From the NCBI RefSeq assembly GCF_001447785.1, contig NW_015161410.1, positions 1,286,366-1,350,365 of the forward strand: a stretch of 64,000 nucleotides of DNA, given 5' to 3'. The notes under the pieces were generated by a model. The model saw only the letters and a program-made list of their open reading frames with translations. It was not told where the DNA came from and ran no database searches. Position 1 is the first letter of the stretch; each line of letters opens with the position of its first letter. Shown here in pieces: positions 1 to 64,000 of the stretch. Source of the stretch: Gekko japonicus. Taxonomy: Eukaryota. The translations under genes were made by a program, and so were the position numbers.

Positions 1-1727
1 CAAAAAAGCAGGAATCTCTCTCTTGAGGGTTGGTTAATGAAGCAGTATTATTTAGTAGAACTTCTGATGTTTGGAGATGGCTTCATACCTTTTTGTATGG
101 GTACAATCACCTGTTTGTTTTGGATAGCTTTATTTTGTTTCTGTAGATATTCCTTCCATGGGTAAGAAGCCTGCCAATCTTGCTTAAAGATGTGAGGGCC
201 AAGGGGGAAACCAATCAAGGAAGAAATATTTTTGTCTAGTTTGAGGTATTGTTTTTCTTTTCCTGAAGCTTGAAATGGAGAACTTGGAAATGTTAGGGTT
301 TTTTTGTTTTTGTTTTAAAATAGAGCTTGGAAATGAGTGCAATACCTTTTTAAAAGCAGTGTTTTATAAATGTGATCTCATCCATCACTCCAAAAGCTGC
401 TACTAAGGGTTAGCAGACTCTTCAGAATGGCACATAATGCAGTGCAGGGCATGTAGCCAAGGGGGTCTTTGGATGGCAGCCATTATTTGAAGCTCAGTTC
501 CTAAAGCCGCTTTTCTGGCTTGTTTGTTTGTTACAGTGTTGACCGTTCCTGTGTTCAGCTCCTTCCCCCTCCCCTAGGTTTTCTGAACAGACTTAATCTA
601 AGCTTGGTGTGTTAGTATGCAGATCACTCTATAATGGTATCTATGGGTTGGATCTCACAGATCTGTTTGCATTGGCAGTGGCAAGTGCCTATAGCAGAAG
701 GATCCTTCCCATAATGCCTGAAAAAAGTGGAGTGGCTTTGTGGAATCCAACCCTGTATCTATAATTATTCTTTGAATAAAACGAAGACATTGATATGTGT
801 GAATTTCATGAAATTCTGAACCATTTCATTTTTGTGGGCTAATGGTAGAGTTTATGTACTTAAAGGAAATATTACACAAGTTTCAATTTCCCCCCTCAGA
901 TTTCCACTTTTCATTCTTTCTTCCCTCAGCCATGGTTTCAGAATTTTTCATCTCACTTTTTGAATGCTTCCATACACCGTTTCAGCATTTGGAAGAAACG
1001 GGATAAATTATTTGCTCTGAAAAACATTTACTTAGTTACCTTTGCCAAATCACTGTGGCAATCTTGTTTCTCTTCTAGATGAAAATGATAATAGTGCAGC
1101 CCTACCTTGCGGGAATGTTCTAACAACATTTACTAGTTATGATATAACGAATGTGTTCCTTATGTACATGGAAGTCTGAATTGGCTTCCTTTATCTTGTG
1201 TTCTTCAAAAGAAAATGTGTTATATTCCATTCTGGATATGTTTTGGTTAGGATGTGTAGAAGGGCTGTGCTCTTGGATCCCCTTTGGAGATACACTTAAT
1301 GGCATGACTTGCTCCAGTCGTTGCTTTGGCAGGAGGATGCCAAAGACTTTCACTCAAATGAGTAACTTTTAGATTATGGCTAGCAACTGCACAGATGATG
1401 CATCTCTCAAGGGAGCAGGCATCAGCTGCAGGGTTGTGAGCCATAACTCAGCAGCAACCCACATGGGTAGAAGTCTTTAGGCACTGTTGTAGTAGTGTGG
1501 GAGCAGTTTTGGGAAGAGCAGTAACCATGCTGGTGTATGCATATCCAAACCCAATCACAGGTCCTTCAGGTCTGGCAGTATCCCAGAATTACCCAGATCT
1601 GACCCATGTACAGTCCAACCAGTGCAGTCCAACTCTTGCATTGAAAACAACAACAAATGGCCATTACCGTCTGTGTTTTGCACAGCCGATTCACAAAGAT
1701 GCCTTTGACCATTGCCTCTTTTCCTAA

Positions 1728-1940
<213 letters not shown>

Positions 1941-4900
1941 TAAAAGCTCTCTGTGCCTCGCCACATTTCATCTTCATTTACTCAGATGCCAGCTTCTGTT
2001 ACCCTTTCATGCTACTGGGAATATGATTCATTATGTGTCTTTATCGAACGCTGATTAAAGTTCAGAGGCAGAGTAGATGTTTGAAGCAGCAAGCAAATAA
2101 GCGTTTTGCCTGTCTATTTTTAATATCTCAGCTCTGCGCTGTTTTAAATACTCACAGAATCATTGGTGTATGTGTTTGTGTGTGTTGCCTCATCAGTTCT
2201 AAAGTACCGGAGCATGCAGACTTATAATACAGTTTCCAGGTTGTAGTTTCCAGTGTGGCAGTTTTGACCTAGCAAACGAAGAGGAAAAATTGATGAAAAA
2301 TTGGTTTATAAGTAGCAGGTGCTTTGAGCTGCACAATTCCACCAATCTTACGGAGGGTTCTCTCATCACTGTGCAGGTTAGACATCATCAGATGATAACA
2401 CTTAGCTTCTCTCTCTCCCACTGCTTACACATAAGAAGAAGAGAGAAGTAGGCTTTTGTACTTTCCTATCCTGAAACTTTTCAGATTTTAGTCTAAGAGC
2501 CTGAAGTACTGTAAACTGAGTGTGAGAGTAAGGGACTGTTTCCAAAAATGCCAGGCCTTCGTGTTCTTTTCCTGTCCCTTTCCAAGGCATGTGTAGTACA
2601 ACTTGTCCCCATTCTGACAGCATGTTGCTATGCGTTTCCCTGCCCCTGTTCTGAATTGCTGGCTGCCACTGGGGGGACAGGGAGCAAAAAAACCCTCCCA
2701 AACAACCCCACCAAAACCAGTGTGTGTTACGGACTGATATGGAGCTGCCATTTCCGAGGAATGTGTTTTGTCTACCATAAAAGGACATTTCAAAACTTCA
2801 TAACTTGATTTAGACAACCTATAAAATGTGTTTAATTCATCCCCGTATTACAGGGCTTTCCTTGAAGAATAAGAGCACCTCACAGGGTTAGTGTCCATGT
2901 TCCATCTAAGTTGCAGAATCCTACAACTATTGCAGTGATGATTATTTATTTATTTTATACCCCGCCCTACCTCAAAAAATGGCTTCTGATGAGCTTGAAT
3001 GTCTTCCAGGTGTTACCAGCATAACATCTAGGTACTGGTTCTCAGTCTTCATAATGGTTAGCCTAATTTAATGAACTAAAATATTTCTGAGCTTCCCCAA
3101 TACAGACAAGAAAGCAAAACTAATTGGAAGAAACCACCCATGCTTTAGAAATGTGGCTAGACTGATCAATGGAAAAGTGAGAGCGAATGCAGGGCACACT
3201 TTAAGGCCATTAAGGAAGTTACTGCAAGCACCCCACCCCAAAGAACAAACAGTTAAATAAAAAAAAAACCAGTTAGCTTTGTTAATCGACATTTCTGAGA
3301 TTAAAGAATGAAAGATGTTTCAATAAGCAAAGCATGCTGTGTCATGCTCCTGAGAAGGTCAGGGCAGGGACAATATATGGCTACGGTCAAGACAAAAATG
3401 TAGATAAGACAATTGTGTTGGATCAGACTAAGGTTCAGTTAGTCTGTCATTTTGTTTGCAGAAATGCCCAAACAAATGCATATGGAAGCTTACCTCTTGT
3501 GTCATGGATTGCATTGGTTGATCGATTTCAGAAGAGTGGTGCGTGGTCCTGCCTCGTAACAGGAAGTCCAGGGAACTTTTTGCTATCCCTTTGGATTTTC
3601 CAGTATTTCAAAAGTAGAGTTTGCTGCATCTGCACCTCCGTGGGGAGTTTCACCTTCCCTATTTAATATTCTAGTTGTAGGGCACTGAGGACATCTGAGT
3701 GAAGATGCCAACTTAGGCAGTGTATTTGCATGATATTTGTGCTCAGAGAAGATGTGAAATATTTTGGCACAGATATCCTAGAAAATCAAAAGCAGTGTTC
3801 TGTGTACTACTTAAAAGGATTCCTTTCCCTTTCTTACCAGAATACTTTTTTGTTCTTTAGGGTGCTGTACCCCCTGGGTAATTAAAGCAATGCCAGCAAT
3901 GTTATTTGACATTAAAGTGAACTGATTTCAAATACCGGATTTAAATATACTTTGAAAGTAGGAATAATATCCCTATTGTATTTCCTTTTTAACTTGTGTA
4001 GTGAAGCATGGCATACAAATGGTATTCTCAGTATTTCAAATAATTACCTTTTTTTACTGTTCTGCTTCCATTCAGCTCATAAAACCCATCCAGTGTGTAG
4101 TGGTAGTTTCAGATCCTGATTATTACATGTTGACAAGATCATATATCTATTAATTAGATTGGAGATGGGATGCAAAATTGCTGTAATTATTGTAATTTTC
4201 CAGCTAATTGTAGGGTTGGTGGTGAATATTTTACTTCTACCAAATGAAAAACAGTATTCCATCTGAAAATTGTTTGGTAGCAGTTGTAGAATATTTCTCT
4301 CTGGTGCTTTGTAATCTCCCCCCCCCCCCACCTACCCAATGGGCTACCTCTTTTGACAACACAGCTCATACGGTAAAGCTGAACATTTCATGCCACTGTT
4401 CACATGCGTCCAGGGAATAGCAGAGCAGCCTCTTGTTCTGACGCACTGTCTAAGCATATTAAGCCAAAGCTTGAACAGTCTGCTGAAGATTTTAATCTTC
4501 CTTTGTTCGGGTTGCCATGTTACCCCGCCTTTTTTTTGTTTGTGTATAAATTGGACCACCTTCCCTAGAAAGGAAAAGGTTAAGTAGATCAGTTCCAGCT
4601 GAGAAACTAATATTCATCTAGGCTGCCATTCTACCCCCCCTGTGTGCAGACATATAAGCTCGGTCTCTCTGCAGTAATCATGTGTGGTGTTCATGGAGGG
4701 GGTGGTGGCTTAGACTGGATCTTTGCAGCTAAGCAGGAATAACACTGGGCAGCAAAAAATAAAAAATAACCCCTTTGTGTCACTCTGTATCGAGGCCGCA
4801 CAAACCATACATTTAAGTGGCTGATGTAGTTCGATTTCTTTCTTTTTTTGAAAATGTTTTTTCAAGTTATCTCTTTAGTTTGTAAATCTTTTTCTTTAAT

Positions 4901-5395
4901 TGTGACTGTCTAAACTAAATTCTCTGCTGCTGTATTCCATGATATGAATTAGATTTTAAAAGATCATAACTATGCTATACAAAGTGGATTTGTGTTTTTG
5001 GTGAGACTGCCTGCATGTTTCAGAGAAGCGTGCAAGAGATTGCTGTAGAAGATAGGTTGAGGAAAACTGATCTTTATTCCCTGCTGAAATATATAAACTA
5101 GAGGCGCAGGTGAAAATTGCCAAATCTAATGAGCAATTTGGCAGATAAGGCAGGATGTCAAGTGGTGATAGTTCAGCTGTGGCAGCACAGTCTGGGAACT
5201 AACCTGTTAGTTTCACAGGGCTGTGCTTAAATACTGTAAATAAGATCCTAGATCACTTGCCATCAGATAACACACCTGAGATATTTTTCTTTTGTGTCGT
5301 TCAGCTTTAATTTAAAAGCCTTTAAAATGTGTTCATTGTTCTTGAACAGTATTGTAGTATTACAAAATTAAACTGGTATTGTGTTTAACCTGAAG

Positions 5396-5715
5396 TACAT
5401 AAGAACATAAGAACATAAGAGACGCCAATGTTGGAGCAGGCCAAAGGCCCATCTAGTTCAACTCTCTGTCACACAGTGGCCAAAAATACCAGGTGCCATC
5501 AGGAAGTCCACTAGTGGGGCCAGGACATTAGAAGCCCTCCCACTGTTGCCCCCCCCCCAAGCACTAAGAAGACAGAGCATCACTTGCCCCAGAGCCACTA
5601 TCTATACCTTGTGGCTAATAGCGACTGATGGACCTCTGCTCCATATGCCTATCTAATTCCCTTTTGAAGCTGTCCATGCTTGTAGCTGCCACCACTTCCT
5701 GTGGCAGTGAATTCT
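5396..5715 (-). mobile_element. CR1 LINE 3' fragment
   Basis: (aagaacat)n terminal octamer repeat. The 3'UTR and end of ORF2 (gctgccaccacttcctgtggcagtgaattc) are the reverse complement of the CR1 end near 42 kb. Confidence 0.75.
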
Positions 5716-6582
5716 ATGCATTGTTGCACCATTTCGTGCCTACAGTGTGGGCTTTGGGTTTGTTTGGCATGCAATTGGTTTACAGGTGCCATTTTGGAAT
5801 GACCATATTTTCATAATCATATATGTTAATTGCCTACAAATCTACAGATTTTCATTCCCTTTTGAGGTTCAGAGCAGGTTCCTCTAATGGTTTCTCTGGT
5901 CTGGAATAGCACTCATACTTTACTACTTATTGCTCACAACAGTCCAGCCCAGCCAATAAAACAGCATTCTGGTTGGAAACTGTATTGGCTGTCTGAAAAG
6001 TTAATAAACTGAAGACCCAGTTCAGCATGCTGTGGTGGTGGTGGGTGAGTCCCCATCTCTGAACACACCAGGCTTGGACCAAAAATGTCATTTTATTGTA
6101 TTTATTTATATTTTAAGTTTATGGGTCACCCAATCCCTGAATAACGGGGCTCTGATTAATGTACAACAGGAGTTAAAAACAGCAAACATATTAAAATTGA
6201 TAAATAAGTCACTCCTTACATTCTTAAAATAATCTCCAGATGGTGTCACTAATCTGATCTTAAGCCTGTTCTGGACTCTGTTGCCACCTCACGGGCAGGG
6301 TAAAGAAGAGGCAGAAACAAAACAAAAAAAGATGGAATAAAAGGGGAGGGTGCCAGCTATGATGGGAACCATTGCTGGTTTCTCCTTCCACTTCAGCATG
6401 CAGAATTCTTCCTGGGTTTCCTCCATGCCCTTCTGCCAGCCTCTGTACATGAACTTCCAAATTGATCTTGGTCCGACTTGGTTTCCTTTACTCATCTCTC
6501 CAGCCTGCACCTTTCAAATAATCTAAGGTAACTATAGTTTTTTTTTTTAAGTTAGTATTGTAAGGAACCTTTACATTTACCA

Positions 6583-7455
6583 AAGGCAAGTAGACCTTTG
6601 AATACCAGTTCTAGGAGGCAACATCAAAGGGAGCGGTGGTGCAGGGAGCAAAAGCACCTGCCTTAACATCTAACAAACAGCTTGTAGGCTGTTCGATACC
6701 CACCGCGGCCGGGGTGAGCACCCGGCCCTAGTCCCAGCTCCCGCCCACCCAGCGGTTCGAAAGTGATAACAACTTATGAGTAGATAAATGGGTACCTTCC
6801 TTAGAAGGCAGGGAGCACCCTCCTCCATTGGGAAGTGAGGTGGGAACCTCAGCAGCGACGGTTCGGCGAGCGGTGGCGGCGGCAGCAGCGGAGTGGTGTG
6901 TAATGGCAGTGGTAGTCGAGGCGGTGAGCGGAAGAAAAAAGGAGATGCAACATCTAGCGGTGAACTGGCGGTGAAGGCGGAGCCCGGAAGGCGTGAGGAC
7001 ACTCGGCGCAGGCGCGGCGGAGCCTGAGGGACGGAGCCAGTGCCGCGCCGATGCGATCAGCACGACGAATGGGCCCACCAACTCCAAAAGATCTCCCGAG
7101 GAGCCTGAAGAGAGCGGAGGGAAGATGCCGACCCGAAGCCGAGAAGCCGAGCCGAGACGAGCTGAAGACACATCAACTGAATCCCACCGGGTGCCGTTAG
7201 GTAGTCCCGCCCCTAATACGATATATATATGTGCCCATAGATAGGGATAATACAAACTATGTAAGCCGCTCAGAGACCCATGGGAGGGGTTCGAGCGGGG
7301 TAGAAGTTGAAGGTAAGAAGAAGTAAGGCTTTGACCTCTGTGTTCTATCTGTTGTTGCTCTAGTGGAACTGGTTGGTCACTGTGTGAAATAGGATGCTGG
7401 ACTAGATTGAGCACTGACATGATCCAGTAGGGTTGCTGTGACATTATTACGTTCT
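6583..7455 (+). mobile_element. Old CR1-type 3' end interrupted by the 6629-7328 insertion
   Basis: Left part gaataccagttctaggaggcaacatc and right part ctttgacctctg…ggaactggttggtcactgtgtgaaataggatgctggactagat…gatccagtaggg rejoin as a typical squamate CR1 3'UTR. Confidence 0.6.
6629..7328 (+). mobile_element. Full-length ~700 bp composite SINE-like retroposon (tRNA-like head, Sauria-like core, CpG-rich body, L2-type tail)
   Basis: Head gggagcggtggtgcaggg with B-box-like gttcgatacc. ctagtcccagctcccgcccacccagcggttcgaaag resembles the Sauria SINE at 62.3 kb. Tail tgtaagccgctcagagaccc…gagcggggtagaag resembles the tails of the Squam3-like SINEs. Possible aagg TSD. Confidence 0.72.
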
Positions 7456-8298
7456 GAGTTCCAAAAATAAGCAGCCCTATTAACACTCAAAATGCTCTTG
7501 GGAGATCATGTATTCCAGTGCTCCTCTACACCATTATTATCCTGTAGGTGGAACACTTAACAAGCAGGAACTGAGTTGTATAGACCTTCATGTCTCCAAA
7601 GTAGGCTTTGAGTTTATCTGGCAGGTTTCAGGAATTGAGAAAAACCACGAATTACCATTACATATAAGCTGATGGGGGATTCCTGGGCTTGGGGAGCTCC
7701 CTCTCATCTCCTTTCTCTGCTCCCATCATTTAGTGAACTTATCAGATTTCCAGTTCTTTGGAATGCCATTCTGTTGTTGTTATTACATATGAACCAGGAA
7801 CCATGGTTTGTTCTCTTCACTACAAACCCACAGTTTGGTGCCCTTGCTTGTAAAGAAAAGAGCAAACCATGGCTTGTGTCTTGGATGCAGTGATGACTGC
7901 ATGTGCCACAGAAGCAGAGAAATTTAATTAGAGCACTCTGCTGGGGGGAAGGGGGATTGTACAACTTGATAATGGAATTATGCCCAGGTACATAGTTTGT
8001 TGTTAGATTCAGGTGGGTAGCCATGTTGGTCTGAAATAGCAGAACAAAGTCCAGTGGCACTCTTAAGGCCAATCAAAGTATAAGCTTTCATGTACATGCA
8101 CAGTGAAATGAAACTTCTTCAACCATTACATATAGAGAGGAGGGGGGGGGGTTAGTTGCCAGGAGGGGCTAGTTAGAGTCAAGATGCATACGTAACTGAG
8201 CATTACAGCTGAGATTGGATTAAGGCGGTTGGTAAAATCTGTGAATAGCAGTAAATTAGCATTAAAAAAAATGAGAGTCAACAAACCTAAACCATAAC

Positions 8299-8504
8299 CA
8301 GTGTTCCCTCTAAGCTGAGTTAGTGTGAGGTACCTTACAGTTTTTTAGCCTCTGGCTCACACATTTTTGTCTTAGCTCAGGAAGGATGGCTCCAGAGCAA
8401 ACTAATTTATGTACTAGCCAAATCGCTCGCTCACAACTTTAATGCCAGTAGCTCACAAAATAGGATTTTTGCTCACAAGACTCCACAGCTCAGAGGGAGC
8501 ATTG
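8299..8504. mobile_element. 206-bp non-autonomous hAT-type MITE (copy 1)
   Basis: TIRs cagtgttccctctaagctg / cagctcagagggagcattg. Reverse-complement copy at 45560-45765. TSD degraded. Confidence 0.8.
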
Positions 8505-11500
8505 AATAACTATGCTGATGCCTGCTGTTGACTGAAGGTTTTTCCCCTTGAACTTCTTACCTCCACTGAGCATTCTGCTTGAAATTCCCACAGAGGTCTT
8601 TCCCGTGCATGTGACTACGTACTGGTTGGGTTCAGACAGCATCCTGAGTAGGGCTACGATTTTTGCTCATCACTTGCAAGCCTGATTTTTTCTTGGGGGG
8701 GGGGCTGTTTGTGGTGGCATAAAAAAGACTTAGTCTGTTTCCGTACTGGTTTTACCCTGCGCTCACAGCCATCATGCATCACGGTATTTTTTGCATTCTA
8801 CATTGCCTCCCTATTTCAAGTTGCCCTGTATTTTTATTTCTTCATCACCTCCAGTGTTTGCTCTCCATTATCACCTGGTTACTTTCCAATTCTACCTTGT
8901 TCAGCTGTCAGTTTGGCTCACCCCTCCTATTTCCGTGGGGTAGCTGAATGCTGTTTTTTGGCAAACTTTAACTGCCCACCCAGCTCCATGCCAGAGTAAT
9001 GCAATGTAGAATTGATCATTTGGAGTATTCATCCTGCCCCTTTTCTGGCTCCCTTGGCAGCCACTCCTCCTCCACCTCATTTCTGACCCCTCGGAGGCCA
9101 CCACTCTGCCTTCCCCCTTCTGCATTCTCCCTGGGGGAGGAGACAGGAATCCTTTGTTGTGCTTGCAACTGAAGGGAAAGAATTGCGTGGGTGTGGTGTG
9201 TGCTTTGAGCTGGGCTTTTTTCTCAAGTAATCCCCCAAAGTCTGTCATGTTTGCAAGCACCATGCACAAAAGTCAAAAGGTTCTCTGCATTCTGTAAAAT
9301 GGCCAAGGCTCTGAGCTCGCCTCTGCTGTCGAAACTGATGCAGGGCAATCAGCAGCATGGCTGGGCTTAAATCTGTCTTTCTTTTTTATTTCTTTGATTC
9401 ACTTTGGGGGGGAAAGCAGTTTTATTTAAATGGAAGGTGTGATGAGTAAGGGATGGACAAACAAACAAAATAAAGGGGGAGTGATCATTAGCAAGGAATG
9501 AAATTGACACCAGGATGGGAAAGTTTTCTACATGTAATGCTCCAGTGGACAAAAATAGCTCCTGAGATGGCTTCTCCTAAAATAACAAATTCAAAAGACA
9601 AAAACAAGGGAATCACCTGCTTTGTGAAGAGTGCAGTTAGTGATGCTGGAACTCTGTGCATGAAGGGGGGAGGGAGAATTGGGGGGCATCAGACCCTTCC
9701 CACTCCCAAGGCTCCTTGGCTGAGATTCAGAGCCCACTGCAACCAGGGAGATCCACCATGGCTGGAACTGCAGGAGAGGTTTTCCCACTGCTACAAATGG
9801 CTCCCCACTGCTTTTTGCTGGTGCCCTGAAGGAGGCATGGGGGAAGGGGACCGAAAGAGTAGCCCAGCGGTGGTGAGCCAAACAGGGTTGGGAGAGCAGG
9901 GAAGAAAGGAGAGAAAGGAGAGGGTGTGGTGTGCCCCATCCCTTGTGCGCGCACTTGGCCAAGTCATTGGTAATTGGATGCAACCCCCCACAGGTCACAA
10001 TTAAGCAAGAACTGCAAGTTTTCGTTATAGATGCAGAATGCATGATTCACATACTTTATGATTCGGGGGGGGGGGAATCTGGAGGGGCAGAATTGCAAGC
10101 ATTTAATCCAGAATAAAGGAAAACAGGGTACGGAGAAATGGCAGGGTAAACATGCATGCAAAAAGGGCCTTACTTCCAAGCAGTTTCCATGAGCTGTCAT
10201 GTGAAGCTGCTCTGGGACATTTGCCTGAGGTGTGAACTAAGCTGAACAGGACCACCCACAGCCTACAGCTCATGTTGTTCTGTTTCATTCCCAAACAGAT
10301 GTCATTCCCTGGAGACCAGAGAAGCGTGAGTAGGTGGGCCGAGTGTTCTCATCTGTGGATACACCCTCTGGTTGCTGTCTCATCAAGGGAGAGTTGAAGC
10401 AGATAAGGAACGAGGGCTAGAGCACAGCTGTTCCCCCCATCCCACCCCAAGCTGTCATAGTAGTTTTTTCTTTATGAGCCTGGCATCAAAAGCAACTGTA
10501 CTGCCTCCCCTCCCCCCAACATAGGGATTGAAAAGTTGCATTCAGATTACACGACAGAAACATTATCCAAAATGTGGCATATAATTCCTTAGGTCCATAT
10601 ACCGTCTTCTCATAAAACCAGTTTTTGTATTAAAATGAAATTTGTCTTCTCTACGACACTAGCCAGCTATCTGGATTTTATTCTGGCTAGCCTCCATTGT
10701 GAATGATTTTGTCTGCCCAAAAACCCAGCAGATAAAAAAAATCCCCCTTCCTTCTTTTGCAGCTCGTGATAAGGATCTCTTTGTTTATCTCTCAGGACTG
10801 TGTTTATTTTTCATTTCCTTCTAACTTGAGAAATTGCTTTTCAATCCCATTTGGTTTTTTTGTTCTGACTCTTTTCCCCAGCTGGAGAAATCCGTATCTA
10901 TCTGGAAGCTTGGGAGGGGGTGGTCGTGGTGGAACTGAATAGAGCGACTTGCTCTCTGTGTGATATTTGTGACAGTTGTGAGTTCATGCAGTCCTTACCT
11001 TTCTGTACATTAGTAGTGGTGTGCTGAATGTTTTATGGTAGATTTGTGACAGGCATTCAGAGTATATTTTAAATGATAAAAAGCAGTGGGGAGATGTCCA
11101 ATTTGGACAGAGGTCATGGCTTGAGTGATAAAGATTAACACACACACACCTTTCCTGCTACAGATCCTCCACCCCCAAATTGTTATTAGGCCCTAACTCA
11201 TTCTTGTTGTGAAAATGGCATGGGGATAGGCTTATTTCCCACTCCCTGCCTGTCCCCAAGGCCTCTTTCCAAACCAGACCCTCACTACAAAAAGTTACTT
11301 TGCACCATAAACAGTTATTTAATTTATTTAAAATATTTATATTCTGTCCTACCTCCTTAGACAATTTACCCTCCACCAACTGCCCTGTGAAATAAAGTCA
11401 TTTTACACACTTCCCTGAATGTAGAAAGTGAAGGAACCTCTGTACCTGCAGAAAAACTCCAGGATCTGGAATCACAGACTTGGGAGGGACCATATAGGCC

Positions 11501-11529
11501 ATCTAGTCCAACCCCCTGCTCAGTTCAGG

Positions 11530-12660
11530 ATCATTGACTGTTGCCAAAATTATCAGTCTGGAGACTGAGTCCACCACAAGAAGAGGGCTGTCTGAAGAGC
11601 ATAGGTGGCACATAGTGGTTTACAAGGACATGTGGTTTGAGAAGTGAGGGCCTTAGTCCATAAAGGAATATTAAAGTGACAATGAGCACTTTGAATTCTA
11701 CCTGGAAGCAAATAGGTAGCCTGTGGGAGTTGTCTCAGACAGGATTCTTGCTGATGTGTTTTGGACCAATTGAACATTTTCAAAGACAGCCACACACAGA
11801 GTGCATTGCAGTCTGGGGGTAACAATAGTGTGGATCATTATGGACAGTTCAGCAGAATCTAAATAAAAAGGTAGCTTACAAGCCAGATGTAATTGAAAGC
11901 GCTCCTAGCTTGAGCACTTGTTAATCAATTAATTTAAAACATTTGTATCCCACTTTTTCTTGTGGTTCAAGGTGGTTTACAAAAATAGTGAAAACATTTG
12001 TGCCTTAAAAGCAAAAATAAAATAACCCCACTTCTCACTTAAAAAAAAAAACACCTGCCAATATTCAGACTCTCTCAAAAGTGCTGGCAAACAAGCAGGC
12101 CATGCAGCAGCTCATGAAGACCTCCTCCTTAACTCCTCTGGAAGCCCATTCCACAGAGCCATGACGGAAAAAGCCCAGGCTGTGATTGATGCCAGATGGT
12201 CCACCCTAAGTGGTGGGATAGCTAACAGATGGCTGCCTGATTACCATAGTTGGTGCTCAGGGATGTATGGAAGAAGATGGTCCTTCAAATATGTGGGTCC
12301 CAGGTCGTGAAGGGTTTTAAAGGTCACGACCGGCATCTTAAACCAGCACCTATTTATCCATTAACAAGGCTGGGTCCAAGAGCACTCACAAGCTCTTAAC
12401 TTGATGTGCTAAAGAGAGCTTAAAGCTTAACTCTAAGATTGGTATATCAGTGTCATCCAAACAGTTTACTTTCCCAGCCAGCATCACCTTCTGTCAGTTT
12501 CAGTTTGTTCATCCTTAGCCGTTTGAACACAGTTACTTTTGGAGGCTTAGATAATGAGATATAAAGCTGGGTGTCATTTGTGTATTGGTGACAACTTGAT
12601 TCAGAAGCTCCTAAATATCTTGGCCAAAGGTTTATTGGACAGGGTAAAGAACACTGTTTC
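11530..12660 (-). mobile_element. Degraded L2-like LINE fragments
   Basis: Remnant peptide HQYTNDTQLYIS…MNKLKL (decayed YADDTQLY motif), with 3'UTR-like sequence near 11930-12350. Confidence 0.55.
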
Positions 12661-14406
12661 ATGCAGAACCTGGCTGCAGAATTCAGGTGGTCATAGGTTC
12701 AGCACCTTCATTTCCAATCAAACTTCATTACAGAGTGATGGTGTTATTGGCAGACCCATAGGCTCGATGACTCAGCTGGTATTGAAGTGGATCAGGTGCT
12801 TGCCTACTAACCCAAGACATTTAATATGGTGCATTCTGGTACATTAAATATGGGTACATTCTGGGATGCCTGTAGCATCAGAGAGGTCCAGCTGGTCTGA
12901 CTGGTACCCCATGTGAACTGTGGTTATGACTTAAAACACATCCTAGAGTCCTCTGCAATGCTGTGAAGTTATGGTGCTTGACAAGTCTGTGTAGAATGGT
13001 CTTCCTGGAGGTTAAAAGTTTGAAAATTACTGATCTGTCAAAAACATCAATTTTGTGCCATCCATGTACCATCACAAGTTCACAGGACACAGGGTTAGTG
13101 ATACCATTCCAGAAGCATTTGCAATGTATATTCACACCTGTGAACTGTATGACCTAATAAGTCATCCAATTTCAAACTGGAACATTTTCTGAAAAATGCC
13201 ACATGAACTCCTAGTATTTAAGTCGGTCTGAGTTAAGATAAATTTTATCACATTGTTTTGTGTTGCTAACCAAATGCACTCCTTAGGAACACTTAAATGA
13301 AATAGTAATCAAGTTAAATAATTACATACATATTAAAAAAAAGATTCCAAAGTTTCCATGTGTGTCTCTGGGCTCCTGGTGGTATTACAGAATGAAAGAA
13401 TGTCTCATCAGTATTTCAGATCCTTCTCTAGATATCTTTGATGAGCTTTTTTGAATCCACTTTAATGTCAGGGTTCGATAGTTAGATCACACCACACAGC
13501 GCTTCATAAGAAGAATTGTGTTTATTGGTAGTTCATAACTATGACATGTGAACTTCTTTTGTCAGAAATGGCCCAAAGCAGCAGGGTACCCTGAATTATA
13601 CTAGTTTCAAAACACCAACACCACCACCGCCACAAGCAAAAGCCAATAAGCACTGTGTGCACGTGCGGGGAAAAGAGAGTGGGCAAAGTAGAAGCTGTTT
13701 GTTCCCAGCGAGTGAGTTTGTTCCCAGCGTTCTAGGACAGTAATAGCAGGACATCCAAGGTCAGAAAAGCAAAAGCAGATAAAACCCAGACAGTAGACTT
13801 CCTTAGTGTACCAGGCAGAGGCGAGGAGGATTCCCCCCACACACACATTGAAGAGAATGGCAGTGTTAACTGACATTCAAGAGGATTTTGGTGCTTTACA
13901 TGTTTTGTAAACAATGCAGCAAATTATGTTTATATCTGTTTATTAATAGAAGTTATTTTAACCACTTTTCCAAAAGTCACTTTCTTCAGAGCTGCAGGCG
14001 AGTTTTTTTTAAAAGAACAATTGATAAAAATTAAAACCAAAACAACAAAATTACAGTAAAAATACCCACAGCATACCAATAGCCAAGCACTGAATGCCAA
14101 TGAATGAACATTACACACAAAGTAAGAGGAAAGTGCAGCTTTACCAGACGTGCCAGAATAAAAAAGGTCTTTGCCTGGTGCCTAAATCATAATAGTGGAG
14201 TCACTCGATGGACCTTGTATGAAAGCATATTTCAGAGGTGTAATAGCACAACTTGAAATGTCCATAGTTTTGGTGACCACGTGCCTCATGTCCAGTGGCA
14301 GGCAGAACCCAGTGAAGGACTTCTAAGATAGATCTGTATGAACTGGCATGTCAGTGAGGAACTAGCCAAGGAGCCTTCATATTATCTGGGTCCAGACCAT
14401 TTAGGT

Positions 14407-14967
14407 CAGGTGTCAAACTCATTTCTTACAAAGGCCGGATTTGACATAAATGTGACTTTCTCAGGCTTGGCCATGTGTGCTATAAAATGTAATGCTGGGC
14501 ACTGGAGATATAAACTTTATAAAGGACAGCAACTGGCAAGTTGGTGTGTCCTCATTGCAAGCCCCCATGGGCTGGGAGCGGAATGCAGAGGAAAACTCAC
14601 ATGGGTGGACTGGAGACCCAGCAATGCAATGCTGGACAGATGCTCCCATGCCCCAACAGAGGATCATCTGCACATGCACCCCATGTGCAAACACTGATCC
14701 CTGTGGCCATCTGGGACAGCATCCCCACAGCTACAGGCCAAGTGGAGAGGTATGAATGCAGCTGCAGCAGCCCCCAATTTACCAGTGAGGCTGTCCCTGA
14801 AGTGAAGGGGTTCTCCTTAACTGCTGCAGACACCACAATTGGAGTGGCTGCAGCCACCTACCCCCAAGCAGCCTCCCGTTCCCTCTCTTGCACCAGTTGC
14901 TTGCGGGCCACATAACAGCCCTGGGAGGGCCAGTTCCAGCCCCTGGGTCTTATGTTTGACACCCCTG
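14407..14967. mobile_element. Non-autonomous hAT (Charlie-like) DNA transposon, copy A
   Basis: TIRs caggtgtcaaactc / tgtttgacacccctg. 8-bp TSD atttaggt / atttcggt. Internal homology to 15994-16414. Confidence 0.78.
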
Positions 14968-15993
14968 ATTTCGGTCTACATGAATATTTCAGATTGCACA
15001 CAGAGACTAGCTAGAAGTCAGTGTTGCCGTTCTAGGACAGTAATAGCAGGACAGTAATAACTATGGTATGTTCTTGTCAGCAACCAGGCTGCAGTGTTTT
15101 GTATCAACTGCCAGGTCGAACTCAGGAATACCTGGGGACTTTGGGGGTGGAACCTGGAGACTTTATCATTCCCTAAATAAATAAAAATACAGCTGTTCAC
15201 TTCCCCTGAATACAGTCTTCATTTCCTCATCCTCTTTTTTGCTTTCAGAGGGTTCCCCAGGAGCTGCACTTACACTAAATAAATGTGTAATTTGTCATAT
15301 CCCCACAAGTCCCTTGCCAGGTTTTGGTAGCATTTCCAAGCATGGCTTTATTAAAGGACACACACATGCACACTCACAAAGCAGCCAAAATAAACAATTA
15401 ATCCTTTCCCAAACACAGTTTGCAAGCCCACACTTTTGTGGTCTCACTGGGGCAATAGTATAAATCACTTTACTCAGGGGAGTTGCTGAACGTAACTATC
15501 TTCTTTATTTCAACCAACTTCTTCAGACTAACACAGAAAAATGAAAGTAAGAAAGAGAGCAGTCTAGGGGGTGGAGTTTTCCACCATCCCATAATCAGGT
15601 TCTAGTTAACTCTTTACAGTCCATTTCACTATACACATGACTTCTGAAACAAAATGCAAAAGAAACAGAGAGACTGTGCTCTCTTCCTCTCTCACATGCT
15701 CCATACACTCACTGGGAAGAACCATGTGGCTTGTGCCTGCTTCCCCCCCCCCCCAATGTAGCTTTCATCCCACTGAGATTTAAAGGCACACACACACACA
15801 TTCCCAAACACAAACAGTTTGCAAGCTTCTTCTAAAATGTCCTGCTGAGGTTTAAAGGCACATCATAGCTGTTGGGATGGGGCTTCTCCCCGCCAGCCAG
15901 CTGGGTGGTGGTGGGGAGAAGCCTGCAAAATCAGGGGATCCCCCACTTGAACCTGGGGGCTGGCAAGCCTATTTTCAAAGGTGGTAACCATAC

Positions 15994-16414
15994 CAGAGGT
16001 GTCGAACTCATTTGTTACTAGGGCTGGGCCTGGATCTGACATAAGTGTTACTTTTGTCAGGCCGGGCCATGTGTGCCATAAAACGTAATGCCAGGTAGCA
16101 TAGATATAAACTGTATAAAGGACAGCAGCTTGTAAGCTCCGAGTTGGTGTATCCTCACTACAAGGCCCCATGGGTTGGGAAGAGTTGTAGAGGAAAACCC
16201 ACATGGGTGGACTGGAGAGCCAGCAGTGCAACACTGGGCAGATGCTCCCATGCTTCTTGACTCCTGCAGACAAGGTTGTTCTGCTGTGCTGAAGCTACAA
16301 TTAGAATGGCTCCACCCACTCCCTTCCCTCAGCAGTCTTCTCTTCCCTCTCTTGCAGCAGTTGCTTGCGGACTCTGGATCTTCTGATTCCTGGGCCTTAT
16401 TTTTGACACCCCTA
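15994..16414. mobile_element. Non-autonomous hAT (Charlie-like) DNA transposon, copy B (internally shorter)
   Basis: TIRs cagaggtgtcgaactc / ttttgacacccct. Shares gaggaaaac(t/c)cacatgggtggactggaga and agatgctcccatg with copy A. Confidence 0.72.
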
Positions 16415-17863
16415 CGAGTGTATTAAAAGTAACTGAAACTTGATGTGACGAATGCATGGGTAATGGTGGCAAGATCAGTTCTTCTAGGGAAGAATTCAGC
16501 TGCCAGCCATGTTTGGTGAAAGGTAGTTCAGTCCATGGAAGCTACATTGGCATCAAGATAAGGCTGGGTCTAACTGTGAACTGTGAACATGATCTTTACA
16601 GGGAGGGTCATCACTTCCCCCCCCCCCCCTAGTCATGCACACAGGGAGGTATGCAGCACAGGTGCCGCTATTTGTGTTTTAATGCCCCAGGAGGCTGAGC
16701 AATCCAAAAGGGCCTAACAAGAAGACCCACAACATGGTTTCAGTTTTCATGTTATTTGCCTGCCTACTTGACTAACACCATAGCCTCAGTGTAAATTCTA
16801 ACATCTGTATACATAAAAGATGAAGCAAATGTTTTATTCCCCACTTCAGTTTTCAGCTTCTCAGTTTATGTTTCAGACCTATACCAGTAGTTCGCTTAGC
16901 ACCATTACCAAGGTGGTAATATTCCTATGCTAACTAATTGCTTCCCAAGCCTAAATAGTGGGTTTAGTTATTTTCCAAGGATTTCCCCCCAAGCCATGAA
17001 CTCATTGTCAAAGTCTGTTTCAAAAGTTTAATACGAATTGTCGACACTTCACTTTGGAGCCATAATCCCAAATAACACATACAAGACAACATAAGGTGTG
17101 AAAACCACAACCGAATTTTGGAATTTGTGTTTTACTATTAAATTCTTTGACTCCTGAGCTTGATATATGTATTGTATTAAGCAGCTTTAACTGCCAGAGT
17201 ACATGATTTAGCATTCTGAATGAGAAAATATATGATTTACAATCCTCTTTCTGGGTCAAAGTAGAACCACAATATTCTGGATGTTGGATTTTGTGTTCTT
17301 TAGCTGAGAATTAGCCTTTCCCTTCCATTTAGCGGGATTATATAGTTTGCAATTTGCTGTATTTTCTTCAGTCAGATTTAGCACAGTTTACAAAGCTTGG
17401 GTAATGGTTTGGGATGGGATGCATGATGCATGATGAATTAACAGTGTAAAAATGCTAAGTTCCTCAGTGTAAATAATTTGTATTCAGATAGTTCCCTTTT
17501 AAAAGAAGCTGCTGTCATTTTAGTAGGTGGAACGTGTAGCCTTCTTAAGAGCACATTCTCTGAATTTCCTTAGCATTGTCATTTAGTGAAATAAATGGTA
17601 GGTTGGACAAAAGGGAATTTCTCTTCCCAGTGGTGTGGTTTAGATGACGCAGAAAACCATGGCTTAATTATACTGTGACGTTCTCTGGAGGATATGTGAA
17701 TATAGTATATGGTGATGGTTTATGGTTGGGAAGTATGGGAAGGGGAGTGGCTTGAGAGGCTGAGGGAGTGAGGCAAGGAGTATGTTTCACACGCAGGGAA
17801 AAATTGGTTGATGGTTGAGGAGGCCACCAATTCATGTTGTCCTCAGCTACCAAGGTGCCCGGC

Positions 17864-18142
17864 AAGAAGAGAAGAGATTGGATTTATACTCCGTCCTTCA
17901 CTACTCAAAGGAGTCTCAGAGCAGTTTACAATCTCCTTTCCCTTCATCTCCCCACAATGAACACTCTGTGAGGTAGGTGGGGCTGAGAGAGCTCTTTTGA
18001 GAACTGCTTGTGAGAGAACATCTCTGAAAGAACTTGTAACTGACCCATGGTCACACCAGCAACTGCATGTGGAGGAGTGGGAAATTAGGCCCGATTCTCC
18101 CAGATTAGAGTCTGTGCTCCTAACCACACCAAACTGGCTCTC
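17864..18142 (-). mobile_element. tRNA-derived SINE with L2-type tail (Squam3-like)
   Basis: Reverse complement of the SINE at 56929-57213. A/B-box head and (ttc)n tail. Confidence 0.8.
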
Positions 18143-18925
18143 AGTGGCCTGAAAACAAAATCCCTTCTGCCTTTCACACTCTTTCACTAGCCGCCTCCTT
18201 GACCATGTTCTTGACTCCTAGTCTGCTCAGGAAAAACAATATCCAAAGATTTCTGAGGAGGATCTGTTGCCCTTGCAGAGCTACTTACCAATGTTTAAGG
18301 GGGTTAATGATGTTGTGCGGCTTTGTCTATAGTTGGGAATGGTAGGCCAGGATAGCACCCATGCTTCTGCGAGGAAGTTGTTGAATTTGCCAAATCCAAT
18401 TACCATTGAGTGATTATCTGTGAGCAAATAGTGGTTTCACAAATTAGACATAGTGTTAATAAGCCATGGCTTTGCATTATGCCTGAACTGACCCATTAGT
18501 TTGTGAGATTTACTGTGAGTTTGGATAACTGTTTGAACAAGAACTACATTTCACATTGGTGTCTGCTGAAGTAAGTAATTAGAAAAAATCATGGTCTTTC
18601 AATAAAATCATTTCAGTTAGTCTTAGAGATACAACTAGATTATTTTAGTGAGCATTCAAGCAGTAACATTTGCATGTATATATTCTAAAATGGGATAATT
18701 ACATGCAGTGTTTTAATTTATGCTGTAATTGTCCTACATTTGAATCGCCTACAAGAAAAATAAATGTTTTATATCTATTTAGAATTTTACTAAGCTGTCT
18801 TCTGGTTTATTTGTCACATATGTTTTTAAAATATGGCTACTAGAGAGAACGAACCAAAATTCCATCAATTTTACTTAAATTGTGGCATCTGTACACTCTT
18901 CTTAATATAATTCTGCATGTTCATA

Positions 18926-19441
18926 TTTTTTATTTATTTTATTTATCATTCGACTTGATATACCGCCCTAACCCCCGTAGGGGTCTCTGGGCGGTTTACA
19001 ATTCTTGGGTGCTAGTCACCTATATCAACCCTAACTACGGCCACATCAGTTCAAGGGGGGGGGCTGCCTACTGGCACCCTGGTGGAGGCTCGGTGTCGTT
19101 CACTTTTCCCGGCTCGGCTTCTTCTTTCGGCTGTGAAATGTCCCAGTGCTTAGGCCGACAGGCGGATGGATGGATCGCCGGCGACGTTGTCCTCAGCCCG
19201 ACTGTGTCCTTCTGGCTCCGTGCGCCTCCGGATGACATCACTGCGCCTCCATCCTCCGTCGACGACAGCTGCCCTGCTCTTCCGTTGCTGGCCACCAGGG
19301 ATCAGTCCCCTTCTGGCTCTGCTGCCGCCGCTTGCCGCCTTCAGCGTTACACAGCCTCCTCCTCCTCCGATCGTCGTACCCATTTATCTACTCGCCGATA
19401 GGTAGTTACTTGGCTTTCAAACCGCTGGGTGGGCGGGAGTA
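18926..19441 (-). mobile_element. 5'-truncated composite SINE-like retroposon (Sauria-like core, GC-rich body, L2-type tail) fused to the TESC 3'UTR
   Basis: Minus strand reads ctcccgcccacccagcggtttgaaag…gagtagataaatgggtac (shared with 6738-6795), gaagccgagccg…ccaccagggtgccagtaggcagcccc (shared with 7142-7213), and ends tgtaaaccgcccagagaccc…gggcggtatat…(taaa)n. Confidence 0.75.
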
Positions 19442-19571
19442 CCAAGCAACTGCCCTAGATCCCTGCAGCACTGGGAGAAGCCAATCCCCCATCTACCCGT
19501 ATTGACCGCCCAACATTCTGTCCTGGGTCGCTTTCAAAGGCATCGGCACTTCCATTGCAGCTCCTCTTTGG

Positions 19572-20216
19572 TTAGTGGCAAGGCGCAATTGGCTCCATGG
19601 TGAGGAAGCGGACGTGCATCTTGGTCTCGATGTCGATTCCTTCCCACATCTTCAGAAAGTCTTCAAATGTGATTCCCTCGTACACCTGGTCTGGCTCCAT
19701 CTGCCCCATGCAGATGCTGGCAGCCTCCATCATGGCAGCCTCCGCGATGGACCTCACCGACTCCTTATCCAGGTGGGGGTTCCCTGAGAGCAGTTCCTGC
19801 ACCACTTTTCTGTATTCCTGCAGGGTGATCTTCCCATCGCTGTCCGAGTCATACATGTGAAAGAGGAATTTCAGCTTCTGTTTGCGGAAACGATCCAGCT
19901 GCTCTTCATCCATATCCATCTCAATCGGTCTGAAATTAGACATGATAGTCAGGAAGTCCTCAAAATTGATTTCATCCACCAGCCCTTCGGATGCCTCTCG
20001 TAGGTTCCTTTTGTCAAAAAAGGAATGGACGATTTTGGCCCTAAGGGGGTTGAACTCCAGATCAGGGATGCGATCAAAGTTCTCTTTGCGGATGGTTGGC
20101 TGATCCCCACTTAGCTGTCTGAATCTTCGGTGGAGATGCTCGATTTGCTCTGAGGTGAAGCCAGTCTTGTCGGCGAGCTCCTGGATCTCCTCCGACCTGG
20201 AGTGGGACGCCCCCAT
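19572..20216 (-). CDS. TESC: Intronless tescalcin / calcineurin B homologous protein 3 retrocopy with an intact 214-aa ORF (candidate retrogene)
   Basis: ATG at 20216 in strong context (ggcATGg), TAA at 19572-19574, 645 nt with no stops or frameshifts. MGASHS N-myristoylation motif, EF-hand loop [12 protein letters not shown] and C-terminus [12 protein letters not shown]…CH are typical of TESC. Same length as human TESC as I recall it. Vertebrate TESC is multi-exon, whereas this copy is contiguous. Confidence 0.93.
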
Positions 20217-20420
20217 GCCCCCCTCGGCGAGGCTGCTGGATGCAGCTCGGACACAACCCCGGGGTCCGGTCGGTTGGGGCCTGGGTGGTGGAGGGGCGGC
20301 CGGCAGAAGGGCGGGCAGGGCAAGTGGAGGGCAGGAGGGGGCCGTGGCGGGTCCGTCCACATAGGAACCCTGCAGGCTGCTGGCGCGCGGGCGAGAGCGG
20401 CAGAGGCAGAGGAGGACTGT
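20217..20420 (-). promoter_or_regulatory. GC/CpG-rich 5' leader of the TESC retrocopy (probable parental 5'UTR, CpG-island-like)
   Basis: Very GC-rich with many CpGs and GGGGCGG/GGGCGGG GC-boxes. Switches abruptly to AT-rich intron sequence at about 20420. Confidence 0.55.
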
Positions 20421-21071
20421 AGTAAATGAGAGCAGTTGCTCTGAGCCCTAAATGAACAAAGTACCTTGTAAAAAAATACTACTAGTTATCAGATACTTTC
20501 TCTTTTGGAGCAATTGCTGCGGTGAGTGAAAATATAATACTAGGACCAGGATTTCATGTCAAAGATGTTTTCTAAGGTAATATACATAGTTATTTCTTTG
20601 GAACTGAGAAGAAAAAAAATGTAGAAACATAACAGGGTATAGAAAAGAAAGGAAGAGGGGCCTTAAATGGCACTACAGTGACAGGGTCTTTTAAAAAAGG
20701 ATTTGGACTTGAGAGATAACTGATTTTGTGTACTATTATTGCCTCAAAGATTAACCAGGAATCTTTTTACTATTATCTCCAGAATGAGGTTCAAAGAAGA
20801 ATTGTCAGAGAAATTCTCTATTTCTTTTTCATTTTTCACCTTCACTGTTATGTTTTCCTCCAGAGTGTGAACATTGAATGTTATAGAAGCAGTGTAAGAA
20901 TTTTTTTGCCTAGCATTTGATTCAGGAATTTAAGCAGCTACAGAGTTAAATCTAAATTAGATCAAATGATCATGGAAATATTTTGTATCTATTGAATTGT
21001 ATTGCAGGACGCTTCCACTGCAGAGGTCGAAAGGACCTCTCTGTCAGAGAAGAATCAAGTGCTACCAGGAG

Positions 21072-21397
21072 TAGGGTTGTCAGGCACAGCTTGGCAACCA
21101 GCAGAAGTCTTGGGTAGGGGGCAGGGACATCAGGGACCGTCATTGGGTAATGGTGTGTTGAGATTTCTGGGGAAAACCTAGAACTGATGTCACACCTTTC
21201 TAGTAATCACTGGAAACTCTATGGTAAAATCATAGTATTTCTGTTGATTCCTAGAGCAGACTGGTGTCACTTCCAGGTTTTCCTAGAAAGTGATGTCAAA
21301 CCATCACTAATTCGTGATTTTTTATTTTGATTTTTGTTCCACTGGCTGCCATAGTGGCAGTGGGGAACAAAATCTGGGAGGAGATTTGCCACCCCTG
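21072..21397. mobile_element. Degraded hAT-type MITE (TAGGGTTGCCA family)
   Basis: Ends tagggttgtcagg / tttgccacccctg, with internal tgatgtca repeats like the 53.8 kb element. Confidence 0.5.
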
Positions 21398-22591
21398 GTG
21401 GGAACATGGGAACCAAAATAATAAAACTTGTACAGAAATGTGTTTGTAACAATATTTGAACTTAAAAATAAGTATTTGAAAATACAGAGAATGCATCAAA
21501 CAGGCACTGTGAATAACAGTTTGAAAATAGAACAGATGTTCCAAGTCTTAAGATTCTGTGACTTTAAATTTTTTGCAAGATCTCTTCTCTGTGCATAGTC
21601 ACTGAAAAGCAAGCCATTCAATTATTATATTGGGTTGGAAGCAGTGATGCATGAGAGAAAGGAGAAATGTGTGTAGCACAGTTTTGTTTGTGCAAGCAGT
21701 AGTGCAGCAACATATGGTTTTATCATTTTTTTTACAAAAAACAATGTGCATCTGGAACAACTAGATGCACATCAGATGGGCCACATGATTTCAGTTTATT
21801 TAATTTTCGTATTGTATCAGAAGAAATACCTTGTGCTATGTCTTCCATACTTGGAAAAACTAACGGGAATATAAATATTTTCACTTAGCAGAAGCAGAAA
21901 GTGAAGAGTCGTTTTAGCACCGTTGTTTACATAAGGTCTTTTGGCCACAGATATATTTTTCATGAGATCCAATCTAGTAAATACTTATATAGAACTAATG
22001 GTAAATAAATTTAGAGTATTGGTGACTCATCATTTCAAATATAAAATGCTATTTGTAGAGAGAGAAGAAATGGCGGCTCATCCTTCTGTTGTCAGAACAG
22101 GCATAATTAATCTAGAAGATTAATCTATATATCTGTTTCTCAAGAGGGGGTAGATCTGCAGACATCTAAATCCATGGATTGAGCCCACACTGAGATAATG
22201 GACAAGATAATGGATAATGTGAATGGAACAAGATAGTTCTTTCTACAAATCTGAAAAATGCCCCAGGCTTGTGGAAAAATCTGAAATCTTAAAAAAAAAA
22301 AATGGGAGAAGTTTTTTTAAGAAAGCCCAAACTATAAAAGGACTGCCTGTAGCTGTAAGAAACAGATGCCTTCACTTGCTGTTGCTAGGTAACCACTACA
22401 GTTTTGCTGGCATTCTAGGCTTGGTTTCTGTTAGTAAAAGGGAAGTGGTGGGGGCAGGCCTGTTTTGACATTTGAAAAAGAATTTGGGGGCCTGGTCCGC
22501 CTGCAACCACTGGTGACTTGCTATGACATGAGTTCCATGACTCACCCAGGCCCAGCTGCTCACTGAAGTTCAACAGCAGCCACCCCATAAA

Positions 22592-22815
22592 AACCAGTGT
22601 GGTATAGTGGTTAGAGTTTCAGCCTAGGGTCTGGGAGATCCCGATTTGAATCCCCACTGTGCTGTAGAAGCTCACTGGATGACTTTGAAGCAGTCACATA
22701 GACTCAGCCTAATTTACCTCACTGCGTTGTTATGAGTGTAAAATGGAGAATGATGTAAGTTGCTTTGGTTCCCCATTGTGGAGAAAAGTGATATATAAAT
22801 GAAGTAAATAAATAA
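22592..22815 (+). mobile_element. tRNA/CORE-type SINE with L2-like tail
   Basis: ccagtgtggtatagtggttagag…ctgggagatcccgatttgaatcccc head and tgtaagttgctttgg…tataaat…aaataaataa tail. Confidence 0.65.
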
Positions 22816-24555
22816 TATATCTGAAAATGAGGGGGCAAATAAAAGTTAGGCTAGTAGATAGGCTGGAAGAAGAGAAGGAAGCAAAGAAGGGTGAGGATAT
22901 GAGGGTTGCCAAGTTAAAGAGGAAATAATGTGAGGAAGGTGATTTATTTATTTTTATTCCCCGCCCTTCCCCTGCAAGTCCTTGTAAGTTCCCCAGTGCA
23001 GAACCAGGCCCAGCATAGCAGCCAGCACTGTGTAACTGGACCATAGCTTTCCAAAAAAACTGAAGGAAGGGGGAGCAGATAAAGCTGGGTTGGCTGGTGG
23101 GTGGGAAGCAATTAAGGAGGCAAGGCAAGGAGAGAGAAAATGGGAGGAGGGGAAATGAGATGCCCCCCACAAGTCCTTCCGGGTTCCAGCTTGTCCCCAT
23201 ATATTTCTGGACAACGTCTTCACACACACCAGCATTGCTAGATACCCACTTGGTTGTGAGCTCTCCTGCTTCTAGCTCCTGTTGCCCACCTCAGCTCCAT
23301 TGGTTGATGGGAGAAAATAAAGTAAAAAAATCACTGTCAGAGAGAAGGCGTTACATCAGTTATGTCATGGCTCTGTATGTATGTCTGAATTCTTGCCCCC
23401 AGTAGGTACCTGGCAACCCTAGTGTGTGTGTGTAGACATTGAATTGCTCAGAAATATGTTATCCTCTGGACTGATCATGCCTGTTATGTTAACAGCTACT
23501 GGTGGGCAACATTAACACACACTAATATAGTTATAAACTATTAAATGGGCAAATGTACTACTTAGGCTTGTCAAAGGCACAACTTCCTTTTTTAAAGTTA
23601 CTCTTTGGTTCATGTTGATAACATTGCTGTTGTTGCCAGTATGATAAAAGTGCTACTGAAATCTGAAATGGCACCCTGAAATTTTGGTTTCTTTAAGTAT
23701 ATGATGTGTTCTTGGTTTTATGTAAGCATGTAGAATTTCGTTTGGAGCGAATAATCACAAAAATGCAGAACCAAAGTATAAATGAAGACATGCTCCAAGA
23801 AAATGGATGCATTTGAGCTGGAAATGCAAATGTTTGAAATCATGGGTATACTTGAAGAATTCTGGTTAACCACTTGAAGAACAGTTCACCTCCATGCTTG
23901 CACCATCCTGGCAATCAATATGAATGACCACATTTAAAAAAAATACTGAACACTCATTTCACTATCTCATTAACGTCTCTAGGTCATCTTTATTTGCAGT
24001 AGACATGCAAGCAATCATCCCTGAGTGAATGAGACTGGGAAGGTCCCAATTTGTTCACTATCAAACCCCAAGCAGTGGGAAATGCAAAATGTCATATTTA
24101 TTTATTTTTTTGTGAATCACTCATTTCAGTTCTAATTGGGAGTGTCCCTATACATGACATGAAAAATTGTAGCCAGGAAGGAAGGGGGACACACTGGTTT
24201 ATGAGTACGTGTCATCGCCTAATAAATAATGCTCTCTTGTTGGATGCACCGAGTAGAAAAGTAATGCAGATGTACTTGGTATTGGAGAACTAGAACAGCA
24301 GACATTTATGCCTGTCATTATAATGCTGGGATTGCAGACCTGTTTTGCTCTACTATAAAGTTCAATTTTTCCATGCTGCGGTGGATAAAAAATAGTGGCT
24401 CAGAGTTATTTTGGCCAGCCAGCCAGACATATGCCAAAGATATGTAGAAAGTCAGTCCCAGTAAATGTTAGATGTTGACTGTGTTGTGTTCTGGCTTCAC
24501 TTTGTTTACTACCAGTAACAATTTGTAAACTTTGGAGGTGTGGAATAGTCCTACT

Positions 24556-24952
24556 CAGGGCTTTTTTTTGTAGAAAAAGCCCAGCAGGAACTCATTAGCA
24601 TAATAGGCCACACCCAACAACAGAAACTCATTAGCATATTAGGCCACACCCCTGACAGCACAGCTCAATAGCATATTAGGCCACACCCGCATGTTACCAG
24701 AAGTGTGGTCATCCAGCCACACCCACCTTTTGCTTCTTATTCTGTTTACTTTGTTTATTGTCAAAACCCAGGGCTTTTTTTGTAGCAGGAACTCCTTTGC
24801 ATGTTAGGCCACACACCCCTAATGTAGCCAATCCTAATGAGTTTCTGCTGTTGGGTATGGCCTATTATGCTAATGAGTTCCTGCTGGGCGTGGCCAACTC
24901 GGGAGCCAGCCGGAACTCTGTTCCTGTGCGTTCCTGCCCCAAAATAGCCCTG
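24556..24952. mobile_element. hAT-type MITE with tandem subterminal repeats and an internal second left end
   Basis: TIRs cagggctttttt / aaaatagccctg. Perfect 8-bp TSD gtcctact (24548-24555, 24953-24960). Repeated aactcattagcatattaggccacaccc units. Confidence 0.85.
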
Positions 24953-24999
24953 GTCCTACTGTTTGGGGTTTCTTGCTTTGGGCTTGTAGCGGCATAATG

Positions 25000-25200
25000 C
25001 CAAGGGGAGGGGTGTGGAAAAGCCTCTGCTTTGCATGCAGAAAGTCCTATGTTCAATCCCCAGCATCTCTAGCTAAAAAGAGCAGGCAATAGGTGATATG
25101 AAAGACCTGTGCTTGAGACCCTGGAGAGCCGCTGCCAGTATGAGTAGACAATACTGACTTGGGTGAACCAATGGTCTGTTTCATTATAAGGCATCTTCAC
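25000..25200 (+). mobile_element. tRNA-derived SINE with CR1-like tail (Squam2-like); related copy at ~30297-30475
   Basis: ctgctttgcatgcagaaagtcctatgttcaatccccagcatctc head and aggtgatatgaaagacct…ccctggagagccgctgccagt body, both shared with the 30.3 kb copy. Confidence 0.6.
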
Positions 25201-28200
25201 ACGTATTGCATTGTGAACAATTTCTGTGTGTTTACAGGATGCTCAACCCCATGCATACTCAGTGATTGAGTTCTTATTTAGTGCAAACTGTAGCTTATAG
25301 CTATTGATTCAACAACAATTAGAAGCTGGATTGCACTGCTGATTTGGAAGGAAAACACAGATTGTTGTTTCTCCAAAATTGAAAGTAACTAGTTATGCAA
25401 GGGAAAAAGGAAGCTCATATGCATATACTGGTCTTGTTCAGGTAGCACCAAAACCAGGTTTGGGTCTTAATATCTGCACACACCCCTTCACTTTCTCATT
25501 ATTAGGAAAGACTAAAATTAGACAAGTCTTTAAGAAGCAAAGTACTGATAAAGAATCTTTCTATTTATTGGGTCACGCTGGACACTCTTGTAGGATGCTG
25601 AATTCTGCAGTAGGACTATTCCAGTAGATTAAANNNNNNNNNNNNNNNNNNNNNNNNNNNNNNNNNNNNNNNNNGACTGGCATAACTTTTCATGACAGAG
25701 GGGGGATTTGATCCTGGGACTCCCCAATTGTAGTCTGACATTTTAACCACTACACAATGCTGGCGGAACACATAAAGGTAAATCCTGACCAATATATCTA
25801 TTAAGTTGTGGGTACAGTGGGTCATGCCTTGTATGCAGCTCAGTAACTCATCTTAATGTGGTGCGCATGTAAATAAAAGTGAAAACTGCAGCCAGTAAAC
25901 AAGGGTCAATGTCTGTAGGTTTCCTTACAGCTGATTTGCATGTTACTTGCAGCCAAGGAGGTATTTTAAGGCCTTATTTATACCGATTTATCATGAGTAG
26001 CCACATTAAGGATGGTCAGGAATTGCTTTTGAGAGAAAAAAGACTGGAGCAAAGGGAATGCTCTACTTTGTGGAAGTTCTATTAAAACAATAACATAAAT
26101 AAATGAAGCTAACATTACACAGCAACTTTGCAGCAGTTCCTTTCATTGCACTAACATTGGAGAAGCTGCTGCTGGATCATGTCCAAAGTCAGTCCTGGGA
26201 GGGTTACTGTTAAGCTCTGATTATATGTTTCATATGCGTAAAATAGTTGGTGTTCCTCATTCCAATACAGAATTCAGAGTCCTTCATGAAGTACCTTAAG
26301 CTGTGCACATTTACCTTTCATATTTATGAGTTTTCTTGTACTATTGTTGAGCTCACACTCACTGTGTTATATGCTTTTAACATCTGGATTTACCTGAGGC
26401 AGTTGTGTTTATGGTTGTGTGTGTGATGGGGGGAGAGAGAGGTTAAACACTCAGGATGTTGTTTTCTGACAAGCTTTTTTTTAAAAATAAAAATTAAAAA
26501 TTCCAGCTTTGAAATGGCCAAAAATTGAAATAAGCAATTGCTTGATTCTTAAACACAATTAAATAAATTATAATCCAACCAGATGTTTTCAGGGTTGTTA
26601 CATGCTGAAAATGGGATCCAGTCTCCGATTATGTACTTCAAGGGCTTCTGTCAGTATTAAGGGATTCACTGATCCTTACTTGTTGCTGTGACAAACAAAA
26701 ATCAGAAAATAAAACTTATTCGTTGGGAATATTTTTTATTTTACCTTTCTCCATCATTGGAGTTACGTCAGGTTGCAATTATGATAAAAAGAATATACAA
26801 TGAAATCCATAAAATTAAAAAAAGAATAATTTAAAATTATATGACAGCATGAAAAACCCTCCTGAATAATTCTTCTTTACGTACCTTGCAGAATCTCTAG
26901 TGATAGTGGATGTCTTATAAAATATTGTCTTAATTTGAATGGTGCTTTTCCTCATGTCCCATGCAGAAATCCCAACACGTGTCCCCACCCCCTCTGTTTA
27001 GTCTGCCCACTCACCTATTTCTAGTCATTCCCCCCCCAAAATCCCTAATGCCCCCAACCTCTCATCATTTATCTTCTCTAGATCAGATCTTCACCCTGTC
27101 ATTCTCCATCTACCTTCCACGATCCCCATTTCCCAAATGAGTCCTGGAGGCTCCATTATGTTGGAAATAGCAATTGAACCATTCTCCTTTCTAATCACAC
27201 ATGTTGATTGTTGATTGCTGAGGGAAGTATACTCTGTACATATAGTGAAACACTCTTCCTCAGGTCATATTTTTTGAACTCTTTGGCATTGTAAAAAAAC
27301 CCTTCCTTGTACTGTTTATGAAAGAGAAGCACCCCCCTTAAGGGAATTAATAGTAAATTATTAATGGATGGTGGGGTTTTTTTTTGCTACCAGTGGGTGT
27401 TAGGAGCTAGTGTGGCAAGGGACAGAGTTTTAAGGAGCACCAATGGTTTAGACAGCTCTGAGCCACTACTCATATAGCACTTCTTGGTGCTGTAGAATAA
27501 ATTTGCTGTAAATGTCATTATAGTTGAGGATTTTGGGTTATTGGAAGTCCAAAACCATAATTCTGCCATGTTTACAATGAGAATAAATTACATAAGACAG
27601 CAAATCTTATTTTATTACAGATCTAATAAATCAACCAGGTTTGTTGTATTGAACTTGTGTCAGTAAAAGTTGTACATTTGTTTAAGAGGGGAGACCCTTG
27701 AGTGGTCACCACGGGTGCTGCTGCCATCATGACTTTCTGAACCTAGCATGGTGCCTTCTCCATCTTGTTTCTTTTTTTCTTCCAGCCATTAACCCCAGTT
27801 TATGGTGCTCCATTCCTTTAAGCCCTTCACCAACATGGAGCTTCTTCATGTTGGGGCCATGCAAACTGAGTATCTGCTATTGTTTCTGCCACTTCCTTGG
27901 CACCAGTTTGTAGCTGGAGGAGGAAAGCTTATGGGTGAATCTTCAAACTACTCAGGAGATGCATGTGGTGGTGGAGCCACATTTAGATAGGCCTGACACA
28001 ATGAAACAAGGAGGAAATGTGACTTATGGGGTGTTGGATAGGAACCAGAAGCTCAGAAAGACAAATCTTCAGAAGACTGAAAACGTTCCCTCTCTGGCTA
28101 TTGGAAGCAGCTTCAGTGGCCTGAATCAGTATTTTCCAAATTTTCAGTCAGTAGACTCAAATTGGTGAGATGTTGTGGCAAAATGAGCAGCAGTGTTTTT

Positions 28201-28749
28201 TTTTTTAAACAGCCAAAGAAGGCTTATCTCTTTCCTCTGACCCCAAGTGCTAAGATCAAGTTGCTGCTTGCCATGATGAGGGAAAACAAAGAGGTTGCAC
28301 ATGTATTTTCCTTACAAGAAGTACTGCCAGCTGTATATGATGCTTTTGGTTTTGTGTCATGAGACAGACATTTTTCTAGAATGAGATTGGAGATGCACTG
28401 TACTTTTATACCCAAAGAGATATGCTTCGGGTTATCAGGGATGTGCCATCTTCAGTTTCATGTGGTCTGGTTTGTACACAGATAAGCAATCTGTGTAAAA
28501 ATTATCCTGAGTCTGCAGCATTGCATAATGACATAAATGTCTTGAAGAATCAAAGTTTATCTAGTTTACTTGAGGAGGCTGAAGTTGGTTCCTTATTCGC
28601 ACTTCCTTATTCATTCCTTATTCGTTACTTATTCGTGTAGTCATTCAGAAACACTAGAGAGAGTGAGTTAGAAAGCTCTGAACCCCAAAATAAGGTCTGG
28701 ACCACCACATATCATATACCCCCACATTCACAGGACTCTCCCCTTCGAG

Positions 28750-29214
28750 NNNNNNNNNNNNNNNNNNNNNNNNNNNNNNNNNNNNNNNNNNNNNNNNNNN
28801 NNNNNNNNNNNNNNNNNNNNNNNNNNNNNNNNNNNNNNNNNNNNNNNNNNNNNNNNNNNNNNNNNNNNNNNNNNNNNNNNNNNNNNNNNNNNNNNNNNNN
28901 NNNNNNNNNNNNNNNNNNNNNNNNNNNNNNNNNNNNNNNNNNNNNNNNNNNNNNNNNNNNNNNNNNNNNNNNNNNNNNNNNNNNNNNNNNNNNNNNNNNN
29001 NNNNNNNNNNNNNNNNNNNNNNNNNNNNNNNNNNNNNNNNNNNNNNNNNNNNNNNNNNNNNNNNNNNNNNNNNNNNNNNNNNNNNNNNNNNNNNNNNNNN
29101 NNNNNNNNNNNNNNNNNNNNNNNNNNNNNNNNNNNNNNNNNNNNNNNNNNNNNNNNNNNNNNNNNNNNNNNNNNNNNNNNNNNNNNNNNNNNNNNNNNNN
29201 NNNNNNNNNNNNNN
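28750..29214. other. Assembly gap (other gaps at 25634-25674, 38437-38568 and 62326-62363)
   Basis: Runs of N. Confidence 0.99.
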
Positions 29215-30489
29215 ACCAGCTTCAGTTTGCAGGCTTTCCCCCGAGGCCTGTATTTCAAATTTGAATAAGGAAGTGGCCCCTGCACCGAAAATGAGGTTTG
29301 GACCGCCACACCTCATACACCCCCATATTCACAGGACTCTCCCCTTCGAGCGGACATATGCGGTGTGCTGGTCCAAAGCGCGGTTCTGGTGCCAGCTGCT
29401 CCAACACCAGCTGGTGTTGCAGCTCTGGTGTAAAAGGAGAAGAATATGAATTGACAGTCCCACTGCAAATGGAGTTGTGTAGTTTAACCCTAAATTAACT
29501 TGAACAAATTATTCCAGTTAAAAAGGGAGCACCTGTGGTGTAATGTCATGTTCCTTAAATACTGTCTCTGCTTGATAAGCACAGACGGTTCGACTTCCAG
29601 CCCAGAAAATCTGGTCAACTAGCATAGTAAAGTGCTCTGTTATTAACGCATGCCATTAGCAGAGACTGTAGTGGGCTCAGTGATAGCTTTTGATATCCAA
29701 CACAAGTAAGCTCTAATTTCTTTAACAACACTGTTTTGAGGAATAAATGCATGTATATTTTTAGGATGTTTACGACATGCAGAATGCCAGATATGCTGTT
29801 AGAAACACTGTTACAATAGTGATGATTATTATTTGGTAAGTTGCATAAAGAAAGGAATGTTGCGGGCCAGCATTTCTATCCTTTACTTTTTTAAAAAACT
29901 GCAGAAGACCAAATAATCTTACACAGTATTAATTCAGAATGCACAATGCTGTATTGGCATTTGAAGGTCTTTAATTTTCATCATGATCATTCTTTGATCA
30001 CTTGGGCCATTATCATTAATTTCAGGGAATTAGAGATTCTGCTCTGGTGAGCACTTCACAAATCCTGCATCCACTCCCTTTACTGTTCCTGAATGCTACA
30101 TTATCAGTTGGGTTGTCTAGAGAGACAAGGTATTATACAATATAACAGTAAAAGTTCCCCCCTCTTTCTACTGCATTGTGTATGGAAGGAGGATCCAAGA
30201 GAAAGATTTAATTCATGCAGTTCCTTTTTGTATACCTTTTCTCATTCAGAGCAAATGCTGATCTCCTTTTAGTTGATGATGCCAAGGTTTAAATCTGAGC
30301 TATAGCTCAGAGGTAGGATATCTGTTTTGCACACAGAAGGTCCTATGTTCAGTCCCATGGATCTCTGGTTAAAGGAATTAGGTAGTCAGTGATGTGAAAG
30401 ACCTTTCTTTGAATCCCTGGAGAGCTGTCAACACTCAAGAGTAGTCACTACTCATGTTGGTAGGTCAGTGGTCAAATGTAGTTACTTTC

Positions 30490-31945
30490 TTATTTTATTT
30501 TATTTTTTAAATTATGCCGCCTTTTAAGGCCCCCCAAGGTGGTGAATATAAAAAACATGAGAACACTTGAATAATTAAAATAATTCAGTAAAAACACATA
30601 CACAAGTAACACCATAACCAGGGAGGAGGGCCAATAATTGTTATTGGGCTTTTGCCAAAAGAAACAAGTGTTCACCCACTGGCAGAAGCCACAGGTAGAG
30701 GGAGACAGATGGAATTACCTGGGGAGGGAGTTTCAAATTTTTGGTACCATGACCAAAAAAGGCCCTTTTTTGGGTTGCCACCAATTTAGCCTAAGATGGT
30801 GGGGGCAACCGAATAAGGGCCTCCGAAGATGGCCAGAGTGAATGGGTATGTTCATATGGGAGAAGGTAGTCCTTAAGGTATGTTGGTCCCAGGCCACACA
30901 GGGCTTTTAAGGTCAATACCAGCACCTAGAATTGAGCCCGGAAGTCAGTGGTGGATTAAGGCACACTGGTGCCCCAAGCACTGACCAATCTTGGTGCCCC
31001 CCTCCTTTCCACACTGACCCAGTCCATTCTAGTTGTTGACCTGTCTGACCAGATATACAGTGCAGGTTGCAGGAATACAGAAATTTATTCATATGATAAC
31101 ACAATATACTGTACAAACTAAGCTTTTCACCCTTTCCCCAACTTTGTGGTGCCCCCTTTGGCCCTGGTGCCCTAAGCACGTGCTTAGTCTGCTAAATGGT
31201 TAATCTGCCCCTGCCGGAAGTACATTGGAAGCCGCTGTAGACAGAAGAAGATTGTAGTGATATGGTCCCTATGATCCGCTCCAGTCAACACTCTGGCCAC
31301 AGTATTCTGTACCAACTGTGGTTTCCGGACAGTCTTTAAGGGCACTCCATGTAGAGTTCATAGCAGTTATCTAATTGAGATGTTAGCAGGGCATGCACCA
31401 CAGTGGCAAACTTTTTCTGCCCAGGAAGGGCTGCAGCTGGTTCACCAGCCACAGCTGGTGAAAGGAAACCTTGGCCACCACTGCCACCTGCTTATCCAAC
31501 AGGCCTGGGTCCAGAAGCACCCCCAAGCTATGAAAGTGTTCCTTTAGGGGGAGTACAACCCCATCCAGAACAGGGGATGAATAATTCCCTGGGTCAGACC
31601 TTCCCCCCACCAGTAGCACCTCTGTTTTGTCAGGATTGAATTTCAGTTCTTTAACCCACATCCAAAAATGTCTCCAGGCACCTGTTCATGGTTTCCATGG
31701 CCTCCCTGGGATCTGCTGGTTGCACAAAGAGCTGAGCCTCATCTCTGTGTTGGTGGCAACTCAGCCCAAATCTTTTGGTGACTTCTTCCAGCAGCTTTAC
31801 ACAGAAGTTGAAAAGCATGGGGGAACAAGATCAAACCTTGGGGAAACCCAGAGGCCAAAGGCCAAGGGGAAGAACACCAGTCCCCCCCACTGCATTCTGA
31901 AACATACCCTTGTGTTAGGACTGTAACCACTGCACAACAGTGCCA
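30490..31945 (-). mobile_element. L2-clade LINE 3' fragment (degraded RT and C-terminal region)
   Basis: Remnant peptides GFPQGLIL, LKFNPDKTEVLLVG and LGVLLDPGL, with an (aaaat)n tail at 30490-30510. Confidence 0.75.
30946..31213. mobile_element. hAT-type MITE nested in the L2 fragment
   Basis: TIRs cagtggtggattaa / ttaatctgcccctg. Perfect 8-bp TSD ccggaagt (30938-30945, 31214-31221). Confidence 0.85.
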
Positions 31946-32610
31946 GTCTCAAATGGTGATCACCTCCCTGCCTCTTACTAGAAAGTTGGCAGATGTTTAC
32001 TCAGCTTTTGTTAAAGGCTTTTGTACAGTCAGTCAGTCAGTTTCATAGACTCCTTTATTCTTGGAGCCAAGCTAGAGAATCCAGGAGCATCAGCCTGGTC
32101 CTCTACTAGTGGTAGATAACTGTGCCTTTCTTTACATAACTAATTTTAAGTCGACTTAAATGTAGACTGCCTGCATTGTGAGTTGAGTTTCTGATCCCAA
32201 AATAGTCCTCTTATCACCTTGCTGCAGTTGCAGCTAATCATATCTGATTGACCTGCAATATGTAGTGTTAATTTTAACATGAACCTTGTACTGTCAATCT
32301 ATTTCATTAATTTCACTGATCCCAAAATGTGAAAGCCTTTGAAAACCTAATTTGCTGCCACTACTTTAGTCTACATGTTTCAACGAGAGCTTCTAGAATG
32401 CCTTGACCTTTCTGTATGAAAGAACCACAATAGTATCTACCTACAATCCTGGTCATATTTGCTATAGGAGTTGATGAGTGGGCAGAGTGTGAAAGACTCA
32501 AGACGTAAGAATTGTACCAAAAATTAGAATTGAATTTATTATCAAGGTGTAATCAGAAATGAAATTTTAAGAATAAACGGCAGACCAACTTCTAAAAAAG
32601 TGGTAAAGCA

Positions 32611-35559
32611 TTGTTGTTGTTGTTCAGTCGCACAGTCGAGTCCGACTCTTTGCGACCCCATGGACCAGCTCCCTCCAGGCTCTTCCGGTCTTCCACCATC
32701 CTCTGAAGTTTGCTCAACTTCATGTTCGTTGCATCGATGACACTGTCTAACCATCTCATCCTTTGCCGTCCCCGTCCTCTTTGATCTTCCATCTTTCCCA
32801 GCATCAGGGTCTTCTCCAGTGAGTGCTCCCTTCTCATTTGGTGGCCAAAGTATTTGAGCTTCAGTTCCATTATCTGGCCTTCCAGGGAACAGTCAGGGTT
32901 GATTTCTTTGAGGATTGACTGATTTGTTCTTCTTGCAGTCCAAGGGACTCTCAAGAGTCTCCTCCAGCACCATAGTTCAAAAGAATCTATTCTTCGGCGC
33001 TCGGCCTTCCTTATAGTCCAACTCTCACAGCCATACATGACTACTGGGAATACCATTGCTTTGACCATGCGGACTTTTGTTGGCAGGGTGATGTCTCTAC
33101 TTTTTATCATGCTGTTTAGGTTCGCCATCACTTTCCTCCCAAGGAAATCTTTTAATTTCATGGCTGCTGTCACAGTCTGCGGTGATCTGGGATCCCAGGA
33201 ACGTGAAGTCTGTCACTACTTCCACGACTTCCCCTTCTATTTGCCAAGGAGTGATGGGGCCGGATGCCATGATCTTAGTTTTTTTGATGTTGAGCTTCAA
33301 GCCCACTTTTGCGCTCTCCTCTTTTACCCTGAGCAAGAGGCTCTTTAGGTCCTCTTCACTTTCTGCCATTAGAGTGGTATCGTCTGCATATCTGAGGTTG
33401 TTGATCTTTTCCCCAGCAATCTTAATTCCCGCTTGTGATTCATCCAGGCCAGCATTTCGCATGATGTACTCTGCATATATATTAAATAAGCAAGGCGACA
33501 ATATACATCCTTGTCGTACTCCTTTTCCTATGCTAAACCAATCAGTTGTTCCATATCCGGTTCTAACTGTCGCTTCTTGGCCCTTATACAGGTTTCTCAA
33601 GAGACATGTGAGGTGGTCTGGTACTCCCATCTCTTTAAGGACCTGCCATAGTTTGTTGTGATCCACACAGTCAAAAGCTTTAGCATAGTCAATGAAGCAG
33701 AAGTAGATATTTTTCTGGTACTCTCTTGCTTTCTCCATAATCCAGCGAATGTTGGCAATTTGATCTCTAGTTCCTCTACCTCTTCGAAACCCAGCTTGTA
33801 CTTCTGGTAGTTCTCTATCCACGTACTGTTGAAGCCTAGCTTGTAGGATCTTGAGCATGACCTTGCTAGCGTGTGATATGAGTGCAATTGTGCGATAGTT
33901 TGAACATTCCTTGGCATTGCCCTTCTTTGGGATTGGAATGTATACTGATCTTTTCCAATCCTGTGGCCACTGTTGCGTTTTCCAAATTTGCTGGCAAATG
34001 GAGTGCAGAACTTTAACAGCATCATCTTCTAAGACTTTGAATAGCTCAGCTGGAATACCATCACCTCCACTAGCTTTGTTGTTAGTAATGCTTTCTAAGG
34101 CCCATTTAACTTCACATTCCAGGATGTCTGGCTCGAGGTCAGTGATTATACCGTCGTGGTTGTCAAGGACATCGAGGTCTTTCTTGTATAGTTCTTCTGT
34201 GTATTCTTGCCATCTTTTCCTAATCTCTTCTGCTTCTGTTAGGTCCCTACCGTTTTTGTCCTTTATCATGGCCAGCTTTGCATGGAACGCTCCCTTGATT
34301 TCTCCAATTTTCTTGAAGAGATCTCTAGTCCTTCCCATTCTATTGTTTTCTTCTATTACTTTGCACTGTTCATTCAGGAAGGCCTCCTTATCTCTCCTTG
34401 CTGTTCTCTGGAAATCTGCGTTCAGTTGGGTAAATCTTTCCTTTTCGCCTTTGCCTTTCGCTTTCCTTCTTTCCTCTGCTATTTGTAAAGCCTCATCAGA
34501 AAGCCACTTTGCTTTCTTACATTTCTTTTTCTTTGGGATGGTGGTGATTGCTGCCTCCTGTACGATGTCACGAACCTCTGTCCATAGTTCTTCAGGCACT
34601 CTATCTATCAAATCCAGACCCTTGAATCTATTCTTCACCTCTACTGTATATTCATCAGGGATGCGATCTAGGTCAAACCTGAATGGCCTCGTGGTTTTCC
34701 CAATTTTCTTCAGTTTAAGTCTGAATTTTGCAATGAGTAGCTCATGATCTGAACCACAGTCAGCTCCAGGTCTTGTTTTTACTGACTGGATAGAGCTTCT
34801 CCATCTTTGACTGCAAATTATATAGTCAATCTGATTTCGGTGTTGCCCATCTGGTGATGTCCATGTGTAGAGTCGCCTCTTAGGTTGTTGGAAAAGGGTG
34901 TTCGCTATGACCAGTGTGTTCTCTTGACAAAACTCTGTTAACCTTTGCCCTGCTTCATTTTGCTTTCCAAGGCCAAACTTGTCTGTTATTCCAGTTACCT
35001 TTTGACTTCCTACTTTAGCATTCCAGTCCCCTATGATGATGAGGACATCATTTTTTGGTGTTAGTTCTAGGAGGTGTTGTAGGTCTTCATAGAACCGGTC
35101 CACTTCAGCCTCTTCTGCATCAGTGGTTGGGGCATACACTTGAATTACTGTGATGTTGAATGGTTTGCCTTGGAATCGGACAGAAATCATTCTGTCATTT
35201 TTGAGATTGTATCCCAGTACTGCCTTTTGCACTCTCTTGTTGACTATAAAGGCCACACCATTTTTTCTACGAGATTCCTGGCCACAGTAGTAGATATAAT
35301 GGTCTTCTGAGTTAAATTCGCCCATTCCTGTCCACTTTAGTTCACTGATTCCTAGGATATCGATGTTCAGTCTTGCCATCTCATTTTTGACCACGTCAAG
35401 CTTACCTTGATTCATAGATCTTACATTCCAGGTTCCTATGCAGTATTGTTCTTTGCAGCATCGGACTTTCCTTTCACCATCAGACACATCCACAACTGAG
35501 CGTCCTTTCGGCTTTGGCCCAGCCGCTTCACTCTTTCTGGGGTTACTTGTACTTGTCCT
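32611..35559 (-). mobile_element. RTE-BovB LINE, 5'-truncated but covering endonuclease and reverse transcriptase; one frameshift near 33140
   Basis: ORF 33097-35610 has APE motifs (GTWNVRS, GDWNAK, GSDH) and RT motifs (FIDYAKAFD, GVRQGCILSP, YADD). The C-terminus continues in another frame (GRKVMANL…LKLKYFGH…RWLDS). (CAA)n tail at 32611-32623. Confidence 0.95.
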
Positions 35560-38500
35560 AACAAGGAGCAAATGCAGGTTTTCTATGCTGCCTAATCTCA
35601 GGTCAAGCAAATCTCAAGTCTTTTCTAAGTCACTTCAGAATGTAGTGCTGGAGTAGTTCCAGACAACCATGTGCTGTGTTCTAGGTCAGCATGAAGAAAA
35701 TAATTCATGACCTACTGAAGGGAACTTCTGGGTCAACATCAAGTACCAGTACCGTCTTTATTCCCTACTTGTGAACGTCAAGAGGCAGGTTTCAGACAAC
35801 TGACTCCATTCCCATGCCCCCATGCAAGTTAATTTCCACAGCCTGTTGGGATAATGATGTTTAGTGGCTACTGTTGGATGCTGTATGATAGATGGACTTG
35901 GCCTTGCTCAGGATGTTACTTCTTATGGTTTAAAGGCCACATGAGACTAATGTCAGTTCCACACACACGACATACCAGGTAGTGTAAATTAGTCTTGGAA
36001 GTAAAAATGTTAACAGTGAGTAAACATCTAATTCACTGTATCATGTTGCATGTGCTGGATCAGACCAGTGGTGGCCACTGTTGGATGCTGTATGATAGTT
36101 AGATGCAACCAGCCTATTTCCCTGGAGGATCAAGATAAACAGGAATGTCTAGACATCATTATCCCCACATTCTGTGGAAATTAACCTGCATCGGGGCATG
36201 GGAATAGAGTAGCAGCCTGAAACCTGAGGTTTTGAAGGCAAAATTAATTTTAGACAGCAAGTTTCCCTTCATATACCACCTAGTATTTGGCTTTTGAAAT
36301 TGTATAGCGTGTGACCAATAGATCATTCTTCTCGTCTCGTCCTAAATTTTTTGAAATAGTCCTTTGGGAAAATCATCTTCTAAGAATTCTTCAAACACCC
36401 TTTTTCTACTTCTTATCTCAAGTACTTTTGTCTTATGGGTTAATTGTTTTTGCAGTGAATTTTACACATTTCTAAGAGAAGCAAAATTGGGATATGGGGG
36501 AGTATTATCTTTGATTTCCAGTTATTGCGCTTCAAAACAATTATAAGACAGAGATTTTACCAACTTCTTATTTTTTTTAGAATAAGACTGGATATGGAAG
36601 CCAATATTTTTTCTTCGATTAATGCATCCAGTAGATTAGTAAATATATGAAGCCGCCTTAAACTGACTTCATTTTATAGACCCACCTAGGTATGTTCCCA
36701 CAATTAATCTGACTGGTAGCAACCATTCAAAGTCTTTTGCAGCTCTGTTGCCTGAGAGTTTGAGATACTGGGACTGGCATATGCAAAACATATGTTCTGC
36801 CATTAAGTTTATGGCCCCTCACTATATTGCAACATTCTAGGATTCTGTTCTGTAATACTGATTATTGTGCTACTTTTTTTGGTAAGATAGCCTTGAGTTT
36901 ATTAGATAAAGCTTATATCAAAGTTCAGTAAGCAAGTATAAATATATGAAAAGAGGTGCACAAATTGATGATAAATTCTACATAATCATGCTTGTAGCCA
37001 TTCCTTATGTGGATCCTTGATTGGGTATTTTCCTGGAGTTTGTACAGATAATCTTTCGTATTATTAATTCAGTTCTCCTCCTTAGAAGCATAGGCAGTTT
37101 TTTCCTCTGCTTTTACTTTACTGGTAAGTCTTTTCACAGCAGAGCACTCCACTGGCATCTGCATAACTTCTTATCCTTAATGTTAACCATCCTGGCAGTT
37201 TTATCCTCATTAGGTACATAGATTTAAAATCAATGGGATGGGACAGAGTGGCCCAAAACATCACAGTGCTTTCTAAATTCTTATAAGAATGATTTGGTTT
37301 CAGCTTGGTGGCCTATCCATCGCTTTGTAATCTGAATTGTGGTATCTGCTCTACCAGTCCAAGAATTGGCCCTGCTTCTGATGCAGTTCTGTTTGTTATG
37401 TGAAAGATAAGTCATCCCCCTGTCTCACTGAATTACTAGAAACAAATCTCTGCTCAGAAAGACAAAGACATACCCACTTGTCTGGTAGTATCATTGTTTC
37501 AGTATTATAAGCATCTCTCACTGGATCTATTGTCCAATTATATTTTTGCATCTAGTGATGGCAGTTGTGATTATAGAACACCTACATGGAAAGAGAAACA
37601 TTATTTTTCTGACATAAGTTATGAGAGAAACTAATAGTGCTTTCTTTCTTGACCTGTCTTAATTCTTGAGTGGAAGGGTTTCCAGGACCTTGACAGTTCA
37701 GGTTTTGGAGCTCAGAGCAAAAGGGTAGAGCTGACTGCTAGCTCATCATGACTGCATATTTGGCCAATAAAAGGTATTTGAATTTGAATTTGACTGCATA
37801 TTTGATGGCATCTTCTAATACTTCTGTGTGGTAACTATTACTCGTATCAAATGGAAATGGGAGGCAACTGTCTTGCATTAAGGTTCTACTTTTGGCACAC
37901 AGTTCATATTTTGCATGTGATAAGTAGTCTATATATCTAATTCTCAAAATTGGCCCCCTGTGTGTGGATACTTATTTCTGCAGATCAGGGGCACATGGAG
38001 GGAAAAGAGATTATTCTGCACACTTGGGGCACTCTCCAGGTCAACAGAAAAATCTAAAAACTTTAAAAAAGGATATGGGGGATACTTAAATCCCCCCAAA
38101 AGCACAACAGCCTTTTCTGCTCATGTACAGAGAATGGACTTACCAAAGATGAGGAGCCTTCTCTCCCCCTCCTTGGAAAGCGACTGTTTTGAGCACGTGA
38201 CTGCCCTTAGCAATGACTTTCCTAGTGACGAGGCCTTCACAGGCTTTTCCTCTTTTGGGAAGATGGTCGGAAAGTGGCGGGTAGCTTTGTGGCTGAGCCT
38301 ATACTCACTTGGCCTCCCAGGCACTGCCACCACTGCCAGGCTCAAAGAGGAGAAGAATGAGGGGAGAAAGAAGGGGGAGGGGATTGGCTTGGGGGGGAGA
38401 GAGAAAGGGAAAGATGGGGGGATTTGTTTGGGGGGGNNNNNNNNNNNNNNNNNNNNNNNNNNNNNNNNNNNNNNNNNNNNNNNNNNNNNNNNNNNNNNNN

Positions 38501-39155
38501 NNNNNNNNNNNNNNNNNNNNNNNNNNNNNNNNNNNNNNNNNNNNNNNNNNNNNNNNNNNNNNNNNNNNCTCCTCTCCGCAAGTTTCTTGTGAGTCGCCCC
38601 TTGTCTCTTATAAACCCATAAGCCCCAAGATTGTGACAGAACACATTCCAGGATACCAGGGTAGATCCTGCTTCTATCTTACCACTCCACTGAGCAAAGT
38701 TTGAAGGCTTCCTGCAGCCTAAGAATCTTTCTTTTAAATTAAGTGGATCTTCCTCTAACAGAAGAGATGGTTAAAGAGATGGCCAAGTGGGGCTTCTGCC
38801 CAGCAGGGTTTCTGATGGCCATTCCAGATATGATTGTCTATGCAGATTTTTAGAAAGTTTTTTCAGCAGCTGCTGCTGAAGCACAACATTTTTTACTGTA
38901 TGATTAAAGATAAGCTGTCTCTATGTGAGAAAATAGTGTTCAAAAATATGTTAGTTTTAAAAGGCATCCTTAGAGATAACCTGACTCATTGAGATTTTGT
39001 GGTTGTCTCTGCCTCTTTTGGCAGCCATTTTGTGGTTACACCCACCATCCAGTGTCAGAATTCAACAGGCTTAAAGAGGTTTGGGACTCTTGTTGTAGTT
39101 TCTCTCATAATCTTGTATAGTTCTTCTTACACTCGTAGTGGTTGGCCCTTCACAA

Positions 39156-39334
39156 TAGGACTGCCAGCCTCCAGGTGACAGAGATCAGTTCACCTGGAGA
39201 AAGTGGCTTCTTGGAAAGGTGGAGTCTATGACATTATACCTCACTGGGTCTCCCCCCCCCAATCCCCACCCTCCACAGGCTCCACCCACCCCCCAATCTT
39301 CAGATATTTTCCAACCTGGGGCTGGCAACCCTAT
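39156..39334. mobile_element. Short hAT-type MITE (TAGGGTTGCCA family)
   Basis: Ends taggactgccagcc / ggctggcaacccta. Confidence 0.55.
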
Positions 39335-41459
39335 CTACTTAAATTGTTCAGAATGAAAATGCCGACAAATCTGGAAAAGTTCAACTATTGTCTTTTAATA
39401 TTTAATGATGTTTATTGTTGTAGATTAGTGCATGCTCATTTATTTGTATTGAATATGTGAGCTACCTCAAGAACCGTTGTTGGTTGAGAGTGCAGAGTAG
39501 GTGTATTTTGAATTAATAAATAAATAAATGGTACTTTGACATTTGGGTATACCTGTAGAGGGTTTCTGCCAGTTCTGAAGTTGTTAAAAATCTAAATTAA
39601 TTCCACAATCGCTGTTTGCTTGTTTTTAGAAAAACTTCAGATCTCAGCTCCAGATTTCAAATATCTTCAAACCAGGCTATTAAGATCAGCTCTTGGAACT
39701 CCATCAAATACAGTAATTGTATTTGCTACCTCTTAAAGCAAAAATACACATTAGATTGTTGAGCTGTTCGAACAAACCTTTGCAGTTATCCTGAGACAGG
39801 ACAAGCAGAAGTTGTTTTTCTTGGATGGCCTAATTTTAAAAGTGTGTGTGTGTTTTGTGCGTACAAGCATGTGTGGCTTGTAATTATGGCTTATTGTTCC
39901 TCTAGCAAGAATCTGTCTGAGACAAAAAAAAGTTGCAACTTTCCAGATAATTGACCTTTTTACCAAGATGAAGACTTAGTTTTGTATTACTAATTTTAAA
40001 GTTTCCTGCTGGTATGCTAAGCTACAAACATGAATGTGAATTATATCTAACGGATTTAACTAGTTTCACTGTTAGGAAGTCTTAATGCTGCTCATGCCAC
40101 CTGCTGTTATTATTAACAAATGATGTAGAAATATTCTTTTTGTTTCCTTACTCTGCTGATGTGGCAATGGTGTCATGAAAGATACGGCTAGCTGTTTATT
40201 GAAGAGCTCAGTTTGAGGAAACTCTACGTTTCTCCCTAAATTATTGGCAAGATGAGGTCATTGGTCAGCCTTTGACTATTTGTTGGGAAATCTAGATTAG
40301 CAAAATACTAAATGAGTTGCTGACTTTGTTCTGCCCAGTTGTTTTGAGTGGTTGTGATATTGGAAGAGTCTGATGATTAATTTTCCTGCTTATGATTTAT
40401 TGATGTTGTATTTGTCTATATTTGTACGGTTTTATTCCTTAGGGTCCATAGGCAGTACAAAATAAACTGTGTTGTTGAGTTTATTGACGTTAAAATATAC
40501 ATTTTCTGCTTCAAACAGATGACCTTTTGTTTAGGTTATGGGAACTGTGGGTCTACAGTAGCAGGACAAAGCCACACCAAAGATTCCTCCAACAGCTGAG
40601 CACCCAAGTGAAGCACTGTAAATGCAGTTTTTCATACCATTGTAGATACTGTCAGCCACAAATAACAGATACAGGAAAACTGTTACATTGAATTGCAAGG
40701 AGCCTTGTTGTGGCATGTTAAGGACTGATTGACTTATTGTGGTAGTAGACTGTAGTTTGGGAAAGCTTGTGCTGTGATCAATCTGCTACCTTTGAGGTGT
40801 CATAAGACCTCTTTTGCTTCGTTGCAACAAACTTAGCCTTCCCTTCTGAAATGCATCGTGTTTAATTCGTCTTATGTGCCAACTGAATTTATACACATGC
40901 ATTTTTAACTTCAGAATTAAGATTCTGCCCTGCATATTACAAGGACATAAAAGTTATGTGTTTGTGTGTATATACTCCCAAGCTAATAAAATGATGTGCT
41001 CTTCAGAGAGGATGCTAGAAGTGTGTTGATAATAGCATGTGCATAGAGTTGGGCAAAATTTATGAATCAGGGAGGAAAAACAGTTCTATGTTCACAGACA
41101 TGCAAGGCCAAGCCTAGAAGCTCTGTACAATGTTTCCATGTGCCTCATGAGCACCTCTGCCTGCCCCTCTGCATCTAGAACCCACAGTAAACCCTTTGTT
41201 CCCTCAAAGCACATATTTTTGAAAGCACTTCCACCCTGCCTTTCTGACATTTCAAGCCTCTAAAGTAGCTTTTGATCGAATTAGAAATACTTCATCATAA
41301 TAAAAATAACAAAACCTAGAAGGAAAAATTAATGCAGCAGCAAAACAATAATTGCAAATATTGACAGTCCAGACTTCACAAACTTTAGAGAGATGTAAAG
41401 TCACAGCAACTTGAGAGAAAGAAAGATCTTTAGCAGACACCAAATGAAGAAGAAGAGTT

Positions 41460-42195
41460 AACTGGCAGAGACTGACCCAGAGAGAGATTTTGGAGTCATC
41501 GTAGATAACTCAATGAAAATGTCTAGATAGTGTGCGACTGCAGTAAAAAAGGCCAATGCTATGCTGGGGATTATTAGGAAGGGAATTGAAAACAAATCAG
41601 CCAGTATCATAATACCCCTGTATAAATCAATGGTGCGACCTCATTTGGAGTACTGTGTACAGTTCTGGTCACAACACCTCAAAAAGGATATTATAGCATT
41701 GGAAAAAGTGCAGAAAAGGGCAACTAGAATGATCAAAGGGTTGGAACACTTCCCCTATGAAGAAAGGTTAAAAAGCTCTTCAGTTTGGAGAAACAATGGC
41801 TGAGGGGGTGACATGATCAAAGTTTATAAGATTGTGCATGGGATAGAGCAGGTTGAGAAAGAGGTACTTTTCTCCCTTTCTCACAACACAAGAACTCGTG
41901 GGCACTCAATGAAATTGCTGAGCAGTTGGGTTACAACAGATAAAAGGAAGTACTTCTTCACCCAAAGAGTGATTAACACATAGAATTCACTGCCACAGGA
42001 GGTGGCGGCGGCTACAAGCATGGACAGCTTCAAAGGGGAATTAGATAAACATATTGGAGCAGAAGTCCATCAGTGGCTACTAGCCACAAGGTATAGATAG
42101 GAACTCACAGGCCGGGGCAAGTGATGCTCTGTATTCTTGGTGCTTGGAGGGGGGGGGCAACAGTGGAAGGGCTTCTAGTGTCCTGACCCCACTTC
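41460..42195 (+). mobile_element. CR1 LINE 3' fragment
   Basis: Peptide LYKSMVRPHLEYCVQFW…LEKVQKRATRMIKGLEHFPYEERLK, typical of the CR1 ORF2 C-terminus, followed by 3'UTR. Confidence 0.88.
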
Positions 42196-44029
42196 TGAAG
42201 ACAAAACATCTGTAGGGTAGCTGTGGTAGAGAATCATAAAAGTTATACCATTGCTGACTAAGCTGTGGTATAACATTTGGAAGCTCACCACAACCCCCAG
42301 TGTAGTCCAGATAGGTGGACTAGAAGTTCGCTTCTAGTCAGACCTTGCAGAGAATTTGGCATAAAGCTAGACTGTTACAACAGGAAGGCATGTCTGTCAA
42401 TGCCCAGGAGAGTGAAGTATAGCTAACATAAAGCCACATATTTGTGGCCTCCTGATCTGCTAGAATATATGCAATGTACGATTTTGAGCATTCACGACCC
42501 TGGTCTTCTCAGTGATTTATAATCTTGTTTTGTTTCATACCTAAATACAATGCTGCAGGTTTTCTGATTTTATTCCTTTGCATGGTTGGTGTCTGTGCTT
42601 GGTTACCTAGGAAACTGCTTCTGTGTGGAATTTGATTTGTTTGGCTGTCAGAGTTATGGCTGAAGTTTCAAGTGGAGAGTGGTGTGCATAGAGGAAATGT
42701 CTGCCAGTACAACTGTTGAACACTGGGAAGTTTTGGTTCAGTACACTATAGCAGGCAAAGTAGAAAGAAGTCAGGACATGTTGGATATGTGGTTTATCCA
42801 AGGCATTTTCTTTGTTACATTTTGGAATGTTGAGGTCATTAAAAAAATGTAGCAAGGCATATATCCAGCCATCTTTTGACTCTCCTAAATGTGAGGTATA
42901 GGATTGATCTTCCATACCCTTATTAGAACGAAGTTCAATTGAAATCATGTTCTGAGATTGGTCAGAGTTCAATTTAAACCCATGGTTCTTAACCAGGGCT
43001 TTCTGCAGGTAGCACATTACCTACCAGTAGAGTGCTGTCTTCTGCAGAGTATCTTGCACATTCCCTAGAACAGTATGGGAATATTTTGGTATGGTGACCA
43101 CAAGTCCAAATTTACTTTGGTGTCCTAGAAGAACTATGACCTTGGCCCCCATCTATTCCAATTGACCAACATTACACAAAGGGTGTATGTGCCTCTCTAT
43201 GAACCCCAACCTCCATCTCCTCTGCCAGCTAGGCCAGAGCTGGAGTTTGAGAAGGGATGCTCAGGGGGCTGCTGGGTTGAGGAGATACATGAAGATCATG
43301 GCAGCAAAGAGGCTGGCAGCAAGGGGCTTGGTGCAGTACATCCCTGACAACAGGTAGAGGGCAGTGAGTCACTAAAGGGGGCTCGGCAAGAGGTTGGGCT
43401 GCTGAAGGAGCAGCACCCAGAACAAAGTCCATGCACGCACACAGCTGGCTCTTTCTGTCCTCCCCTGGGTTTTCCATAGCGTGCTGAACAGCTCCCACCT
43501 ACTCTTAGCTCCCCCCCCCTTCAGCTGCTACCATGAAATTATTAGTTGCTGGATGCCCCCCCCCCCAATTATTGTCACAAAGAGGGAGATGAGAATGTGA
43601 GAAGTTGGCGAGGAAAAAAGAATGAGATGGATGGAAAGGGCAGGAGCGGCCTGTGAACCACTTTGCAACCGAGAAGGCGCAGATAAACATTTGCTCTAGA
43701 CCTTTATTTTAAAAAGCTTTTAGTTCATAGGATTTGTCGCCGTGCTGCTTCTGGTCCTCCTTGGCAGTCCATGTTCTGCTTCAAGGACAGAACAAAACTC
43801 AGTAACAAGCTTGGGGGGAAGTAGCTTGGGATATTTTTTTCATTACTCAGAAGTAGCTCTCATTTGTAGGCAAAAGAACAAAACACAGTTTGAGTAATTA
43901 AAGAAAAGGTTGGTTTTGAGCCTGAGACCCAGGCCAAATGGCCCTATTCTGTTTCCTCCGCCCACTGGCCTTGACTGTCCACCAGAATAGAGTCTCTGAG
44001 GTGGTTTACAATTCTGTAACAGACAGAAA

Positions 44030-44236
44030 AGAAGAGTAGGTTTTTATTACCCCACTTTTTGTCTACTTTAAGGAGTTTCAAAGCAGCTTCCCTTCCTTCA
44101 ACAGGCACCTTTGAGGTTTGGTGGGGCTGAGAGAGTTCTGAGAAAGTTGTGACGGCCCAAGGTCACCCAGGAGGCTTCATGTGGAGGATTAGGGAATAAA
44201 ACCCAGTTCTTCAGATTAGAGTCTGCTTCTCTTAAC
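44030..44236 (-). mobile_element. Squam3-like SINE
   Basis: ggtggggctgagagag…aaggtcacccag…cagattagagtctgc…cttaaccact, homologous to the other copies. Confidence 0.7.
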
Positions 44237-45435
44237 CACTAGATCATGCTGGCTCTTAAAAAAAAAAAAAGGTAGCACCCCCTGAGCTTAAATCTTCTAC
44301 CACCCACTGAGTACACAGCATTATAATCAGCTATCCCCCAAGTTACAATTAAAAATTTAGGACACATAGACAGTAGTAACTTTATTTAGTGCATACAGCA
44401 ACACACCGATCTCAGATATACATTTGATGATGCCCTTATGCCCCATGTCCACGAGCCAGCTCCTTAATGGCAAATTGGGTTCCTATTGCTGAATGCTACC
44501 TTTTTTGGGTGTGTGTGTGAGACTGTGGAAGAAATGTAGGATTGTAATCTAATATCTTCCTTAACTTTCAACAAGCAAGGCATGCTGTAAATAACAAAAA
44601 AATAAATAATAACCTCAGGGTGGAGTGACTTCTTCTCCATTAACTGTTAGAAGCCATTGCAGATGGGGGGAAAGGGCTGCCTAAAATTCAGAATTTTACA
44701 CACACACCCAGTTCTAATCTATACCACCTCTGGATAATGTATGGCTCCCATTAAAAATGGCTGTTAAAATGTGATTTTTCAGTGTGAACTACTTGTGAAT
44801 GTTCAGTTTAGCAGGGAAGGGGGGGCATATTGACGTAGAATAAATGCAGGTGGGTAGCCATGTTAGTCTGAAGAAACAAAACAAAGTTTGAGTCCAGTGG
44901 CAACTTGAAACCAACAAAGTTTAATTCTGGGTATAAGCTTTTGTGTGCATAACTAGAATAACTTATGGGAATTTAGGCAAAGGTTCCCAGTAGCCATATT
45001 GGTCCAATGTAAAATCCAAAGTAAAAAATGTATCCTTTATGAATACCAATCAAAACAGTATGCAAGCTTTTGAGTTCTCCAGAATTCTTCTTTAGGCTGG
45101 ATGTTTGAAAAAGGGTTTGGGAGATGTTTTAAGACACAATTTTAAGTTGAGTATTGTGCAGAATATCAAGCAGTTGCTGGGTGGAACTGATATCACATGA
45201 ATTCTTTGGTCTTCTGGGAAGAAGAAAGAGAGCACGTAAACGTCCAAAGGAATTTTTTTAAAAAAAGATGTATCAAGTGTCTCTTTAACACCAGACACAA
45301 CACACATGTCCCTTTAAAGGCTGATAGCAGAGAGGAAGGTAGCAATCCACTGTACTGACAATGGGGAAAATTGCCATCAGCAAGTCACAGCTAACTAATG
45401 TTGACATCATAGTGTTTTCAAGGCAAGAGACAAAC

Positions 45436-45559
45436 AGAGGTGGTTTGCTGTTTCTTGACTTCCTTGGTGGACTCCCATCCAATTACTAACTAGGGCCAAC
45501 CCTGCTTAGCTGCTGAGTTCTGATAAGATTGGTCTAACCTGGGCCATTCGGGTTAGGGC
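45436..45559 (-). mobile_element. 5S rRNA-derived SINE (SINE3-type) head fragment
   Basis: Minus strand gctaagcagggttggccctagttagtaattggatgggagtccacc matches the 5S internal promoter region. Too diverged to be a 5S gene. Confidence 0.65.
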
Positions 45560-45765
45560 CAATGTTCCCTCGAAGCTGTGGAGTCTTGTGAGCAAAAATT
45601 CTACTTTGTGAGCTCCTGGCATTAAAGTTGTGAGCGAGCGATTTGGCTACTGCATAAGTTAGCTTGCTCTGGAGCCCTCCTTCCTGAGCTGAGACAAAAA
45701 TGTGTGAGCCGGAGGCTAAAAAACAGTGAGCTAGCTCACACTAACTCAGCTTAGAGGGAACACTG
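45560..45765. mobile_element. 206-bp non-autonomous hAT-type MITE (copy 2)
   Basis: TIRs caatgttccctcgaagctg / cagcttagagggaacactg. Perfect 8-bp TSD gttagggc. Confidence 0.88.
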
Positions 45766-47601
45766 GTTAGGGCACTGACAAAATTGGAGATTAATTTTAG
45801 TTGATGCAAAAAAATTCAATGGAAGCCAATTGGTGTGATGTTGCCAAGAGTTCAGAGGAACCCGAACCCTACAGTTCTTTCCCTCCAGTGGAATAATCCC
45901 TCTCTTTATTGGCAATGGCTATATTCAGGAATTTCTAGAACAGAGGTTATAGTTAGCCTTGTCAGTCCACATCCAAAACCAATTTAATATCTTTTATTAA
46001 GACCAGCCAAAATAACGCTGAACAGTATGTGAGTTTATGATTTCTCCAGACCGTGCTAGAAGGTACCACACTTTTGGAGGGGCCTCATAACTAATAATGC
46101 TTCAGAAGTTAACATTCGTGAAAGGAAACAGCTGTTGTACCTCTTTTCCCCAAATATTTTTGAAAAGAATTGTATATGCATACTCATATGCATGTGTACC
46201 TACTTGCACAATTATTATTCAATGAATGACTAAACAATTATTTCCAGTTATCACCTCTGCTCTGATATCTTGCCAATCCTATTATTAGCTTATTTAATCA
46301 GAAACCTGCTTTTCAGTATGTGCTCACCCAATTTCCTTTTGTGTTTCATTTATTTAACTGCTGTTGAGATAATAACAAGAATCTTTTCGAAGGACTTGGA
46401 GCTCCTGTATGTTTTTATTTAATTTATCTCCTCGCCCAGCTTCTTTGACTTGTAAAAAAAAGCTTGCTGTAATTTATTAGATTTACTATTTCTGGTGCTT
46501 ATTTAAGATGCATCTGAGCTATAGAAGCAAATCAATATTTACAGTGTATTAGTGCCACAGAGAATTTGAAGCTTGGCGATTAGAGTTCAGGGCTGTTTTA
46601 TCCACTCTTCAAAGCAACCTTAGACATCAAACGCCATCAGCCCTCTTCCAGGAATCTGTGACACTGCACTGGGCCCGCACATGGCCTTCATCTCACATTT
46701 TAATTATTGAAGCTCTTCTTTGATAATTGGTAAAGGATGTAATTCTGAAATCCCTGCATTAAATAAACTAGAAAATTATGGCTAACAATCTTTTATTGGG
46801 GAATTTGTTCAATACATGCTATGTTTATTGTTGAGTCCCAGCTGGGGAACTGCAGGATGGGGAAGGGAATTCGAAGACAAAAAGGTGGTTTTTGTGACTA
46901 ATTAAAGGACTGGGTGAGAATCCGCCGAAGTGGTTGTGGTGGACTGTTGTGGGAGTTTGTATATATGTATACTGTGCGATTGGTATTCTGGGCTTAACCA
47001 AGGGGCATAATAACCATGTATCATTAAAACTGTGGAATACACTTTAGATATGTTTAAGCAATTAGGCATTGTGATTGACTTTTGTCGGTTAAGTATGGAT
47101 ATTAGCATTAATCACTCACATATGAATATAGATTCATCCCACGGAGAGACTTCACGCTGGCAGTAGGCAGAGGTTTCGTACCATATCTTCTCATTAGCTG
47201 TGCGTTTAAATCTTTTGCAGGAGGGGAGGGGCCCATGAAACGTAGTTGGGAAGTAGTATTTAAGTGTCTCATTATACTGACTTCTGTGTTGATGAATTTA
47301 AAATGAGATTTTGGGAATTACAAGGTAATCAGTGAACATTATTGCCTTCATTATTTTTTATTTCTTTAGCTGCATATGAAAACGTGGGGTTTCTTTTTTA
47401 GGCAATTAATTCTTTCTTTTCTTTTTTTAAAAGAAAGATTAAAAACTTAGAATTTAGTGCCTGGTAGAGGAAGAATTGGTAAATGTTGATGAAGTGTCTC
47501 CCCCCCCCTTCTCATGAGATACTGTTGGATTTGAATTTGGGTTTCTTTATAGACATTTAATTCAGTATTGTATAAGTTACAAGGGGAACCCGTTGTTATA
47601 A

Positions 47602-48110
47602 TTGTTGTTGCTCAGTCACACAGTCGAGTCCGACTCTTCACAACCCCATGGACCAGATCACGCCAGGCCCTCCTGTCTTCTGCCATCCTCTGAAGTTGGC
47701 TCAATTTCATGTTCGTTGCATCAGTGACACTGTCTAACCATCTCATCCTTTGCCGTCCCCTTCTTCTTTGATCTTCAGTCTTTCCCAGCATCAGGGCCTT
47801 CTGCAGTGAGTGCTCCCTTCTCATTTGGTGGCCAAAGTATTTGAGCTTCAGTTTCATTATCTGGCCTTCCAGGGAACAGTCAGGGTTGATTTCTTTTAGG
47901 AGTGACTGATTTGATCTCCTTGCAGTCCAAGGGACTCTCAAGAGTCTTCTCCAGCACCATAGTTCAAAAGAATCTATTCTTCGGCGCTCGGCCTTCCTTA
48001 TAGTCCAACTCTCGCAGCCATACATGACTACTGGGAATACCATTGCTTTGACCATGCGGACTTTTGTTGGCAGGGTGATGTCTCTACTTTTTATCATGCT
48101 GTTTAGGTTC
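47602..48110 (-). mobile_element. RTE-BovB 3' fragment (~510 bp)
   Basis: Near-identical to 32611-33123, with an open frame KSRDITLPTKVR…RWLDSV and a (CAA)n tail. Confidence 0.92.
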
Positions 48111-48719
48111 CCCAGCATTGTTGCTTGCTTTCTTGCATAACAAACCAGAATTCCAAATGATATGTTAATCCTGGTTTGGATGTCTGATGTCTGATTCTGA
48201 CATCATGTCCAGTGACCATGAAGTCTTCAATGATTGTCAGGAATAGTAGAGATTACAGTGGTCAGTGAATAATAAATATTTTAGAGGCTATGCATCAACT
48301 TTAGAGGCCATAGGCTCCAACAGACCTATGCTTATGGGAAGTGGAGGAGATAGAATAAGTGCCAGGTGGTTTCTACTAATTGAAAGACACTGATCTTGTG
48401 TGAGCAGAAAGTGTCTAATGCAGGGGGAATGTAATCTGCAATGGAGGGTCACATCCACATTGGCAAATGGCACAGCAGATGGTATAACACCAAGCCAGAA
48501 TGTTATATTCTGCTAAGGACGTAATACCATCCCATGACCTAAAATATTTAGATGGAGAAAGGAATCTAGGAGACAGAAATGAAAAATAGATTCCAATAAT
48601 GGGTGACTGCAATAAAACTCATAGCAACTGCTGTCATTGAAATGTACTTTTATTGGGTAAGTTTACATTCAGGTTATAGCAAATAAGTTTTTGGGTCTGA
48701 AAGTTGACTATGCTTTATT

Positions 48720-49735
48720 GGGATCGGGAATCAGGCTCCTGGTCTTTGGTGTGGTCCCATTGGTGCCAGTGCTGAGTGTAAGGAGTCTTGGGGTGTTGCT
48801 GGATTCCTCATTTACTGTGTAGGCCCAGGTCACTTGGGTCACCAGATTGGCCTTCTATCATCTTTGGCTAATCAGGCAACTGGTTCCTTATCTTGCCTCC
48901 CCAGGACTTAGCTACAGTGATCCATGCAATAGTCACTTCCAGGCTTAGATTACTGTAAAACATTCTACTCAGGGCTATCCTTGAGCCTGATCCAGAAATT
49001 GCAGCTAGTGCAGAATGCAGCAGCACACCTGCTGATAGTAATGCCTGCACAGGTGCACATTCAGCTGGAGTCGCACCAGCTGCACTGGCTGCCGATCGAA
49101 TACAAGATCTGGTTCAAAGTTATGGTTTTGACCTTTAAAGCCCTATGCAGCCTGGGGCCATCATAGCTGCAGGACTGCCTCTCCCCATATGAGCCCTAGA
49201 GAGAGTGCTCTCTCTCTCTCTCCCCCCCCTCTCTCTCTCCCCCCCCTCTCTCTCCCTCTCTCTCTCACACACACACACCCCGCCCTCCCCACTGGAACAG
49301 GCTCAGGACAGCTTACATTAAAATTATGCTCTTCTGACGTCCCAGGGGACATGTGCGTAGCCTTAACCAAGGCAAGGGCTTTTTCAGCTCTTGCCCTGAC
49401 CTGGTGGAATATGTTCCCATTTGAGATCAGGGCCCTGTGGGACCACTTACAGTTCCACAGTGCTTGTAAAATGGAGCTGTTCCTCCAGGGCTTTGGTTGA
49501 GGTGGCAGGCATTGAACCATTGCGGCCCCCTGTCCATGACCCTGACCATGACACCTTTCCCAGTGCCCTTGCTGTTCTGCACATTACTTGGGGACTGGAA
49601 TTTCTTGGGGCATGGGTTTTGGTTTTATCTGCTGCTGTTATTGTTTTATTGTTTTATTGTTTCTATTATTTGTTGGTTTTATGTTGTGAGCTGCCCTGAA
49701 CCCACTCCTGGAGTAGGGCAGGGTATAAATATACT
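48720..49735 (+). mobile_element. L2-clade LINE 3' fragment with an internal (CT)n/(CA)n microsatellite
   Basis: Peptide IQKLQLVQNAAAHLL…LHWLPIEYKI and tail tgtgagctgccctgaaccc…gggcagggtataaat. Confidence 0.75.
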
Positions 49736-51996
49736 ACTACTACCACCACCACCACTACTACTGTTAGATGTTGACCACAAATTTAGTATGTATATATGTG
49801 GAAGGTAATCCAGAAAAACAGTTCTGTTGCATTTGATTTCAAAAGAGGAAACTTCTCAATAATTTACTTCAAAAACAGACCAATATTTATTTAAATATAT
49901 CAGAAGTAGGAAATCAGCAAGTGAGGTAGTTGAGCTGTTGAATGACAGAGTTATGGAGGGTTATTGAGGGAGGATAGGGCAGTTACATAGAAGTGGAATT
50001 AATTATTTGTATCAGACTTCTCTATGACTGAAGGTGAACTTCGTTTCTTGTTACTTCTAGGTCCAAGGCTAATGGACAAATCACAAATGAACACATCACT
50101 GATTGTAGATGACATACACTGGAGTTCTTTAAGATCTCAGATTTTGGTTTGCCCATTTGAGTTCAAGATCTCTCATTGAGCTTAAGTGTGAAATCATTCT
50201 AAAGAAATGGAGCTTAAAGTTAGAAGATAAGAAAATGGGCAGTTTAACAGAAGTTTATAAAACATACCTTCTGAAATGCCACTGAAATGTTGCCCCCAAA
50301 GTCTGCTGACTTGGGGAACCAGCGTTTGGTGAATACACACACCAGATCTGTATTAAGGGAGCTTTGCCTCTCAAAAGCATATACCCTAAAAATCTTATTG
50401 GTCTCTTAATGTGCTACTGGACTCGAATTGAACTGTTCTACTGCACACCAACACAGCTACCCTCTGAAAAGGTCTGTATTTGGCTCTGAAATTATGCAAT
50501 TCAGGTTTACAGTCATGTTTCTTGTAATACCCACTGAAGCAGATAAACTGTGTGCTATGATCTAAGAAATAATAGATATTTCATGATATATGTGCCTAAT
50601 TATTTTTCCCCTCAATTTTTATATTACATTCTGCCTCATTAGCGGAAAATGTATCTTTCCTAATGTGTTTTCATTCTCAGAACATCTTGGAATGTAATAA
50701 AAACGTATGGCATTTTAAGCAGGGAAAAGAGACAGTATAATGAAAGTAAAATGCATTTTTCATTTTTACTTATTTTTCCTGTTTCCCAGTAGTATGCTTG
50801 AGAACGTGCCGCGTTCTGTGTTCTCTTGGGTGCTGCTTGATGCCAAAGAGGTTTTAAAGACAGGAAATCATGCTGCTAAACAAATATTCAACATTGCAAT
50901 ATCCTTAGACTGTATAAACCCCTCATGGCTGAGATCATTGGTCCTCTGTTGGTTCTGTGCCAGCCATAACAAGCATTGCAGACCTGATTGAGACTCCTGA
51001 ATGTTACTGTGCAAAATGCCTGAGAAAACATTGTGTTCCATTACTGTCGCTGTGTAGGTAGAGGTATCTTTGTCCCATGCCTAATATCTGTGGTACACAT
51101 GTCAGCATCTTGTGCAGTATCAAGAGCTTTCATTGAAAAGTTGAAGGTTTTTTTAGCTGGGTCCTTACAGTTCCATTAATAGTGTGCAGTGTTCATGTTG
51201 ACCTGATACTGTTCTTCATATCCTGACAGAAAGGGTCACTAACATTCCTAACACTGAAGGTCTGGATCATACATTCAGGCAGGATACTGTCTTGGGACAG
51301 TGGCATGGACACCATGCTTTTCACCATGCAGCATGAACATCAGATTCTTCAGAAGCTTGTTTTGAACAATTCCCTCTCTTCTGTTTTTTTTAAGAGAGAC
51401 GGAAGATTATGCAAAGTGTTCAGAATGCTTTAGATATTCCAGTAATCCTTTTTAATTTTATAAACAGATATAAAGTTATAAATATGCAAACTGCATAAAT
51501 ACATCAAAGCATCCAATAGGGATGGGGGGGAACCTGAAATGTAAAAGCTATAGCATGTACTAAGCACAAAGTGCTTGATTAACACCTAATCTATAGGTTT
51601 GATTCCAATAACTAACAAATGGATACCATTTTTAAAACATATTCTTGCCTGTTACAGTTCTTTTTCCCATAGATACTTAACAGCTGTTGTTTTATTCACA
51701 AGCTTCACATGCCATGTTTTCTTACGCCATTCATGCATACTCAGTAATCCTTATCTAGGTGAAAGGGTTATCCATTGATGTTTAGAAGCAAAACACCTTA
51801 TTTGAAATGTAAAATCCAGAGAGATTGCAAAATTCTTTTTTCTTCCTTCAAATAAATGCTATAGAAACAGCACTCAGGGGTGCTTTAGGTATGAATTACC
51901 TTTCCTTGTGCCAGTGGGTTGGAATAGATAACTCAGCGGAGTCCTTTCCAGTTCTGTAACGTCATGCTGTTTTAAAATATGTATTTCTACTTATAG

Positions 51997-52365
<369 letters not shown>

Positions 52366-53792
52366 TAAAGGTTGACATGAAAACAAAAGCATTCTCAGAC
52401 TCCAATAATGCTCTCCTAGACCAATAGCATATATGGATATCCTCATTTTCAGAGATACTCATGTACAAACACATGAAGTGGCCTTGTACTAAGTCAGACC
52501 ATTGGTCTTTCAAGTAATGTGTGCTCTTTTTCACATTGTCTACTGGCCGGTCCCTTTATCTAGAGAAGCTGGGGATTGAAATGCATGTTGAAATGCATGT
52601 TTTATGGCTATCTGCCCAGTGATTAGTTGCTCTTTGAAGTCAGACAACTCTGAAAAATGATGAAGGATAGTGGGCTGGCATCAGGAAACATCTTTCAACA
52701 ACATAATCCCTACATGAGTCTCAATTCCTTTTCAGGTGACGTTTTCAAGAAAATGAACATTCATGGGGGTGAAAGGAGGGAGTGGGATCATGATAGCAAG
52801 GGGCTACCCTTTGCATTTTCAATAAGAAATGCGCATAGGTTCTGTGCACATTTGTATATTTCTCTGTGTGACTGGGAACCCTGAAAACAGGCTCCCCAGC
52901 ATTGGAAGGAGAATTCTGTGTACGTATACTTGCATATGTGTAGGACCGATACGCATTATACCGATGTATGCTTTCCAGTAAATGAGCATGGGTCATGCAA
53001 AGAGCTTGTCAATCCTGCTATGTGCATGGGTGTTAATTTTACCTGAAAAACTGAAATGCCTTGTCCTCTCACTCCTGTTCTGTAGTCACTCACAGTTCAA
53101 CTCATATTTTTCTTTTCACCAGTGAACATGAGATTTAACAAAAATATGGTCTTTGTAGTGCAGACGTTGACCATTTTCTGTTTAATATGGTATCACTTTG
53201 TTCATTTCATTAGCCTCTGGAGTTATGAAGGGGTCTTCCATGACTCACATTCATTTCAAGTGCTCCAATTGATAGCCAGCACAGGATTGGCTCTTCACAA
53301 TGCTTATTTGGTGGCCCTGCGTTTTATAGGTGACAAAAATCAACACTGGTGGATAGATGTGGATTTCCTGAGTGTGATTCTTCACAACTGTCTACCATAT
53401 ATGATTGCCTGCTAGAATCACATCTTCTGTAGCAACAGAGGAAATATGACAAAGGTCAGCAGGTGGAGGCTTATGGGTCAAATAAGATGCCTCTTGGCCC
53501 TGTGGTTGCCAAAATGGATTCTGAACTGGTGTGCTGAAAGTGTTATCAGTGGTAACAAAACTTACTGGTGGTTGACTATAGGAAGTGAGAGTTGACCAGC
53601 TGGCCCACCAGCCTCCCGAATTTTTCAAAGTTGTCCCATTCTGAAGAAGGGCAATTGCTGCTTTGGATCATGGGAGGTAAACATTGGTTGGATTAGATCT
53701 GACATCTGTATTACTTGCTTATTTTGTATTGGTGGACAACCTGATTACTGTTTGGGCCTCAGTATATGTAAATATAAGTGTAGGCCCTGGTT

Positions 53793-54135
53793 TAGGGTTG
53801 CCAGGTCCCCTCGCCGTCATGGCGGGGGGAGTTGGATGGCATTCTGGGGGTGGGAGGGACATTGTCAGGTGATGTCCTGGTCTGATGATGTCACCTGTAA
53901 GTGATGTCATTATGTCAGTGATGCCGCACATGACACCCTGATTTTGGGGCAAAAACTATATATTTTTTAACTTCAAAACCATAGAGTTTGGTCCAAAACC
54001 AGAGCATTGGCACACACTGTCAACAGCATGATGAAGTTACTTCTGGGTGATGTCATTTTGTTGGGGACGTTGCCCAATGATTCCCCTATTTGGGGGTGGG
54101 TAAACTCCGCTGGGACCTGGGGGCTAGCAACCCTA
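53793..54135. mobile_element. hAT-type (Blackjack-like TIR) MITE
   Basis: TIRs tagggttgccagg / ctagcaacccta. Perfect 8-bp TSD ccctggtt. Confidence 0.85.
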
Positions 54136-56928
54136 CCCTGGTTTGTGGCATTGGGGTTTTTCTTTGTTTTTAAAATCGCTATTTCATTGTAGCTGCTTGT
54201 ATGAACCCTGGTCTTTGAGAATGTCTGTCAGCAGCAGGCCATGATATCTCTTGGTTCTCCCATTTTAGTATAACACACAGCGGTTCACAGTCTTCTCTTA
54301 GAGAACTGTAAGCTTCTCAAACACCAAGGAAAAGCATGCAAAGCATTCCATCATATTAAGTTCCAAGACAGTGATTCACAATGTGTAGTATTTTTTCCTG
54401 TAATCCCCCCCCCCGAATTCAATATCTCCACATGAGTAAGGCTGGTGACTAAAGAAATCAGCATGAAGCTTGTTTTCCTATATACCTTTATTCTTAAACA
54501 GAGGATTTTAAAGGCATTTCCCCCAGTTTTGTTTAGTCCCCTTGCTTTGCTTCTTCTGACCTAATTCTGATGTGAAAATACTTTTTTAAAATAAAAAGAG
54601 GTTGATATTGCTTCATCTTCAAAGAAATCAATTCCAGATTCATGCTTTTGCTTCTTAGTCAATGGTGGGAGGTCTTTATTTTTACTTATTCAGAAAGTTT
54701 TTTAATCTATATATTATATTTATAAACTTGCTTTATCTTGTGGATTCGAGGTGTCATTATTTTGTGGGTTCAGGGTATTATTCTAATGTTACCAATCTCC
54801 GCCTTTGTCTTTAAGTGTTAGATCAGTGATACTCCCTCTGCGGCTTGTAGAGAGCCACATTCACAGTTTCCATTAACCCAAAGAGGCACATCTACTTCCA
54901 TCACTGGTGTGAAGTCTGCACCTCAGGGAGGCAGCTCCGGTGGCTATTTCAAGGTGGAAACTACTTGCCAATCAGAAGCCTTGCTGGGCTAGGACCTTGT
55001 ACATTTTTATGAAACACAGAGCAGGGGGCACACTGGGGAACAGTACTTAGAAGAGCAACAAGTGGCATGTCAAAGACTCACTTGTGGCTCTAGAGCTACT
55101 ATCAGTATATTATGTTTAAGTGACTTAAGGACAATATGCTAAAATCGGTGGTGATGCTCAAATCTGTATCCCTAGCTCTGTCCGCCACACTGTTCTACCT
55201 TGTCAGAAACATATATCCTTCCAACCAAGCCCTACCTTAGATCCTCACACATTAATATTGAATGTTTGACCAAGGTTATCTTTCCTGAAAGACACTACTG
55301 AACCCAACCTCTGGGTCTGCATCTAATGGACTTGTTCGTGATTGGTAGGGATCCAGTTTCATGGTTTGGATTCACTACAGTAAATCCTTCTAATCTGCTT
55401 CTTCTTAGTATTTTCTTTTCCCAGAATAGAGCATGCCCTTCTTCTGTTGCTATAATGTACACTCAGTTTGAGTTCCCCTCACATTCTCTGTCCCAAATAT
55501 AATCACATGCCTAAGCTGGTTTAGTGGGAGTATTATTTATATTCCACAGATCCCCCTGAGAAAGCTCAATGTGAAACTCAATGCAAAAGCTCAATATTAA
55601 TATTTTGAATAAAAATTTCTTCCCATTGCACCATTGTTTTTTCTTCATGTCTGGATGGTACAATGCATGGCAGATTGCTTGCTATCATTATCTGTTGCAA
55701 TCAGTACAATAGAAATACTGCAAGTGTAAAGTCCATTTGTAGGGCTTTTAATGGGATTTAGGAAGTATGCATTTTTAGAGTGGAGTGGGGTTATATGGGG
55801 TTTTATCATATTCTGTGCAATGTAAATTTGAATTTATAATCTCTCCTGAGCTTTGGTAAAGGCAGGGTATTTCAATTAATACATAAATTGTTTGTGTTGT
55901 GGTGTGCCTAGGCTGTTGGGTTTGGAGAAGCCCTGCCTCGAAGCACCTGATTTATCCCAGACATCATTTTTTCAGTCCTTTTAAGATTATTGGAATAACC
56001 CAACCGATACCAGCCTGCACTAGTTTAAGAAAGGTGATGGATAAATATTTCTTGGCATGCAATAAACCAGTTAGGTTAATAAGGATCTAATCTGAAGACT
56101 GGTGGCCTTGGAAACCTTTTCATTAATTTTGAATGAACAAAGAAATAAAGGATGCTCAAATCTAGTAAGTCTGGTGTATTGGAAGTAATGCAGTATATGC
56201 AGTATAGAAATTTAAGTGTAAACAGCTCTGTGAGGGATGGTACTTAGCATGGAGCAACTACATATGAGAGTTTCCAGTTACTATTTGTTGGCGATTAAGC
56301 AACATCTGTCTTAAACGTAGGCTCCCATCTCTTTGCATCATTAGCTGTTGAGCATGTACTTACTCTTGATTTTACTGAAAATATTTGAAGTGCACTGAAG
56401 CATCACATCGCTGGAAATGAGCAGGGTGACCAAGATGAAAAGGAATCCGATTGATCTAGCATAGTGATGGGAAACTCAAGCACAAGGGAACATTAAATCA
56501 GGAAAATGGGGAGGAGTAATGTAGGCGAGTACAACAGATATTGATAATGTATCTCTTCAACGTTTATTTTCCTACATGCCATCGGCATTAATCATTTGAA
56601 TGATGGCAGTCCCTGGGAACTGTAGAATCTGACAGGCAGGTGTGTTACAAACATCTGGCAACCAATACAGAAGCAGCTGATGTCATCATTCACTTTCTGA
56701 AACTTAAAAAAAATGTTTATTTTCAGTTTCCATTGACTGATTTTGCCACTTTAATGTTATAGAAGACGTTCTGTAGAGAATGTTAGTTTGCTCTTCTGTA
56801 CCAATAAGTGCTGTCAGTGCTCTTGCCCTTCAAATACAGATTTTGAATTCCTTGTCAACAAATTATTCAAGATAGACCAAGGACCAACATGTCAACAGCC
56901 CAGGCTCATGGGGGCCCCTTTAAATTTA

Positions 56929-57213
56929 GAGACCCAGTTTGGTGTAGTGGTTAAGTGTGCGGACTCTGATCTGGGAGAACCAGGTTTGATTCCCCACTCC
57001 TTCACTTGCACCTGCTGGATGACCTTGGGGAAGCCATAGTTCTGGCACAGCTGTTCTTGAAAAAGAGCAGTTTCTGTCAGAGCTCTCTCAGCCCCACCTA
57101 CCTCACAAGGTGTCTGTTGTGGGGAGGGGAAGGGAAAGGAGCTTGTAAGCCGCTCTGAGACTCCTTTGGGTAGTGAAGGGCTGGGTATAAATCCAGTCAC
57201 TTCTTTCTTCTTC
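56929..57213 (+). mobile_element. Squam3-like SINE, full length
   Basis: A box tggtgtagtgg, B box ggtttgattcccc, CORE-like tgaccttggg…cacctacctcacaagg, and tail tgtaagccgctctgagactcc…ggtataaatcc(ttc)n. Confidence 0.85.
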
Positions 57214-57619
57214 TCTCTAGATAGTGGCATCCATTAGAAATTGTTCCTTTGCACAATAGCCCATGATTCAACATTCAACCACAGCCTAACATTTTGTTAG
57301 GGTTTGCAGTGATGCACAGTCAGGTTCATTTTGTACAGTGGAGGTACTTCATTTGTTGAGCAATCAGATTTAAAGAGACCAGCATGTATTGGGACAAGCT
57401 CTGGTCAGAACACTGGGGGTCATATATTTATATGTTTAGTTATTTCTCATTGTAGGGAAGAATATGGACTAGGCTTAGAAGTGGAAGCTTTTCTGAGAAC
57501 TGGAAGCATTTCCAAGGAGTGTCAGACTGCAAGGCCTATTTCTGTGAGAAACTCATGTGTTTTTTTTGTTTTGTTGTTGTTGTTCATAATACACTTTCTA
57601 CTGACTCTCATAATCTAGA

Positions 57620-57995
57620 CTGGGATCCCCAACCTTTTTGAGTCTGTGGGCATTTTTGGAATTTTGAGAGGGAGGTGTGAGCACCATCCTAAAATGGCTG
57701 CCACAGGAGGCAGAGCCAAACAGAATACCTCTCTCCTCATAGCTCCTGAGAAGAAGGAAAGCCTGAAGGGGAAATGGAACCACACATCGCAAAGGAAAGT
57801 CCAAGTGCTTACCAGACATGATGTTTCCGTGAAAAAACCTTTCATTTGAATGAGAGCAGCAAAAAAAAAAACAAACCCCCCCCCCCAAGCCCAGCATTAC
57901 AATGTCCCCATCCACTTTCTGAAAAGCTTGGCAGGTACCAAGGGAAGCCCTGGTAGGTTGCATGGTGCCCACGGTACCATGTTGGGAGAATCCTA
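57620..57995. mobile_element. Degraded hAT-Charlie-like non-autonomous element
   Basis: Ends ctgggatccccaacc / gttgggagaatcct. Flanks aatctaga / gatcttga resemble the Charlie TCTAGA target. Confidence 0.55.
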
Positions 57996-60319
57996 GATCT
58001 TGAGCCAGCATGGATGTAATGTTAGCTGGCCATTAATTAGGGCTTGTATCCACACAGGGTTGAATATTTCAGTATTGTAATAATTCAGCTCTTGGGTTTT
58101 CCATTGTGGACAACAAATCCATTGTGGACAACAGCTGCATCCAGGTGTACATATGGCCTAGGATTAAAGGACCAGGTAGGATATGGGGCCCTTCCTCCCC
58201 TCCTTTTCCCTCTTGCTAATTAATTCTATGTGACTGTCTCTGTTCCTTCGTCAAATCAGAGTTGTGAAAATTATTTTTTGCTAGGATGGTGGGTATATGT
58301 CTTTGTTGGTTTGATGTAAAGTCTCCCAAACAACAGTTAGCTAAAAACACTAAGCTCCAAGGTGGTGATCACAGGTGACTTGAGACTCCAGTTGCAATCT
58401 CGCTTCTGGCACCAGTTTGCTTGGAAGAATTTGAGATAGAAAATAAACCCAGAGTATAAAGTTTATAATACCGTGTTCACATAATGCATTAGAAAATTGG
58501 CAAGGATTCAGGTAGCAGCTTCAGGCATGCCTGAAGGCTTGTGCACACCCAGTGGGATGTTTCACTCTTTTTCTTTCAACAACAGAGCCCCTTGCCAGAT
58601 TACAAATTGCTTTTGAAACTGTCTGCCTTTCAGAAATGATTTGCCATAGGGCACAGAGAATGCTCTGCAAGAGACACGTGGCCAGATGGCCTTGCCCATG
58701 TGCCCCTCTGTATGCATAGAGTGATGAACGTAGGAGTAGGCGACATTGTCCCTGTAGAATATCACTGTGTACCTGCATGTGTGTATCCACTAGATTTAAG
58801 ATATAGGTAAGCAACTCTTCAAAACAGTAATTTAACTATTTCAATCCAGAGACCTTTAAAATAAACAAAGGTTTATTCAAGGTATGAGCTTTCATGTGCA
58901 AGGCTATTTAAACTGAAGTCTTTCTCATGTTGTCAGAACATATCAGTCCACTTTTTCTGATTTATCAATGAATCTGTGCAAAGCAAATATTTGATCTGCT
59001 ACTAGCAGCTATATGTTCCTTCTATCTATCCATGTCTTTCTCCAAGAAATATAGGGGAGTAAACAACAATCCCCTCCTCCGTTTTATCAGCAAAATCGTG
59101 TAAAGTATATTGGTTTGCAAGAGTGACTGGTCCAAGATCACACAGTAAATTGTATGGCTGAGTGAAGATCTGAATCTGGGTCACATCAGTCTTAATCTGG
59201 TACTCCGAAAGTTCTTTGGACCCAAAATATAATACATATAATCAAACCTTGGAACCAGCAAGAGGAGAAGTGTCTAGGGTCAAGTTTAGAATGCATGCCT
59301 TTACAGTTAACATGTATAAGGATGGAAAAGGTTCTGGTCTTTGAAAGCTCATTCTGCAATTAACTAGTTAGTCTATGCTTCAGCAGATTAATATGGCCAA
59401 ACTTTTGTTAACAAAACAATAAAGGTTTTCATACCAAAAATATTTTTGAGACTGCATTCTAAATCTGAGAATGCTGTCAATTTTGAAAACACTTTTGCAG
59501 TATTGAAAATAAGAAAATGTTATCTAATCAAACTGTAATTGACTCTGTTGCCTGGTTTTTGTTAAAAAATAAAACTTTTTTTTCTTCTAAGTATCCTTTA
59601 AGGACTTGTCAAATGAAATGTGGAATTGTTCCTTGCAGAGAATGGGATGATGCATTATAATTGGTGAATTTATAAAGCTGTTAACGTGGATAGTTAATGC
59701 AGGGAAATGAAATATGTATGCACCTATAATAAGGCAGACTCACATTAAGAAGAATCCACTATGTGTAAAAATATGTCCTGTGGAAATTGATAGATAATCT
59801 GCTGTCAGCATTTCACTTGGGGGATAATAGAGTTGAAGCAAAACGTACCAAAGCAGACATAAAAATAAAATTAAAAGAGCATGTATGTATGTCGGAGAGT
59901 TTATTATCTTTTTACTTGGTGTATGGGGATCCATAACTTCCATATCAAAGCAAGCAGTCCAGCCAGAGAAATGAAATTTAAACCCTGATTTTCAGTACAA
60001 ATGTTAGTGTAGCTAGGTTTTGAAACTGAATTACTGTCTAGTTCTCAGTGAGGGTTGTGTTTTGTTTTGTTTTTAGTTTTTAATGCATCTCCCCAATAAG
60101 TGCCATTTTATGTTTTTGCATGGTTTGTTTTTGGACCAGTGTGGTATAGGGAGCCTTGCTCTGCAACTACATCAGCCTGTTGAGCAACATCATATAAAAT
60201 TGTGGGTAGGTGGGAAGCTCAGTGCTCCTCTAAGATCATCCTTCCTCTGCCATCAAGAGCCTGGAGGAGTTGCTGATGTTCTCACTCCTGCCACCACTTC
60301 TTTAGAGGTAGCCATAAAC

Positions 60320-60497
60320 CAGCCCCGTAGCCAGGGAATTTGGGGGGAGGGGGCCTCGGGGGCCCCACCACCTAATTAAATGAAAGCACAGTGCAGGTGG
60401 TAAGTTGGAGCACTTTGCGGGCAGCCTGGGAGGGAGGGGGTCCAGAAGAAATGCTAGGGGGCCGGGCCCCGTGGGCCCCATGGTAGCTACAGGCCAG
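60320..60497. mobile_element. Short GC-rich hAT-type MITE
   Basis: Imperfect TIRs cagccccgtagc / gctacaggccag. Perfect 8-bp TSD ccataaac. Confidence 0.75.
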
Positions 60498-62183
60498 CCA
60501 TAAACTATGTCATAGCTGACATAACTTAGTTAGTTCAGTGCAGGCTTCTTTCAGAAACTGTTAGCTTTGGATGGGAGGGGAAAGAAATTGGCCAAGCTGC
60601 TTGTTTACATACGTCACAACCTAAGCAAATATGGCGTCCTCCACATCTGAAAAAAACAAAACAAAAATAGAGTATAGACAGGAAAGTTTAGGCTTTAATT
60701 CTGTATTTGAGAGCTAAAAATGGCCCCTACTACATGCTGCCTCTGCCTGAGCTGGACGTCCCCCATACCATAAATGGCAAATGCGCTAGCATAATAGCCT
60801 TACAGTGTAACCGTAAAAAGAGTTGCACTCTTCTAAGTCCATTGAAGTGATTGGATTAAGAAGGTTATCTCTACTTTGGAGTCCACTGTCAGACAGTAGA
60901 TGCACATGGAGAATATAAACTGAAAAAGGGAATGAGAGCAGATAGTGAAAGGGGCCAATGGTGGATGAACTTCCCCCCCAAAAAAGTATTAGGGGAGTGT
61001 AACAGGAAAAGGTGAGAAATGTGCCCTAGAGACAGAGGAGTGCCATCCACCATCAGGGGCTGTACTGAGGGAGTTAAGAGCTGACAGAGACAAGTGAGGT
61101 GGGAAAAATGGAGTTACAAATCAGGTTTTGAGGGTTAGTTTAACAGGGGTGTTAATATTTCTCTCTAGTTGTATGTCCTTTCTAAATACATTTAGTACTT
61201 GTTCATGTTTTAAAAGAAATCATCTTGCACCTGTCAGTTTTACCTCAGTGATTGTTCAGGCTGGGGGGGGGGGTGTTCTTTCTTTTTACTCACGCCAAGA
61301 GCTATGAAGCCAGTTTATAGTCTCCTCTTCATGTTCCCTCTAGGAACCCCGGTGCAGTGGGGTAGGCGGGAAACTGAAATAGTGACAGAAGAGAAAAATC
61401 CTGTGGGGTGGTGGTTAGTCCCCCCAGGTTATCTATCACAATGAGATTAAAGGAAACTGGACCACTTGGAGAGCCAAGCGAACCACTTTGAGAACCAGCA
61501 TAAGGCCTTAGTCCAAAGTGGCGAGAGGATCATGACAGCGGGCAAGACCGAAGATCTTAAATAGACTCCTAATTGAGTTTCATCTTGGCTGCATAGGGTT
61601 TTGAGAACAGATATAATGCAGATGGATGATTCTGAATTATTGTTTAAATAAACCAGCGGTATTTCTTGTACTGTATGGTAGCTTTCTCTTTAAAATGCAT
61701 CTGGGGGAAAACAAACGGATGTCTCTCTTTATTTTTTTTGTCTTATTAAACCTACCAGCAGGATTAAAGCCCAGCTCCTGCATTGTAATTACACTACATC
61801 AATCACCATATGCTGTTTTGTTTGTTTTGCATTATCTTTATTGAGATTTTACTGTGAGATTAATGAGTGGAGAGTGTATTGGGGGAAAGGAATTCTTCAG
61901 AACTCTGGGGGCCCTGGAAAGAAACAACAACTCTGCACACCACCCATTATAATTCATTGTTTTGCATATGTCCACACTGAACCAAACATCATTTCTGATG
62001 CTGGCTTTCACAAGCAAGAAAAATTGACATTTTGAATTTCAACTTGGTTCAGGCTCTTCAGTGCTGAGTGTCTGTACAGAACATTTGTTGCTTAGCTGAA
62101 AAGTCATTAATCACAGCTGACCTAGGGATGGTGCAACTTTTAAAGTTCCTGTAATTAAATATATTATATTAAATATATAATTA

Positions 62184-62506
62184 GGGAGCTGCGGTGGCTC
62201 AAGTGGTTAAGACGCTGAACTACAGGCTGTGGAAGGTCGGTAGTTCAGCAGTTCGAGACCCGAGTGTGCCGCAGGACGGAGTGAGCTCCCATCTCTAGTT
62301 CCAGCTCCTGCCAACCTAGCAGTTCNNNNNNNNNNNNNNNNNNNNNNNNNNNNNNNNNNNNNNCCTTGGTGTTTAGTCATGCCGGCCACATGACCACGGA
62401 AATGTCTTTGGACAGCGCTGGCTCTTCGGCTTTGAAACGGAGATGAGCACCGCAACCCTAGAGTCGGATTTGGCTGGCTTTCGAGCAAGGAAACCTTTAC
62501 CTTTAC
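62184..62506 (+). mobile_element. Sauria SINE (Squam1), full length with an internal N gap
   Basis: tRNA-like head, ccagctcctgccaacctagcagttc core, (accttt)n tail and taatta TSD. Confidence 0.88.
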
Positions 62507-63746
62507 TAATTAAATATAGTGCTGCTTTCTGACTGCATTGCTATCGTGATAATCCTTTCTGCATCATAGATTCGTTCCATTAATATATCTGTAGAGACAA
62601 AGCATTTTCTGAAGGCTTTCAGTGATCAGAATGTGTAACGGATAGTCATCTTTTTACACATGTCTCTCTCGTAGGTGCAGAATGTAAATAATCAGGTCCC
62701 CCATTTTCCTTGCTTGGATGTGAAGGGAAATGTTTCCTCCTTCCTGCCTTGTCTTTCTGATGATACGAAATTAATTTTCTTAAAAATATGTTTTCTGTTT
62801 TACTATTCTCTCTCTAGAGTTGCCTGAAGGGTTGATCTGCTTTGGAATGGTCTTGTAGCTCTGTGCTGGTTTTCTTTATGATTGCCTAAATCAAAGATAA
62901 ATGGAGCTCTGGTATTGTGCTGATGGAGCCAGTTCCTGGGTTAAAGGATGTCTCATGGCTGACACTTGTCTTGTCTGCTTTAGTTTGCAAGGTCGTGGCT
63001 CTGAAATCATCTGGAAATAGGCAGTGTGTTAAATTGCACTGTAGAATGATAAAATAAACTGAGCCTGCCCAGAGGGGAAGAGACACTGCCAAGCAATGGT
63101 GTCCGTCTCTTTTAATATATACAAACACTTGTAACAAGTCACTCGCTGACGGACACAATTAGTCTCCATGTTCCCATTATAGAGGAAGCCTTGAAGAACC
63201 TGCGTGACATGCTGAGTAAAGAGCATTTCCTCAGACTGGCCTTTGTCTCAAAGGTCATAAAAAACTGTTAGGTGTTCTCCCCCCCCCCCCCCCCTCTCAT
63301 TTCAACTGTTCTTGTTAGTGAAACCTACAAATGTAAGTGGCGAGCAGTTTTTATTTTCCTTCACAGAAATACCTTTTCAGCACATTAAAATCTGTTTTGG
63401 TAAAATGCAGGACTGGTAGTTCAGCCCTCATCTCATTGGTTCTATGGTTCATTGGTTAGATAAAATGATGCTGAAGACAGTTAGTCAAAGGCTAGCTCAT
63501 CCCCACATAGTAAAGTGGGAGTTAGCATTCTAGTCCTGGCCACAGAATATGTAGGAGAAGATACCCTTTGAAAATCTTGCCTCCTCTCCCAGGTGCAAAC
63601 TCTGAACCCATTCCTACTCAAGCAGTACAGATACTGAACCTGCTCACGTTAGTCATGCCATCTTGGGCTTGTGTACTTGCCACAAATATGTTTAAAATAT
63701 TCCATCCTGCATCATCCATACTTTTCTGCTCTTTCAAATGACTTTC

Positions 63747-63973
63747 TAGTCATTTGGTGTGGTGGTTAATCTGGGAGAACCGGGTTTGATTCCCCACTCC
63801 TCCACTTGCACCTGGCTGGATGACCTTGGGCAAGCCATAGTTCTGATAGCTCTCTCAGCCCCACCTACCTCATAGGGTGCCTGTTGTGGGGAGGGGAAGG
63901 GAAAGGAGTTTGTAAGCCACTCTGAGACACCTTTGGGTAGCAAAGGGCGGGGTATAAATCCAATCTCTTCTTC
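63747..63973 (+). mobile_element. Squam3-like SINE with internal deletions
   Basis: Homologous to 56929-57213. Confidence 0.8.
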
Positions 63974-64000
63974 TAAAAGCTCATTGATTTTTAAAAAAGA

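What the first reader, a model, noticed from the sequence alone, without database searches (positions are those of the whole stretch)
18926..20420. TESC retrocopy ends in a SINE/L2-type tail instead of poly(A): possible chimeric mRNA-SINE retroposition
Seen: on the minus strand the TESC stop is followed by only ~130 nt, then directly and in the same orientation by a 5'-truncated composite SINE (19441 to 18926) ending in an L2-type tail plus (taaa)n. No poly(A) or TSD separates the two parts. Known: L2/CR1/RTE enzymes generally recognise their own 3' tails, unlike mammalian L1, which uses poly(A); template-switch chimeras are documented for L1. Inference: the mRNA may have been mobilised by borrowing an L2-recognised tail. 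Either the RT switched template from SINE RNA to TESC mRNA, or the parental 3'UTR already carried the SINE. This would be a route to retrogene formation by stringent LINEs. The AATAAA motifs in the tail could also serve as the copy's polyadenylation signal.
Basis: partly seen in the sequence, partly recalled or inferred. Interest (0 to 1): 0.82.

Follow-up and report, generated by a model that had tools for sequence, protein, structure and literature searches.

The report
Gecko TESC retrocopy ending in L2-type SINE tail
An intact, intron-free copy of the calcium-binding gene TESC in a gecko genome ends in a truncated SINE with an L2-type tail instead of a poly(A) tail. It was therefore probably pasted in by an L2-type jumping-gene enzyme that read the SINE tail, a route known in principle but rarely seen for a whole gene, and the decisive comparison with the parent gene could not be run.

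Summary
On the minus strand an intact 214-aa TESC/CHP3 ORF (98% identical to Gekko japonicus CHP3) is followed by 130 nt of 3'UTR with no poly(A) signal. A 5'-truncated composite SINE in the same orientation follows directly, and it ends in a strong stem-loop plus (TAAA)n.

That tail module is shared with Squam3-like SINEs in the window. The literature assigns Squam3 to an L2-clade partner with (TAAA)n or (CTT)n tails and very few target-site duplications. There is no poly(A), no further UTR and no duplication around the unit or around the SINE alone. The whole block is a CpG-retaining, GC-rich island in CpG-poor flanks.

The best reading (about 0.6) is one L2-type retroposition of TESC mRNA joined to the SINE. 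I worked beside those places afterwards.

A later independent SINE insertion is less likely but not excluded. The scan noted similar mRNA/tRNA-SINE chimeras elsewhere in this genome; these notes are unchecked leads. This is a good example of a known principle, not a new mechanism.

The parts
20217..20420 (-). GC-rich leader (GC 0.74, CpG o/e 0.66), taken as the TESC 5'UTR part of the retrocopy. The 5' boundary is good to about +/-10 nt.
   Evidence: Identity with the parental 5'UTR was not tested.
19572..20216 (-). Intact intronless TESC/CHP3 ORF, 214 aa plus the TAA stop. It differs from Gekko japonicus CHP3 by four residues, all derived here (Q64H, A65S, D159E, G160A). Places 19601-19637 lie inside this ORF and were not sent to any search tool.
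19442..19571 (-). 130-nt remnant of the 3'UTR with no poly(A) signal hexamer. It ends abruptly at the SINE junction.
19005..19441 (-). 5'-truncated composite SINE in the same orientation as TESC. It has a Sauria-like core (19376-19439) and a CpG-rich body. The roughly 110-nt head of the full-length copy is absent. CpG o/e for the whole SINE (18926-19441) is 0.86.
18952..19004 (-). LINE-derived region of the SINE. It forms a stable stem-loop (-28.2 kcal/mol, z = -4.5) that is conserved in three other L2-type tails of the window.
   Evidence: PMC7983390
18926..18947 (-). (TAAA)n A6 microsatellite tail with three overlapping AATAAA motifs. This is the end of the inserted block.
   Evidence: PMC7983390 and PMC10702118 for (TAAA)n tails
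6629..7328 (+). Comparator: a full-length copy of the same composite SINE family (head, Sauria-like core, CpG-rich body, same tail module). CpG o/e is 0.88 and no target-site duplication was found.
17862..18142 (-). Comparator: a Squam3B-like (Ther1/MIR-type) SINE with the same LINE-derived tail module and a (CTT)n-like tail. No target-site duplication was found.
56929..57219 (+). Comparator: a second Squam3B-like SINE with the same tail module. No target-site duplication was found.

Best explanation
The block 18926-20420 is a single retroposed unit. A spliced, 5'-complete TESC/CHP3 mRNA from a Gekko-lineage gecko was joined at its 3' end to a 5'-truncated composite SINE. The unit was reverse-transcribed and integrated by the SINE's L2-clade LINE partner, not by a poly(A)-dependent L1.

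In this model the enzyme recognised the SINE's stem-loop plus (TAAA)n tail and primed cDNA synthesis in the microsatellite. It copied the SINE, then the 130 nt of 3'UTR, the CDS and the 5'UTR. It integrated without a target-site duplication, as this LINE partner usually does.

Two routes give the same product.
- (a) Favoured, about 0.38: the parental TESC 3'UTR already held this sense-oriented truncated SINE 130 nt after the stop. The SINE's own AATAAA motifs may have created an mRNA 3' end right at the tail, so that the mRNA mimicked a SINE RNA end.
- (b) About 0.22: the reverse transcriptase started on a free SINE RNA and switched to TESC mRNA inside its 3'UTR.

Shown: the anatomy, the tail homology, the stem-loop, and the absence of poly(A), duplications and leftover UTR. 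Inferred: the single event, the enzyme and the route.
For: - The TESC ORF is intronless and intact, and closest to Gekko japonicus CHP3. It shares that protein's lineage-specific residues and has four changes of its own.
- The 130-nt UTR remnant has no poly(A) signal, so it is not a natural mRNA end.
- The SINE is in the same orientation and directly abuts the UTR.
- The tail has a strong stem-loop followed by (TAAA)n. This module aligns with the tails of two Squam3-like SINEs and of the full-length composite copy, and the stem is conserved.
- No duplication flanks the unit, and none flanks the three other L2-tailed SINEs in the window.
- No poly(A), A-run or UTR-like GC-rich sequence lies downstream of 18926.
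- Both flanks have the same composition (GC 0.38, CpG o/e 0.14-0.18), while every part of the block keeps its CpGs (o/e 0.43-0.86). That fits one young insert.
- The principle that stringent LINEs mobilise any RNA carrying their 3' tail is established (eel UnaL2, as reviewed in PMC3747384).
- SINE-borne AATAAA motifs acting as 3'UTR ends are documented in dog (PMC11699766).
Against: - The single-event claim is not demonstrated. No flanking duplication brackets the unit, no empty orthologous site was seen, and the parental 3'UTR was not seen.
- The identity of 19442-19571 and 20217-20420 as TESC UTRs is inferred from position and composition only.
- The assignment of the tail to L2 rests on similarity to Squam3-like tails within the window plus the literature. 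No L2 LINE 3' end was aligned.
- L1 elements exist in this genome according to other scan notes, so an L1 route is available.
- The A6 at the very end could be a shrunken poly(A).
Confidence: 0.6

Rival explanations
1. Two independent events. An ordinary TESC retrocopy came first, and the SINE later inserted into its 3'UTR or poly(A). The distal UTR and poly(A) were lost through a target-site deletion at integration.
For: L2-tailed SINEs are dense here, with at least five copies or fragments in 64 kb. Squam3 alone has about 260,000 copies in Gekko japonicus (PMC7983390). The partner LINE's lack of duplications (PMC7983390) suggests irregular cleavage that could delete target DNA. It also means a lone SINE insertion would leave no duplication to betray it.
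Against: This needs an insertion in the right orientation inside a window of a few hundred nt, plus an exact loss of all remaining UTR and poly(A). Nothing UTR-like or A-rich lies downstream. The downstream flank matches the upstream flank in GC and CpG depletion. The SINE head is not found upstream of the retrocopy, so TESC did not insert into a pre-existing SINE.
Confidence: 0.2
2. The parental 3'UTR carried the SINE and the mRNA was polyadenylated at the SINE's AATAAA. An L1-type, poly(A)-dependent enzyme then made an ordinary processed copy, and its poly(A) has since shrunk to A6.
For: There are three AATAAA motifs at 18934-18943 followed by A6 at the very end. SINE-derived poly(A) signals are documented (PMC11699766). 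L1-associated retrocopies are noted elsewhere in this genome (unchecked scan notes).
Against: Only six A's remain, although the block looks young (CpG o/e 0.86 in the SINE). There is no 7-20-bp duplication of the kind L1 normally leaves. The end coincides exactly with the SINE's own microsatellite.
Confidence: 0.1
3. The juxtaposition is an assembly artefact or a DNA-level rearrangement, with the SINE and TESC parts joined by mis-assembly or deletion.
For: The DNA runs hold only about half of the sampled words.
Against: There are no N runs near the block; the nearest is at 25634. Two DNA runs hold 0.48-0.56 of the words of the stretch. The join is in the same orientation and the boundaries are clean.
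Confidence: 0.05

Closest known systems
Mobilisation through a shared 3' tail by stringent L2-clade LINEs (eel UnaL2/UnaSINE1; reviewed in PMC3747384)
   Same: Both have a stem-loop plus a short tandem repeat at the RNA 3' end as the recognition module. cDNA synthesis starts in the repeat, and any RNA carrying the tail can be copied. No poly(A) is needed.
   Different: In the eel case the cargo was a SINE or an engineered reporter. Here the cargo would be a natural, complete protein-coding mRNA. The partner LINE was not identified in this window and no activity was tested.
Template-switch chimeric retrocopies (U6-L1 and mRNA-L1/Alu chimeras in mammals; tripartite WEIRD/Mg-SINE/MGL chimeras in Magnaporthe, PMC2104539)
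   Same: In both, two unrelated RNAs are fused head-to-tail in one orientation. The 3' partner is a 5'-truncated retroelement, and the product is inserted as one piece.
   Different: The known cases are usually bracketed by one target-site duplication and end in poly(A) for L1. Here there is neither. The acceptor point would also be internal to a 3'UTR, not at an RNA end. Whether a switch happened at all is untested.
5' transduction / exon trapping by SVA and L1 in primates (from my own knowledge, not checked here)
   Same: In both, a Pol II transcript that starts upstream, is spliced and reads into a retroelement is retroposed through that element's 3' end. It carries host exons with it.
   Different: SVA and L1 use poly(A) and L1 ORF2p. 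Here the handle would be an L2-type SINE tail sitting in a 3'UTR, and the cargo is a whole ORF.
Suh 2015 hypothesis on CR1 and the scarcity of avian retrogenes (cited in PMC5470649)
   Same: Both hold that a sequence-specific LINE can copy only those mRNAs that happen to carry its 3' recognition motif.
   Different: That hypothesis concerns CR1 (hairpin plus an 8-nt repeat) in birds and explains rarity. This locus would be a positive example for an L2-type partner in a squamate that also has L1.
Squam3 and Sauria/Squam1 SINEs of squamates (PMC7983390, PMC10702118, PMC13295347)
   Same: The tail module and (TAAA)n match the Squam3 type. The core motif around 19376-19439 resembles Sauria-type SINEs, by my recollection and by scan note s1-830952.
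   Different: The element is about 700 nt when full length and has a CpG-rich body, unlike the roughly 220-270-nt Squam3. It lacks the (ACCTTT)n Bov-B-type tail of true Sauria SINEs. I could not assign it to a named family.

Membership tests
Processed retrocopy of TESC/CHP3 | A complete coding sequence without introns that is collinear with the spliced protein of a multi-exon gene | tested here: met
   The ORF is a single 214-aa reading frame. It is 98% identical over 100% coverage to Gekko japonicus CHP3 and 87-94% identical to other squamate CHP3 proteins. That TESC is multi-exon in vertebrates is from my own knowledge.
Processed retrocopy of TESC/CHP3 | A separate parental gene elsewhere in the same genome | tested here: inconclusive
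   A distinct CHP3 protein with the ancestral residues exists in Gekko japonicus on another scaffold (2.09 Mb versus 1.50 Mb).
L1-type processed pseudogene | A 3' poly(A) tract after a natural polyadenylation site | tested here: not met
   The 130-nt UTR has no poly(A) signal. The only A-rich tract is the SINE's own (TAAA)n A6.
L1-type processed pseudogene | A 7-20-bp target-site duplication | tested here: not met
   No exact repeat of 7 nt or more, and no 10-nt repeat with one mismatch or 13-nt repeat with two, was found. Random sequence pairs pass these criteria 22% of the time.
SINE mobilised by an L2-clade LINE (Squam3-type tail) | A LINE-derived 3' region homologous to that of L2-partnered SINEs | tested here: met
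   The tail aligns with two Squam3B-like SINE tails and the second composite copy, with a conserved TGTAARCCGCYC-type block and its partner. The Squam3 3' end matches L2-clade LINEs (PMC7983390). No L2 LINE itself was aligned.
SINE mobilised by an L2-clade LINE (Squam3-type tail) | A stem-loop followed by a simple-repeat tail | tested here: met
   The fold gives -28.2 kcal/mol with z = -4.5. In the consensus fold the two main stems, 9 of the 14 predicted pairs, are paired in 32 of 36 cells across the four tails, but only one pair shows a compensatory change. A (TAAA)n tail is reported for Squam3A in Gekko japonicus (PMC7983390).
SINE mobilised by an L2-clade LINE (Squam3-type tail) | Few or no target-site duplications | tested here: met
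   None of the three other L2-tailed SINEs in the window has a duplication, and the unit has none either. [quoted passage not shown]
SINE mobilised by an L2-clade LINE (Squam3-type tail) | A Pol III (tRNA-derived) head | tested here: inconclusive
   The head is missing from the copy at the retrocopy because of truncation. ARAGORN does not call the head of the full-length copy at 6629 as a tRNA.
Sauria/Squam1 SINE (Bov-B partner) | A Bov-B-derived 3' end with an (ACCTTT)n tail and regular target-site duplications | tested here: not met
   The tail here is (TAAA)n with a Squam3-type module and no duplication. PMC13295347 reports (ACCTTT)n tails and Tn-TA-type duplications for Sauria SINEs.
Template-switch chimeric retrocopy | Two RNA-derived parts fused in one orientation, with a 5'-truncated retroelement as the 3' part | tested here: met
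Template-switch chimeric retrocopy | The junction is absent from the source gene, meaning the parental 3'UTR lacks the SINE at that point | not testable with these tools
A protein search with an ORF spanning the junction was blank.
Template-switch chimeric retrocopy | One target-site duplication around the whole chimera | tested here: not met
   None was found. This is uninformative here, because the presumed LINE partner rarely makes duplications.

The most novel reading that the evidence does not exclude
A sequence-specific L2-clade LINE produced a complete retrogene that still codes for protein by priming on a SINE tail attached to an mRNA. If a census found more retrocopies in this gecko ending in the same tail, 'tail borrowing' through 3'UTR SINEs or template switching would be shown to be a regular route to retrogenes in genomes rich in stringent LINEs. 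The same SINE tail would supply both the reverse-transcriptase handle and the new gene's poly(A) signal.
Probability: 0.3. Interest if true: 0.65.

Novelty: new member of a known kind. Interest (0 to 1): 0.45.

Why it matters
Retrogene formation is usually credited to poly(A)-reading L1 elements. Genomes dominated by sequence-specific LINEs (CR1, L2, RTE) are thought to make few retrogenes because ordinary mRNAs lack the required 3' tail (PMC5470649, PMC3747384). A natural, intact gene copy ending in an L2-type SINE tail would be a concrete example of how that barrier is passed. It would also suggest a simple genome-wide test in squamates, which carry L1, L2, CR1 and Bov-B side by side. As it stands, this is one locus, and the key comparison is missing.

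Tried and rejected
I therefore had no parental locus or 3'UTR.
- The look-up of sequencing runs gave only shares of words. Fourteen runs (X3-X16; X14 guessed DNA, the others guessed RNA or of unknown kind) from five studies hold 0.28-0.35 of the sampled words. Without laying them I cannot say whether this is the retrocopy's own RNA or a near-identical parental mRNA, nor whether it reaches into the SINE.

**Searches that came back blank**
- A protein word search with the 57-aa plus-strand ORF spanning the UTR/SINE junction (19332-19502) looked for a second locus with the same junction. It found no candidates and is uninformative.
- Rfam gave no hits in the window.
- Searches for flank repeats that could rebuild the empty site found the immediate flanks to be unique in the window.

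**Ideas tested and dropped**
- Target-site duplication searches for the whole unit and for the SINE alone found nothing. One 9-mer match (20437 versus 17926) lies inside another SINE's tail and is at chance level.
- I looked for the missing SINE head inside the 130-nt UTR. Only an 11-of-12 match turned up, and 49 of 500 shuffles reach it, so it is not significant.
- TESC inserting into a pre-existing SINE was rejected, because no SINE head lies upstream of 20420.

**Not checked**
- I did not verify the PARD3-intron context stated in another scan note.
- The N runs in the window were left untouched.

Full report
**What is there.** On the minus strand, a 214-aa ORF runs without interruption from the ATG at 20216 to the TAA at 19572-19574.
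- It has an EF-hand (Pfam) and belongs to the calcineurin-B-homologous-protein family (PDB sequence search).
- It is 98% identical over its whole length to 'calcineurin B homologous protein 3' (CHP3, also called tescalcin or TESC) of Gekko japonicus. It is 93-94% identical to CHP3 of other geckos and about 87% identical to that of other lizards.
- It shares the residues specific to the Gekko protein (E23, R33, D101, M190). It differs from it at four positions (Q64H, A65S, D159E, G160A), and at each of these every other sequence keeps the Gekko japonicus state.

So this is an intronless copy derived from a Gekko-lineage TESC mRNA, and the changes lie on the copy's own branch. The window is therefore from a Gekko-lineage gecko, most likely Gekko japonicus itself. 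That last point is an inference from the two differently sized scaffolds carrying the two proteins.

**The 3' end.** After the stop come 130 nt (19571-19442) containing none of the common poly(A) signal hexamers.
- From about 19441 the sequence is a repeat. It matches the full-length composite SINE at 6629-7328, with 83% identity over a 64-nt core and conserved islands all the way to the tail.
- The local alignment score is 73, against 21.7 +/- 2.8 for shuffles.
- The first roughly 110 nt of the full-length copy have no significant counterpart. The SINE is therefore 5'-truncated and lies in the same orientation as TESC.
- It ends with a stem-loop at 18952-19004 (-28.2 kcal/mol, z = -4.5, none of 200 shuffles as stable). 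A (TAAA)n A6 tract follows at 18926-18947 and contains three AATAAA motifs.

**Which LINE the tail belongs to.** The tail block and its pairing partner recur in the second composite copy and in two other SINEs of the window, at 17862-18142 (minus) and 56929-57219 (plus). The four tails align, and the stem is kept in all of them.
- The latter two elements have the look of Ther1/MIR-type CORE SINEs with (CTT)n-like tails. This matches the published description of Squam3B/B3, the commonest SINE of Gekko japonicus.
- PMC7983390 states that the Squam3 3' terminus resembles L2-clade LINEs and that its tails are (TAAA)n or (CTT)n.
- True Sauria SINEs instead end in (ACCTTT)n, use Bov-B and make regular duplications (PMC13295347).

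The label 'L2-type tail' is thus supported by homology within the window plus the literature. I did not align an L2 LINE itself, and I could not assign the roughly 700-nt composite element to a named family.

**One insertion or two?**
- The block 18926-20420 is GC-rich (0.52-0.74) and keeps its CpGs. CpG o/e is 0.86 in the SINE, 0.43 in the UTR remnant, 0.58 in the CDS and 0.66 in the leader. Both flanks are alike, at GC 0.38 and CpG o/e 0.14-0.18.
- Nothing UTR-like, no A-run and no poly(A) lies downstream of 18926 as far as the next SINE at 18142.
- No direct repeat brackets the unit or the SINE alone. This is uninformative for an L2-type partner, because none of the three other L2-tailed SINEs in the window has a duplication either. 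It does argue against an L1-type event.
- The SINE head is not found upstream of the retrocopy, so TESC did not land inside an older SINE.
- The UTR breaks off without a poly(A) signal, so the SINE did not simply land in the poly(A) tail of a normal retrocopy.

The most economical reading is that TESC mRNA and SINE entered together, primed on the SINE tail by its L2-type partner. This is parsimony, not proof.

**Which route?** Two routes give the same product.
- In the first, the parental TESC 3'UTR already carried this truncated SINE. The tail's AATAAA motifs could then even have created an mRNA end right at the tail, giving the mRNA the 3' end of a SINE RNA. SINE-borne poly(A) signals are documented in dog (PMC11699766).
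- In the second, the reverse transcriptase began on a free SINE RNA and jumped to TESC mRNA. Such chimeras are documented for L1 and for a fungal LINE (PMC2104539).

Other first-stage notes of this scan list mRNA- or tRNA-SINE chimeras elsewhere in this genome. They are unchecked, and I used them only as leads. I favour the first route because it needs only a common situation, a SINE in a 3'UTR, and no internal-to-internal jump.

**Why the routes could not be separated.** The test that separates them is the parental 3'UTR, and I could not obtain it.
- A protein search with an ORF spanning the junction found nothing.
- Fourteen runs (X3-X16; X14 guessed DNA, the others guessed RNA or of unknown kind) from five studies hold 0.28-0.35 of the 31-mers of the 2-kb stretch. 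Some near-identical TESC-type RNA is therefore probably expressed. Whether it comes from this copy or the parent, and whether it includes the SINE, is unknown.

**Comparison with what is known.**
- The principle that stringent LINEs copy any RNA carrying their 3' stem-loop and repeat is established (eel UnaL2; reviewed in PMC3747384).
- The idea that such specificity limits retrogene formation has been proposed for CR1 in birds (Suh 2015, cited in PMC5470649).
- Chimeric retrocopies and 5' transductions are known for L1 and SVA.

This locus would be a natural example for an L2-type partner carrying a complete ORF. It is a new member of a known kind, not a new mechanism.

**Verdict.**

| Item | Result |
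|---|---|
| Observation | confirmed |
| Single L2-type unit | about 0.6 (parental-UTR route 0.38, template switch 0.22) |
| Later independent SINE insertion | about 0.2 |
| L1/poly(A) route using the SINE's signal | about 0.1 |
| Artefact or other | the rest |
| Interest | 0.45 |

Noticed in passing
window 6629-7328 (+): A full-length copy of the same roughly 700-nt composite SINE. Its CpG o/e is very high at 0.88 (52 CpGs), it has a (GAAG/TAAG)-like tail and it has no target-site duplication. It is only about 79% alignable to the copy at the retrocopy, so it belongs to a different subfamily. ARAGORN does not recognise its head as a tRNA.
   Followed up: partly
window 17862-18142 (-), 56929-57219 (+); fragments at 63767-63940 and 44137-44256: Squam3B-like (Ther1/MIR-type) SINE copies with (CTT)n-like tails. 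They share the LINE-derived tail module with the composite SINE. Neither full copy has a target-site duplication.
   Followed up: partly
window 19572-20216 (-): The four residues that differ from Gekko japonicus CHP3 form two adjacent pairs (64/65 and 159/160). This could reflect two multi-nucleotide mutation events. The N-terminal MG myristoylation motif and the EF-hand loop are unchanged. Whether the copy is under selection could not be tested without the parental nucleotide sequence.
   Followed up: no
window 18600-20600: Fourteen runs (X3-X16; X14 guessed DNA, the others guessed RNA or of unknown kind) from five studies each hold 0.28-0.35 of the sampled 31-mers of this stretch. That is roughly the size of the CDS (645 of 2001 nt). 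It hints at expression of this copy or of a near-identical parent.
   Followed up: no
window 30294-30369 (+): ARAGORN calls a tRNA-Ala(TGC). It could be a genuine tRNA gene or a tRNA-derived SINE head.
   Followed up: no
window 19461-19472 (-) versus 6635-6646 (+): An 11-of-12 match between the 3'UTR remnant and the start of the full-length SINE head. 49 of 500 shuffles reach the score, so it is probably chance. If real, the SINE would be internally deleted and not 5'-truncated.
   Followed up: yes
window 25634-25674, 28750-29214, 38437-38568, 62326-62363: Runs of N (assembly gaps or masked stretches).
   Followed up: no

What the first reader, a model, noticed from the sequence alone, without database searches (positions are those of the whole stretch)
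19572..20420. Intact intronless tescalcin (TESC/CHP3) retrocopy nested antisense in a PARD3 intron
Seen: a complete 214-codon ORF with no lesions, strong Kozak context, the MGxxxS myristoylation signal and the EF-hand loop [12 protein letters not shown] retained, plus a CpG-rich leader in otherwise CpG-poor intron. Known: TESC is a multi-exon EF-hand cofactor of the Na+/H+ exchanger NHE1 and is not normally located in PARD3. Inference: this is a retroposed copy. No TSD or poly(A) is recognisable, and several residues differ from TESC as I remember it (e.g. [26 protein letters not shown]). With the frame still intact, this fits a lineage-specific functional retrogene, although a young neutral copy is not excluded.
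Basis: partly seen in the sequence, partly recalled or inferred. Interest (0 to 1): 0.8.

Follow-up and report, generated by a model that had tools for sequence, protein, structure and literature searches.

The report
Young intronless tescalcin retrocopy in gecko
A gecko genome carries a recent, still-intact, intron-free copy of the calcium-binding tescalcin gene pasted backwards into an intron of another gene; it is an ordinary young retrocopy whose intact reading frame is explained by its youth, and nothing found here shows that it is a working gene.

Summary
An uninterrupted 214-codon ORF (ATG 20216, stop 19572-19574, minus strand) encodes tescalcin/CHP3. It is 98% identical to Gekko japonicus CHP3. 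It has the MGxxxS signal, one canonical EF-hand loop and a CpG-rich leader. It runs without a break across at least six exon junctions that annotated isoforms reveal in squamate, turtle and tuatara TESC, so it is a processed retrocopy. It lies antisense in a 50-kb intron between two conserved plus-strand exons, which I recognise from memory as PARD3; no tool named them.

Only four differ (Q64H, A65S, D159E, G160A), all private to this copy. Two of them hit positions invariant in 117-119 other tetrapod TESC.

There is no poly(A) and no target-site duplication. The insert ends in a 5'-truncated SINE-like element with a LINE-type hairpin and an (ATAAA)n tail, which suggests a chimeric mRNA-SINE retroposition.

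High CpG retention and the few changes indicate a young copy. At that divergence an intact ORF is expected by chance about 40-55% of the time.

The scan also noted this stretch as s1-830838. Verdict: young retrocopy, function unproven and rather unlikely.

The parts
19572..20216 (-). Intact intronless TESC/CHP3 coding sequence: 214 codons plus TAA
   Evidence: Searches give the ORF. One search gives the EF-hand Pfam hits. One search gives CHP1 and CHP2 as the best solved relatives. One search gives 98% identity to Gekko japonicus CHP3 and 84-94% to other squamate CHP3. One search shows it is colinear across six isoform-defined exon junctions.
20217..20425 (-). GC- and CpG-rich leader, presumed to be the copied 5'UTR of the source mRNA. 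The 5' boundary is approximate.
   Evidence: GC 0.73, CpG o/e 0.67. One search shows a sharp fall to 35% GC upstream of about 20430. One search shows an out-of-frame upstream ATG at 20362.
19441..19571 (-). Short segment after the stop codon, presumed to derive from the TESC 3'UTR
   Evidence: no similarity to the head of the SINE-like element. GC 0.56. That it comes from the TESC 3'UTR is an inference.
18926..19440 (-). 5'-truncated CpG-rich SINE-like composite retroposon fused to the TESC part. It ends in a hairpin (about 18960-19005) and an (ATAAA)n-type tail (18926-18945).
   Evidence: One search gives a 64-bp BLAST hit, and an alignment along its whole length, to the element at 6629-7328. 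One search gives the tail hairpin at -28.2 kcal/mol, z -4.5. One search gives CpG o/e 0.86.
1755..1935 (+). Upstream host exon with AG/GT borders, recalled as PARD3
   Evidence: The name is from memory and is not confirmed by any tool.
52040..52218 (+). Downstream host exon with AG/GT borders, recalled as PARD3. The intron between the two exons is 50,104 bp and holds the retrocopy.
   Evidence: One search found 25 exon-sized relatives at 55-88% identity from many assemblies, all unnamed, so it is a conserved coding exon.

Best explanation
This is a young processed retrocopy of the gecko's own tescalcin (TESC/CHP3) mRNA. It is inserted on the minus strand of a 50-kb intron of a plus-strand host gene, PARD3 by recall. 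The source mRNA encoded a protein identical to today's Gekko japonicus CHP3. Since insertion the copy has gained four amino-acid changes in two tight nucleotide clusters.

The insert has neither poly(A) nor a target-site duplication. It ends in a 5'-truncated SINE-like element with a LINE-recognition hairpin and a microsatellite tail. The most likely mechanism (inferred) is that a non-L1 LINE reverse transcriptase started on the SINE RNA tail and switched template onto the TESC mRNA 3'UTR, then copied it to its 5' end.

The frame is intact because the copy is young, not because selection has been shown. It brought no promoter beyond its own 5'UTR, and it lies antisense to the host, so host transcription cannot express it. 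Most likely it is a neutrally evolving retrocopy.
For: Identity.

Intronless state: annotated isoforms of Paroedura, Anolis, Hemicordylus, Pogona, Sphenodon, Carettochelys and Salvator place exon junctions at aa 20|21, 41|42, 68|69, 94|95, 175|176 and 191|192. The window ORF crosses all of them.

Youth:
- Its distance to each of Heteronotia, Eublepharis and Paroedura is that of G. japonicus CHP3 plus 4; to Euleptes, which shares H64, plus 2. G. japonicus CHP3 has no private residue.
- CpG o/e is 0.58-0.86 in the insert against 0.16-0.23 around it.

No sign of TESC-type constraint:
- A65S and G160A hit positions invariant in 117 and 119 other TESC proteins.
- Only 3 of 120 sequences carry 2 or more such private changes.
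- 27% of positions are invariant, so 2 hits out of 4 is what random placement gives (p about 0.29).

The intact ORF is uninformative: its simulated survival is 0.42-0.56 at 4-6 substitutions.

Chimeric 3' end. Chimeric retrocopies made by template switching are documented (PMC2104539, PMC4476161). SINEs that borrow LINE 3' ends are documented in squamates (PMC13295347).

Base rate: only 88-280 retrocopies per mammalian species are selectively preserved (PMC4772013, abstract).
Against: No nucleotide sequence of the parent gene could be obtained, so the number of synonymous changes, dN/dS and the true age are unknown. All four replacements are chemically conservative, so the protein could still work. 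The leader keeps CpG o/e 0.67, which could also mean a germline-unmethylated, active promoter. Transcriptome-sized contig sets from at least 5 studies hold about a third of the sampled words; they may come from the parent or from this copy. The template-switch model is not distinguished from a SINE already present in the parent's 3'UTR, or from a later SINE insertion.
Confidence: 0.72

Rival explanations
1. It is a functional, lineage-specific TESC retrogene. The copy is transcribed from its CpG-rich leader or a nearby proto-promoter and makes a myristoylated EF-hand protein that adds to or modifies tescalcin function.
For: The ORF is complete, with a strong start context and all motifs retained. 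The four changes are conservative. CpG is retained in the leader. Many transcriptome-sized runs hold roughly a CDS worth of near-identical words.
Against: An intact ORF is expected by chance at this divergence. Two replacements fall on sites that never change in other TESC. No promoter was copied, and the copy is antisense to its host. The RNA word share (0.28-0.35) is about the CDS alone, not the 0.75 expected for a transcript running from the leader to the first AATAAA in the SINE tail. The prior for selective preservation of a retrocopy is low (PMC4772013).
Confidence: 0.14
2. It is an orphan retrogene. The intron-containing TESC was lost in Gekko, this intronless locus is the only TESC, and the annotated G. 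japonicus CHP3 is its orthologue.
For: TESC-like RNA is abundant in runs of organism A.
Against: A sole functional copy would not be expected to change two universally invariant residues while its G. japonicus counterpart changed none. Another gecko, Paroedura, clearly has a multi-exon gene with an alternative first exon. The RNA word share does not include the leader or the SINE part.
Confidence: 0.04
3. It is a retrocopy made by the ordinary route from a parent mRNA whose 3'UTR already contains the SINE-like element (the mRNA ends at an AATAAA in the SINE tail), or a later independent SINE insertion into the retrocopy. In either case no template switch occurred. This rival concerns the mechanism only, not the status of the copy.
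For: The tail contains AATAAA motifs followed by a short A-run. SINEs in 3'UTRs are common.
Against: There is no poly(A) between or after the modules, and no TESC-like sequence follows the SINE tail. The SINE part starts without the about 110-bp head that the related element has. RNA-type runs hold far fewer words than a TESC mRNA carrying this SINE would give. Earlier notes of this scan describe other cellular-RNA-to-SINE chimeras in this genome; these are leads only.
Confidence: 0.25
4. It is an assembly artefact, with cDNA or a misjoined contig placed in the intron.
For: The genome-sized DNA contig sets hold only 0.47-0.56 of the sampled words.
Against: The TESC part is fused to a genomic-type repeat and to intron sequence on both sides, with no N runs nearby; the nearest is at 25634. 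DNA runs hold more words than RNA runs, so non-CDS parts are present in independent DNA data.
Confidence: 0.02

Closest known systems
Tescalcin / calcineurin B homologous protein 3 (TESC, CHP3), e.g. Gekko japonicus CHP3 (P0002)
   Same: 214 aa and 98% identical. The same MGxxxS N-terminus, the same single canonical EF-hand loop and the same C-terminus.
   Different: It has no introns and lies in another gene's intron. It carries Q64H, A65S, D159E and G160A. S65 and A160 are seen in none of the other 117-119 sequences that cover those positions.
Processed pseudogenes and retrogenes made by L1 in mammals (Carelli et al. 2016, PMC4772013; review PMC5470649)
   Same: A spliced mRNA copy with no promoter carried along, inserted at an unrelated locus. 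A young copy with an intact ORF.
   Different: It has no poly(A) tail and no target-site duplication. Its 3' end is a SINE-like module with a hairpin and an (ATAAA)n tail, which points to a non-L1 LINE machinery.
Chimeric retrocopies formed by reverse-transcriptase template switching (U6-L1 chimeras, PMC4476161; bipartite and tripartite chimeras, PMC2104539)
   Same: Two unrelated RNA-derived modules are joined head to tail in one orientation. The 3' module is a retroelement and is 5'-truncated at the junction.
   Different: The 3' module here is a SINE-like element with a stringent-type LINE tail, not L1. The 5' module is a complete coding mRNA. No flanking duplication ties the two together.
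Sauria SINEs mobilised through LINE-derived 3' ends (PMC13295347)
   Same: A SINE-type element whose 3' end is a LINE-like recognition module followed by a short tandem repeat.
   Different: The tail repeat here is (ATAAA)n-like, not the (ACCTTT)n reported for the anole. The body is an unusual CpG-rich sequence shared with the element at 6629-7328. The partner LINE was not identified here.

Membership tests
Tescalcin/CHP3 (CHP family of EF-hand proteins) | Full-length, high identity to annotated CHP3 orthologues, closer than to CHP1 or CHP2 | tested here: met
   98% identity to G. japonicus CHP3 and 84-94% to other squamate CHP3 over 100% of the length. CHP1 and CHP2 match only at E 2e-26 and 1.8e-15.
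Tescalcin/CHP3 (CHP family of EF-hand proteins) | N-terminal myristoylation motif MGxxxS and a canonical Ca2+-binding EF-hand loop | tested here: met
   MGASHS is present. [12 protein letters not shown] lies within a Pfam EF-hand_1 hit at aa 115-141, E 1.5e-08.
Tescalcin/CHP3 (CHP family of EF-hand proteins) | Binds Ca2+ and the NHE1 tail | not testable with these tools
   This needs biochemistry.
Processed (mRNA-derived) retrocopy | Lacks all introns of the parent gene | tested here: met
   Isoform gaps define six exon junctions in reptile TESC. The window ORF is continuous across all of them.
Processed (mRNA-derived) retrocopy | Sits at a locus unrelated to the parent | tested here: met
   It lies antisense between two spliced plus-strand exons of another conserved gene. 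The gene name PARD3 is from recall only.
Processed (mRNA-derived) retrocopy | Poly(A) tail at the 3' end | tested here: not met
   the insert ends in a SINE-like module with an (ATAAA)n tail, and no poly(A) follows the TESC part.
Processed (mRNA-derived) retrocopy | Target-site duplication flanking the insert | tested here: not met
   the best shared word is an AT-only 8-mer, which is chance level.
Processed (mRNA-derived) retrocopy | An intron-containing parent is present in the same genome | not testable with these tools
No note of a parent exists in the scan.
Functional retrogene | Transcribed from the copy itself | tested here: inconclusive
Functional retrogene | Purifying selection (dN/dS below 1, replacements avoid constrained sites) | tested here: not met
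   dN/dS is not computable. The replacement pattern was tested: 2 of 4 replacements fall on sites invariant in the other 117-119 TESC.
Functional retrogene | ORF intact for longer than chance allows | tested here: not met
   P(intact) is 0.42-0.56 at 4-6 substitutions.
Functional retrogene | Conserved at the same locus in sister species | not testable with these tools
Chimeric retrocopy by RT template switching | Two unrelated RNA-derived modules fused in the same orientation, with the 3' module a 5'-truncated retroelement bearing its RT-recognition tail | tested here: met
   similarity to the 6629-7328 element starts at about 19440, without its about 110-bp head; hairpin with z -4.5 plus a repeat tail.
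Chimeric retrocopy by RT template switching | The junction is absent from the parent transcript, and one duplication flanks the whole insert | tested here: inconclusive
   No duplication was found. The parent 3'UTR is not available.

The most novel reading that the evidence does not exclude
This is a newborn gecko-specific tescalcin retrogene, created through a SINE-tail-primed (non-L1) chimeric retroposition rather than by L1. It is transcribed from its own CpG-rich leader and encodes a TESC variant altered at two residues (A65S, G160A) that are otherwise invariant across tetrapods. It may still be polymorphic in the population, since DNA runs hold only about half of the locus words.
Probability: 0.1. 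Interest if true: 0.55.

Novelty: new member of a known kind. Interest (0 to 1): 0.27.

Why it matters
On present evidence this is one more young retrocopy, which is ordinary. It has two modest points of interest.

1. It is a clean, full-length coding mRNA joined to a SINE-type tail with neither poly(A) nor a target-site duplication. It therefore documents how genomes dominated by non-L1 LINEs can still make gene retrocopies.
2. It is young enough (4 replacements, CpG not yet decayed) to serve as a time-zero example of retrocopy fate, if expression and population frequency can be measured.

No paper in the searched library links tescalcin to a retrogene.

Tried and rejected
For the same reason I did not look up the cluster of P0001. 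Only local scripts touched the CDS.
- Naming the host gene with a tool: the Atlas gave nothing on either exon. The word search on the 60-aa exon gave 25 unnamed fragments. A peptide search in papers gave none. The two host exons were searched singly, and the joined model was not searched.
- Looking for the parent in the scan's notes: none.
- TSD search: nothing above chance.
- Rejected: that IMSNFRP and [11 protein letters not shown] mark divergence. They are standard squamate TESC residues.
- Rejected: that the intact ORF is itself evidence of selection.
- Not attempted: a structure prediction. The tool returns no coordinates from which to judge burial of residues 65, 159 and 160.

Full report
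**Observation.** On the minus strand an ORF runs from the ATG at 20216 to the TAA at 19574-19572. It has 214 codons and no stop or frameshift.
- The start context is GGGGGCATGG.
- The N-terminus is MGASHS.
- The loop [12 protein letters not shown] (aa 123-134) lies within a Pfam EF-hand_1 hit.
- The best solved relatives are CHP1 and CHP2.
- The about 209 bases upstream (20217-20425) are 73% GC with CpG o/e 0.67. The 2-kb flanks have o/e 0.16-0.22 and the whole window 0.23.

**Identity.** The word search returns annotated calcineurin B homologous protein 3 (tescalcin) from many vertebrates. Gekko japonicus CHP3 (P0002) is 98% identical over the full length. Other geckos are 90-94% identical, and other squamates 84-89%.

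Only four positions differ from G. japonicus: Q64H, A65S, D159E and G160A.

**Intronless state.** The annotated isoforms in the hit list still expose exon borders:
- Alternative first exons in Paroedura, Anolis and Hemicordylus place a junction at aa 20|21.
- A skipped 27-aa block in Pogona and Sphenodon gives 41|42 and 68|69.
- A skipped 26-aa block in Carettochelys gives 68|69 and 94|95.
- A skipped block in Salvator and a read-through in Pogona give 175|176 and 191|192.

The window ORF is continuous over all six junctions. It is therefore an mRNA-derived copy.

**Genomic setting.** Two plus-strand exons with AG/GT borders lie at 1755-1935 and 52040-52218. I recognise their translations as PARD3, but this is recall and not a tool result. 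The Atlas gave nothing. The word search found 25 exon-sized relatives at 55-88% identity, all unnamed. A peptide search in papers found nothing. The exons were searched singly, and the joined model was not searched. The intron is 50,104 bp, and the copy lies antisense about 17-18.5 kb into it.

**The 3' end.** After the stop codon there are about 130 bases of presumed 3'UTR. From about 19440 down to 18926 the sequence aligns along its whole length with the CpG-rich composite SINE-like element at 6629-7328, but it lacks that element's about 110-bp head.

It ends in a hairpin (-28.2 kcal/mol, z -4.5) followed by an (ATAAA)n-type tail. This is the layout of a LINE-recognised SINE 3' end; PMC13295347 describes the principle in squamates. 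There is no poly(A) between or after the modules, and no target-site duplication.

The simplest model is a chimeric retroposition: reverse transcription primed on the SINE tail, followed by a template switch to the TESC mRNA. Such chimeras are known (PMC2104539, PMC4476161). Earlier notes of this scan list other cellular-RNA-to-SINE chimeras in this genome (leads only). A SINE already resident in the parent's 3'UTR, or a later insertion, is not excluded.

**Age.**
- Its distance to Heteronotia, Eublepharis and Paroedura is that of G. japonicus CHP3 plus four; to Euleptes, which shares H64, plus two. G. japonicus CHP3 has no private residue. The source mRNA therefore encoded the G. japonicus-type protein, and all four changes arose on the copy.
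- In the copy the affected codons are CAT-TCC and GAG-GCT. With the likely ancestral codons (inferred, not seen) these are two tight clusters, which suggests two mutational events.
- CpG o/e of 0.58-0.86 across the whole 1.5-kb insert, against about 0.2 around it, also indicates little decay.

**Selection.**
- Of the 214 positions, 57 (27%) are invariant in the other 119 proteins. A65 and G160 are among them.
- Two hits out of four is what random placement gives (p about 0.29).
- It is very unlikely under TESC-type constraint, because none of the at least several hundred replacements among the other sequences touches these sites.
- Only 3 of 120 sequences carry two or more such private changes.
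- With four non-synonymous nucleotide changes, neutrality predicts about six substitutions in total. Simulated survival of the intact frame is then 0.42-0.56, so intactness is uninformative.

**Expression.** In one search, transcriptome-sized contig sets from at least five studies of the same coded organism hold 0.28-0.35 of the sampled words of 18700-20700. That is about the share of the CDS (0.32), and well below the 0.75 expected for a transcript spanning the leader, CDS and SINE tail. Two genome-sized DNA sets hold only 0.47-0.56.

These numbers fit parent-derived mRNA. They might even fit an insertion polymorphism. They are not diagnostic.

Nothing could be laid, and from then on I worked beside those places.

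**Verdict.** This is a young, probably neutral, chimeric TESC retrocopy. Its functional status is untested and on balance unlikely. No paper in the library links tescalcin to a retrogene.

Noticed in passing
window 6629-7328 (+) and 18926-19440 (-): Two copies of a CpG-rich composite SINE-like retroposon, with CpG o/e 0.88 and 0.86 against 0.23 for the window. They are about 71% alike. The high CpG content suggests a recently active family.
   Followed up: partly
window 20111-20362 (-): An out-of-frame upstream ATG at 20362 opens an 83-codon uORF that overlaps the main TESC start codon. It would dampen translation of any transcript that starts upstream of it.
   Followed up: no
window 1755-1935 (+) and 52040-52218 (+): Two conserved host exons with canonical splice sites, recalled as PARD3. 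The second has 25 unnamed exon-sized relatives in short contigs from many assemblies.
   Followed up: partly
window ~17860-18160 (-): An ordinary squamate SINE copy whose tail (TGTAAAC...GAGAC... hairpin) is of the same type as the tail that ends the TESC insert.
   Followed up: no
proteins P0096 (Elephantulus 'CHP3-like') and P0086 (Numida): Besides the window copy, these are the only sequences among the 120 with two or more private changes at otherwise invariant TESC positions. The elephant-shrew 'CHP3-like' protein may be another TESC retrocopy.
   Followed up: no
window 18700-20700: Genome-sized DNA contig sets of the same coded organism hold only about half of the sampled words of the locus. 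This is compatible with patchy contigs or with an insertion polymorphism, and remains unresolved.
   Followed up: no
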